Shown here: piece by piece, positions 1-64,000 of the stretch
Position numbering within the stretch: position 1 is the stretch's first letter
Layout: the number at the start of each line of letters is the position of its first letter
Source: Pseudovirgaria hyperparasitica
Taxonomy: Eukaryota
Reading direction: 5' to 3' (one strand)
DNA length: 64,000 nucleotides
Assembly: GCA_010093815.1 (NCBI GenBank)
Contig: ML996595.1
Notes under the pieces: generated by a model
The model's database searches: none
Told to the model about the DNA's origin: nothing
The model's input: only the letters and a program-made list of their open reading frames with translations
Made by a program: the position numbers and the translations under genes

Positions 1-328
1 GACCATCATGGACTTTCTGTCCAAAGAGACATTTTCCAAGGACGACATCGAGGCGGTCTGGATCTTCATGAATGGCATCGATCCAAAAGTACCAGGTGGC
101 GACGAGAAGATCGTGAGCCATATGGTACAGAATGTAGCCTACCGAACAGAGGAAGGGAAGCTGAAGCTCGATGGGGATGTGTGGGAGTATGTTAGGAGCA
201 TGCCTGAGCTTGAGAGAAGGGTAAAAGATGTAGGGGACCGATTGAGGAATGATAGGGACGGCAGCAAAGGAAAGGGATTAGGACTGGGGCTGGGTTGTGG
301 CTCCCCAGAAACTTCTTTTGGCTTCTAG
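1..328 (+). CDS. 3' end of a hypothetical protein (helical C-terminal part of a BTB-like fungal family; likely paralog of 28966-30009), truncated by the window edge
   Basis: Open frame from the window start to TAG at 326-328. The motif EKIVSHMVQNVAYR resembles DKLLRHMVSNLAYVR in the 28966 ORF. Confidence 0.6.
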   Translation, partial: TIMDFLSKETFSKDDIEAVWIFMNGIDPKVPGGDEKIVSHMVQNVAYRTEEGKLKLDGDVWEYVRSMPELERRVKDVGDRLRNDRDGSKGKGLGLGLGCGSPETSFGF

Positions 329-786
329 GATACCAGTGCTTCTAAGACACCAGTGGATCAAATCAAAACAAGACACAATACCGATCCTTGGTAAAGCATG
401 TCAGATCTACAGTTTGAAGCGAACGTTCTAAGGTGCAGCTGCGACTGCGAAGCCCAAGGGATCACAAAATGTTCTGAAAAGGATTCATGGACTAGGAAAA
501 TAGGACGAAGGACTGCTGAAACTTGATCATGCTCGGAATTCCACTTTAGGGATCGCAAATAGATCTTTGTAGCTTTCGGATGTCAATGTCAACTGCCAAG
601 TGTACCCGGTTTGGTGTGGTGTTGTCCAAGGAACTCGAGCTAACCATAATTGACTAGCGCCGGGGCTCATCCCACGCGTTGGTGACGTCCCAACGTCATG
701 AAAGAATACACATCTTCCTTGGACTCATCTATCTCACACCTTGTGGAGCTACTACGCTCTCTTCCTTCTCACAATGCAGACACAAA

Positions 787-2806
787 ATGTCCACTACAGA
801 CCTGACGCCTGCCCAGGCGCACGCCCTCTTCGATATTCTTACGCACCATGAAACCTATGCTGAAATTGAGAACTTCAAGTCCCCAGACGCAATTCACCAA
901 TACGGCAAACCGTTCATCAAGGCTAGCAACGTGCCTGCAAAGTCACCGCTGTTACAGATCCTTTTTACACGTTTTGCGACCAATCTCCCAGGCCTAAGAA
1001 ATGTTGCACCCAAGTTTTGGCAAGAACAGTGCTCGACATTGCTAGAGAAGCTTGGTGGCGCAGAACTTTCTGAGAGTTATGAAAGAGGCACCCTAGGAGC
1101 AAGGAAGACTGTCGCGACAGCCATATCAGCGGTCTTAGAATATCCGGCCAGAGGTGTCATTGGAGGCTTTGCGCGTAAGAACCTACGAGACGCTGATCAT
1201 CAGTACGACATTTCAAAGGCTGAAGACGTCTTGGCCGGATGGGAAGACTTTACACAACGGCTTGTGTATGCTGACATGGTCGATGAGGTCTTTGCCAGAT
1301 GTGCTTTGACTGACAAGCTAGAGGATCACTCATCCATCGTTCAAGCTGCTCATGAGTTTATGTTGGTAAAGTACGTAGCATGTGCTTTCTCTCTTGCCTA
1401 ATGCTGATTTGCTTCCTAGCTTTGCCTCCTTCGTACATCATATCCTGATCTCCTCTCCCGATGGCCTGTATCTCCTTAAGATTATGGAGAACGCACATCG
1501 ACTCATCCCATATACACTCATTCGACAGACTTTGAAGGTTGGCAATGCTGCCTCCATGATCAATGCGATGGTCAGAGTGGTACTTGCGAAGCTTTCCGTC
1601 ACAAGTGTCACCAACTGGATAGGTCTGAGTAATAATCCCGATGATGGGATGAACCTTGTTCAGCAGATCATATCCCAAGTCCTCAAATGGGACATCAACG
1701 ACTTTCAGAAGCAAATGTTGAACATTGAAAAGACAAAGGATGGGCTCACAAAAGATCAAATCGATGCGCTTAGAGTATATTTGAGGATGGAAAGGCGAGA
1801 TCATGAAAGATTACAAGACAGAAGTCTCACCGAGGCTAAAAGTATTGCCATGGTCATCTTCGATGAGGCGAACTTACCACAAGTGCCTACCGAGCTCCAG
1901 CACTCCTTGGCATTAGAGTATCTACAGAAACTTCTGGAGGTCCGAGATCGAGAAGAGCTGATCGCTATATTATGCCGTCACAGCCCTGATATTCTTACAC
2001 AGCCGATCCGCGATGCAGTCGCGGCGTACGATCCTGTGATACGAGCACTTCACAACGCAGTCGATCTCAGCAGCGGCCTATGGGACCTGGAATGCTTCCT
2101 TAATGATCTAATAAAGCTCTCGAAATCCAAAACAAATGGCGAACATAGCGACCGACCACCTAGCGTACAAGACTACGTCGACCTATGCAAAAAGCATCAA
2201 TCAGCCCTCCACCGCTTCCTCTACCAAATTGCTAAGAATGGAACAGAGATTACTGAATGGTTTCGCGAATGGTCACACAATGCCGTCAAGCAGTTCAGGG
2301 AACCCGAACTCAAGCTTGCCACTGATGAAACGCCTCGGAGCAATCAAGACGCCAGTAGCGCAGGTGCAATCACTGGTATCCTGCAGCAGTTCACAGCTCA
2401 ACTTACTGAAGAGGAGCAGAATACCGTGAGAACCATTACCGACGCACACGCCGAATATCTCGGGAATCTTCATCGATTATCGCACGACCGCATGACAGCG
2501 CTCATAGACCGCTCGGACGAACCTCAGTCCGGCCCGGGCATGTATCTCGCAAAGTGGCAGTCCCTACTAGACAATACCCTTATAACGCCTGTGCAACCGA
2601 ACGGTCCTGTGCGTCGGGGGAAAGACAAGGACGTGAGGAACTCGTCAAAGCGTGGTCCAGAGGGAGCAGATAAGAAGGCAGAGAAGCAGAAAATCCGGGA
2701 GTCTATCAAGGTGCGAGACGACTTCCCCGAAGCGCCAAATGCAGAGGCAGTGACGAAGCTGCTAGGGCAGAAGTTCCGGGAATACTTGGCGCAGGGGATT
2801 AGCTAA
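787..2806 (+). CDS. PX-associated (PXB) / DUF3818 domain protein, 656 aa, 2 exons (787-1370, 1420-2806)
   Basis: N-terminal LTPAQAHALFDILTHHETYAEIENFK and LIPYTLIRQTLKVGNAASMINAMVRVVLAK are typical of this family. Intron 1371-1419 (GTACGT...CTAAT/CTGAT...TAG) joins the two ORFs in frame (LVN/FASF). Confidence 0.85.
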
Positions 2807-3340
2807 ATGAGTAGACGCAGTCGACATAATGAAGTGAAGCTTCGAATTCGAGAATGTCATACATTCCTCGTTTCTACATACAACTAATAACCAACTGCCG
2901 TTTTCCTCAAGTGTATATACAAGAAGCAAAGCGCCTCCAGGGACTCTAGTATGCTCCACAGGAGCGATAGTCTCAGAAGAGGGAAAGCCTATATGCGGGC
3001 CTACGTATCGTATCACCATTTGTGCTTCGGTCGAGACCACATATATTCATTCCCCTTGTCCCATAAAAATGGAAGAGAGTCGTGCAGGTGCTGTCTATCA
3101 TTTCGTTAAGATGCAAACCATCCATGTAGATGCCCGTGTTGCATTGGGAACGGATGTGTGACCCATCAATCGTGGGATCCAAGCGCACATACAAATATAA
3201 AGGGGGAACAGGGACCAATGTTCATCGCTCGGCATTACTTGATAGTCTTTTGGCTCGTCCGTCCGCTGTCATCTTGTTCGTATCATCCAAGGCACGCTGT
3301 ATTTTCATGTCAATTGCATTCCAAGCTTTTTATCAATACT

Positions 3341-6049
3341 TCAATCCACGCTGCTGTTCACACTGCTCGAATCTCGAGTTCCAAACCTCCTCTGGCTCGC
3401 AGCCATGCGACGTGAATTCAAACTGCCGGCTCTGTTTAGAGGCGATTCAACCTTTTGAGTGTTCGTCTCGTAGCGTCCTCCGCTAGGCTGCGTCAAACGG
3501 CGGCCGTGATCAGCCTTGTACACTGAGCGCTCCTCAGGTTCATACAGAGTAGCCGAGGGTACGTTAGACCTACGGTCATAGTACCTGCTGGCACCATTAT
3601 CGCGAAGGACGGAGGTCGCATTCGATAGGTAAGACTGCTGACTGGACGTTTCCGTGCCGAATCCGCGGCGGACAGGCGGGGTATGTGTTAACGGGCTGGA
3701 CTGGAAGTGGGGTTGGGGGAGAGGCTCCTGGCTTGTGTATTCTCGCGAGTGGCGGTGGCTACGTGGCGCGGTAGAAGGTTGTGGCCTAAGATGTGCGTAT
3801 TCGGTCATTGCACGGCTCGGGACGCGAATGGTCTTGTCTTCCTCATCATCATCATAAGGGCCAATAGAATTGTGACGAGAGGAGAGGATGGAGCCTCCAC
3901 GACCGAAGCGCGAGAGGGATGGGGTTCCTGGTTCTTCGCTAACCTGACGAGAAGAACGATCTAGTGGGCCGAATGTTCGACGAGCTTCGACACGTGAAAG
4001 AGCGCGGCTTGGGCTGCGAGCAACGGCCTCAGGTTCGACTGAACCGCTACGAGCGTGGACAAAGGTAGGTGTGTGGGTGGGCTCGGCGATGAATTGCATG
4101 CTACTACGTCGAGATTCTCCGTTGAGCTGCCTGAAAGGGCTTGCCGGGGCAACTGTTCCTTCACAAAGGTTTACGCAGAGCTCTGTGAGGGCTTGACAAA
4201 CGTTGTATGCCTTGCGCCGAGTTTGTCGATCAGATGAGCCAGGTCCATTCAGCATGTGCGCGAGTGGAAAAGCTGCACCTTGAGGACCAGAGCTTCCGGT
4301 AATTGCTGCTAGCTCTAGTGCTTCGGTAGCAGTTGTTTCAAGGGAGCGATACACAACCGGGGATAGGTAGTCCCTACACCGAGCCAAAGCGTCATTCAAC
4401 GTGGAGGCGAGGTCATTGGCCTGTTCTGAAGGAGAGTTTGCCTTCCGTCGATGCTTGGGCGAGGAAGATATGGTTGTGACTGTCGTTGTCGCTGTTCTCG
4501 GTCTATCATTAGACACACTCGACATCGCAGGTCCAGGAGCTGATTGTGGGTGTCTGTTGGCCTCTAACTCTTTGATTCTAAGCTTCATCTCATCAAGTTC
4601 ATCCCAGACAGTGGATGGGGCGGGGCCAGAATCGACAGATTCAGTGCCTTCTGCCTGGCTGAATGTGCGGGAATTCGCTCTGTGAACCACTGCCTCATCC
4701 TGTACGGCATTGTCGTGGTGCGAAGATGTATATTGCAGATTCGACCGTCTGTAAGTCTGAAGTCGGTTCGGTGGGGTAAAACTCGATTCGGTGTTGGATA
4801 GACGTCTCTTACTGTAATGCGGCAAACCTTGTACCTCTTGTTCGCGGGGTCGTGCAGAGAACGGACTAGGGGAAGGTTGAGGTATACCGCGGACCCTGTG
4901 CTCAGTTGAGCTGACTGACATTGGTGATTGATCTCTCACTGGTAAGCGAGTGTTAATACTTGGTGGAGCTATCTGAGAGGCGCGACGTTGATGAGTCTGT
5001 GAAGGTGCTCGCACTGTAACATTACCTTTCGAGCTAGGCCGTACTGTGGAGCTGGAGTAAGTGTTCGTGGGCAGGGATTGCCTTTGAGACGCTCGGGCTA
5101 TGCGTGACTACAACCAGTAAGCAATTGTCCAGCGAGTTGGAATTAGTGTTCGATCATCGAGTGCACTACTCACTCTGCGTCTGGTCACTTTTTCGTCCTC
5201 TGCCGCCTGCGGAGTGTCTTCCGCGATGTTCAAGAAGAGATCCTCGCCAGTCGAGCTCCGGTTGGTGTCATTCCCAGTCTCAGTCTCACATCTTCGGCTT
5301 TCGTGAGTGTCACGCGAAACCTCTTGTTCCGAGCCGTCCAAGGGGCTACTGACAGGGTCGTCTTTTTCCATCTTCTGCTTCCTGTTTTGATCCTCCACAG
5401 AAGAATCTCGTCTATCAAGCGAGCTGCTTCGACTGCTGACTGCAGAGGCTCTTCCTTCTACTTTGTTCTTCCTCACAGTTCCACCCGGACTTATGAGTCC
5501 TAGCTGCAGGAGCTGCGCCTGGGCGAGCCCAAAGTCTGAGCGGCCTTGACCTTTGCCTTCGATATGTCGCGCGATATCAGCAGAGTAGGATCCCCTAGAT
5601 ATCAGGGCAATGGGCGGGCCACGCGAGGTCTCTAAACCATGGCTGCTGTGGGAAGCTGGCGGTCTTCGAAAAGCTGGCGAACGAGCTTCACTAGCGGAAG
5701 AGGATGGTTGCGGAGAGAAGTATTCGTTGGCAGATAGTGTACACGAGGTCGGAGAAGCAGTTTGAAAAGGAGAGGAGATGCTGAGGCCACGCGCTCTTGT
5801 GAAGCTGGCGGTCGCACGCGGTGAGGTCACTGTTTGTTGTTGTTGCGAATCGCGCGAGTTGGAACAGCGGTCAGAAGCGCTGGAGTCGGAGGGCAAACGT
5901 GAAAGGTCTGGCTTTGTGCAAGTCTGCTGCTGGCGAGCAAGACGTGTAGCATCGATGGATGGGCGCGTGCGATGAGAGCGTGAAGTGGGAGGGTTTGTTG
6001 AAGAACGGGCGCGTCTGTTCAGCTGTGATTCTTCGCTGCCGGTGTCCAT
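3341..6049 (-). CDS. Conserved filamentous-fungal hypothetical protein, S/P/R-rich and largely disordered, ~880 aa, 2 exons (6049-5174, 5107-3341); start codon uncertain
   Basis: Intron 5173-5108 (GTGAGT...CTTAC...TAG) joins ORFs 5108-6118 and 3341-5014 in frame. Ordered-looking blocks: EDLFLNIAED, STVWDELDEMKLRIKELE, DRQTRRKAYNVCQALTELC. Confidence 0.7.
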
Positions 6050-9000
6050 CGTCTTCGATTCGGACACAAAGTGCAGGGATGCGGGCCCTTGCGGGGGGGT
6101 GCAGGTGTCCAAGGGCAAGTGCTGTCAGCGCTGTTTTGACTTCCGGCCGCAAGTTCACTTCGCGTCGCTGGCATCTTGTGGCCTCAATGCGCCATCTTCA
6201 ACGAAACCATTGTCAACACAAAAATTGAGGACAATCATGGGGTGAAATTCAGATGTGAGAAAAGCGCCAACACGCTACTTCAAGTCAAGACCCGGGGCCT
6301 GCGCCCGACTGAGCAGCTAAAAGTTATGAACCCCCCCCGGACAGCGACCAGCCACTATCACACGGCCGGATTGGCCCGCTATCCCTCTCTGTCTGCCCGG
6401 AATCCAGGCATATTGTTGCTGATGAATGGGATGGGCCCGAACACACTGAGAGCAGAGTTTCCGACGCCCACCAAGCCCTGTCGGCGCAAAGCCAAAATCC
6501 CAGAACAGCATAGGGTAGACAGGGCAATATGCTCTCGTCTCAGTCCTCTTACGGCAGCGGGAGCCAACATCGACTCAAAAGATTGGCGCGATAGCGCAAT
6601 CAGAACGTGGGCGTCCGAAACTCTGCAGAATAATCGATGCCCCTTTGACACGCATGCGAGACACTGGACACTGGCTCGACATCCACATGTTGTGATAACC
6701 CTTCTCCGGACTTCTTCAGTTTTTGGAACGACTTTGGGACCGGGCAAACGCTTTTACGTGATAGACCAGGCAAGCTTGCAGCGCTACATCTCAATGGATC
6801 CCGACCCCTGAGAGCATGTTTCGTTGCTCCTGAGTCAAGCGACATGCGGTTCTGCAATATTATCGCTCGATTCATGGAATTATATGCTTCATCTTGTGAT
6901 GGGATCATATAGTATGATTTAAGAAGAGCTTGTTCCCTTTTTGCGACTGATATACCATGGTTTGATTGTTACCCCACTTTACGACCAGTGTGACAGTCCT
7001 TCACTGTGCCGCACGAAGCACATGGAAGTCGCCCAGGTTTGCCCTTGTCAGCGACCTTTATGGATGTGGTACCTCAGGCTATGCCTGTGCTCGCGCTGTT
7101 CTCACTCAAAGTTCGGTACGATGTCATGAACAACAGGCCGGGGCGGCACTTGCAAAGGCTCGTGGAAGATGCATTCCAGGCTCATATGGTGGGCTTGAGG
7201 TGCAGAAGTTAGCCTGATAGAGCATAGCCGACATTATTGCACGAATTGATGACTTGGAAGTCCATTGTTCAAGACTCGACGTGAAGATAGCGTCCTATAT
7301 CTGGAGCACATATACCTTTGGCTCCACAAGATATTCTCCGAGCTATCAGTAGTCTCAACGTTGCCGTCAATAATGTGTTTCAAGTTGACCTCGGCCTCCT
7401 CTCAACGTCTTATCGAGGCCTTCGTCATAAGAAAGTGTATTACAACGCTTTTGACCACCCTACGATGTAGGAGTGCTGTTGAGACCAAGCTCAATGTTGG
7501 GCCTTACTATATGGATGTTGTCATTCTTTGAGCTTCTAGCAACCTAATAACTAGTGTCGAGTCTATCCATTACAGATTGGGGTCTTAATAACTGAACGGT
7601 TATGGCGTCGATATGATGATAGAAGAGTAATCTGCGACAAAATGTCTCTGCAAGCTAATAGCGTTACTCTCGAGAGCTATTCAATGTCCATACGAGATGA
7701 TGAATGCATTGTGGTCAATCCTCGCATACACGACCTGTCTTTTCTCCTTATCGATGTCTACATTGGTTGATATTTCTAATGAAGGATCTGCGGGAAAGCT
7801 AATCTCACATCTAGACGCGAGAAAAAGGGAGCGGACAACTCAGATTTATCAGTGGCATTGTCTTGAAGATCATACTGACTCTAAACACCGTCGTGATTTG
7901 TGAGAGATTCATCCATGTCTTTGAAGTCAAATCAGTGCTTATGGGAATGTAGATCCGATGAAAATGGGTACAAACATCATCACCACCGACGATAATTGCA
8001 TTTATAGGCCACTAATTTTACCAAGTCGCAAACACCGCGGAGCTACCTTACCACTGTGGTTTTCAGGCTCAATACAGTCTAAGTTCTAGACTTTAGCCCT
8101 AGTGGTTACGACACCACAATGATTGCTTCGAGGAGACATTGGTTAGGATATAAGTCCGGTAGACTCTGAATGGTGATGTCTGGGTCAGTCTGCATTCCCA
8201 TATATCGAGAAACATAGTCCTTGTCCGACGGGCCGACTAATTGGTCTACTGAGCGTTGGCTTGAGTCGTTCCATCCCAAACTGCCGTACATTTATTCGGG
8301 ACGGACATGCCACAAGGTTTAGACTCCAGAGCGCAAGAATCGTCCTACAGTACCAACAAGCTAAAGTGTGCAGCGTCTCTAGGAGCCCCTGACCCCACCC
8401 GTCTAGTCCGTCCATTGTTGTTCCATCCCCCGCCACACTCTCCACGCGATCAAGGAGGCTCAAGTACCACTCCGCAATACGCGAAGCGCGGCGTAGCCTT
8501 GAGTTAATTACGTGATCTGATTGGAGCATAGCGCCAAGACATGGTAGCCAATGAGACCAGTCTCTTATGTCGTGCATCAGCACATGGAATACGGCACGCC
8601 TTCTCCACGAATTCAATCTGCTCAAATTATTCTTCTTAAATTCCGGCAGCGCTCATTGTCAATTTCTATGCAACAATGGAGACGTAACGCTCTGTAATGG
8701 ATGAGATACACGATTAGCGTGTAGCAGTTGAGTGAGATCGTATCAGCCAAGTCAGTTGTAAGAATTGCCGTGAGAGAGAAGATAAGATGCATAGATGCAG
8801 ATCCTATAAACGAAAGTGTTGACGAGATCCAAGCGACATCATCCTGGTAAGCACCCTGTCACAGTACTCCACACCGGGCGTCTCGACACGGGAGACGCTG
8901 ACTTTCTCGTGCATGTAAGCGCCCGGCACTGGGCGGCGGCCTCGAGGCAGGTATTGTGAGATTGGGAAGAGCCTCAGGTGTCGGCGTACTTTGCCAGGCG

Positions 9001-9822
9001 CACGACGACCATTTGTGCTCGCTGTTGCTGCGGAGACAATAGGGGAAATGAAAGGACAGAAGGATGATATGGTGATGCTGTACGAAGGAACATCAGGACG
9101 AATCCTTTTCTCCACCAGTTGATATATGGAGTATGGATAGGCGCTACGGTGGACGGCACCGGGATGTACTGCCATATCTATGCAAGCACATATCGCACAA
9201 CGTTGTGCTTGATCATGCTGAGTGAGTCTCACAGCATATCTCTGCGCTCATGTCCGTCACACTTCTCCTCTTGCATGTTCTTCGGCACGTCACCCGTCAC
9301 CCGTCACCGAGAAGGCTACGCAGAAACGGGCCAATGTCACACGCTCGGCTGCTCAAGGCTGTATTAAGAAGCGTTTCGACGATGCAGGGAATCGACAGGC
9401 CCCGGGTCCGCTTTCGGCTTAGACAGTTTTAAGAGATCCACCGGAGTAGGGGGCTAGAGATTTCTTTTTGGAAATACGGCCGACGTAACGTACCGGCGGT
9501 GTCTTTGTGTGAGTCAGCTTGTAATTAAATACGGGCTGTACGTAAGCGGATCTAGTACAGATATCGCACCGGGCGCGAAATTTAATATGTGCTTGTTTAC
9601 ATCGCACATGCTGAGTTGCGATGGCCCCAAGCAGTGAGCACTCGTCAAATATTATCTAGTATAGCACCAAACCTCTTGACTCCAGCAGTCTCTTATTGTA
9701 GTTTCGCTCTTGATCAGCCCACGACGCCGTTCCTCGCCATGTCATAATACATATTTGTCTCTCATTCATAGCCGTATCGAGCAATGTCTGCCGCAAGAGA
9801 TATTATGCGGGACATGTCTGTT

Positions 9823-10338
9823 TCAAGCAGCTCGACTAGCAGTATCACGCTCCGGTCTTTCAATTCCCCACTGAGAAATCCACCTCTCCCTCTTGAACAT
9901 TATCGCACAATCCTCTGCATTCGGCTGCCCAGCCCGTCTCTCTGCGCCGCCTCTATCCAACACACTCACGACCTCATCCCACCCTTTGAACATTGCCCCG
10001 GCAAGAGGACTCTGCCCCTTTGAATTCACAACATTAGGATCTGCGCCCTTGTCCAGCAGCATCTGCGTGGTCTCCGCATGGCCCGAGTACGACGCGAGCA
10101 TAAGCAACGTGTTGCCCTCGTGGTTTGTGAGATTTGAAGGAATACCTGCAGTAAGGTACGATGCTAGTGTTACCGTGTCGCCCGCGCGTGCGAGATTGAA
10201 CAGTCTAGAGGCGAGTTCAAGGGCGGCAGGTGGGAGCTCGGCAGCCGAATGAGAGGCCGTTTGGGGACTGCACTGCATAGGGTCAGTAGCGTGAGTGGCC
10301 TTTGGAGAAGCATAATCGTTGTTGATTGGGATGCCCAT
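9823..10338 (-). CDS. Small ankyrin-repeat protein
   Basis: Ankyrin consensus NHEGNTLLMLASYSGHAETTQMLLDKGADPNVVNSKGQSPL. Intronless; ATG at 10338 in ACAATGG context. Confidence 0.85.
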   Translation of the reverse strand: MGIPINNDYASPKATHATDPMQCSPQTASHSAAELPPAALELASRLFNLARAGDTVTLASYLTAGIPSNLTNHEGNTLLMLASYSGHAETTQMLLDKGADPNVVNSKGQSPLAGAMFKGWDEVVSVLDRGGAERRAGQPNAEDCAIMFKRERWISQWGIERPERDTASRAA

Positions 10339-10791
10339 TGTGGTAGAAGTGAAATGTTGGGAGTGAGGTAATGACTTGGAAGAACAAAGCGCAAGTAGTA
10401 AGATGGATCCAAGGACACACGGGCGCACAATTATTCTTTTGTATGATTTAGGATCCAGAGAAGTAATAGAGACAACAGTGATCCTCAGTTTGGTGGCACT
10501 ATTGGTTTTGCTTCAAGGACCCCAAACATCCATGATCAGAAGAGACAGCTGCATGACGTTACTTTCAGGTGTGGACCCGGAGCTAGTAAAGCGCACGTGA
10601 TAGTATACCTAATATGTCGAAGAGTGCGTGAGAACACTGAGGTGAATCGGCATTACGACGTGTCTATGAAAGAATGCAGAGTCCGTGGCAGCGATATCGA
10701 AACCTTGATGATGGTGAAACGCCGTAAAATGCAACGCCTAAGAACACTAGATAAAGCCAGCCAGTAATGGGCGACATTTTGTTAAGTAAGC

Positions 10792-12234
10792 TCAGTTGGA
10801 GTCGTCTTCGACTCTGGCACGCTTCAACCCACGTGAATCGTCCTGGTCTTGCATTCCGTAACGCTTTTTACTGCCTTTGGTCACCTCGTCGATCATCTCG
10901 CCAATGCCAAACACATCGTCTGTATCTTTCTCGAATTGCACAGGTCCCTCGCGCTCCTCTTGTAGGTCGGCCCCTTTGAAACCTTCTTTAGCCTTTCCAA
11001 GAACTTCGAACTTGCTGTTCTTCGTGATCTTGTCCATAGTCTCTCCAGCGTCCTCGTCGTCCTCTTGCTGCACATTCGGCCGATAGATGCTGTTGATGGC
11101 GTCTTGAGCAGCGAAGAGTGGCTTGTCGTAAGCTTGATCTTCATTGAAGCCAGTATCAAAACCACTGGTTTGATTGAATAAGCGTGAATCGTACATGGAC
11201 TCTCCAGTCTGTGTGGGCTTCGCCAAACCAAGGGCAACCTTCTCTGAAATATCACGACCTTGCTCTCTGGCCATCATCTGAATTTTGCGCTCGGTTCCCA
11301 TGCGCGACTGGCGTAGCTTGCGCTCATTATCTCGTCTTTGCTCACGCCGCCTATCTTCTCGCTCACGCGCGGCGTCTTCGCCTTCACTGTCGGACTGAGA
11401 AGAATAGCTGTCAACAGACCGACTTCGTGATCGATGTGACGATCTTCTTCCACCTCGTGCCTTCTCCTCACGAGCCTTCTGTGCCAGTGCTCGTAGATGA
11501 TCCTCCTTTTGCTGCTTCTCTTTCTCCGCGAGCTTCTGCTGCATGAGTGCGCGCTGCTGTACCTCATCTCTGGCGTGTCTGTCCGCTGTAAAAAGGGCTT
11601 CCGCGAACTGCGCAAACTTATCATTGATTGTTACGTCCTGGAGGCCTCGACCATCTGCCGCTAGTCGCTTATCTAATGGCACGGTATAGCCCTTCGGGTT
11701 CTTCCAGTTCGATATTGGCGGAGGAATCTTCCAGGCCTCTTGATCTTCAGCGGTGAGTTTTCTTGGTGGTGAATGCATGATAGGCGGTGGTGGTGATGGC
11801 GGTCCACGAGGGACCTTTTTATGTTTGAACTTGGGGGGCTCCATCGGATCCTGTTGCCTCTCTACAATCTTGATGATCCGGTCTTGCTTCTTTGAAGTAT
11901 CACCCATCTGGTCTGCGGGTGTATACCGCACGTATAGTGGATCTTTCTGCGATCGACCGGTGACATTTTTCGGCTTTTGTGCCGCGACAGCGCCAGAAAC
12001 GAGCTGCTGGAGAGCTTTCTGTGTCTTTAGTCTCGTCTCTTCAACCTCTTCTTCTGATGGTCTCTCTAGCGATAAGTCTCCGACATCTGCTCTTTGCCGT
12101 AGAGGGATAAGGTCAGCGAACGAGGCGTGTACTATACGGTTGCTACTGTGGCCACGACGGGCGACGATGGTGCTGTAATCTTCCTTGCGCTCGTTGCCGG
12201 AAAGCTTGAGGACGCGATTATCTTGTGAAGCCAT
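10792..12234 (-). CDS. PRP45: Pre-mRNA splicing factor Prp45/SKIP (SNW domain), 480 aa
   Basis: DPMEPPKFKHKKVPRGPPSPPPPIMHSPPRK, ISNWKNPKGYTVPLDKRLAADGRGL, RDISEKVALG, YDSRLFNQ, GPVQFEK. ATG at 12234 in ACAATGG context. Confidence 0.95.
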   Translation of the reverse strand: MASQDNRVLKLSGNERKEDYSTIVARRGHSSNRIVHASFADLIPLRQRADVGDLSLERPSEEEVEETRLKTQKALQQLVSGAVAAQKPKNVTGRSQKDPLYVRYTPADQMGDTSKKQDRIIKIVERQQDPMEPPKFKHKKVPRGPPSPPPPIMHSPPRKLTAEDQEAWKIPPPISNWKNPKGYTVPLDKRLAADGRGLQDVTINDKFAQFAEALFTADRHARDEVQQRALMQQKLAEKEKQQKEDHLRALAQKAREEKARGGRRSSHRSRSRSVDSYSSQSDSEGEDAAREREDRRREQRRDNERKLRQSRMGTERKIQMMAREQGRDISEKVALGLAKPTQTGESMYDSRLFNQTSGFDTGFNEDQAYDKPLFAAQDAINSIYRPNVQQEDDEDAGETMDKITKNSKFEVLGKAKEGFKGADLQEEREGPVQFEKDTDDVFGIGEMIDEVTKGSKKRYGMQDQDDSRGLKRARVEDDSN

Positions 12235-12526
12235 TGTAGATGGGGTCCGCGCGCCGTGGAAGGGATGTAGTTGGAGCGAGTCGTCTACGCTTGAAAACCT
12301 CAGAATGTTCTCAGAACGGTGCACAAGCCGATGCGATTGTTGGAGTAATCATCCGTGATATAGAAGTCGAAAGCTAGGCCGGTAGAACTTCGGTGACAAG
12401 CGCAACTTCGACCGTCACGTCCGCAATCGAAACACTTTTGGTAAATCGCGAGCATCAAGGATACCTACATCGTAATAAATACTAATATCCGTTGGCAACG
12501 TATCTCTTGCGTCTGCATATACCACA
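12235..12526. promoter_or_regulatory. Compact bidirectional promoter between PRP45 and TAF11
   Basis: Only 292 bp separate two divergent start codons, both in ACAATG context. Confidence 0.6.
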
Positions 12527-13592
12527 ATGTCATCACCCCCAAATACCATCAATGTACCCAAAAAACGCCCATCGCTCTCCGTACCTCATAACCAAGCCAA
12601 ACGCCGCAAACCTTCTACCGGCCCGTCAGCACTTCGCCAGACCTCATTCCCTCCACCCGAGCAATATATAGCTGCTGGATCCCCTGGATCCGTCACTACA
12701 CCACGCGGATATGGTTACTCACGTTCACCTAGTGTCGAAAGTTCGGCCTTAGCCAGCGTCGCAAATGGTGCAGAGGGGAGCATAACTGGAAGAGGACGCA
12801 AACGGAAGCGAGGAGGAGCGACTGCCATTGCTGACGATGTTCGAAGTGCGACTGGTACGAGTACAAGGGATAACCGCGGTGGAAGCCCCGCAGAAGGTGA
12901 AGAAGCTGAGGATGAAGACGAAGCTGGCGGCGAAGACGTCGAGGTGAATCTCGAAGGCGACGGAAAGCAAGATCAGGCTACACAGCAGCAGGAGCGGGAA
13001 CATTTGAAGTACGACTACTATACACTGAATCTCCACACGGGAAAATCTACTAATTTCTTGGGTGCGCAGCATGCTCATGCAAGCCTTGTCTGATGACCAA
13101 CGTGCCCGTTATACCGTATTTCGTGCCATGAAGCTACGAAAAGACATCCTGCGTAAAATCACGAACCAAACAGTCTCGCAATCTGTTCCGGCCAGCATCG
13201 TGATGGCAATTACTGGTTACACCAAGACCTTCATCATAGATCTGCTTGACGCCGCTATGCAGGTGCAGCAAGAATGGGCAGAAGCTGCAGATCCGAAAGA
13301 GAGATATCCTGAGGATGCCTACCAAAAGTTGAACCCACCACCACCACAGCAATACAACTCGGCGCCGACTAATCTAATGTATCCAAAGCCAGTGAAGCAA
13401 CAAGTACCACAAAAGACTATTGGAGAGTTGTGTGGGAAGGAGGTCGGGCCACTTTTGCCTGAGCATTTGAGGGAAGCATTGAGGAGGTATAAGAAGAGTC
13501 AAGAGAGCAAAGGTACAGGATTCATAGGCTTAAGCCTGGAGGGGCGAGAGACGACTGCAGCGAGAACGGGAGGGAAGAGGCTTTTCAGGTGA
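12527..13592 (+). CDS. TAF11: TFIID subunit 11 (TAFII28 histone-fold), 334 aa, 2 exons (12527-13008, 13070-13592)
   Basis: QRARYTVFRAMKLRKDILRKITNQTVSQSVP...AITGYTKTFI and GPLLPEHLREALRRY. Intron 13009-13069 (GTACGA...CTAAT...CAG) restores the frame. Confidence 0.9.
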
Positions 13593-13900
13593 GAACGTCA
13601 TGCAGATGGACTATGGATTAGTGTTGCATGTGGCCTTTGGGGGTACGCGTATAGCAGGGAGAGGTATAGGAAGCTACTACTAGCCATTAACTAGAGCGTA
13701 TGGTCTTAACGTGAATCGATTAAGCACACTACAGAGAGGATTAGCGCATCGATAGATTGTGCCAGCTATGTTTCATCCAGCATGCTTATAGCTTTTGTTC
13801 AGCTACCCTAATATCTGTGAAAAGAACACCGCCATGACCGCCGTGACCGCCATGCGACCGATAATACACCCCATGCGCATTACGAGCACGACTAACTTCT

Positions 13901-15140
13901 CTAGTTCTCATGTACCTGCTTCAAAAAACCCGCATCCTTGGGCTTTGGCTTCCCGCTCTCAGCCTTTAGCGATCCTAGCTTGTCATTCGAGTACTGAATG
14001 GCGTATGGGTTGAGGCGGAACAGGATCTGCTTGTTCCGTAGCGGGTTCTTCTTCTGCACTTGGGTACGCTTGGTGATAGCGCCACCCTTGACGGGACGTA
14101 GCACTGACTGAATTTCCGAGCTGTTGATGAGCTTGCCAAGATCGGGTGTCTTGACCAGGGCTGATGGCAGAAGGAAGTCCTTCTTGTATGTGGAAGCTTC
14201 AGTGGTAGAGCCATAGATCTTGTCGAGGGCAGCGAACGCGGCCGAAGTCCAGATCACGAAGCGGCCAAGATGACCACCCGGTGCGAGCTGAAGGAGGTTG
14301 AGGTCGTAGACTGACGAAGTCTCGACACCGGGCAGGTTGCGGAATGCTTTTGTGAGCTCTCGGCCATCCTCCTCTGGGGCATAGACAACGAGAGGTCCAC
14401 GGCGCTGACGATAGCGACGTCCACGCATCTTACCCTTACCTGCACGAGTCTTCTTCGACAGCTTAACCTTCTCAACATCAGCGGCGGCGCCAACAGCCTT
14501 CAACAGAGCGAGAGCGGCAGAGGTCTTGGTGATTGCGGCACCGGAGAAAGCGGTGCTGGAAATCACGAGAGGGACTTCTGGAACGGCCTGGACGCGGTGA
14601 CCACGAGCGAAGAGAAGAGGAGCGGATGCAGAGGCAGCGAGAGCGGAGGCGGTAGCGAAGCGCTTCTGGCCCAAGTTGATCTTTGCGTGCCATTTCCTCC
14701 AGACCTTTGTGGGAGCGAACATGCGACCAGAGCGGCACATATTACCGAAGGCAGCCTGGCCGGCACGGTGAGTACCACCACCAGATACACGAGGAATACG
14801 AGCGACGGCGCGTCCTGTCCAGCGATGCTCTGTTAGCCGTGATCTAGTTGTATGCAATATCTCTTCGTACCGGTTCCCCAGGACTCAGCAGAGGTTTGGT
14901 GACCGGCCTTCTCGCTCACAGCGTATGGTTGGCGCTTATTCTTTGCCATACCGGTATGGACGCTCCTGTCAATTCATCAGCCTTGCCTTTCCTCTATATC
15001 ATTGCGACAAAGATTTGAAGATTATCATACTGGACAATATCGGGACGGATAGGCGCCTTGAACACCTCCGGGAGAGGATGGGTGTTGCTGGAAGGCTTGC
15101 CATCAGGCGAGATGATGGTGACGGTCGGTCGGCTCGACAT
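13901..15140 (-). CDS. RPL4: 60S ribosomal protein uL4 (L4), 372 aa, 3 exons (15140-15031, 14965-14871, 14814-13901)
   Basis: [10 protein letters not shown]...[76 protein letters not shown]. Canonical introns at 15030-14966 and 14870-14815. Confidence 0.97.
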
Positions 15141-16470
15141 TTTTGCTGTTAGGTTAGTCTGGTGAAGGTCGACTTTGATCGTGGTCGAATTCGTGGTGTT
15201 GGTTGCTCAGCAAATTCGACCTGTGGTGGAGGTCGCTAAGCGATACGTATTTGGACTAGCTCTTAGCGCCGCGCGCACGTCCCTCTGTGCCTGGCTTCTG
15301 AAGACCGACGTGTGGAAGCGGTCACTTCAGTTTCGTGTTTATGAATGATCCTGTTGATCCCAATCAGGTCTATCCTGTACTTGGCGTAGAAGAAGCTCTT
15401 GAGCTACCCATCCACAGCCACACAGTATGGATACTATATGTCATAGAAAGGGACATGCTAACGATCAATCCTCCCGGACAAGTGATGTTTCTTGATACGC
15501 GACAACGTTTTACCTATATGAGTAATGTCTATCCATCGACCCTACACATAGAGGCATTCCAATTCCTCTGACAAATAATACTTACTACCTACCCACCTAG
15601 CTCGTCCAGTTTTTGATACAGAGCAAGACAGCGCGGCAGCAAACCAATATTCTCATCAGCATCGCAGCTGCCACCCGCGCAGTTATCGCCTGCCTTGTCT
15701 GCATGCATGAACCCTGGCTTGAGAAAGTTGTCGATACCTTCTTCTCTTTTGCGAGTGCACATTTTGATGGCAAAGCTTTTGCTGTGGCGATACAGTACTG
15801 ACTATCTCGATGAGCACAGAGTTGCCGTAGCCCAGAGGATGAGGAATGCAGTCGAAAACGTCTTTAGATCCTTGTCAATGGAGAGCTGGCAGTCTGATCT
15901 ATCGGACAGGGCCAATGGAGAGCCGGCAGTTTGATCTACCGGGCACGACCTCGAGAATTTCCACTTACCCAACGATTTGACACGAGCCACTGCTCATCCC
16001 ACGAGACATAACACTAGCCTATTCTTCTGTTCCGTATGTTCCTAACAAATTATTGAGGGTTTTGTCACATGAAGCGGATGAGAGCATGATAGGTAGAATA
16101 TATAGCTCACCTAGGGTCCGTTTCTAACTCAAGAATACCAGGTTAGTATGGACTGAGGTGGTTGAGGGTAAAAAACTTTTTACATTCCGAGCTTTTGCAG
16201 TCTAGGTGAGTCAAATGACACAGTTGCACGACAGTTGATCGCTCACAGTGATAGGCTATGGATGTCGCTGGTGGGTTCGGCGGGGGCCATTTAGCGCGAG
16301 CGAAATTGATGAGTTGAATATAAATTGATTATGTAAATATCTCTCGTGCCGTTCCGATACCCTTATAAAGTGATGAAAAATTCCTCATGCCAGAAACTGA
16401 CAGTCAACATTCTCAACTCAGAACACAAATTTTCGATCGTATACATCACCTACTTGAAAGGCCCACTACA

Positions 16471-16567
16471 GTCAACACATTGCAGTCAACATATGGCGGT
16501 CAACATATTGTGGTGAGCATATTGTGGTGAGCATATTGTGGTGAAGATATCGCGGTCAACACACATA
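16471..16567 (+). repeat. 14-bp minisatellite (consensus GTCAACATATTGTG/GTGAGCATATTGTG), 6 full copies plus 1 partial, abutting an ATG
   Basis: Units start at 16471, 16485, 16499, 16513, 16527, 16541 and 16555; ATG at 16568. Confidence 0.85.
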
Positions 16568-17251
16568 ATGCACTTCTGGAATATACTTATCGTCGTCGGG
16601 CTTGTTATTAGCTCTGTTCAAAGTAAAGGAGGTCACGGAGGAGGAGGAGGAGGAGGTCGCGGAGGAGGTCGCGGAAGTGGAGGAGGCGGAGGCGGAGGCG
16701 GCAAGGGCGGAACAAGATACAGCAGCTCAGGAGGTGTTGAAGGTGGCCGAAATGGTCGAACATTCTTCTACGACAGTATTCCTTTGCTACCTGTCAGGGG
16801 ACGGTATTTCAATACGACACACCGACAAGATGGCAGGCCTTTGCCAGATTGGGCAGCCAATAGAGAGCTTAGGGGGCTTATACGCAAGAAGAAAAAAAAA
16901 CATAAGAAAAAGAAGAAACCAGAAGAAGAAGAAGAAGAAGAAGAAGACGGGTTTGTAACATGTGTTCCTGACGCAGCTAGTCTTAACGGAACGGAGACGG
17001 ATGCAGCTATGGATAAGTTTCTTAAGGACTGCGATGGCGAGAAAGAGTTTAAGAAGAAGAAAGAGACGAGCGCAGACGAAAGCACCTTCTTTGGTTGTGA
17101 CTATGGGCATGGGCAGAAATGCCATCGTGATGATATCCTAGACATGCAGGCCTGGGTCTATTACTTCTGCGGAGATCTTCCGGGTTGGTATTCCCGAGAG
17201 AGTTGGAAAGTAACGTATGGCCGGGCACCTCGAGGAGTCGAGAACTGCTAG
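16568..17251 (+). CDS. Small secreted protein / effector candidate: signal peptide, Gly-rich linker, poly-Lys/poly-Glu tract, C-terminal 6-Cys domain (227 aa)
   Basis: MHFWNILIVVGLVISSVQS is a hydrophobic signal-like N-terminus. Six Cys lie in the last ~96 aa (GCDYGHGQKC, FCGDLPGWYSRESWKVTYGR). TATAAA at ~16364. Confidence 0.75.
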   Translation: MHFWNILIVVGLVISSVQSKGGHGGGGGGGRGGGRGSGGGGGGGGKGGTRYSSSGGVEGGRNGRTFFYDSIPLLPVRGRYFNTTHRQDGRPLPDWAANRELRGLIRKKKKKHKKKKKPEEEEEEEEDGFVTCVPDAASLNGTETDAAMDKFLKDCDGEKEFKKKKETSADESTFFGCDYGHGQKCHRDDILDMQAWVYYFCGDLPGWYSRESWKVTYGRAPRGVENC

Positions 17252-18748
17252 AGAGTCAAGAGTGCTACTCGTCAAGTAAGGGGTAGGAAATGGCAGCGAC
17301 CTCGAACGGGTTGTTCAATATCAGACAATCACTGCCTAGGAGGAAGGAAGTGGGCTAGTTCCGAAAGGCCTGTCCTAAATGCCAACTGGCGGTATAGGAG
17401 GCGTATGGCTGAAGACGTCTTAGACGGGAGATGGTAGAGTCCAAGGCCTGGGCAAGTTCGAAAAGCTGTATGCAGAAATGAATGGATTGTAGCTGAGAGG
17501 GAGTGATGGGATGTAGTGCACTATGTCTTCGGATTGTAAGACTGATAAAGAGTGGTAGTTTGTGGAATATTGTATCGTTGGACATTCTTCCTCCAGCCGA
17601 AATTAAGAAGTCAAAAGTAAATTAATGTTATTCGACCAAGCGCGTACAAACCCCTTCCACGGAACCATGCCGAGGTGGGAACGGAGCAGACAAGGGCGGT
17701 AGCAGAATAGGAGCGACGAGTATGAAAAGATAGAGAGACCAAAGTGTTGGCGCGACTAAGGAGGATTGATTGTCTTATACAGCGGTCGACACGCACTGGA
17801 GCCGACATACTGCCAAGTTGACGGTAAAGTGCAGTCATGGATCGCTACTGATTAATCCACTGCAGCTATGTCTGTCGGCAGTATTTGCGTTAGGCAGTGA
17901 GGTATTCCAGGTTGGGAGGAAAGACTGATCGAATGCCCCGAACGGGCAGGCGTTCGTTCATGTATTCTCCTTGATGGCTAACAGACGTCGGAGTATTCTT
18001 CTACTCTTCTATTCTTTAGGTCAGGCACCATGACCATCTGCAGGGATCATTAGTAGAATGATCAGCAGTGGATCAGATGTGTAGTGGCCGTAATGAGGGT
18101 GATTCTGGATTGCGGGTCCGTTGTGTTGGATGATGTTGTGAGCGAGAGTGAGGTGACGAGGTGAAAAGCAGCGAGCAGCGGGCAGAGCTAGTATGCTGAG
18201 GTAAGGTACGGTACCTAATTACGTGGTGGAGTATTGTATTAATGGACGCTATTACTACTTGGTGTGTATATTACCAATGTTAAGTATGGAGTTGACGGCT
18301 AATACTGGCTAGCTTTGTAGCAGCCTGAGAGTGCCTGGGGGCCTGGCGTAATTACCATTCCATGTGGTGGTGACGAGACATAATAATCAGCGGCAGAGGC
18401 AGAGGCAGAGGCGCAGGCGGTGGCGGTGGCTGTGGCGGTGGTGGGTAGACAGACCTGAGGCTGTGGGTGGCGCTCGGCTGAGATGCCCGGGCTGCCAGTT
18501 AGTAATTCGGATAATTAAGTGGTAGGATAATTAGGTAATCAGCTATAGTTGGCTACTGCTGTACCTCTGTAGTGGCTGGTGTTCAGGCTGCCCGTTCTCT
18601 TCTCTGCCCGTCGTCTATTCAAATGTGTTGGTCTAATACCGTCCACTCACAACAACTAATTCCCTAGGCCTGCTGCTGCCACTGGGCAGCTAAAAATAGA
18701 AAGCGTAGCGGCACAGGACCCAGCTGGCTGCAGCACCTTGGCCTCACT

Positions 18749-18960
18749 GCACACACACACACACCCGCACCCGCACCCACACGCACCTGCCCTGTCGTCC
18801 ACCTGTCGTCCACCTATCGTTCATCGTCCCTTCCTCTTGTCGTCTGTCGTCTCTCTCTGCCCTTCCACTCGATCCTCGCCGCCTCTCTTTCTCTCCCTCT
18901 CTCTCTCACACTCACACACGCACACACACTCTCTCTCGCTCTCTCTCTCTCTCTCTTTCT
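18749..18960 (+). repeat. Compound (CA)n/(CT)n microsatellites in the long 5' region of the MAPK phosphatase
   Basis: Visible CA, CCCGCA and CT runs. Confidence 0.8.
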
Positions 18961-19370
18961 TCCTACCTCTCTCACACTCTGTTCACTTCTACCACGTCTT
19001 GATTTGTTGACCGCCATTGGCTTCGACTCGATATATACACTTGTCTTAGCATTCTGTCCCTGCTTCCTCCACCTCTTCCTACCCTCTTTGCCCGCGACTG
19101 GCCATTTTGTACGCCTCAATCCCACTCAGGCGCATCGCCTGTTCAGTCACTCCCTCTGGCGCTTAATCCGAGATCTGGTATCTCGTTTCAACTCTGCTCG
19201 TAAACAAAGCCAATCGTTGGCCCTGCCGGTGCGTCGCCTCTGCTATACTCATTTCTCGTCTCCTCTTTTCCCCGTCCCATCATCTCGTCTCTTGTTCTGC
19301 TCAGACAACCTCTATCATCTTGTTGTCCCAGATCTGCACTTCACACAACATCACCACTTGTCGCCATGCC

Positions 19371-22300
19371 ATGTCCACGTCCATCACTGTAAATTCTGCT
19401 AACCATTCACCTCCCAAAGAATCCTTCTCTCCAGACATATTCCCTAATAATACTCCACTTCGTCTCAACCGACTTGACCACCCTTCTTCGAACCTCGCAC
19501 GTTCTCCAACCTTGCCCTCTACATCAGCCCACTCTTTGGCACTTCTTCGACAGAGCCGTCTCAACACGTTCAACCAGAAACGGAACTCCGTCCGTAGTAA
19601 CCCTCTATCTATTATGCCCATTCAAACCGCCTCGCGAGCCCTCAATGTTCCCATGCCGTCCTTCATGTCCGTGTTTGGCGAGGAAGCAAACAATGGAATG
19701 ACTGATTTTTCCGGCGGGCTTAGCAAACATGGCGAACATCTGAGTCGTGGAAATACCACTCGACTCGACAATTCAGCCACGCCTCCTTTTTCTACGTTTC
19801 ACCACCAACATCGCGATAGCACTTCAACGTCGGCATCAGACTCTACCGATTCGTCTCCAACCACAACTATATCCACTGTGGACTCCGCCAGCATGACAGA
19901 CCCTTCTCCCGGCCCGTCGCCGGAATCACCCGCCGGTAAACACTCCTCATCTTCGTTTGTGCCCGACCTGAGATCTCGCCACATGCCCTCGAACGGCGAC
20001 ACGGTACAAACTCCATTTTTTGAGCTGCAAAGACCAATGACTCCAGCTAAGAAGCCGAGGAACCTGAAAGGCCTCGCGGTCAATACTTCAAGCGCACTTT
20101 CACTGAATCGACCCGCAACGTCCGGCCACGTTAGTACAGTAGCCAGACATGAGGCTGCAACTTCGGCACCGGCATCTCCTTCCTTCGTAAAGCCTCCCAC
20201 GCCCCCACGGAGGATGAAGCCTGCAGCTCTAGCTTTGAGTCTTCAAACTCCCGCGAACACTGGTCTCCCAACGCGCCTGGCCATTCCTCCGACCCCATCG
20301 TTCCAACGAGTCCCTTCTCTCAGGCATTTTCAATCGTCCCCACAGCTCCCATTAATGTCTCCTAGCATCGCCCCGGATGGAGGTATGCAATTTCCCCCTC
20401 TGCGTCCCTTCAAACCATCGCCCCACGGCTTCGCAGAAGTGCCAATCGAGAATGAAGAAGAGGAACAGGAGCCAAACTTTGATATTCCCCAATCGCGAGA
20501 GGAGAAGCCAGCCTCATATCCTAATGGTCCTATTTGCATTTACGAATCTGGTGTCTATCTTTACTACGAGCCGACTGCGGAGCAGGCGTCAAAATACGAC
20601 GTTATCCTTAATGTTGCAAGCGAGGTTAAGAATCCATTCTCCGCCACCATAGATGAAGCTCAAAGAGCTTCCAATCTGGTAATGGACGAATATCGATGTC
20701 AATCCGAGCCTGTGTCGAGTGTGGGACCTATAGCAGCAGACTTTACCATTCTGGGACTGGCCGGCGCAACCGCGAAAGATGACGGCAAGGCCGAACAATC
20801 TAACACACCAACAACGCCAAAGGCTAGCGAGGCAAACTTGTCAGATAGCCTCCTGCGACTGCCTGAGGTCATTTCTCGACCATTGACGTCTAATAGACCT
20901 GAATATATTCACATCCCGTGGGAGCACAATACCGATCTCGTGCCCGACCTCTATAAACTAGTCAAGATTATTGAGGATCGAGTACAGCGACGGAAGCATG
21001 TCCTGGTGCACTGTCAATGTGGCGTCAGCCGATCAGCTACTTTGATTGTTGCCTATGGTCTTTACAAGAACCCTGGAATCTCGGTACAGGAGGCCTATGA
21101 TGCAGTCAAAAAAAGAAGCAAGTGGATAGGCCCGAACATGAACCTCATCATGCAACTCCAAGAGTTTAGAAACGGTCTTATAAGAGCGAATACCGATCGT
21201 GCCTTCCATCAACAAATATTTGGTTCTTCTTTGCGGGCTTTCTCGCCTGTCTTTCGTAAGAATTCTCCTTTTCCGCGTGAGGAGGCTCCAGCATCTGGTT
21301 CACGTACCCCGCGAACGGCACCGTTACCTCCGGATATTGGTCTTGAGACGTTGTCCCAAAGGGCCAGTACGGGTAATATGGAGGCTATATCACCCGGTCC
21401 GCTCACAGCACCCTCAAATCTTTGGTCGCCAGGATTCAGACACTCATGGAATTCGAGTAGTCCCACCGCTTATACATCAAATCCCATAGAAAGTGCTACT
21501 GGTCCCTCCGCGGAAGCGCAATTTAGTACCCCGCTGCCAGGCGGAGATAACGACAACAGGCAAGCAAAGGAGCCAAGCCTCGGATCACAGGTCGTTGTCG
21601 TACAACCGCCACCTCGCCAGTCCTATATAAATGGACGGTCCCCACCGCGAGTGCCAAATTTCTCGAGACCAGTACTTCATCTACCATTAAACGAGAACGA
21701 TGAGACGTCCGGCGTATCCCCACCTCCTGCACCTATGTTCTCTCCGCGTTCAGAAGAATTCCACATGGTCAGCGTATCCCGGCAAGAGCCTGAAGATGCA
21801 TTTGGCATCCTGTCCCCAGTGACTACATTCACCCGGCATGCTGAGCACTCCAATCAGTCCCGAACGCCAGCTCGGTCTGACCCATCCTATCATTTGATGT
21901 CTCCCGGTATTAATGGAGCCTTTCCCGTTGATCCCTTTGGTCGTAGAGAGGAACCTGATTCAACAAATATCTGTTCTCCACGTGCTACCGAATTTCATAT
22001 GACCGCTTTGAAACATACTGCTCCGCACGTTGACGACTCTTTTGGCCTGACATCGCCAAGGAATGGAGACTTCAGACCCGTCAAAATCGAAGCATCGACC
22101 TCCTTTTACAATCGCAATCAATCGAAACGAGAACCACGTACGGATCTGCCACAGCGAGTGCATTCACTTTCGCCCTCGCAGTCGTCAGGTGTGATACAAG
22201 CAGCCGCAGGATATCAATATCCTGATATTAACCACTACATGGATGTCTCAATCGATCCTCGGAACCCTCGGAGCAAATTTGAGTCTGTCAGTAGCACGCC

Positions 22301-22796
22301 GACCTCTAAACAAACGCATCCGAGCCCATCTTCTGAGCTGCCAGGAACGCGATCAGAACCGCAATCAGAATACTCTAGGAATGCAAATAGGTTAAGCGGC
22401 TTTCACTTCCCCTTGTTACCGCCAATACCCCAAGACAAGACTCCATTACAGGCTCCATCAAACAAGCGGAAACTAAGGACTCGATTTTCATCCCCTAACC
22501 TGAGTCAACAGATCAAGATTCATAAGATTCAAACCGAAATCGAGGCACGACTACCGAACCGCAGTGCACAAGCCCAAGATGACCTGGATGCGCTCATGTC
22601 ACCTCGTGCTACGGAATTTACGAAGAATCCGTTTCACGAAGACCTGAGAGCTAAAGTAGAACCTATCGGTCAAATCCCCCCTGCTGTGCATGGGTTCAGC
22701 GTACCAGAACTATCAGATTTGAAAAAGGACGATCCTCGGAGCCCGGCGCACAAGGGCAGTAGTCCTATCGTTCGGAACATCTGGGACGTACTCTGA
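19371..22796 (+). CDS. PMP1: Dual-specificity MAP kinase phosphatase (Pmp1/Msg5 family), intronless; alternative start at 19614
   Basis: Catalytic VLVHCQCGVSRSATLIVAY; YDVILNVASEV, PEYIHIPWEHN, IGPNMNLIMQLQEF; N-terminal docking-like KKPRNLKGLAV. Confidence 0.9.
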   Translation: MSTSITVNSANHSPPKESFSPDIFPNNTPLRLNRLDHPSSNLARSPTLPSTSAHSLALLRQSRLNTFNQKRNSVRSNPLSIMPIQTASRALNVPMPSFMSVFGEEANNGMTDFSGGLSKHGEHLSRGNTTRLDNSATPPFSTFHHQHRDSTSTSASDSTDSSPTTTISTVDSASMTDPSPGPSPESPAGKHSSSSFVPDLRSRHMPSNGDTVQTPFFELQRPMTPAKKPRNLKGLAVNTSSALSLNRPATSGHVSTVARHEAATSAPASPSFVKPPTPPRRMKPAALALSLQTPANTGLPTRLAIPPTPSFQRVPSLRHFQSSPQLPLMSPSIAPDGGMQFPPLRPFKPSPHGFAEVPIENEEEEQEPNFDIPQSREEKPASYPNGPICIYESGVYLYYEPTAEQASKYDVILNVASEVKNPFSATIDEAQRASNLVMDEYRCQSEPVSSVGPIAADFTILGLAGATAKDDGKAEQSNTPTTPKASEANLSDSLLRLPEVISRPLTSNRPEYIHIPWEHNTDLVPDLYKLVKIIEDRVQRRKHVLVHCQCGVSRSATLIVAYGLYKNPGISVQEAYDAVKKRSKWIGPNMNLIMQLQEFRNGLIRANTDRAFHQQIFGSSLRAFSPVFRKNSPFPREEAPASGSRTPRTAPLPPDIGLETLSQRASTGNMEAISPGPLTAPSNLWSPGFRHSWNSSSPTAYTSNPIESATGPSAEAQFSTPLPGGDNDNRQAKEPSLGSQVVVVQPPPRQSYINGRSPPRVPNFSRPVLHLPLNENDETSGVSPPPAPMFSPRSEEFHMVSVSRQEPEDAFGILSPVTTFTRHAEHSNQSRTPARSDPSYHLMSPGINGAFPVDPFGRREEPDSTNICSPRATEFHMTALKHTAPHVDDSFGLTSPRNGDFRPVKIEASTSFYNRNQSKREPRTDLPQRVHSLSPSQSSGVIQAAAGYQYPDINHYMDVSIDPRNPRSKFESVSSTPTSKQTHPSPSSELPGTRSEPQSEYSRNANRLSGFHFPLLPPIPQDKTPLQAPSNKRKLRTRFSSPNLSQQIKIHKIQTEIEARLPNRSAQAQDDLDALMSPRATEFTKNPFHEDLRAKVEPIGQIPPAVHGFSVPELSDLKKDDPRSPAHKGSSPIVRNIWDVL

Positions 22797-25700
22797 ATCT
22801 GGATTGTGGCACCTACGTGCGGCCCTGGCGGCCTCGTCACTTACAAGATCTATCTACTTCCCGGCGGAACAAATGGCGTATGATTCCGAGCATGCACACC
22901 GAACATCTACAAGCATCAGAAGGACCTTAGTCGCAAGCCTTCTTTCCCCCGCAATTTTGGGCTCGGTCTTGAAAGCCGATCGCGCTCCAGACCATCAATT
23001 CACATGTCACACAAGCTCTCATTCCATTTGTCGATACATGCGACGCATCTTATTCCCTTGGTTCTCTTCTCTTTGTTGCTTTCTGGAGTTTTCTCGGAGG
23101 GTCATCGTCAGCGACGTCAGCGATCGATACACATGCAAAACTGAACGGTGTCCATTTCTTCTACTCGGCGCGCACTGTCTGGCAGATTGGCGTTAGACTC
23201 TAATGGTCCATTTTGCCGGACCTGAAGGCGTCCATTGAAGATGGTGGATTCAGGTAGTGTTTAAGTACGACACAGAATATCTGGCGGACTTCGTTCTTTT
23301 GTTCATGAGTACATATTCGCGGTTCGAAGATTTGGATACATGATGATGAGGCACCTACATCATGCAGCATCCGGGGTGGTTCGCTGTTACGAAGGAGTAG
23401 TAAGCTCAGCGATTGTGGAATAGGGGTAAAGGAATGCATACAAGCATTGCTATCTCTTGTGTGCATATTTTCATGTGCCTTTCGGTGTGTTGCAACCACG
23501 GTCCAGTGCTGAAGGGTTCGTAATTGCTACCAGAAGCTGAAGGTAAATCTCCATAGCATACAACGACATCTCACAGATAGCGAAATAGTTAATGGGTCTT
23601 CTTTCGGAAGCTTGTCCCCGCGATCCTCACATCATCATAGTGATCGCAGCAGCGACTCTCTTAATTCACATATCCGCTTACAGGGCGCACAGCTGTCATA
23701 CTGCAACGCCGGAGCATCCTATGCCCTATATGTTTGATTAACCGCGCGATCTAAGTCATTACCTTTTGCGATTCTTGCTCAGGAACCGTGCGGCCATTTA
23801 TATATATATAACGGACATCCCCCTTGGTCGTCTCGCCCGCCTCTGCTCCCCTGGAAGTCTGTGTGGTCTTTATCCTACAACTGACTGAATGCGTGCTGGA
23901 TCATACGAGGTACATGTATCGGGGCATGATGGGGTTGATTCTGGAACGCTCCTGATGGTGTGTGTATAGAGAGCAGCTGAATACGGCTTGGCACTTGCCA
24001 AACTGCCAATTACGCAACTGAGCAAATAACTCTCGCAAATGACACTGGGCGAGCCGACCTCTGCCTCATACGGGCTTGCTAGTTCGGCGATCATATGGCT
24101 AAGCAAAACATCCTTGCAAGCCGTTTCGAATATGATGCTTTGCGAATGGACAAGTATCGAACCATGTTCAGATTGCCCCTGTGAAACAATTTTGACGTGC
24201 CATCATGTAAGTGCAAACACACCGCAGCATATCCAAACGCGAACAGAAAACTATTGCCCTGTACCAGACTAAAGCAGGGTAATCTTGTCTCGCCATGTCA
24301 TCTGGCCGCTTCTTCGCCTCACCAAAAAGTCACAGCCTCCTTGATCCAGCTTCAATTCTGCACTTCAAGCTGATTTTCACTCCGCAAGTACCAAGCTCTT
24401 CTTCAAAACTACCAGCATCCAGTCAGCATTTTCTTCCAACGACTCCTTCGGCAGCACTGACAATACTGGGGGGCGCCTCCAAGACTAGCGTGACCGACGC
24501 CGACTCTTCGCGCATCCAGTCCACTTGGGAATATGCAGTTTGCTCCTACCACGTCCTTCCCTCTTGTTGAGTTCTGCCACTACTTATGTATATGTACAGG
24601 CTCGTTCTGATAACGCCATGAGCTTCGGTAGATTCTCTGCTAGTAACCAAAAAATTATGCACATTCAAGATATTAGGGGGTAGCAGGGTGTGGCGTTCTA
24701 TACACATTATGAGCTTTGCTTTTTGCAACATAGGATTCAAGAAGACTTCTGCTCAATGGGTCTAGTATATGGAAGAGTAATAAAAAACGGATAGCAAGGG
24801 TAGCCTAGAGCATGAAAACAGGCAGAAATGTGCCGTGTTTCAAACCTTGACGAGGTCCGTGGTGAGGCTCCACTGCTTCTCCACCACTGACCACCCGACG
24901 GGATGAAACGGCCGCACAGTTGAGGCAATATTTAGCGTTTGCTGTATAATTGAGGTATAAGCATGTTGGACTTGCGAACGGAGAACACGCGTTCGAAGAT
25001 TGTGCAGATTCTAGAAAGTGATCACGACGACAGTCAGGCAAGATCGGAAGAGACGACAGACACGAAAGAAGCGTGAGCGAACGTTTCGATACAAGCCGGT
25101 ATGTTAGGATAGGGCAAAGCTACCTGATGTACGGAGAAGTCGCGCATGTTGTGATTGGGTAGTATATGAAACGGCCGGACGCGTGGAGACGAGACAGCAT
25201 GATGGGTGGGGAGCGAACAGTCGAGGACAATCCGAGAACGCGCAGGTCGTGCAACGTGGAAGAGACTTATGCGATTTATGTAACTATTGTCTAGATAGAT
25301 ATAGGAAGAGAAGTACGAGTCGGTGTATATAGGTGGAAAGGAAGATTGATGTGAACTGTGATTGTTCGCTATTATATATCACGGTTTCGAGCCAAATGAG
25401 ATTGGGAGCAGTGTGACCCAGGAGATAGGGAGCTAGGCAGCTTGGCCCCTGCCCCTCCACATCACCCAGATTTGTCTCTCTGGCCCGGCTGCCGGCTCCG
25501 CAGAATGGATTGGGAGCAGTGGATCCCCTGCTCCCCACTCCCTACCACCGAAACATCCCAGTCTCAGCCATCTCGCCGCCTCCTCGTCAATCTCTGTACA
25601 ACCTCCCCTTCCCTCCCACCTGTACCACCACAACACCACAACACCACTCCTCCTCCCCCTCTTCTTCTTCTTATTCTTCTTATTCTTCTACTTCGAACTT

Positions 25701-26173
25701 CTGTAACCCTATTCAACCATCAATCTCCGATCTCTGAATACGCACCCGGCGCGCTGTTCAATGTCCTTCTTTCACTATCCATCTTCGACCCAATAGACTT
25801 AGACTAGAGCTTCACTGTCATTACATATCGCATTCACCTACCAGGTCCGGCTCACCAGGCTTCCTCATCAGCAATCAAAACTCTTCATCGTTTCTCACTC
25901 TGGTCCATTGGCTGTCGCACCGACCTTGCTTGCTATTAACACTAGCCGTGTTGTGATCTGCGAAAGCACTGGCCCGACTCATCGTTCTGGAAAACACTAC
26001 CGGTACATTATCGCAAATTTCGGGTCTTTTGTGACACCATTATCGCTGAATATCTCTTCGTTCTGGTCACTCAGGCAACAACTTTCTCATTCGCTGTGAG
26101 TCCTGTCCTATAAAATTAAGGATTTCCGGTCGTGCCCCTGTCACTCTGCTTAGCTGGACGTGGGATCTAAATC

Positions 26174-27979
26174 ATGGTTATGCGACTTGCCCTCTACGCA
26201 GCTCTCGCCTTATTCATCCACCATGTTGTTGCCGATGGAGGCCAATGGCAAAACGATGGGCCTTCTCTATCCGACTTGATCAATATCGACTTGTCCTTCT
26301 GGCTTGGTTGGTTCTTCATCGCCTTCGTGGCCTCCTTCATTATATATCAGATTTCGCTCCACACCGTTCGTTATGTCCGGACAGTTACATGTCTCAACAA
26401 CGAGAAGCAGCGCTACTTTGCTGCGCCAAACGCACACTTCTCGGCATGGAAACGCCATATCATAGACGCACCGCTGTGGAAACATCGCCACCACCGCGAG
26501 TTCAGGTTGTCCGCAGCCGTAAACATTGGAACCCTCCCGAGTCGACTGCAAGCCCTGTTATTAGTCGGGTACCTGGCCATGAATTGTGCCTACTGCGTCA
26601 TCGACATTGACTTCAACCAGCCGCTGAAGGCATATGGAAGTATCATCCGGGATCGATTTGGAGTACTCGCAGTTGTCAACATGATTCCCCTTTTCCTCAT
26701 GGCAGGACGTAACAATCCTCTGATCAATCTCTGTGGTATCTCCTTTGACACATTCAACCTGATGCATCGATGGCTGGGCAGGATCGTGGTTCTACAATCT
26801 CTAGGACATACAATTGCATGGATGATTGTAAAAGTTGAACAGAAAGGATGGGCTGGAGTGAAGGAAAAGTTGTTGACCAGCGAAACTATAATCAGTGGCA
26901 CTGTTGCAACCGCAGCGATGGTTCTGATTGTACTCTCCTCTCCATCAATAGTCCGTCATGCCTTCTACGAAATGTTCCTGCATGTCCATATCGTCCTTGC
27001 CGTTGTCAGTATTGGCGCATTATGGTACCATCTCAAGGATCACGCACAGATGCCGCAGCTCTACGCAGTCATTGCGCTCTGGGCCTTTGAGCGCGGCGTT
27101 CGCATCATGTCCCTCAGCTATCGCAATATCGGCGCCGGCGGAACGCATCTCGACGTCGAGACCCTCCCTGGCGACGCTCTTCGCGTCAACATGACCATCG
27201 CGCGCCCCTGGAAGTTCCGTCCCGGTCAACACGTCTACCTCTATGTTCCCTCTGTCGGCTGGTGGACAAGCCACCCATTTTCGCTTGCCTGGTCTTCTGA
27301 AGAAGACTCTGACTCGTCCACGCTGTCATATTCTACGGATGAGAAGAACCTAAAGCTGGCAAATGACACGCTGGTGCCTCGGAAAGTCCGTATGAGTTTA
27401 ATCATCCGCCGTCGTACAGGTTTCACCGACACACTGTTTCGCCGTGCCCATGCTTCACCAACTGGCCGCTTCAGCACATCCGGTATCGTAGAGGGTCCAT
27501 ATGGCGGACAATCACTTACATCTTACGGAACACTGATGCTCTTCGCCGCAGGCGTCGGCATCACGCATCAGCTACCATATGTACGCGACACGGTCAGCGC
27601 GTTCGCTGCAGGCACAACAGCGACGCGTCGCTGTACGCTCGTTTGGGTAATTCAGAGTCCGGAACATCTGGAGTGGATACGGCCGTGGATGACATCTATT
27701 TTGACGCAAGAGAAACGCCGGGATGTTCTACGAATCTTGTTGTTCGTCACACGGCCACGAAGCACGCGCGAGATATACTCTCCCAGCGAGAGTGTGAAGA
27801 TGTTCCCTGGGAAGCCAAACGTGCAGGCCCTAGTCGACCAGGAGATGGGCGCCGGAGTCGGCGCTGCGTGTGTGAGTGTATGCGGGACAGGCGGATTGGC
27901 AGACGATGTACGAGCGGCAGTGAGGGCAAGGCAAAGAGTGTGGAATGTGGATTTGAGGGAGGAGAGTTTCTCTTGGTGA
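26174..27979 (+). CDS. Ferric/cupric reductase transmembrane component (FRE family), 601 aa
   Basis: Heme-ligand helices FNLMHRWLGR...LGHT and FYEMFLHVHI...WYH; FAD motif HPFS; EGPYG; NADPH motif FAAGVGIT; C-terminal VCG...EESFSW. Confidence 0.93.
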   Translation: MVMRLALYAALALFIHHVVADGGQWQNDGPSLSDLINIDLSFWLGWFFIAFVASFIIYQISLHTVRYVRTVTCLNNEKQRYFAAPNAHFSAWKRHIIDAPLWKHRHHREFRLSAAVNIGTLPSRLQALLLVGYLAMNCAYCVIDIDFNQPLKAYGSIIRDRFGVLAVVNMIPLFLMAGRNNPLINLCGISFDTFNLMHRWLGRIVVLQSLGHTIAWMIVKVEQKGWAGVKEKLLTSETIISGTVATAAMVLIVLSSPSIVRHAFYEMFLHVHIVLAVVSIGALWYHLKDHAQMPQLYAVIALWAFERGVRIMSLSYRNIGAGGTHLDVETLPGDALRVNMTIARPWKFRPGQHVYLYVPSVGWWTSHPFSLAWSSEEDSDSSTLSYSTDEKNLKLANDTLVPRKVRMSLIIRRRTGFTDTLFRRAHASPTGRFSTSGIVEGPYGGQSLTSYGTLMLFAAGVGITHQLPYVRDTVSAFAAGTTATRRCTLVWVIQSPEHLEWIRPWMTSILTQEKRRDVLRILLFVTRPRSTREIYSPSESVKMFPGKPNVQALVDQEMGAGVGAACVSVCGTGGLADDVRAAVRARQRVWNVDLREESFSW

Positions 27980-28965
27980 GGGACCGCGTATCTGGATTGG
28001 AGTCAACTGACTTGCTTCTTCTTTCACTTTGTATCATATTACTACGTTGACGGACTGTTCATGTTTCTTTGTATATACTACGCGGGGGAGGGGTGTACAC
28101 ACAAAGCGGGTATGCATGACAGTACACTGTCATGAACCCTAGAATAGGTGATGAATATGCAGCCATGGAGCTCTGCGAGCGTCAAGGCACTGACAGGTTC
28201 AGCAGACCATACATTGCAACGTTAAAAAACTCACAATCATACCAACTCCCATTCGCACGACTATCACTCTGCATGATCATCTCATCACATCTTAATCATA
28301 CATTCGAGGCTCTGCTCGGCGCGACGTCAATGTGCGAATGTGTGAGAGAGGTCGTTGTCGCACGTTCGATGCCCACTCCCTACGTAGCACTCCGACTGCT
28401 CCGTGTGAGCAGAGGAAGCAGACTTTTACTTCTTACAACAACGTACGTACCATACCTACAAGTCAAGCGGGGTACAACACCTGGAATATCAATTTCCACC
28501 TTTGCCCTATAGTCACGGACGTTGAAGGGGACTCATACTAGTATAATGCAGCTTGCAATTGTGAATCGCCGTACACAGATGTGGACGGGCCGGAACTGTG
28601 CCTTTTCTTGGACTACAGGTGAGAGACACTAGAGTGTTGGTGAAAATCTAAGACACAGTTTGACGACCATGAAACCTCCAAAACCGGAAATGTGAGCTTA
28701 CATCTCGTTGCTGCAGGGACGAGTGCAGTGATACTTCTATGGGTTACATCATGCCCTTGCAAGATGGTATAATTTGACAGGATGCGAAATGAAAGAAAGT
28801 GAAGATAGGGAAAACACCCAAACACGTAGGACAGCTTGGTACATCAACTTCACGCGTGTCCTGGACCATCGACCCTCCTAAGTCCCGAATTCCCTTTTTG
28901 CTCATAATTCCTCGCTGCAGAGTAAGCCACCGTCAATAATTGCAACGTCGATATATGTAAACAAG

Positions 28966-30009
28966 ATGTCGATCAAAGCAAAGCACGAGTCCAGAGCAAT
29001 ATCATCCTCTTCATCCCTAGCGGATCCTCCACATCAAGAGGGCACGCGGAGCTCCACCGATACCTCGACATCACCATTGCCTGGTGCCTTTGAGCAAGCG
29101 ACAGACAACGACGAAGCACCAGAAGCCCCCATCCACCTCAAGAACATGTCTTTCCAGGACCGCTTCAGCCTTCTTACCGGTCCACTAATCAACATTGTCT
29201 CATTTCCTCCGTCTCCTATCCATACACCTACCGTCCTCGCTGTTCCACGCGCTCTGGTCCTCCGCTTCTCACCCCTCTGCGCGTCCATCCTCGCAGCCTC
29301 GCCATCCTCCACCAGCATCACGCTCCGAAACATCACAATCCCATCGAGCGCGCTAAGGGCGATCCTATCCTGGCTACACCACACATGCACCACACGTATC
29401 GCGCACCGCATTCCAATCCCCGAGTCTCGCCTCACCCTCATTGAACACTACGCCGCCGCCGCCGCACTCGACATCCCGGAGGCAGTGCGTGTGCTGTATA
29501 AGCCGCTTGCCGAATACATCAACGCCAAGAAGGAGTGTGTCGGTGCCGATTTCATTGATCGCGTCGGGGCGTGTGTGCAGCGTGGGGACAAGTTGTTGCG
29601 GCATATGGTGTCAAATCTGGCGTATGTGCGCGTGAGAGGTGGCGTGATGGGCGGTAACGGGGAGGATTGGGCAGTGTTCTTAGCGCAGAGGAGGAGGTTG
29701 GCGGCGTTGTTGGAGGAGGCCGAGGGAGTTATTAGAGGAAAGGTGGAGGAGATGGGAAGGGAGAAAAGGGCACGGCTCAGGAGAGAGGTGGAGGCGAAAG
29801 GGGACGAGGGGAAGGGCGGAGAGGGAGGAGGGTATCAAGACGGTGGTGAGAGGGATGGAAAGACATACTGGACAGACGAGCATGGAGATAGAGAGAAGAG
29901 AGCTGCAGAGAGAAGGGCGAGGGACCAGGACCTGGTGGAGAACCGTGGTGGATACGAACGTGTGGTTACGGATCGAGACCTGAGGATCTTGGGGTTCTCA
30001 ACACGTTAG
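28966..30009 (+). CDS. Hypothetical protein with a putative BTB/POZ-like N-terminal region, 347 aa
   Basis: Long intronless ORF. VPRALVLRFSP...SITL...ALRAILSWLH...LIEHYAAAAALDIP resembles the degenerate fungal BTB pattern; charged C-terminus. Confidence 0.65.
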   Translation: MSIKAKHESRAISSSSSLADPPHQEGTRSSTDTSTSPLPGAFEQATDNDEAPEAPIHLKNMSFQDRFSLLTGPLINIVSFPPSPIHTPTVLAVPRALVLRFSPLCASILAASPSSTSITLRNITIPSSALRAILSWLHHTCTTRIAHRIPIPESRLTLIEHYAAAAALDIPEAVRVLYKPLAEYINAKKECVGADFIDRVGACVQRGDKLLRHMVSNLAYVRVRGGVMGGNGEDWAVFLAQRRRLAALLEEAEGVIRGKVEEMGREKRARLRREVEAKGDEGKGGEGGGYQDGGERDGKTYWTDEHGDREKRAAERRARDQDLVENRGGYERVVTDRDLRILGFSTR

Positions 30010-30388
30010 GAACTGCTGTATCACATGGAGAGGCCATGGTTAGCGGGTCTGAGAGATGTGCGCAGGCGACGAATGGAGTATCAGAGGAGATATCGTGTGA
30101 GAAGACCCTGACAAGGAGCGAGAGATCTCATGCCCATCTGCGGAGAATCAGGTTTTGGTCGGGTCGGGAGACAAAAATCCAAATACGCTTATGCACATTA
30201 TGCGGTTGAGGGAAGACAAGATAATGGAATATATCGTATGCCTCTTTCGAGATCCCGGTCAATTCATTTTCACTTGAAGAGAAATACTACCCGAAGCTCC
30301 AGGTCGTAGCTATGTCGATGCGTTCTTGTGAGATGACAACTGCCAGGCGTGCCAACATAGTTCTTGTCTCGTAGACCATCCTCACGAT

Positions 30389-31291
30389 TCACATCATATG
30401 GCCCTCCCTTGCACTGCAGAAATCCCCATTAAATCTCCCCCAGCCACCTGGCGGTTCCTCCCACATCGCCAAGTTCCTCACCACCATCTCATACGTCCCA
30501 TCCCCCGGCATCTTCCCCTTACACACATTACCACCCACCGCAATATTAATCATAATTCTAAAGTCCCGCATCCGTCTCGTGCCCGCGGGCTTACTCGCCT
30601 TCATCACGGGCTTCGAGTCGATATACCACACAAACCGTCCCTGTCCAGTTGCCTCGTCCTCTTCCCACGCAAAGTCAAACCGCGCGCCTTGCGCAGAGAT
30701 GCCGGGTATGGGCGACTCCACAACGCGGTGCTTGTCGTGGTCCGGCCCGTTAAAGTGGCCCCAGTGCAGACAAGAATGGTTCGTCGCCTCGCCGTTCCAC
30801 GCTTCGAATATGTCAATCTCGCCGTCTGTCGGCCAGGTGTATGGCTCTGCGGGCAGAAGCCAGAACGCAGGCCATATGCCCTGCGCAACCGGAGCGATGA
30901 TGTGCGCGGAGAGACTGCCGCGCGGGCGACCGAAGGTCTGGTGGCTTGTGAGGCGCGCCGAGGTGAATTTGTGCGCGTTCTCGGGCTGGTTGTGTTGAAT
31001 GATTGCGCGCAGCGTTAGGGTGTCGGTGCCGCAGAAGGACGTCTCGGGACTTGCGATGTAGTTCTGGGCCTCGTTGTTTCCCCAGCCATGCTGACCGGTC
31101 ATGTGTTGGAAGTGCGTCGAGACGGGCTCGTTGGGACTGAATTGGGGTTGCCAGTATGCAGCGCCGGGCTGGGGTCGTGGTTTGCTCAATGTGGGAACCG
31201 GGGGAGCGTTGGGGAATCTTTGCTGGACTTCGTGCGTGACTTTTTGCTCGGCTTTGTCAATGAAGGACTGGATTCGGGAGGAGAACGGCAT
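30389..31291 (-). CDS. Glycoside hydrolase family 16 (laminarinase-like), no signal peptide, 300 aa
   Basis: GWGNNEAQNY, FTSARL, GIWPAFWLLP, catalytic WPTDGEIDIFE (E-x-D-x-x-E), INIAVGG. Confidence 0.92.
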   Translation of the reverse strand: MPFSSRIQSFIDKAEQKVTHEVQQRFPNAPPVPTLSKPRPQPGAAYWQPQFSPNEPVSTHFQHMTGQHGWGNNEAQNYIASPETSFCGTDTLTLRAIIQHNQPENAHKFTSARLTSHQTFGRPRGSLSAHIIAPVAQGIWPAFWLLPAEPYTWPTDGEIDIFEAWNGEATNHSCLHWGHFNGPDHDKHRVVESPIPGISAQGARFDFAWEEDEATGQGRFVWYIDSKPVMKASKPAGTRRMRDFRIMINIAVGGNVCKGKMPGDGTYEMVVRNLAMWEEPPGGWGRFNGDFCSAREGHMM

Positions 31292-31804
31292 GATGATGGA
31301 TGCTCTACAGTTTTCGTCGACTGTAAGAGGCTTATAGTGACGTTTCTGGAGATGCTTGTTTTGAAAGTACGTGATGCAAGTAGTGTTGACACCGGCTCAC
31401 AAGTTGAATCGGTGTGCCTGTAGCAATTTCCCCCTGAACACGACTTAGAAATGGGCCTTTCGGACTGTAATCTGTTACGAGGCTCTGCGTAGAACACTGT
31501 TCAGGTTCATAAGCCGCATCTCATAGTTTGAGATTGATGCTGAGGACAATCCATTGAGAAGAGAGCTGACGTTGTTAAATCTATCCGGATTGATAGTTGC
31601 CCCACCAAGAGGTCTAGAACTATTTTCTCGGGTCTACACCACTGGCAAGCCACTCGTATTCGCAAAGAGCACTAGAGACAGAATGTTGCATCAGAAACCC
31701 CAATAGTCATATACGGATATCCCAGAATAAAATACGTTTTGCATGCAGTAGCTTTTCGCAATCATGTAACACTATGACGATTTCATCTCACCTGCACTAT
31801 ATTC

Positions 31805-33514
31805 TTATTGATCTGTGGCTGTGGCATGGGCGATTTGGCTTGCCAGTTGCTTTCGCGTTACTACTTTATTACCATTCTCCTCATCACCACTGTCTTGGTC
31901 TTTTCGAACCATCTTGCCAGTCTTGTAATCCTTCGTCCATAGCTTCATTCTGGCCCATTCCTCAAGCTCATCATTGACACTTCTAGTTGTAGGCCCTATC
32001 GAGAGCACTTCTGCAATCGTATTGTGCGTGTTCCTTTCGAACATTATCTTTTCACTCATGCCAAATCCTCGATCGATATGCATTGTTTCATGCGTACCCT
32101 CTCTGCTTTGGATATACTCAACTTCAATTCCCCTGGAAATAACCATCGAGCCGACGCGAGCGGCTCTTCTACACAAGCGAGTTTTGCCGATGAAGTCTCC
32201 CTCGAACGTTACCAATGAGAGCGATGGAACTGCCTTGAGCGAGTCGTGGTGGACAAAAAGCTCTTCGAAGGCGGGGAAAAAGTGATCTTTTTCGAAAAGG
32301 AGTCTGGAACGCGTGAAGTGAAGCCTCTTCAGATTAGGAGGCAGCGTTCCAATAAATGCCTTCCTAATTTTATGTTGTTCATCCGAATCGGGTTGTTCGG
32401 AAGGCTGATCCCGGGCGTCTTTGAAGCTCTCCGGAATGGCTCTAGGACCGAAGACGTACACTGGTGCGATTTTAAGGTGCGTGACGTTGATGAACCCTGA
32501 AAATGATATTGGGTCTGCCGAGTCGCTGTACATGTTGAAGCCGCCGAACTCTTCGGTGCTGAGGCAGAGGTTTTCCAGATTCTTCTCCTGAGAGGCAAGC
32601 GCCTGGCGTACTTGTTCTGTCCGCATGTCTATCCAAGCCCATGTGTTACCTACTTCATATATGAACGTTTTGAGACATTTACATGATGCAAGTATACCTG
32701 CTAGATCTTGGTGGTCCATTTTGGCGCATCGCAGCTCGATATTCTGGACGCTCAGAGATCGTGATGGTATATCATTGACAATATTATGGTGCTCCGCAAG
32801 CTCGGAATCTCCTAGTCGGTGACTAAACAGACTTTCAAGGCCAGGGAGCTGGATCGCATAGAAAAAGAAGCGTGTGGGCGTGGGATACTTTCCATCATAC
32901 CCTGAAACCATAACGTTCGTGATAGTCGAGAGGATAGGATGCCCATCAAGTGTATGCTTCGTCTGACCTGCTGTAACAAACAGCCGCTCAAGAGTGGGAC
33001 ATGGCCCCCCGAAATTTGGCCGCAAGTCAAGCGTACGCAGACGCACAAGATAAGGTAACAATAGTGCTACAATAGCTTCTTCATGACCGGCTATCAACTT
33101 GTCAAGCCATTCACTCTTCTCTCTACGCGTTCTAACCAGCGGAGTGACCTTCTCGAGGAGTATGTCGTTACGCTGAGAGTGATATGGCCACGGATCAAGT
33201 CCACTACCCGGCCCATCTATACTCGTTGGCGGTCCGGTTGCCCATTCGTGTCTGAAGGTGATCGTCTTCACTAATCGCGCAAGATGAGGTGTCTGTAACA
33301 TTGTCCACGTGAATGGTTTGAGCGATCTTGCCCCTGGCAACGCCCTTCCTGGCACCTTCACGCTCGCGAGTCTGACGTTAGAGTAAAGAACTGGTGTTGC
33401 CAAGCGATTACACTCTTTGTCCACCAAGTTCAAGTTGTACAATGTCAACTGATCACAAGAGCTGACGATCTTCCCCTGAAGCTCGACGGGGAGAGCTCCG
33501 AACTGGGCTCTCAT
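31805..33514 (-). CDS. F-box protein with LRR-like C-terminal region, 569 aa
   Basis: N-terminal FGALPVELQGKIVSSC...LYNLNLVDKECNRLATPVLYSNV F-box; repeated LxxLxL strands (LRTLDL, LKTFIY, LENLCL, VTHLKI, LKRLHF). Confidence 0.8.
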   Translation of the reverse strand: MRAQFGALPVELQGKIVSSCDQLTLYNLNLVDKECNRLATPVLYSNVRLASVKVPGRALPGARSLKPFTWTMLQTPHLARLVKTITFRHEWATGPPTSIDGPGSGLDPWPYHSQRNDILLEKVTPLVRTRREKSEWLDKLIAGHEEAIVALLLPYLVRLRTLDLRPNFGGPCPTLERLFVTAGQTKHTLDGHPILSTITNVMVSGYDGKYPTPTRFFFYAIQLPGLESLFSHRLGDSELAEHHNIVNDIPSRSLSVQNIELRCAKMDHQDLAGILASCKCLKTFIYEVGNTWAWIDMRTEQVRQALASQEKNLENLCLSTEEFGGFNMYSDSADPISFSGFINVTHLKIAPVYVFGPRAIPESFKDARDQPSEQPDSDEQHKIRKAFIGTLPPNLKRLHFTRSRLLFEKDHFFPAFEELFVHHDSLKAVPSLSLVTFEGDFIGKTRLCRRAARVGSMVISRGIEVEYIQSREGTHETMHIDRGFGMSEKIMFERNTHNTIAEVLSIGPTTRSVNDELEEWARMKLWTKDYKTGKMVRKDQDSGDEENGNKVVTRKQLASQIAHATATDQ

Positions 33515-35730
33515 GTTGGCTGTGGATAATCAACACTTGCGATGAGGGATGTGAGTAAAATAGAGAGCGCAGTCCTGGGAAGTGTGACCACAGTCGGATG
33601 CTCTTAATGTTGCAAAGGCCGGGCCATATCACAATTGGAACAGCAAGGAATCTCTTCCGATTAGGCAGACAAGGCGCCTTTGTTCAGCTAAGTAATTTCT
33701 AACGCGCGACGTGTTCTGGGCAGCCCAAAACCCAACGCCGAAGAAGCTGGCTAGTCAGTTTTAGGCAAGGGCATATGGATGGATTGGCATTAAGATCAGC
33801 ATTCAGCCCCAACCTCGGGTACCCAGAACCTAAAGACATACAACGACACATATCATATACCCAGACTTCAATTCGGAATTTACTGAAATCGTTGCTAGAT
33901 GCTTTCGGCAAGTTGTTATAGAGCATCGAGAGAAAGCGTTTTCTCCCCTAATCAACCCGCGCTCACACATCCTGCAAATCCCTTCTTACAATTTTCATGT
34001 CTAGCAATCTAGATGAACTGCGTCAGCTCTAGTGTATATGTCAGGACGAAGATGGTAGATACAAAGCCTTTTCTACGGCTGATACGATACTAAACGTTGT
34101 ATGATTTTGCTGCGTAGCAGCAAAATATGGTGGAGCGATTGTGGTCTCTAGCCTCAATCAGGATACTAAATTCTTGACCATTTTCTATTAGCATACAGCC
34201 ACCACGCTAGAGAGAAGAAAGTACATCATAAAAGCTCGTGAATACTTGGTAATACGTGTGGTCAGGCTTTCCGTCGCCATCGCTGCCTTGTAGAGGGGAC
34301 CCGATAGCGAAACCTGTGGTGAATGATTTGACCGGGATTTTTGATAGTGGCTTCAACCATACTTTACATACGTAGACATCATGAAATGAAATCTATCGCT
34401 GCAAGTTATCAGAATCTAAGCCTTTGTGATTGTGTGTGGATATTTTTCACAAACGAAATTCTAATTTCGGCTCTTTCATACGAGATATATGGTGTATAGA
34501 GGAGAGTACCTCTGGCAAGCGCAAAAGCGACCAGTACGAGATCCGTTATGCAGCTTAGTATTATAGATGTCAGAGCTGGGAAGCAGTTGCGCTGAGAATT
34601 TTATCTGTCTGGTGTAGCCATTAGGACCAGAGCTTCGGGGATCACTTAACAGCGAGTGAATACAGTGAATACATGTAATATCGTCAATGAAGACAACTGG
34701 GTTAGGTTTGAGAAAATAATATAGAACTCTACCGGAAAGCAACATACTAACAATAGCACCAAGGAATCCAGTTTTGATTGAGCTTTAATCTCCACCATAG
34801 AATCATGGTAAGCCTTGAAGTCTATGTGTATATAGCAAGTGGGATCAAAAACTTCTACCGAGCCCGCGATGCCATAAAATCTAACAGTCATTCTCCCGGG
34901 GCTAGCATCAGGAAATAGTCTCCCAATATCTTTACAAACTATCCTTGGAATCGTAAAATATGATGTGTCATGGTAAGTCATGTAAGTCGAAACGGGTAGA
35001 CCTAACATGGTCTAGACTGGAATCATTCACTATAGAACAGGAGAGTATAAAGTTTGCCAACCCCAAGAGGCCAGCATAATCCCTGCAAGTACCCAAAGGG
35101 GTACCGAGCGAGCTATCATGAATATGTTATGCGACAATAAATCAAGTAAGTACTACATTAGGCTCCGACATGCAACCCAGTAACAGCGAGCCTATTCACT
35201 GAAATTGGCGAGTTATTGACCCTAGTTTTGTATACACAGATGCGACTTACTGAATTAGGCAAGAAAGACCATCGGCGATACAAGTAAGTACAGCACGAAC
35301 ACTCGCTTACGAGCAGGATCAATTCACAATTAGAACTATACTACATCTGGAACAGAATGACACATATGCAAAGCAAGTCACTTAGAGGTGTTCTATCCTG
35401 TGTGTTCTCTAGTTTGATGCCCTCGGTTGCGCCCATGTCTTCGTACGCGAGATGAGACCCCTTTCTATGCATGTCCGGTAAGGCACAGAGGCAGCAATCG
35501 AAAGCTTCTGCCTATATATACCGGCATCCTCAAACAGAAACCAGCTCTCTTTCTCTTCCATGTCACCACCTCCTAACCACGACATACTTCCAATTTCGAA
35601 AGTTCACCATCTCGATTCCACTATCTCAATTCTATTGATTCAATTACGATGTATTTTCTCACAGCAACACTTCTGCTTCCAATAACTAATGCCTACCACA
35701 GCCTCATCTAAATACCACTTCTCGACCACC

Positions 35731-36042
35731 ATGCCTAACTCCACCATGACGACCGTCCCCATGTCCCCAACCGAGAAGAATGGCTACTATCGCCGTATAG
35801 AACAGTACGTCGAAGCAATTTGGGGCCCGGGAGAGTACAGTACTGGGCTTGAGCGGAGTGGGCACCTGTTCTACGCGTACGTCAAGAAGGACGGCTCCCA
35901 GCATCAGCGGACCTCCCCGCATTTCTCAGAAGAGGCGGCGCTCAAGAAGCTTGAGCGCAACTTGAAAGACATGTATGATGCCATGGAGACAGAGTCGGAG
36001 AGTGAGACGCCTGCTGAGTCGAAAGAGGACAAGAAGAAGTAG
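35731..36042 (+). CDS. Small hypothetical protein (~103 aa)
   Basis: ATG in ACCACCATG context, TATATATA at 35513, pyrimidine-rich 5' UTR. Coding-like sequence YYRRIEQYVEAIWG...FYAYVKKD...SEEAALKKLERNL. Confidence 0.65.
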   Translation: MPNSTMTTVPMSPTEKNGYYRRIEQYVEAIWGPGEYSTGLERSGHLFYAYVKKDGSQHQRTSPHFSEEAALKKLERNLKDMYDAMETESESETPAESKEDKKK

Positions 36043-38864
36043 AGGTGTCCGGCAGCAAACAGACAGGGGCTGACGGGCTGGTTGGCTGGGGCTGAGAGAG
36101 CTCTTCAGCTTATAGAGAGCTGAATATACGCGGGTTTCCTCCTCGATGTGTGCTTTGAAATGTGAACCATTGTTGTTTGGTGATTGTACATGCTCGTTGG
36201 GTATATGCCCAAGAAGCTAAAGCCACCCCTGTGTTTCAAAGCCTAATAGACTGTAAGGTATTGATTTTCTACTGTCTAGCAGCCACTAGGCAAGTTCGTA
36301 TCAGCTATGAAAGGGAGGAACGAGTTGTTCAATGATTCCGTTGAGAGCTGTGCATACAAAGCTTTCGCGATTGTACGAAGAGCCTTTCTACGTTTCTACG
36401 TTACTTATTCCAAGAGGAGAGACTTTGCTATCTACTAAGGTTTAGATAGATGATATATGTTCATCAGGGTATATAAAAATACCTAGTTCTATTTAGACTG
36501 AACGGTATGCTTATGTAGCGTATAGTAGTTACTTTTCTCTTTGGAAACTAGAAATCACTCTTATGATCTTGGCTCAATCGTATAATATATCCGGTATCAC
36601 TATAAAGAACCATATTGACTAGGTCAAGTCTGTTTAGCATGCGTGTTACAATGTGACTTGTATAGAGGCATAATACGAGTAACGATTACCTGTTAACATC
36701 CTTACCTGAGAAAACCCATCTCTGCTTATTTTTGAGCTTAATACTCACAACTTAGTTCAGTATACCTTCTCTAACACTGATTCGGCCATGCACACCAGTC
36801 AACACAGAAGTATGAATATACAGAAATGGGCCAGGAGGGTCAGAGTTCTGGCTCTGAAGGTCCACGAGAGGATAGGAATCTTGCACAGTCGCGGACGGCT
36901 GCTTCGATGCATGAGATTTCCGAGGGCATAGGTGACGAGGAAGGTCATTTTATCGTGCCTCCTAAGAAGAAGATCCGTAAAGTCGGCTCGATAGTCGTCT
37001 CGTCAAAGTGTTGCTTGGGTGGGTGGTGGTGTCCGTCACATTGATGGCGCTGATCGGGGAAATGAGATCCAACAATAAGAAAGTAAGATGTATATAGTCA
37101 CTATACGCTCCGTCACATACTAACCGAAATAGATAGATGCTCTGTTCAAACACAAGCCAGAAATGAAGCTCGAAACCTTCCACAAGCCTAGTCAGAGATC
37201 CCTCCATCCATCGATGTCCGCCATATAGTCCCAATGACCCAATGACCGGTATACTGTGTAGCAAAACCATAGCCATAGTGGCAATCAAAAACATCATTTG
37301 ACCAGTTGGGGTTTCTTTTCTTAGAAAAGCAAAGATGGTTTGGGATTGACCTCAATATTAGGACTGGAAGACCAAGAAGAGAAAATTGTCATTGATATCA
37401 TAGTTACAGTCAGCAAACCGTAAATCAACCAACATGTTTGATACACCACAGAAACAGATAGAACAATTGAGATGCTCAGAGGGTGTATCACCGCTGTGTC
37501 CCGACCCCTGGAGATTGTATCTTGCATCCACGTCTTCGGTACCATATCCACAAAGCCCAAACCTCTTCTTCCGTGACACAAGTCTCATCATCCACCTCGC
37601 CACGAGTCCACGACCCCCACGGTCACCCACGAGACCGCCAATTCTTTGACTTCCATCTTCACTTGATCCTCCCGCACTCCAAACTACGTCTTGTGAGCCC
37701 GGGTTGAGATACAGTGTAAGCACAGCCAAGCTCCGCCACCCCTGACATCGTCAAGTTGGACAGCGTCGACGCCCTAGCGTTATATGATAATGATAGGCTG
37801 GCCAGTCAGACTGTAAAAAGCAACGATGTCTAAACTGTGGAGAAGGACAGACAGATACCTGGGGTGCCCATTGTTGCCGAGGAAGGAGACGGGAGAAGCG
37901 CAATAGACTTTACAACGCGGAGCGGGAGTCATCATATTCAGATTGGGATATTAGGGATGAGCTTCACCCTTTACTGCAATACACATGTGTCCTTTGATAC
38001 ACGGCCACGGTAATAACGAGTGCAATTGGAGCTATTTTCCCAAAGGCGGTAAAATCTGCTTGCTATGCTGGCGCTTGGTGGACGGAAGGGTGTCTGACTT
38101 GAGAAACAGAAGTAACGTTGAAGCGTGTGGAAATTATTGGTGCTAGTTTCATAGTCTAATGCTCCATCGACTCAAACTGCAACTTCTCTCGTACGCTCAG
38201 ATTATTTGCTCCCACAGGATAGGAGAACATGGAGAAGACTTAGAGGTAAGTAGTAAAATACGTAGTGTAACGAGGTCATAGATGATAAGAGGTTCTACCA
38301 AGGTGCTCTCACCTTTAAGTCCATAAAGGCACCTTAAGTATGGTCCCGGCCAGTGGCCAGGGTAAGCGATATTTAAGGCTTTGCGAGAATGGAGTAGTCC
38401 ACAGTGCCGCGCGCCAGCCGGCGAAGGAGCGAAAGATGGTTATAACGTGGAGATATGAATCAAGGTAGACATATGAATCACAAAGAGTTGGTCTGTCGAC
38501 ATTCATAGTACTACATACATGCGAAACCACCACATCAACGCGACCTTGATTTAACTTATACACCCCTAGCGCGGACATAACACATGTAGACTTTTCGTAG
38601 CATAGTTCCCTGCAAGAAGATGCAAACTCCGAGAAATGATCCCTGTTGCGGGGCATGTCATAATAGATACAATAAGTAAAGAAATGGACCCTAGGCAAGA
38701 CGCCCGTGATTCATAAAAGTATGATGCACAGTTGAACAAAGGATGCCGCTTTATAGGCAAAGAAAGGGGAATGTCCACCTAAATGCTCGTGTAGAGAATC
38801 ATAGCTGACGAGGAACATGGGCCGTATCTATCGGACCATTTCCGAAGTCGAAATTCATGAGAAC

Positions 38865-41488
38865 TTAAGGGCGTGGAAAGCTTGAATGAAAGCTGCCGAT
38901 TTTTTGAAAGCCTCTGTCGATGTCATCAATATGCTGTACGATCTTGTCGTTATCCTATTGGTTGCGACTCACTTGGCAAGATCGATACCCTCTTCCTCCT
39001 CATCGTCCATTCTGTCTCTGGCGAGACTGGCCCTTTTGCCGTAAGACACTCCCGATCCGCGTGTAGTATTCGCTGCAATCGTAGATGACGGACGCGCGAT
39101 AACGCCACCGAACCCAGCATTGAAAGATGAGCCCTGAGGAATCTTGTCTCCTGCTATACCACTGTTGGACACAGAGCTAAGGGTGCGCTCACGTCCTGAC
39201 TTAGTCTGTCGTCGGCTCATCGGCCGGCTCATGCTACGGGTAGGGCTAACAGGCTCGGGCACCTCTTCGTCTGCGTCTTTGTCCAACTCTGGCTGAGGTA
39301 AAGGTGGGCTGCTTGGTTGCGGCGGTATATCTGGTGTACTTTCATCATCGCTTGTGTGTTTTCTCTTCCGCGAAGGACTCAATTCTGTACGCACAGGAGT
39401 ACTCCCAAGATCTGCATATCTCCAGAATGGGGCGGGCGAGCTTAATTGCATGAACTGTGATGGAGCCTGCGCCGTCGACGGAGGCGCAAGGCGTGGAGCA
39501 TGACGAGCTACAAGTGGTGTGACGAGATGGTTCGCGCGACTGGTCTCGGTTCCATACAGAGGAGGAGAGTTTGAGCCACTGACCCTCAGACCCGGGGCGG
39601 TGTCGGGTGCGCTGGGGTTCCGGTCAAGTCTACTTGTCGTGTCAACGTTCGCGCTGCTGCTCGCGGCATAAGACGGATGTGTACCATGTTGAGCCCGGCT
39701 GTTGATGGGAGTTCGAGATTGTTCCCCGTTGTTCGACGGTGGCATGATGTCCGAGCCCTTCGCGAGACGAGGACCTCGCTCTGGGGTATACGCCTCAGTA
39801 GCCTGGGGTATCTGATTGAATGGGGGAGTGTGAGAACGCTGCGGAGACTTCATCTTAGAATCTGAGGTTGGAGGTCGGCCATTGTCTCTCTGCATGTACC
39901 CAAGGAACCGCTCACCTGGATGCGAAGAAGGGGCCATGCCCGCCGCGGGAGAATTCGGACCTGAAGAACCCATGCGTGCAGTTCCGCGGCGACCATTCAT
40001 CAATGTCTTACGAATGAATTCATCACGCTGGTCGTCGACAATCTTCCACTTCATCCCCTTGCCGGGCTCATCGGTACGACGTGCTACTTTCTCGAAGGCT
40101 TTTGACAGCGAGAGATTGTGGCGAATCGAATTTTGCCACCCACTACCACTGTAACGATAGAATGCATATTTGTCACGGATGTACTGGTAGATATGCGCTA
40201 GGGTCAACATCTCATCCGGACTGCTCATTATGGCCTGACCGATAAGTTGGGCGTAACTCTGAGGAGGTTTGAGTTCTTTGGCAGAATCTGCGCTATAATC
40301 GATATCCTCCGTGCTCTCCATCATGACTCCGCGTGCATATCCCGGAGACTGGGGTGCTCGCTCTTTTACGCGCGATGCTAGAGGTGTAGCAGGCTGAGGA
40401 GCTCCAGCGAAGGCAGCTGCAGCGAAAGTATTACCCGGTAAACTGGCCCTTGGTTTCACAGCGCTTTGTGGGTAGGGCTTGAAGCCTGTGGAAGAGGGAG
40501 GAAACGGATCAAGATCGGTGAACTGGCGGTCATCAATAAAGCCTCTACCATTGCGCCGCCTGGAGCGCGTCTCCTCATCCGTTGATGTTTCGGCTGGATC
40601 TGCGAGCGCCTGCTGCTTGATGTATGGATGAATTACAGGCTCCACGTTGGGCAGAATGAACAGCATCTGTGTACCAACGATCGCGATGACGGAGCCAGAA
40701 TGCAAGGTGACATTGTGATCTTTGTGGACTGTCGCATCATCAACTCTCAGCGCATTACGACCTCTTGTTGTGAGGATCCATTTTTCTGTATCGCTATTGT
40801 ATTCGATCGAGGCGTGGAGTCGCGACACCTCACGACTTGGACCCAAGTCGATAGCTATGTGGAAATTACTACCCGTGTTTGCAGACGATATTGTACCGGG
40901 AATGCTTGCAGGAGTGAGACCATCTTGCGGGTGATTTGGGCGTTCGGCACGGCCAATATGCACATAAGGTTGTTGGACAAAAAGGGTCCAATCACGACCA
41001 GCAATCTTGGCAAATGCCGGCCTTTCGTTTGCATCCCGCGCATGTAAGTCGTTTGAAAGCTCAATTGAAGCAGTTATTGGGTTTCGCGCAACTTTCAAGT
41101 TCGCTATTATTTCGTCGATCGAAGGTTCGCTTTCGGCATCGTCATCTTTTGTCTCGACTGAATCAGGACTGCTCGCCTTTACAGGCACAACTTGATCAAG
41201 TGAAGGTACAGTCTCAGGCACAGATCCGGGGGCTGGGGACTGGGCAGCATTTTCAGTTCCGTTCAGCTATAGAATATCGTCAACATAGCTTCGATGTTTG
41301 CCATGACAAGGGCAAAGTCATGTCAATAAACACAGTTTGGTCCATGTCTGTCGTACAGAGGGGAGTCTTATTAAGCAAACACTTACTCGTCTTCTTTTCC
41401 TTGTTGGAGTCGACATAATCTCAGTCGCATCGATATCCTCTGCCTCGACTTCCTTCTTTGTCCGTTCACTTCGTCGTCGCGGAGCCAT
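38865..41488 (-). CDS. FKH2: FHA + forkhead transcription factor (Fkh1/Fkh2 family), 814 aa, 3 exons (41488-41387, 41266-38973, 38913-38865)
   Basis: FHA: AFAKIAGRDWT...IGR...IDLGPSREVSRLHA...GRN. Forkhead: KPPQSYAQLIGQAI...GWQNSIRHNLSL...GKGMKW. Spliced C-terminus IDLAK/GFQKIGSFH. Introns 41386-41267 and 38972-38914. Confidence 0.9.
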
Positions 41489-42315
41489 TCTGGAGGTGGA
41501 TTTGCTGTCGACAGGGTCAAGGGTGACTGGAGGGAAAGCGTAAATATTTATAGAATTCGTGCGAAGATGGCTGGGTAATGCAGGTAGGGCTTATTTGCAG
41601 TGTTTGTGTGTGTTTGCTAGTATGGAGCCACGACCTTCCAGACGGGAGGATGCTCTGACACTGAATTCCGCAGGTGGTGTTTGTGAGGAAGTGTGCAGGT
41701 TTTGCCGGCGGAAATGTTATGTTTGTGATGGCTGCGCTCGCCGCTAGCTAGACCGTACCAGTCGCAGGTGAAACTGTCTTTGGCTTAATTTGCAGAGCGC
41801 AGCGTCATCTCAGTATGAATGCAAAGCAGATGACAGCTGGCAGATTGTCGCCGTCGGTGTGGTCGGTGTGGTCGGCGGGAGAAAGTGGTGGTTGCGGCTT
41901 CGACGGACAAGGAACCTGAAGAGAGTCGTGTTGTTTTTGCGTCGGACGCGCGCACTCGATCGGAGACAAGCGCAGTGCAGGCGTGCTCCGTGTCCTTGCA
42001 ACCCAGACTTCAGAAGCCTCGAGTATATGCCAGCGTGTCTGTATTGAGTATATAGTAAAGGATTGAAGCTCAGATAATGTCTTCAAGCAGCAGAAACAAC
42101 GACAAGGGCGAGCGTTGACTGCTGTTGGCTGGATTGATTACAAGGTGATGCCGATCTGTTGCAGCACGTCACGTGGGGCAAACACGCACACGCTTTCGGC
42201 AAACTACTAGTGCCGTGTTTCGTGCGTCACCCAAATAATTAATTACAGTGACAATTGTCAAACAGAGCGAGCACCACAGCGTCGATCCAGGAACATGGAC
42301 TAAATCATCTTTCCA

Positions 42316-42317
<2 letters not shown>

Positions 42318-42377
<60 letters not shown>
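42318..42377 (+). repeat. (CT)~30 microsatellite
   Basis: Perfect dinucleotide run upstream of the forkhead gene. Confidence 0.95.
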
Positions 42378-42385
<8 letters not shown>

Positions 42386-42871
42386 CTATCCTGACTCAAT
42401 CGTCCGGTTTCTTGCATACAAATAAGCCCAAGACAAGCGTAGGAATGAATTGAAACGAGCCCCTTCGCGGCCGTTACTAAATAAATTCTTGGCCCCTACC
42501 CTCGTACGAGAGCTGCGATGGCGGCCTAAGTTCGGCGCCTTCAATATGACGTACGTAGAGATCATTCTGGCCACGTGACCCTGCCCAGACTGCCTGGTCT
42601 CGAGCGCCACGACCGTTTTGAGCTTCCCGACCTGTAGCTTGGGAGGGTGTTACCCCGGAATGGTACATTATCTGGTCGGATTCACACTGCAGGGCTTTAC
42701 AGTAACGACGGACATTGAAAATAACTTTGGTTCTCAGGTATACAACTAGACTGCAGAATTTCTACAGTTTCGACATAACGCTTTTATCACATTACTACCT
42801 GAATCGCTATATAACCCAAGGCTCAAACATCATTTCAATCCAGGACTTGCATCTCATACCGTTGCATAGCT

Positions 42872-45800
42872 TCAAATGTCAAGCGGGGCACTGAGAGGAA
42901 GATTCCTCGAGGTTGGACCAACGTACACGGTCTTTGGATGTTCTGAGATGTACCAATTTTGGGTTGTGGTGTCCCAGTTACTCAGATCGCGACGAGTTAC
43001 GTCTGCAACAAAAGTAGCCGACATACCCTTATTGATGCTTAGACGAGCGAAGGTACGCAGGACAACTTTGGGGTTGTCCTCACCACCCAAGCTGAGGTAA
43101 AGCTGAGGGATTTCCTCTCCATCTCTGTCACCGGTATTTGTAACGGTACAGGTGACGGTGAACATGACATCGTAAAGCAGTGGATTACCACCTGGGCCAC
43201 CCCCAGCAGCAATGCGTGGCTGAGGGGACGAGTCACGAGCACCCGGCGGGAGGAAGTCTTCGCTACCATAGTCAGAGGAGTTGGAGGCAGTGGCCAGGTC
43301 GGTGGAGTTAAGATAAGGATAAATATACGAAGTGACGTAGGTGAGATTAGCAGGCCACTGGTAGTCATTTACGTCGGTGCTGTAGTTTCCTAGAACCGGA
43401 GCAGATCCTGTCTGACCCGTGGTTGGCGTGTATTCGCCAACGGAGTGCTTTTGGACTTGTATATCAGAGTAATTGTACGTTGTATAGGATAGTCCATATC
43501 CAAACTCGTACACAGGCTTGATTCCAGCACGGTCGAAGGCTCGGTAATCAATGAAGACACCTTCCTCAAAGTTGTCTTGTGGTGCATTCTCGCCGTTGTT
43601 TGGCTCATAAAGGAGATCGGAGCCATAGTCGGCACGGTCGCGGCCTAACGTGAAAGGTAATTTGCCGGCTGGGTTAACACGACCGTACAGGACGTCGGCA
43701 ATAGAGTTACCCGACTGTTCACCCGGAAGACCAGCCCAAAGAATTGCAGTCACGTTAGGGTTCTCGTTCCATGAACCGATAGTGACGGGACCGGTGGAGT
43801 GAATGACGACGATAGTGTTATTGCATACAGCCGTGACATTCTGGATTAGAGTCTCACCGTTGTTCCAAAGGGTAAGGTTGTTACGGTCGCCGATATTTCC
43901 ATCGACGTTGATGAAACCCTCACCAGAGTCAGAATTCACGAAGACGATGGCAGTATCGACCTGTCTCCCAAGAGCCGCAATGTAGTTGTAAGCATAGTTA
44001 TCCGTCACAGACTGCACAACTCTGCCATTCTGGACCAACTCGTTCTGAATGGCGGTGAGTGGCGACACCAAAAATGGAAAGCTAGAAGTCCCCGATCCCC
44101 AACCCATCGCAACGGTGCCGTTGGAACAGCCGTGATCAGGACATCCATTAGGGCCATATTTGCTGTCTTCAGCATCTTCGCCGAAGATACCGGTGAATTT
44201 CTCCATACCTGACAAAGGCAGGGTGCTGCCAACGTTTTTCAAAAGAACAGTGGATCGGGCGGCAGCGGTGCGGATAGATCTTGTATGCTCGCCACGAACG
44301 TCTACGTGCTGGTTAATCAGACCATAGTTCTGCCTGGCGTAGGCATTCTGATAGCCAAATGTGTCGGTGCTCCAGCTGTTGAAGTTGACTGGGACTCGAG
44401 CGGTGTCACGGCCTACGAGGTAGAATGCAGCCATGATGCGCGTGACCATGTCATCGAGACGCCATTCAGGCAGAGTCCCGTTGAGAACAGCAACCGTCAT
44501 GTTCGGGCCCCAATAAGAAGTGTACGTGTTGAAGAGAACATCACCAGGCATGGCCATGTCCATTCCTGCAAGCGCAGTGCTCACCCCAGCGTGCTGAGCT
44601 TGCCAATCGCTCATGACGAATCCTTGAAAGCCGAGTTCGCCCTTGAGGAGGTAATTGAGGGTGTATGAGTTTGCGCAACCGTACGAGTTGTTGATTTGCT
44701 GGTAAGAGCACATGATGGCGCCGGTGCCTGCTCTGACAGCATCCGCAAACGGCCACAGGTATAGCTCGTGCATCGCTTTGTCGGCAACATTCGAGCTCAG
44801 CGTCTCGGTAATGTTGAAACCATAGCCGACGGATTCACCAACCTGACGGAAATGCTCTTGTTCATTCATAATGTAATGCTTCGTAGTCGCAACTACGCCA
44901 GCAGCCTGAATTCCTTTGATCGTCTCGGCAACAGCAATCCCAGACAGGACAGGATCAGGGCTGTAGCCTTCCCAATTACGGCCACCAGCTGGTGAACGAC
45001 CAAGCGGGCCAACGACAGGGCCCAGCTGAACGTCAACGCCTTTCCCTCTGAACTCCATGCCCATCTGATAGCCACGCTCATACCACAAACCGCGGTCCCA
45101 AGCAGCGGCAACGGTCCCACCGGCGGGAAATGCAGAGACGAAGTCGGCTACAAAGTGTCAGCGCACACTCTTGGAATCAAGAACAGAGCAAGGCGCGCAT
45201 GGTCCGCTCCACATACCGAACCGAATGCCTAATGGAGAATCCTGCATACACAGGCCCTCGAAACCAAGTCTGGGAACAGAGCCAACATTACCAACGCATG
45301 GTCCTCCTTCCCAACTGTACTCTTGTCAGCAGCCGACGCGGTTCTGGCTTCTCATGCGCGCATACCCAACACCAGTGGTCAAATTGACCTTCTCCAACAG
45401 GGTCAATTGACGAACAAATGCCTGAGCTTTTACGTAGGCCTGATCCCAGCCGCCGGAGCCATCCATCCATGGTGAAGGGTACTTTGGAGGCGAATATGCG
45501 TTATTGAGGCCTTCGTTACCTGGCACGGTAGCGTTTGGATATGTGGTATTTGGAAACTAGCAGGAATTAGCCCATGAGCACAGCAAACCTCGTTGACGAA
45601 CAGCTGGTGATTCTGCACGATGTAGTATTGCGATGGGGAGATGTAGAAATGAAAACAAAGCATTCAAGGTTATCAGGAAGCTTTGAGAAAGCTCCATTCT
45701 GGGTGGAGTGTGTAGCGGCGACGCAAGGGAAACTGGCTATCTATTCTTGGTGGTTGCGCGCAGAGGGGTATGGTGGAACAGATTGACGCAGCTTGTTTCA

Positions 45801-45896
45801 ATTCGACTCGTGTCCAGGGTAACTCACAGTTTGCGCCAGTGCGACAGTGGCCAGGGCTTGCGCAATGGCAAACAACAACCACGTACTGTATCCCAT
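42872..45896 (-). CDS. BGL1: Secreted GH3 beta-glucosidase (BglA/Cel3 type), 877 aa, 4 exons (45896-45828, 45556-45366, 45314-45217, 45147-42872)
   Basis: Signal peptide [62 protein letters not shown], nucleophile VMSDW, FnIII-like C-terminus. All introns are GT-AG with branch sites. Confidence 0.93.
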
Positions 45897-46689
45897 GATG
45901 GACTATTGTCGCTGGTAGGAATATCGATAGGAAGAATATTGATGGGCTGCACAAAGAATGACGGGCCGAACGGGAGACGATTGTGAGATGGAGGAGGTCA
46001 TTCAGTAAGCAGCAAAGCAACGAAGAGCATGACCTCAGCCTCAACTTACCCCGGGTAGAAGTGTGCTTTAAACGAAGAGAAGCAAGAAGCACCCGATGCA
46101 GGGTGTATGCAGGTATATAGGTATATAGTTTCCGCTAATGGTGTTCACGAGCGGGCAGTGGATCCATCGTCGTGACGGGCGCACTGCACCCCCTACCAGT
46201 ACTGACCTGTCGGGCAGTGTCTCCGTCTCTATGCATGGCAAAACATGACGTGAGTGTTGGATGATGTGCATATACTAGGCTCGTCCGGGCAGTTGTGCGC
46301 GCGCTATGGAAATAATGACTGGTTATCGTTCTTATTCTTGGCTTATAACAATATTGACGTCGCTACGCCACGTAGCAGCGAGAGTAGCGAAAAATGACGA
46401 AGCCCGGAGCAAAGACTCGGGAGCTGGGCCATGAACGGAGTGGCTATTGAACCCTCTGGTTAAAGGTATGGATATAATTATATATGTATGTGTATACTTA
46501 TTACGGTACTGTACATAGTATATACGCCGTTCGCATGCCCAACTTTTAGGTCGTATTGAAGAGCCGACTTTACTGTAGGCTAATTGTCTATTGGCTGCTA
46601 GTCCGCGTCTACTCGGCTGCCGTAATTAGCCGCCGGGCATAGCTACTACACTCGCATCGACACCTAAGGCATGAAATACAACAGGCGTA

Positions 46690-47130
46690 GTAGTATTAGC
46701 GTACTGTATTGATTAGTTAGAGTATGGCCTCCCTTAGATAAACTAATTATATAGTCTTATCTAAGCTATACTAACTATTTAATATTATTAACTTATACTA
46801 TCTTTATTAGATCTAGAGTTAAGACTCTAGAAAGTATTTTAGCTATATTTAAATATACTTCTAAATAGGCTCTTACTCTCTATATAAGGAAATAAAAAAG
46901 AGTAGATAAGTAAATTATTCTAAGAATATTTCTAATAATAGATAATATAGAGAAGAGAAGAAGAAAGAGATTGAAATATATTTTTATTTTTATTTTAATC
47001 TTCTATAAGATCTTTTAGACTTCAAAATTACTTAATAGATATCTTTTAGATATAGATATAGTTATATATAATCTTCTAATATCTTCTAGAGTGAGTCTTA
47101 ATTCCAGAATTTTTAAAGAAAATATAAGTT
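46690..47130. mobile_element. RIP-degraded AT-rich repeat remnant
   Basis: Extreme TpA enrichment and CpA/TpG depletion; homologous to part of 57130-58170. Confidence 0.75.
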
Positions 47131-47221
47131 CATCATCATCTTGACCTCTGGTTTATCGTACGGAACAGCACAATCACCCGATTGACTTCGCTTACACTGT
47201 CTCGACCTACGACACTACACA

Positions 47222-48050
47222 ATGTGTCGTTTGTCAAAGACATGATTTCCGAGTTCACCTGCCACTGATTCTCACACTCTGGAGGCTCAAACCCACAAGG
47301 TCCTCTCCTCCCTCCTTAGCACGCTGCATGGGGCCCTCGCGATAAGCACTGGATTTTCATCAACCAGCAGACAGCCGGGCGTACCTTCGATGACCTTGGT
47401 CCAGGATACCAGCAGCAAGGTCAGGGCTACGGTGGACAGCAGTACGGGCAGCAACATGGTGGCCCTTCGCAAGGGTATAACCAAGGCGACTGGCTTCCAT
47501 GATAGAGGTTATGGAGGCCAGGGAAGGTATGGCGGTCCTCGTCAACAAGGATATGGACAACAAGGCTACTTTCAAGAGGAGTATAAGGTGTAGAAGAGCC
47601 TTGACTGGCTGAAGTACGTTGCGGCTAGTGCAGCCAGATTAGCTAGAGGCACTTTCTTCATGTACGAGGGAGAGGAAGCCAGTAGGTGGAACCATATTTT
47701 CAGGATCGTTCTATACTAAGACTACAGTAAAGGAAGACTGGGATGAAGACAAGTACCGCATGGGACAACGCGTTGAAAATTTCGGGAACGACGTGGAGAA
47801 CTTTCCCGAGATCGCCGCCTACCCCGTACGTGAAGGTATTCAAGGCGTCGAGGACATACTTGATCGCATTGTGAACAAGTAGGACAATGCCGTGGATAAT
47901 GTTGAGAATCCGGATATTCCCGAGGATGTTGCCGGCTGGTCTAGGAATAAAGTCGGCGAAGCGGAATACGATGCTGGTGGCGATGATGCGAGGTATGATC
48001 ACGACGACAATTATGGGGGCGACGATGGCGGAGACGGCGGTGGTTGGTAA
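47222..48050 (+). pseudogene. Pseudogene of a WW-domain, Gly/Gln/Tyr-rich, Asp-rich C-terminus protein
   Basis: PP*HAAWGPRDKHWIFINQQTAGRTFDD (WW-like), GYGGQQYG repeats, intron 47682-47727, IKEDWDEDKYR...VENFPE...DIPEDVAGW. In-frame TAG at 47317, 47591 and 47880 plus a frameshift near 47490. Confidence 0.75.
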
Positions 48051-48356
48051 GAGGTAAGGGGAGGCAGCATGTTTCGTACCTAACTCTGGACGGAGGAGTC
48101 AAGATAAACCCTTTAATTACTTTGGATCGATCTAAAGCACTTTTATCACCGCCTCCAACTAAGTATAAAATCCACGTTTGACTGGTTGCGGAATACTTGA
48201 CTTAGCAGGCCGTCTAAGGTCATAATAGATGGACTGTCTGCCCATAATCTTGCTCAACTTCACCGAACCCTTCTTGAACACCGTTGAGCCCAGCTGATAA
48301 TGAAACAGGACGTCGAGAAATCTGGTCAGATGGCTGTGATAGCTATGACAGTAGTC

Positions 48357-51300
48357 CTATACAGGCTCACTCAGAGAAATCGCCTTCTTAGCCACCAATG
48401 CGCCGACTTCCACCAGCCTAAAGTCACCCACTATATCGTGAATGGCCATATCTACACGCAATTCCCGTGCCAGCCAATTTCTTAGTTCCAGCGCGATCAA
48501 CGAGTCCACGCCAAAAGACCTCATAGTGTCATGGATCGACTTCTCCTCTTCCTTCATCCCAACAATCTTACAAACTTTCGCTTTGATAGATTCCGCCACT
48601 AAAATCTCGGCTTCTTCAATGGACGAGGCTTCACTCAATACAGCTGTCATATCCTGAGCCTGAGCCGCCATGACTGTTTCATTTTCATTTTCATTTACGG
48701 ATCTAATTTGATGGAAAGCGCGGAAAAGGCTTCTGGATAGCTTGGGCGGAAGCTCTCGCCCCTTTCGACGAATGTTTGCTGGGATCTCCAGTCCGCACAC
48801 AATCTGGCTTCTGGCGGCGCTCGTTGGCTGATGGACAGGGTGACAGGAATAGTCGAGGATGGCGAAGACTTCCTCTTGTTTGAGTGCGCGTAAAATATCG
48901 AGTCGTGAAAGTAACTTCTGGATCTCCTTGTTCTCGGCAACGATACCTTCGCCTATGATCATACCGAGGTCAATTGCTATTGCTTTCTCTCCTCTCGACA
49001 CGCGATGTCGCGCTAGCTCATCTTGAAAGGTATTACCGGCTGCGTAATTGCTTTGACTGGCATTACCAATCACCCCGGCCGTGGACGAAAGCATGACGAA
49101 GAAATCTATGCCGGATGGCAGCGTAGCATGAAGATTCCATGACCCCGAAACCTTGGTTCTTACACCTTCATTCCACTCTGCCAGTTGCATGGTGGAAAAT
49201 GGGCGATCCTAGGCGCAAATATCAGCTCGAAAACTCTCTGGCAACAATTGGGGGCCTACACTAAGAATCATTGCCGCTTGAATGCAGCCCCGGATGGGTG
49301 GTAGCGATACAGCAGCTTCGGCAAATATCGTCCTAACAGACTCGAGATCGGTTATGTCACACGGTATGCAGTTTACGTTTACTCCCTTCTCCTCTAGCTC
49401 ATGCACGAGCTGCTTCTTGTCGCTATTGTGACCGATACCAGAACGTGATAATAACAAGAGATGCTTAGCTCCATGTCGGACCAGCCAACGTGCCACTTGC
49501 CGTCCGATCCCGCCCAGGCCTCCGGATATTACATAAGTTGCATCTGTATGTAGGCGATATGGAGTAACAGGACTTGCTCTGACCAAGACCTGCGCGTTCT
49601 CGGGGATATCTAAGACAATTTTGCCAGTGCTCTGTCCGCTTTGCAAAAGACGGAAAGCCTGCTCCGCCTGCTCAACCGGGAATGGATGTACAGGGTATGA
49701 AGGCATCAGTACACCCGAACTAATGAGCTCCATGACTTTTTCTAGAATCTCGCCATCGTGTAGATTTTCGTTCTGCACAATGGCAGTTAGATCGACACAT
49801 GAGAAGGTTGCATTGCGGATAAACGGAAACATTGGCAGAGAACCACGAGAGTCAACGTCTTTTCTGCCAATCTCGACAAAACGTCCAAATGGGGCGATAA
49901 GTTCCCAGGAGGCGACAAGCAGCCTCCCAGAGAGAGAGTTCAGGATGACATCTATACCACGATTTTTTGTAATTCTTCGGATCCCATCGGTAAATGAAAC
50001 GTCACGGCTGGAAAATATGTGGTCTTCATGCAGACCGTAGCGATCGATGAGCACTTTTTTCTTGGCTTCAGTGCTCACAGTGGCGAAAATTTGAGCACCA
50101 ATGTATTTGGCCACTTGGACTGCAGCCTGACCGGTCCCCCCTGCTGCGGCATGAATCAGGACAGTCTCGCCTTTTTGTAGCCGGCCGACCTGTAATATGT
50201 GAGTCCTCGATGAGACGTATCATGCAGAAACAAACCTTGACTAGACTGTGCCAGGCAGTGTAAAATGCCGTTGGAATCGCCGCACCGTCAACGAAAGACA
50301 TTTTATCCGGGAGTTTCACAGCCTGGAAATCAGCGACCCTCACATAGGTCTTATACGTTTCCAGAGCCCCTGTAGCCACGCGATCTCCTACCTGAAATTT
50401 CCGTACCGCACTTCCAATGCGATGTACGTGACCAGAGCACTCGCCGCCGAGCCTATCGGTATTGACACGTCCCAGGAGAACCAAACACTCCTTGAAGTTG
50501 ATGCCGATAGCTTTGACTTTCACTTCTATCTCATTTGGCTTCAGCCCATTGTATGCAACTTCATCTTCGACCCATTCAAGGCTATCAAGAAGTCCTGGGG
50601 TACGAATACTCAATTGGAGTGGCGGACTCGATTCGAAATCTTGCATCTGTACAACTCTACGCAAAGAGTTCCAGACGTACTCATCTACCTTTTTGGCCTG
50701 CGCTAAGCGGCTGACACACAAGCGGCCTGATACTTCGCGATATTCTTCTTCGTACGAACCGTCAATGAGCCCTGCGTGAGTTGCGACCTGTACCTTCTGA
50801 ATAATTTCGACAGCCGAAGCAGGAGCTTCCCACGTATTGGTTTCAAGTAAGAGCGTGACAATGGGGCGGCTTAAATCCTCCGAGCGGCAAGTTCTGACGA
50901 GGCCATCAATCATGGCCCAGTAAGGTGGAGCGTCTTCTCCAGCATCATAGGACTCGGTCCAGATTACACTCTTAGAGCCGGTAAGGACTCTCTGTAATGC
51001 TTCGAAGTCGCCCTGTGCAATGTCCGAGAGCGATTTCTGACCTGGAGAACCAAATATCAAGAAGTCTCTGTGTGCGAGATCCTCCAATTCTAGTATGTCT
51101 TCATAATAGGCAACGGTGGCTACGGACCCACTGGACGATCCGTGATTGGAGGAACTACTCTTGAATTTCTCGGCGATTTGTTCTTCGATCATCGCGCTTT
51201 TGCTTAAGAGTATAGTGGTTGAGTGGAACGGCGGGAGTGCTGTATTGGGTGAGATGAGGGTTTCGGGCGACGAGATCATGATGCTATATAAATGGCACTG

Positions 51301-54300
51301 CGGTGACTCCCAATCTTGGTAGACCTGTTCCAATCCAGAAAATCCATTCTTCTTCAGAAGTAAATCCCATTGGTCCTCGTCGATGATTGCACTGGATTTT
51401 CGTGATCCGTTTGCTCCTAGCCACCAACCTGGCAAAGTGCCGAAGACGAACCCGGTCTCGATCTTATTTGGTGTAGTCATCTCCATAATTATGAGTTTTC
51501 CCCCGGGCTTTAGTAAGCTCTTGACGTTCTGTAACGTCTGGTCCAAATCGCGAGTGGCGTGAAGACCATTGGCAGCGACTACAACATCGTACAGCTCTTC
51601 GAACCCTTGACTCGCCGGATTTTGTTCAATATCGAGTACTTGATACTTCAAACGATCACTGCGTGTCGCGAAACGGTCTTTCGCTTTTTGAAAGAAAAAT
51701 CCTGATATATCGGTAAACGTGTATGACGAGTAGCGTGGTCCATGTTCGCTAGACGCGAGGATGTCCAATATCAGACTGGTGGAGGCTCCAGCTCCAGCTC
51801 CAATCTCAAGAAAGGTCAAGTTCGGGCTCTTATGTACCAGGATGTCTAGGTAGCTGTCTAATAGCTTGTAGGCTCTTCCTTGGTTGTTCAATTCTTCGTA
51901 AAAGGAAGCCACAAAATGGTCATCCTTAAACAAGAGACTCAGAGGATCTAAATCCCCGACTAGTATATCCGTCGTTTTCCTAGAACCTGACCCGTCGTCG
52001 AGTGTTGTTTTGCTCATCAGAGCATCAGGATCAGGAAGGCGGCCTAAATGCGAGTAGTGATCAACGCGGGCTTGTAGCCAAGTAGCGTATCGAGTCAAAG
52101 AAGGATGAATTCGCCGTCTTTCAGACTTTATTGTCTCTAGCGCCTTGGCAGCGAAGCAGGATATCATGAGTCGAATATCATCAAAGAATTTTTCAGGTTC
52201 CTGCTCGAAACCAACATTATGTGAGCAATAGTTATGTATCCCGGTATTGTCGAGCAGAGCTATATCTGGTTTCCAGAATATTCCATAGCATAGTGGTTGG
52301 GGACCCGCCTCAGTTTGCGTGTCTTTTTCATCAGAGGCGACTTGCGTTACCTCGAGCTGGTCAATTTCGACTCTAACTTCATTCGCCGAGCACGAGTATA
52401 CTACCGTGGAGCTCTCCGCGCAGACCTTGCTCAAGAACCTTGCTTGACTGTGTGCTATCTCTTGCGCACATGATTCTTTCCCTGCCCCTTGTCTAGAGAT
52501 CCATATTCGAGAAATCCGTGACGGTACGAGTGTGGGTAACCCGACTGTAAGTCCTCTACTCAAGGCTGGAATGGTAAGCTGAAATATGCCATCAAGCGTG
52601 GCTGGATGAATTACATATGTAGCCGGAGATTCAGTCAGGTCTGCGTGCGGTAGAATGGAAGCTATCGCTCTGCCATCCATATTGTAGTGAATATCCGACA
52701 AAGGTTGGAACACAGGACCATACTGGAGCGCTGTACTCTCGTGAATCTTTTGATACATGTCTTGAGTGTCAATACTTCTACGACAGGCCTTCAAAGCGAT
52801 CTGCAGCTCCTCTTCGGTCCTTTGCCTGGTGTACATCATCTCTTTCATGGTGAATTGCGTGTCGCGATGGGCGAAGTCGGCACGGATAAGTCCGTCGCAA
52901 GCTATCTGCCAGATCGCGTCGGGAAGTCTCGAGTAGATATTGAACTTATATTGAGCGTCCTTGGTCCCGGCTCCTGCGACAGCTACAAGGCTTGTCTGGA
53001 GATCCAAGCTGGCCGAAGATGAATTAAGGACTATTGGAGCGAGAAAACGGATGTCATGTATCTCGAAACCTACAGGACATGGCTTTTGCTTAGACATTAA
53101 CTGATTGATAGCCTCGATTGCTAAAGCGATCATGCCCGCAGCTGGGTACCATATTTGACCATCGATTTGGTGTTCAGCTATCCATGGCATCGTTTCTTCT
53201 TTAATTTGAAGTCTCCATAATGCATTATTCTCATTCCAATCGAGACTTGGCTCACCAAGGAGAGCGTTATGACCAAAAGGTCTAAAGCGATAAGACCGGG
53301 ACCTGCTTGATTCTTGCCAGTGTATCACAGAATGATTGAACGGGTAGGGCGGAAGGTCCAGGGCAAACCTTGGGACTCGTGTTGGAGAAGTGCTCAAGGA
53401 GTTGATTGCTTGTAGGTCAATCTGAATGTCCCGACAGTAAAGCTCACCCGCAGCCTCCAAGAGGGTTTTATCTGCGGCCACATTTCTCGCCAGGAGAGGG
53501 GCGTAAAAGAAGTCTGTCGCGTCGTTACTCTCGAATACCTCGCGGATCGGACCCCGGAGCGCCGAGTGAGGTCCTACCTCCAGCCAGTTGCCTGTGAATA
53601 TCTTTCCAGTAGAATCTGACTTAGGAGCAACCGATGAGCTGCAGTCGAGAGTAGCCGCGAGCCTAACTGCTTGTTCAAACTTGACTGGTGAGATCATGTT
53701 CTTCACCCAATACATAGGTGTGCAAACATCTTGCGGCTTTATTGGATGCGCGGTGACGGAGGAAACCATCATAGTCAAGCCAAAATTGGTGTCGGGAGTC
53801 AGATTTATCAGATGCGAAGCATATTCGTGAGATATCTTTTCCATTTGTGGCGAATGGTAGGCTAGATCTACGTTCAACCTCCGTGTAAATCTGCCGTTTT
53901 TCGAAAAGTGGCTAAGTAGTTGATCCAGCTGCACACTGGGACCCGATAGTGTGACATTGTTGGGGCTATTGATGCAACTGATTGTAATTTTGGATGTGTC
54001 AAAGAAGTCTATCGAAGTCTCACTGAACTTCGTTAATTCTTCAGTAACCGCGTTGCTTGAAATTTGAACAGCGATCATGCCTTGTTTCTCAGATGAGCTA
54101 CACGAGACCCTGTCGGCCAGAACTCCTCTGAAGTAGGCGACCCTGACCGCAGACTCATGAGAAAGGTATCCGGCACAGTAAGCAGCAGCAATCTCTCCTG
54201 AAGAATGGCCGACGACAACCTGCGGCTGAATGTGACAAACTCGGGTCACTTCAATCAGCGCTATCTGGACAATCGTAGTCAAAGTCTGGCTGAACTCAGG

Positions 54301-56327
54301 CTTGTTGATACGGCTTTGCGCGGGAGAAGCAGAGAGCTCTTCCATGATGTTCCATCGACAGCCAAGATCTTCAAGGAAGCTCTGAGAACGGGCCAGGCTT
54401 TCTATCACTTTCGGCCATGTCAAAATCTCGAGCGCCATATTTGGGTACTGTGCACCCTGACCGGTGAATACGAAGCCTAACCGAGGAGTTGAAATATTTA
54501 TAGAGCGCCGGGAGGTGAGTGATCTACTACCGAGCTCAATCAAATCTTGGCTAGATTCAATTATGGAGTATGCACGCCATGATTGTGGGAGCTGCCGTAA
54601 GTTAAGAGTGTACAGAACATCCTCCAGGGCTTCAGCGTTGAGATGGGTTCGGCGATGCGAAAGGTATGCAGATATCGACTGGGTGATTCGTGCGACTCCT
54701 TCTTCGTCTGATGAACATATAGCTAGAATTCTAGAGGTGCAGCTAGGAGCCACGTTCACGGGTACCAAATCGCCACTATTTGCAACTTTGTCTCTATGGC
54801 CGTCAACCGACGCGATACCATTTGACTTCACCATGCAACTGAGGCGGAGAGTCTTGGATCCATAGTTATACCCAGCGGCTTGGAGATAGTCCATGGCAGA
54901 GTCTAGAACAACGTGTACATTTGTTCCACCTGGAATAGATTAGCGCGGTAAATAATAGTTTCCACTTGGCTCACCAAATCCAAACGAATTCACCGAGGCC
55001 CTTCGAGTCTCATCCTTGGGCCAAGGTATACTTTGCGTGGGAAAATGGAGCTTCAATCCAACCGCATCGATTCGCGGATTAAGCTCATCGAAGTTAGCAT
55101 TTGGGGGTATGATGCCCTCTTCTAAGCAAATGACAGTCTTGACAATTGCTGCAAGCCCGCTTGCACCTTCCAGATGGCCAATCATTGACTTCAGCGCGCC
55201 GACGTACATTGGCGACGAGGCGGAGCGGTATTCTTGGAACGCTTCACCAATTGCTGAGGCTTCAATCGGATCTCCAATGAACGTGCCAGTACCGTGACTT
55301 TCGAAAAAGCGGGTGTATGCCATGTCTAATTCAGCCTTCTTGTATGTTTCTCTAATAAGTTGCAACTGCATGTCTTTGCTTGGCTGGGTAAGACCTCCGG
55401 GGGTGAAGCCGTCTTGATTCATGCCGATCGACCTGATGACTGCGCGAACCGGGTTGCCGTCCCTGATTGCTTTGGAAACTGGCTTGAGAAGTAGTGAAGC
55501 GAAACCTTCACCGCGCCCGTACCCATCGCCTTTTGCATCAAAGCTTCGAGAAGTCCCACTTGGAGAGAGGAAGTTGAGATTACTCAAAGAAATCCCAAAT
55601 TCAGGTCCAAGAATGATGTTGGCGGCTGCAACGATGGCCATATCCGAGCCAGAGTAGATGGCCTGGCAACCTAGAGCCGTGGCAACCAGACTACTTGAAC
55701 AAGCGGTGTCCACGAAGATGCTTTCCCCTTTTAGATTGAAGAAATAACTAATCCTGTTTGCTAGGATAGAGCTAGCAGTACCAATTGCGTTGTATTTGGG
55801 CATGCTCTGTGTGTCACGTGACTGCATTTGAGCGAAGTCGTGGGCGAATGAGCCCACATGGACTGACGTTTTTGTCCCACTGACGTCTTTCAGAGAAAGC
55901 CCAGCATTCTCTATAGCATGGTAAGTGGCCTCCATCAATGCTCGCTGTTGTGGGTCCATGGCGATGACCTCGTGAGGGGCCATAGCGAAGAAGCCAGCAT
56001 CAAAGTTGCGGATGTCTGAGCCTAGAAAGTGTGCTTTCCTTGCGGCAATCTTCAAGGGTCACTTTAGCTGAAAATATCATTTAGGAGAGCTTTGAGGCTT
56101 ACGGTATTCCGTTTCCCTGAAGGATGCCAGAAACTGTCTATATTGAGACGGTCCTCGGGGTATTCTGTGGCCAGGTTCTCTCCGACCAGTAGAGCCTTTA
56201 GAAAAGCATCGGAGGACTCTATGTCTTTTGGAAACTTGAAACTCATGCCGATAATGGCAATTGGCTCTGTCTCTGCGGCCATGTGGTGGTCAGACTGCTG
56301 ATTGTGGTATCCCGGAACACTCGGCAT
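48357..56327 (-). CDS. Highly reducing iterative type I polyketide synthase KS-AT-DH-CMeT-ER-KR-ACP, 2591 aa, 5 exons (56327-56103, 56049-54975, 54929-50236, 50189-49260, 49208-48357)
   Basis: KS: EPIAIIG, DTACSSS, HGTGT, GHLEGASG. AT: GHSSGE, AYHS. DH: HQIDGQIWYP, HPATLDGIFQ. CMeT: LEIGAGAG, LHAT. ER: LIHAAAGGTG. KR: GGLGGIG, YAAGN. ACP: GVDSL. Exon lengths sum to 7776 nt with no internal stop. Confidence 0.95.
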
Positions 56328-56620
56328 CTTCTTCAATACGGGGTATAGTATGCCCTGTTCTGATGGTATGTAGTCCAGTGGAGGTTCTTGCTAGATTATC
56401 GACACTTGTATACGGCACACCTAGCAGAAATTTGTGCGATGAGCGATTAGACAAGCTTCGGTTTTCAAGAAGTGGGTAACTTTATGCTTAAGGCGAGCGT
56501 CTGCATCTTCGATGCAACTCTATTTAAAAGCCGTAAGTTAATAGCCATTTTTAAAGTGGCGTGTCATTCGATATAGCGACCACAACAATGTTAGGAGGGA
56601 TGAGCTGCATACATGGATGG

Positions 56621-56968
56621 ATCCGTCGTTTTGCTAGAACCTAAGTCGCTAGCACTAATAGTGCACGCGTGTTCTCTCCCCCATCTCTCTATCCATCTAG
56701 AGCTCTGTTCTACTTTAACGTCTATTCTCCTTCTTCCTCTTCTCTAAGAAACTAGACCCTCTTATTATAGAATAGAATAGAGAGTATAGAGCTTAATAAC
56801 ATGTAGACTTAATCTCCTTAGTCTACTCTATGAGTCTATGTAGGTATGTTAGTATATAGACCCTTATATAGAGGTAGAGAGGTAAAATAACTATCCAATA
56901 GGGGTGTGTAAATATACGCGTGTAATTGAAAAATGCTAAGCGACTTAGGCTCTAGAAAAACGACGGAT
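56621..56968. mobile_element. 348-bp non-autonomous DNA transposon (MITE-like) with ~35-bp terminal inverted repeats
   Basis: Left end ATCCGTCGTTTTGCTAGAACCTAAGTCGCTAGCA; right end reverse complement ATCCGTCGTTTTTCTAGAGCCTAAGTCGCTTAGCA; shared CACGCGT further in. Interior is TpA-rich (RIP). No clear TSD. Confidence 0.8.
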
Positions 56969-57129
56969 GTCTTAAGCGCTCGCTCGAGTACTCTTGGCAG
57001 CGCCGATAGTAGGTACCGACCCTGTTTACTACCGGTTAGCCAGCCTCTCTATTTCTACCTAGAGCCCTATTCCATGTACATTACTATTACTTATCTAGAC
57101 TCCGGCATGCATATACAGTCGGATATAAC

Positions 57130-58170
57130 CCGAGGGCCTAGATTAGAATTATATAGTTAGTTAATCTAAAAGTTTAGCTTAAGATTAGAATCTATACTAT
57201 AGAATTACTAGAAATACTTATATTAGAATAAATTAAGTATATAATAATTATCTAATTAAAAAGTAGAAGGGAGATAGAAAGACTAAGAGATAGATTATAA
57301 GTATATTATATCTATATCTTAGAATATTATATATATTTACTAATATATAACTTTAAGTAACTAGAGATATAGAAATTTTAGTAGATTTAATAAAATAAAA
57401 TTAATTAATATATCTAGCTAATAGTAGTCTATCTATTATCTATATATAAGATTAAAACTAACTAAGATTTAGATAATAGAGCTTAATAATAGAAATACTA
57501 TAGAGATATATAGATACTTTAAGTTCTAGTACTAGTAGTATATTAAGTCTCTTTATAGAAATAGATATAGTAGATAAGAAATAAATAGATATAGTAAGAT
57601 CTAGATAGTAATAAAGATTCTTTAGACCTCTTAGTATATATTATATAATATATATATATTTTATCTAAAATTATCTTTTATATAAAATTACGTTTTCTTT
57701 AATAGCTTTAAAATTAAGATTTTAGAAAGTTTCTAATTATATTTAAATATACTACTTTTATATAGACTCTTATCTTATATATATATAATAATAATAAAGT
57801 AAATAAATAAGTTATTTTAAAAATTCTTTAAATAATAGTTATTTTAAGAAGAGATAAGAAAAAGAAACTTAAATATAGTTTTTTATTAGAATAACTTACT
57901 TATTTATTCTTTTTTTCTTACTTTCTTATATTCTATTTCTATCTATTACTATATTAAGTTATAGAATAGAAATAGAATAGATATTAGTAGAGTCTAGAGA
58001 AAGGTACTATATAATTAGTAATCTATAAGATTTCTATAGATCTAATATAGAGATAGCTAATTAATATCTAGAAGACTAGCTTATATAAAACTAATATAAT
58101 TATTATAGCCGTCTTCGAATTATTATTATTAACGTTAACTATATTTAACTAGTATAGTATAAATGGTCTT
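57130..58170. mobile_element. RIP-degraded AT-rich transposon remnant in the PKS/MFS divergent intergenic region
   Basis: ~1 kb almost devoid of CpA/TpG, TpA-rich, no ORF; contains a segment homologous to 46819-46980. Confidence 0.8.
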
Positions 58171-58581
58171 AAGCTACACGTCTTTAAGTAAACAAGGTAC
58201 ACGTCTCAGAGTAAATAACCTCCCTTGCATCGGTTAAAACATATCCGCCCTCTCCGGAACCATGTATTTGAACTTACACAAGTAATCTAACCAATTAGAT
58301 TTAGACTATACCATCTTCGCAATCTTTCTTAAGGCGTAGATTAAGCTTGTACTCTGTATTACGTTATTTAATAAGATTGAGCGTGCATGGATTCGGATTG
58401 TATGCGCCGTCTGCTCTAAGCATAAAACCCTATCCCGACGGAGCAATTACGGCCCGGCTCATCTGCCTCAGCAGTGGACGGCTACATAGCACCTACAACG
58501 CACGTGTGCGAGCCCTGAGGTAGGCAAAGCAGTTTTTCAGATGAGACTATCCGAGTCCAACTCTTTCATCTTCTGCATACC

Positions 58582-60557
58582 ATGTCGAATATCAAGAACG
58601 AGGCTGTGAGAGACGACATCTCTCAACCTGCTGTGGTTCAGAATGGCTCTTCGAAACACTTCGAAGATTCTCTGGATCACGTACAGTGGATTACAGGATG
58701 GAGACTGTGGATCATTGGTATTGGGTAAGTCTGGCAAAATTCCAAGCGACTATATCTGCTGAGGCATCGCTAGGCAAGGTCTCTGCTTGTTCATGGTCCA
58801 GACAGAATTAAGCATCACAGGAACAGCAATAATATCTATCACGAATGATCTTGGGAACTTTGCGATCAGCTCATGGGTTTTTACAGCTTACCTACTCGCC
58901 TACGGAGGTGAGAATCTGAAAATACCAGTATTAAAGTTAACACAACTTGACATTATCGCAGGCTTTCCAATTATTCTTACCCGGCTTTCCGACATTTTGG
59001 GCCGCAAAGTTGTCTGGCTCAGTTGCCTGGTTCTCTTCATCATATTCACCGGCGCATGTGGAGCATCACAAACGCTATTTCAACTGTAACTCATCCATAA
59101 TCGAACAACCCTCTTTGGTGAGCTGACATCGGTTAGCATCATGTTCCGTTGGATAACAGGCATTGGTGCAAGCGGAGTCCTTTCCATTGCCAGCCTCTAT
59201 GGTTTCGATTTACGCCCTCCTGAAAAATGGGCTCAATACTCCGCAGCTGTCATATCTGTGGTGACAATATCGTTTGCCATTGCGCCAGTAATCGGGGCAG
59301 CCCTATCGAACGTCGGTCAATGGCGGTGGGTATTCCTGCTGAAGTAAATACTTTTCCTCCTCGAACATAATGTCAATTAAGAAATCCGCTAAAAATTTCA
59401 GTGTTCCGTTAGGCGTCGTAACCTTTCTCATGCTATCTTTCGCCGCACCTAGCAAACTCACACAGGAACCCGCCTCCAGAAGGCGCTCTGATATACCTGA
59501 TGGACATTCGAAAGGGCGAACGAGTGCTCTTCGTACGCTTGACGTAATAGGAGTCGTCACTGTTCTTGGAAGTTCGATACTAATCACAGCTGCCTTGCAG
59601 CAGGCCGCCAAAGGAATACCTTTCAGGTCAGCTCAGGTGATCGCTTTGATAGTCGTCGGAGGGCTACTTTCCTTAGCATTCGTGCTCTGGCAATGGCTTC
59701 TATCGTCCAATAGCAGGACTGTCTCGCCGTTGCTCTCGTGGGAAATTTTGACAAACCGGATATTCTTGGGTATGCTTGTGTACGCGTTCCCAAATGCTGT
59801 CATGCTGTATGATATCTTGACATTCGTAGTGATTCTTGGCTTGTCGGTGCCATCGTTGCTGTCAGCATTGTTCAGATACCTCAGAGGTTCGCAGTGGTCA
59901 ATGGCTATTCGATTTTAGACGCGGGCGTGAGACTGCTCCCGTTCGCTGCTGTGATGGCTGTCTCTTCGATACTTGCGACAGTCATCATGACAAGAGCTAA
60001 GATACCTGCTGTCAACATGCTCATCTCAAGCGGACTTCTCATGGTGGCTGGCACGGTAGGTCTGTCCAAGTCGTCAACGTCAGGACAACTTCAAGCCCAT
60101 CAATATGGTTTCCAAATCCTTACCGGTTCTGGTGTCGGCATAATGGTTGTCGTTCTAGGAATCTTACCTCCGTACGTTGTAGAGAGAAAATATATAGGTG
60201 AGTGTCCTTTGAGTCAATGATCACACCCGGCTGACCCAAGTCTTAGCGGTGACTTCTGGGGCTGTTACTCAGTTCAGACTGCTTGGCTCTGCGATCGGAT
60301 TGGCCCTCGTGACGTGTGTATCGAACCCCTATCTATCTAGAAACTTACAGGGGATTTTGTCCACCGAGGAAATCAAAGACTTCCTTGATCGTCCTTCAAC
60401 CTTGTATGAACTAGCGCCTCAGAAGCAAGCCGCGTTACGTGAGATCAGTGGTAAATCTTATAATTTGCAGATAACGATCATGATTGGGTTTTCTGTGGCA
60501 ACAGTACTTTTTAGCTTGCTACAATGGCAAAGAAACGCTATCGTGATCAAAGGATAA
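58582..60557 (+). CDS. MFS drug:H+ antiporter (DHA14/EmrB-QacA type), 554 aa, 7 exons (58582-58724, 58774-58907, 58962-59085, 59137-59343, 59402-59779, 59830-60197, 60247-60557)
   Basis: ITGWRL, SSWVFTAYLL, motif A RLSDILGRK, FRWITGIGASG, APVIGAAL...WRWVFLLNVP, QIPQRFAVVNG, AGVRLLPF, QFRLLGSAIGL. Six GT-AG introns give a 1665-nt open frame. Confidence 0.9.
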
Positions 60558-60630
60558 GGCACAAACTACACGATTGTGATAGGCTTATTCTACTACCAAC
60601 CAAGTCTCAAACAACATTGCACTCGCTGTC

Positions 60631-61758
60631 TTAAGGGCAATTGATAAGGAAAGTGATCCTCACTGATGATCCATGTAGCGTGAGCAATTGATTGTCGAAA
60701 ATGATCTCCACAGTGAGCTCAGCTCTAATATACTCTAGCATCCTTGCCGTGCTGCTAGTCATCACGGCTAGGGACAGCATATTAGCTATAGATTTCAGTT
60801 CACTGCACAGGATTGGAAATATATGGTAGACATTTATGTGGGTACTATATTTGTTGCAATCTTCACATACGATGATTCCAGCTGACTCACTAACATCGCG
60901 GTGCAGAACTTGCTTATCACTGCCATCCTCATTCGCAGCGTACAATGAACCTATAAGATCCGTGATGTAAATACGATTCTCCTTTCGATCATGAGCAATG
61001 CCCACACCTTCATGTAACCTTTCTACAATGATCTCTGTTTCCAACCCTTCTTGTACTCGATTGAGATCGAGTCGACTAATGGTGTTACCGAAAGGCATTT
61101 CGCCTCGGCCACTCATATAGAGAATGTTAGTCTCAATGTCAACGTCTAAGTCGATAGACTCTGGAAGGTCCTCGAGAAGAGTAACTTTGTCGTTCCGAGA
61201 CTCGGCGACTTCTCCTGTAGGCATATCTAGATCCGCACACCATAATGAGCCCGTACCACTTTTCGGAGCACCTTTTCGTGTCCAGTATAGCTTTCGTCGC
61301 CGAGGGTCAACGGCAACTCTACACACCACTTCGCCATATCAGCGCCGGCACCACCTATATCTCGATTCGAACATTTTCGCCTTCAAGTCTGCAGCTCCAT
61401 ATCTTGCCGCCTTCTCTGTCCGCCCAATATAGTCTTCTAGCCGAATCATCTATAGCAATTTGCTTCGGACTCCGAGTGACTCCTTGGGACACCAAAACGC
61501 TTGTTTCGTGCTTCGTGAGATCAAGTCTTGATATCTGTCCACGTTGGCTTCCCGGAGGACTCATTTGGGTGAAGTAAATGTATCGATTGGAAGTGTCCAT
61601 GACCAGACTATCTGGAAGATTCGTGATTATATCAAGGAGAGTAGTGAGAGAAGATACGTCTGTTTACATACAGATTCGTCTTTGGGACTAAGGTCCACAT
61701 GTCGAGAAATGCCAAGATCGAGAAAGAGGAGAACTCTACGTTGAATTCTGGGATCCAT
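60631..61758 (-). pseudogene. Pseudogene of a fungal YWTD/LDL-receptor-type beta-propeller protein
   Basis: LLFLDLG, LPDSLVMD...YIYFTQM, SPKQIAID...LYWADREG, VAVDPRRRKLYWTRKG, LPESIDLDVD, GNTISR, LHEGVGIA...IYITDL, split over several frames with stops/frameshifts near 61665, 61355 and 61320. Confidence 0.75.
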
Positions 61759-61919
61759 GTTTAAATGTGTCATATGATGCGAGAGTCTAACTGACAAAGT
61801 GATACAACTTGGTCATTCGAGCGTCAGACAAATGTCGCAGGAAGCATGTGTTATCTTTAGTCATGAACGAACGGCCAACAAGCATCTGTAACCACTTTGG
61901 GTAGATACACTAGAGGTCC

Positions 61920-64000
61920 GTGCTCTATGTTAGCTTCTAGCTAGATCTAGAGAAGGTATATATATATCTTACTATGAAGGGTATATATAGTACCTCTATT
62001 TTCTACTTAGTTTATATTCTAATAACATAAGATCTATACTAGTCTAAGTCTATACTATTATATATAATAAGTATAAGAATAATAATATTATTTTTTAAGT
62101 AGATAAAGTTATACTCTATAGATATATATCTTCTCTAGTTAAAGCTATTTTACTTTATAAGAAATTCTTTATAATTATCTCTCTAACTAGACTCTATTTG
62201 TAAGAATAGAGTTATTAGATAGTAGTATAGTTAGATAGAATAATAGGGTGTATTCTATTACAGAACAAATTACTACCGAACCCTTTTAGTAGGAATCTAA
62301 GAGTATATATATAAAGGGACGCCGATCTATCTAGCACGTGACTATTTACCGCCCTTCACGTTACGTCCTAACCCTATTAGCTAAGGTATATATAGGTCGG
62401 GTCCTACCTAAGGCTAAGTTCTAATAATTATCCCTTCCCTCTAGGAAGCTACCCTTAGCGACCTAGATTATTACCTAACAATTAGGAGCCGTTCTTTCGA
62501 TATACGAAAGAACGTTACACGGGCCTAGGCGGTAACCATGCACGACTCTTAGTAGAAAAACTAGGTAGTCGAAAGACACCGTAAGGCAGAGTCGAAAGGC
62601 AGCCCTTCCCACGCCTATATCCGAATAATTTTTATATATTAAGAAATCGCATGGTCGAAAGTTATGTCTAGCTAACTTATAATTATTATTTTCACGGAGG
62701 GGGTGGCGAAGAATATACATGAAAACTACACATTTTTCGCGATTTTTACTTTGATTTTCCCAACCGTGCACGATCGGTACCTAGGTATACTACACGCCAA
62801 CCTACGTATACGTCTAAGGACCTTAGTAATCCTTATAGAATCGCGTACTCTAAGACACCTCTAGGATCGCTAATTCTAATCCATTCTACTACTCACGAAC
62901 TTTATAAGCTATAGCACCCCCCTTAGTACCGCTTCCTAATATAGATGGTATACGTTAAGCATGGGACATTATATTTAAACTTTTCCCTATCGGCGGGAGC
63001 GATAGAGCTTAAGCCGTCTTCTTCCGACCGTTATCGTTTCCTAGCCCGCCACTATTTATCGTACGATTACTAGAGGCAGCGGCTCGTTAGCTGAACGAGT
63101 AATAGATTCTAGCCTATTTACACGTTACTAATACGAATAATAACTCGCCTAATAACGATAAAGAAGACGATTTCGTTCCTAACACATGCCTACCGCCTCC
63201 GATATCTCCCCTACCCTCTTAATAATCTTATATAACTTCTAGCACCACGGTAGCTCTTCGTATAGTACTAGCGTAACTAGAGATAATAGTCTATAATACT
63301 AATTAAGAGCGAGAAGAGGATAACGAAGAAGAGCGTTAGTCTATATATCCCCCTAGAAAGCGGCGCCGTAACGATATATCTAACTAGAACGAATAGTTAA
63401 CTACGAGAACTCCGCTAACGACCACGAGGGTAAGTAATAAAATCCGGGCTAAGTTAAGAGTAAAGCATGAGGCTATGCTTAGGGAGGTTATGGAGCCATT
63501 TACTAACCCCGATAGCCCGTCATCACGGAACGAATATAAAGCATAGCTCCGTGTAAATGTAAGTTATCTTCGTTAGATAGGCATATTATAACACTTCCCT
63601 AAAGATATAAATATGGTTAGATAACTTCTTAATCGCGTATTAGAGATCGGTTCACCGTTAACGCTACTTTACTTTAGATTACTACTATAAGAATAGCGAG
63701 ACGGTAAGACGGTAGACATAGCGCCTCATAGCCTTAATCCCCTATAGATTATTATTAGGGATACGACGTTAACTAGGGAACGCTTAGTATATACATTTAT
63801 AGACTAGGCTAGTATACTCTACTTTAAGATCGTTAAGCTAGTACATACATCGCGTCTTATCGGGATTAGACGTCGCCTAGCACTCGCGGATATATATAAA
63901 GCTATAAACGCTACTAAGAAGGCACTAAAAACAGACCGTACATTTACCCTTAGCACTAGGCAAGGCATCCGGTTAATTATGAAGGCTCGCCTATATGCCC
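61920..64000 (+). mobile_element. RIP-degraded repeat/transposon region running off the window end, including a stop-riddled + strand ORF relic (~63000-64000)
   Basis: TpA-rich, CpA/TpG-poor. Relic reads EREEDNEEER*SIYPPRKRRRND...LLNRVLEIGSPLTLLYF...IRRRLALADIYKAI with many TAG/TAA stops. Confidence 0.7.

Follow-up and report, generated by a model that had tools for sequence, protein, structure and literature searches.

The 64,000-nt stretch of Pseudovirgaria hyperparasitica DNA analysed here (contig ML996595.1 of assembly GCA_010093815.1; hereafter the window) contains a gene for a highly reducing polyketide synthase (PKS), listed with the other features of the locus in Table 1. The searched protein region was identical to P0002, annotated at source as a reducing type I PKS from Pseudovirgaria hyperparasitica, and the highly reducing assignment follows from the presence of KS, AT, DH, cMT, ER, KR and ACP in one open frame. 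All seven domains were intact and of normal divergence. This agrees with an earlier reading made from the sequence alone (the sequence-only reading), which had described the megasynthase frame as kept intact despite a scar. Introns lie near window positions 56050-56102, 54927-54971 and 50188-50233 and, as judged by sequence only, near 49209-49260. The nearest PKS homologue was 51% identical, no close paralogue was found in the genome, and neither an unscarred allele nor a close orthologue of the gene was found. We saw no RIP trace, and hence no leakage of RIP into the PKS, across 48.4-56.4 kb (TpA/ApT 0.5-0.97).

Table 1. Coordinates of the PKS, the transposon-derived features around it and the full-length elements (window positions unless a locus is named).
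Feature	Position	Strand	Remarks
Highly reducing PKS gene	48360..56332	-	KS-AT-DH-cMT-ER-KR-ACP, 2591 aa as P0002
C-methyltransferase (cMT) region	51217..52380	-	Scar in N-terminal helical subdomain
AT target dinucleotide (TSD)	51967..51968		Empty versus filled site L098/L055; completes host-like Asp codon before Ile-Leu
Transposon-end stub	51969..51993	+	23 nt exact plus 2 nt as in rarer subfamily
7-nt direct repeat of element terminus (CCGTCGT)	51992..51998	+	Spans deletion junction; from sequence
Internally deleted MITE, 348 bp	56621..56968		Same family as stub; AT on both sides, ~30-bp TIRs
RIP-damaged relic, second AT-flanked MITE family	46790..47130		Downstream of PKS
RIP-damaged relic, second AT-flanked MITE family	57640..57890		Upstream of PKS; inside third repeat (~57109-58410)
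Full-length elements, 3.4-3.5 kb	L031:986-4497, L054:785-4177, L055:767-4174		G000 C7, C8, C35

Within the cMT region, bases 51967-51988 matched 56621-56642, the end of the MITE upstream of the gene, at 21 of 22 positions. The sequence-only reading had pointed to this match; comparison within the window reproduced it, and against the wider family it proved longer still. Among 71 distinct family ends compiled from fetched loci, the PKS site included, 11 of the 70 others were identical to 51967-51991 over all 25 nt (manual count), and in a rarer subfamily (L067, L094) the match reached 27 nt. A genome-wide search with an 18-nt pattern from the stub returned 47 matches at one mismatch or fewer in 35.4 Mb, and the reversed control pattern returned none. 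Two details of the earlier description had to be changed. The match does not start exactly at the terminus of the terminal inverted repeat (TIR), as its first two bases, AT, are the duplicated target dinucleotide (TSD) and the element begins at CC; and the TIR, given there as 35 bp, measures ~30 bp for the MITE and ~115 bp for the full-length copies L031, L054 and L055. The assignment of the stub to the element at 56621 held for the family but not for that copy. Past base 22 the stub reads as the CCTGAC subfamilies do, whereas the adjoining MITE reads CCTRAGTC, and because the stub there belongs to another subfamily, this MITE was excluded as its direct source. The exact consensus match of the stub suggests a recent event.

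Read on its coding (minus) strand, the stub encodes GSGSRKTT (residues 1413-1420 of P0002) and supplies the G of the Asp codon that follows. The surrounding translation, SKTTLDD-GSGSRKTT-DILVGDLDPL, is in frame, as previously described, with host-derived L-D-D before the stub and D-I-L-V-G-D-L-D-P-L after it. The 7-nt repeat across the junction possibly reflects templated repair, or else a chance combination of host GAC GAC with two stub bases. Searched as the end or start of another repeat family, the junction sequence returned only its own site and three scattered two-mismatch matches, with one match for the control; the 7-nt repeat thus does not open a further repeat family.

The stub was compared with contigs of four public runs (X1-X4, from two samples) over window positions 50000-57050. 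X1 and X2 may be the runs from which the assembly was made; in them, a single DNA contig of 14,401 nt covered 50000-56758 with zero differences, the stub included. This ruled out assembly collapse; there was no collapsed full-length insertion of the kind that the sequence-only reading had raised as a concern. Contigs of X3 and X4 skip three GT-AG introns of the PKS, and the stub was also unchanged in two of these intron-skipping contigs, one of 7007 nt from X3 and one of 3415 nt from X4. These two runs are not recorded as RNA, and we infer their RNA nature from the intron skipping. Because the stub remains in contigs from which the true introns are missing, it is present in spliced RNA, and its removal by splicing was ruled out. 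The PKS transcript contig of X3 was full length and correctly spliced. It stopped at window position 56618, leaving 3 bases to the MITE upstream. A contig end cannot show where a transcript starts, so at most this hints at contact between the MITE and the PKS promoter. No variants were found within the PKS gene in contigs of X1-X4, so these runs probably hold no second allele.

The MITE upstream of the PKS is short and non-coding, has TIRs and a TSD, and belongs to a set of many similar-sized copies. Other copies measure about 500-520 bp, and this one lacks ~160 internal bases. The second AT-flanked family has ends beginning ATCCGTC(C/T)GTAAC (38 matches, control 0). Its copies nest within each other (L002:887-1502; L071-L101), and at C46:12252 (L002, also L016) one AT serves both this family and the first. 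The AT-rich tracts flanking the PKS are MITE relics in the same orientation, which disposed of a capture of the gene between inverted repeats. No tailoring enzyme was recognised near the PKS among 12 long ORFs scanned. The nearest recognised downstream neighbours were a GH3 glycosidase and a forkhead/FHA factor (window 38969-45157); a possible transporter-like start lies near 58570, and a short tandem array with a 14-nt unit occupies 16471-16554.

Full-length members of the stub's family carry a DDE_3 transposase (Pfam E 1.7e-19) whose protein homologues are of the DDE_3/IS630 type. The transposase is damaged by RIP-type stops, with a single stop in the near-intact copy L054, where the triad is formed by FIDE, MDN and an E 34 residues on (D...D34E). 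No match was obtained when a transposase heavily damaged by RIP served as query, and a second convergent frame of ~630 codons in the full-length copies had no Pfam match. Over both families, AT opened 109 of 114 distinct ends, with TA preceding 8 of the 114. At an empty paralogous site (L098) a single AT was present, and at the filled site (L055) AT stood on each side. This indicates that the TSD is AT and not the TA duplicated by IS630/Tc1/mariner elements; CT replaced it once, on both sides of L054. The parent is a DD34E Tc1/IS630-like element that duplicates AT and not a canonical TA member. An element from a metagenome (L102:26-3917) has 112-bp TIRs, a transposase 41% identical and CT on both sides.

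Several observations bear on how this family leaves its sites. Eleven of 114 distinct flanks ended in ATGG or ATCC, compared to a background of 0.8% (binomial 3e-9), in a test that was chosen post hoc and to which target preference could contribute. We read these flanks as AT-GG-AT and AT-CC-AT excision footprints with re-insertion, which would mean that the family excises. The left flank of the MITE upstream of the PKS (window 56613-56622) is a tandem ATGG-ATGG just before the element end, as at L099 and L101, as if excision and re-insertion had been repeated at one site. Short stubs with only one element end, about 17-33 nt long, are found elsewhere in the genome (L048, L093, L046, L035), so such stubs are normal products of the family. 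Only the PKS stub, out of 115 ends examined, lay well inside a long ORF. Another end, of family B (L098), is 12 codons away from the border of a frame of 440 codons. One copy of the family, at L032/L033 (G000 C11:790185-801874), is interrupted by 8.2 kb of inserted DNA, probably an LTR retroelement, with 245-bp direct repeats at its two ends.

We examined what the host had lost at the scar, which lies 10 residues before the residue aligning with LovB F1400. According to the sequence-only reading, the helical stretch that normally precedes the DPL motif was missing here, and an alignment with 119 homologues bore this out. The spacing from a conserved Trp to DPL is 44 residues, compared to 50-67 in 118 of the 119 (median 62) and 33 in one, so the region is shorter than in all homologues but one. 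The motif G-x-x-L-x-x-I-L-x-G, found in 98 of 119 homologues and with its G and L more than 90% conserved, is absent, and the stub peptide is rich in Gly, Ser and Lys at a place that is hydrophobic in the homologues. In P0071 (labelled Clohesyomyces aquaticus) the spacing is shorter still, with ~17 residues of the same helix missing through either a real deletion or an error in the gene model. As no unscarred allele or close orthologue was found, the lost segment is not directly visible and its length is only bracketed. With the eight stub-derived residues discounted, homologue spacing would put the loss at 14-31 codons, and the nearest short-loop homologues at about 20. The loss claimed by the earlier reading thus stood, and its figure of ~20 codons became one value within this bracket.

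In the LovB cMT the active site lies between the two subdomains and F1400 marks the substrate entrance, according to an excerpt of PMC7870829. The cMT was modelled with AlphaFold, as had been proposed together with the sequence-only reading. In the homologue P0003 this region formed helices at 125-138 and 140-150 (pLDDT 96-98), whereas the scarred cMT showed a short helix, a segment where pLDDT fell to 68, and a single helix spanning the stub (pLDDT 89). The CMeT fold was retained: the scarred model matched PsoF with Z 34.3 and rmsd 2.7 (327 aligned), and the homologue model with Z 37.7 and rmsd 2.5 (335 aligned). The fold of the scarred model is driven by the alignment and neither shows nor excludes activity. 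The His and Glu motifs are kept, as is most of the SAM-binding loop. Two substitutions occurred in none of the homologues: T1480A, within the SAM loop (GAGAG for GAGTG), and V1555G, beside the catalytic His (NGLH for xVLH). Divergence of the cMT core was ordinary, 17 of 32 full-length homologues deviating as much or more; this lack of excess decay would fit either a recent event or a domain that still works. There was no sign of selection, and a literature search on this PKS gene or on the cMT lid returned nothing. The sequence-only reading had suggested that methylation programming could have been altered or inactivated; we lean slightly towards C-methylation being reduced or lost.

The scar could instead be tolerated, the stub peptide replacing the lost helix so that the cMT still methylates and the product is unchanged. 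We think this possible but the less likely outcome. It would accord with the largely kept SAM loop, His and Glu motifs, with the lack of excess decay, with a model that keeps the CMeT fold and places a helix over the stub, and with the natural variation of this segment among homologues. The helix that was lost, however, is one that most homologues have and whose G and L hardly vary; the Gly/Ser/Lys-rich stub is a poor likeness of the hydrophobic sequence found there in homologues, and the two unique substitutions affect the SAM loop and a position next to the catalytic His.

We are more doubtful that the scar destabilises the megasynthase and that the gene has recently become a pseudogene while still being transcribed, its frame kept by a one-in-three chance with nothing selected. 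The apparent recency of the event would suit such a pseudogene, as would the MITE relics on both sides of the PKS, the failure to recognise a tailoring enzyme among the scanned ORFs and the position of the PKS stub as the only examined end inside a long ORF. The seven intact domains of normal divergence and the full-length, correctly spliced transcript contig argue against it. Moreover, highly reducing PKSs with inactive cMT domains remain functional.

For the origin of the scar, we propose that the AT-duplicating DD34E Tc1/IS630-like element entered the cMT exon by inserting at an AT that formed part of an Asp-type codon. The host sequence before insertion would have been x-AT-ATA-CTA (Asp-type codon, Ile, Leu), as in several homologues, and a TSD of AT fits these D-I-L codons. 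The element would then have been lost, most likely by excision with faulty repair. One broken end would have retained some 23-25 nt of the TIR or been extended by that length into it, and some 45-90 nt of exon would have been lost from the other before the ends were joined, in frame by chance. Transcription and splicing would yield a PKS of full length in which the cMT is missing the greater part of two helices beside the substrate entrance, with KS, AT, DH, ER, KR and ACP expected to be unaffected. We consider this history very probable as a whole. Excision with aberrant repair is the most likely origin, the order of events, the repair route and the expression of the protein being reconstructed. 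Short in-frame footprints are known to restore fungal genes after excision of Fot1 or impala. A simple Tc1/mariner footprint would consist of the TSD and 2-3 terminal bases without host loss; here, 23-25 TIR bases were kept and host codons were lost, whereas the family's own footprint appears to be AT-GG/CC-AT. The sequence-only reading had likewise proposed insertion followed by imprecise excision or deletion. Its transposon origin, codon loss and kept frame stand; the excision route we infer as the simplest.

It is improbable, in our view, that the scar arose in two steps, an intact element first causing a deletion of adjacent exon, or two nearby copies recombining, and the element later being trimmed to 25 nt. 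Elements of the two families do pile up at the same AT (C46:12252), and recombination between adjacent AT-TSD MITEs that deletes host DNA is described for Epichloe in part of PMC3227409. Such a course would nonetheless require two events and a null intermediate, the junction carries no remnant of a second TIR, and the PKS is free of RIP trace. We give almost no credence to an assembly artefact or a chance match: the assembly is in 122 pieces with contigs broken at repeats, but de Bruijn contigs built independently from two samples run through the site unchanged, a collapse would not delete host codons, and the control pattern had no match against 47. Insertion at AT followed by excision with faulty repair remains our preferred history.

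The closest known case is the NRPS gene perA/ppzA-2 of Epichloe, in which, according to excerpts of PMC3227409, a 50-bp remnant of EFT-3m, an AT-TSD MITE, lies at the point of a 1,223-bp 3' deletion. There, as here, a short AT-TSD MITE remnant marks a deletion junction in a megasynthase gene of secondary metabolism. The Epichloe gene, as far as these excerpts go, is truncated and has lost its 3' end and the whole R domain, whereas the scar in the PKS is internal and in frame, with eight residues encoded by transposon bases and with ER, KR and ACP still present. Also, perA/ppzA-2 alleles are expressed and make other products, as given in part of PMC6926027. In a literature search for a PKS with an in-frame TIR footprint, no such case was found. 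Compared to the cMTs of LovB (7cpx), PsoF (6kji), CalH (7dmb), CurJ (5thy) and PksCT (5mpt), the scarred domain shares the two-subdomain fold, the SAM loop and the His/Glu motifs, but differs from the fungal HR-PKS CMeTs among them in that part of its N-terminal helical subdomain is a transposon-derived peptide.

The parent family shares DDE_3, D34E, TIRs, a 2-bp duplication, MITEs and short footprints with IS630/Tc1/mariner DD34E elements and their MITEs, as described in portions of PMC7325037 and PMC2836289. It differs from them in duplicating AT (CT in L054 and L102) and not TA, the target that these portions give for ITm elements, in its ~115-bp TIRs and in its second convergent ORF. A literature search found no AT-duplicating Tc1/mariner or IS630 element, although one may be catalogued in Repbase or subscription papers, which lay outside that search. 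The Epichloe MITEs EFT-3m/Toru, EFT-27m and EFT-28m are listed as being of unknown superfamily and without a parent element (PMC3227409). Like the family here, they are fungal, have an AT TSD and lie near secondary-metabolite genes; their TIRs are 29-40 bp. Compared by description, they differ in their termini, CTCC or CCC as against CCGT/TCGT here, and in that the present family has a DD34E parent.

We conclude that the PKS carries a real transposon scar in an expressed and otherwise intact highly reducing PKS, in one strain. More tentatively, this may be a transposon end exonised in an iterative PKS, with one domain switched off or retuned so that a differently methylated polyketide is made, the element belonging to an undescribed AT-duplicating DD34E lineage, possibly of the parent type that fungal AT-TSD MITEs have lacked. 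If the product were unchanged or absent, the scar would be a neat yet ordinary mutation of one strain. If the product is changed, it would represent a route from a methylating to a non-methylating highly reducing PKS, caught in the act and taken by an in-frame scar rather than by slow point decay. It would also provide a naturally occurring deletion with which to probe the lid helices of the cMT, and would parallel ppzA-2, which was at first taken for a pseudogene. The AT-duplicating DD34E element itself offers a superfamily for unclassified fungal AT-TSD MITEs, and a transposase with a different target.
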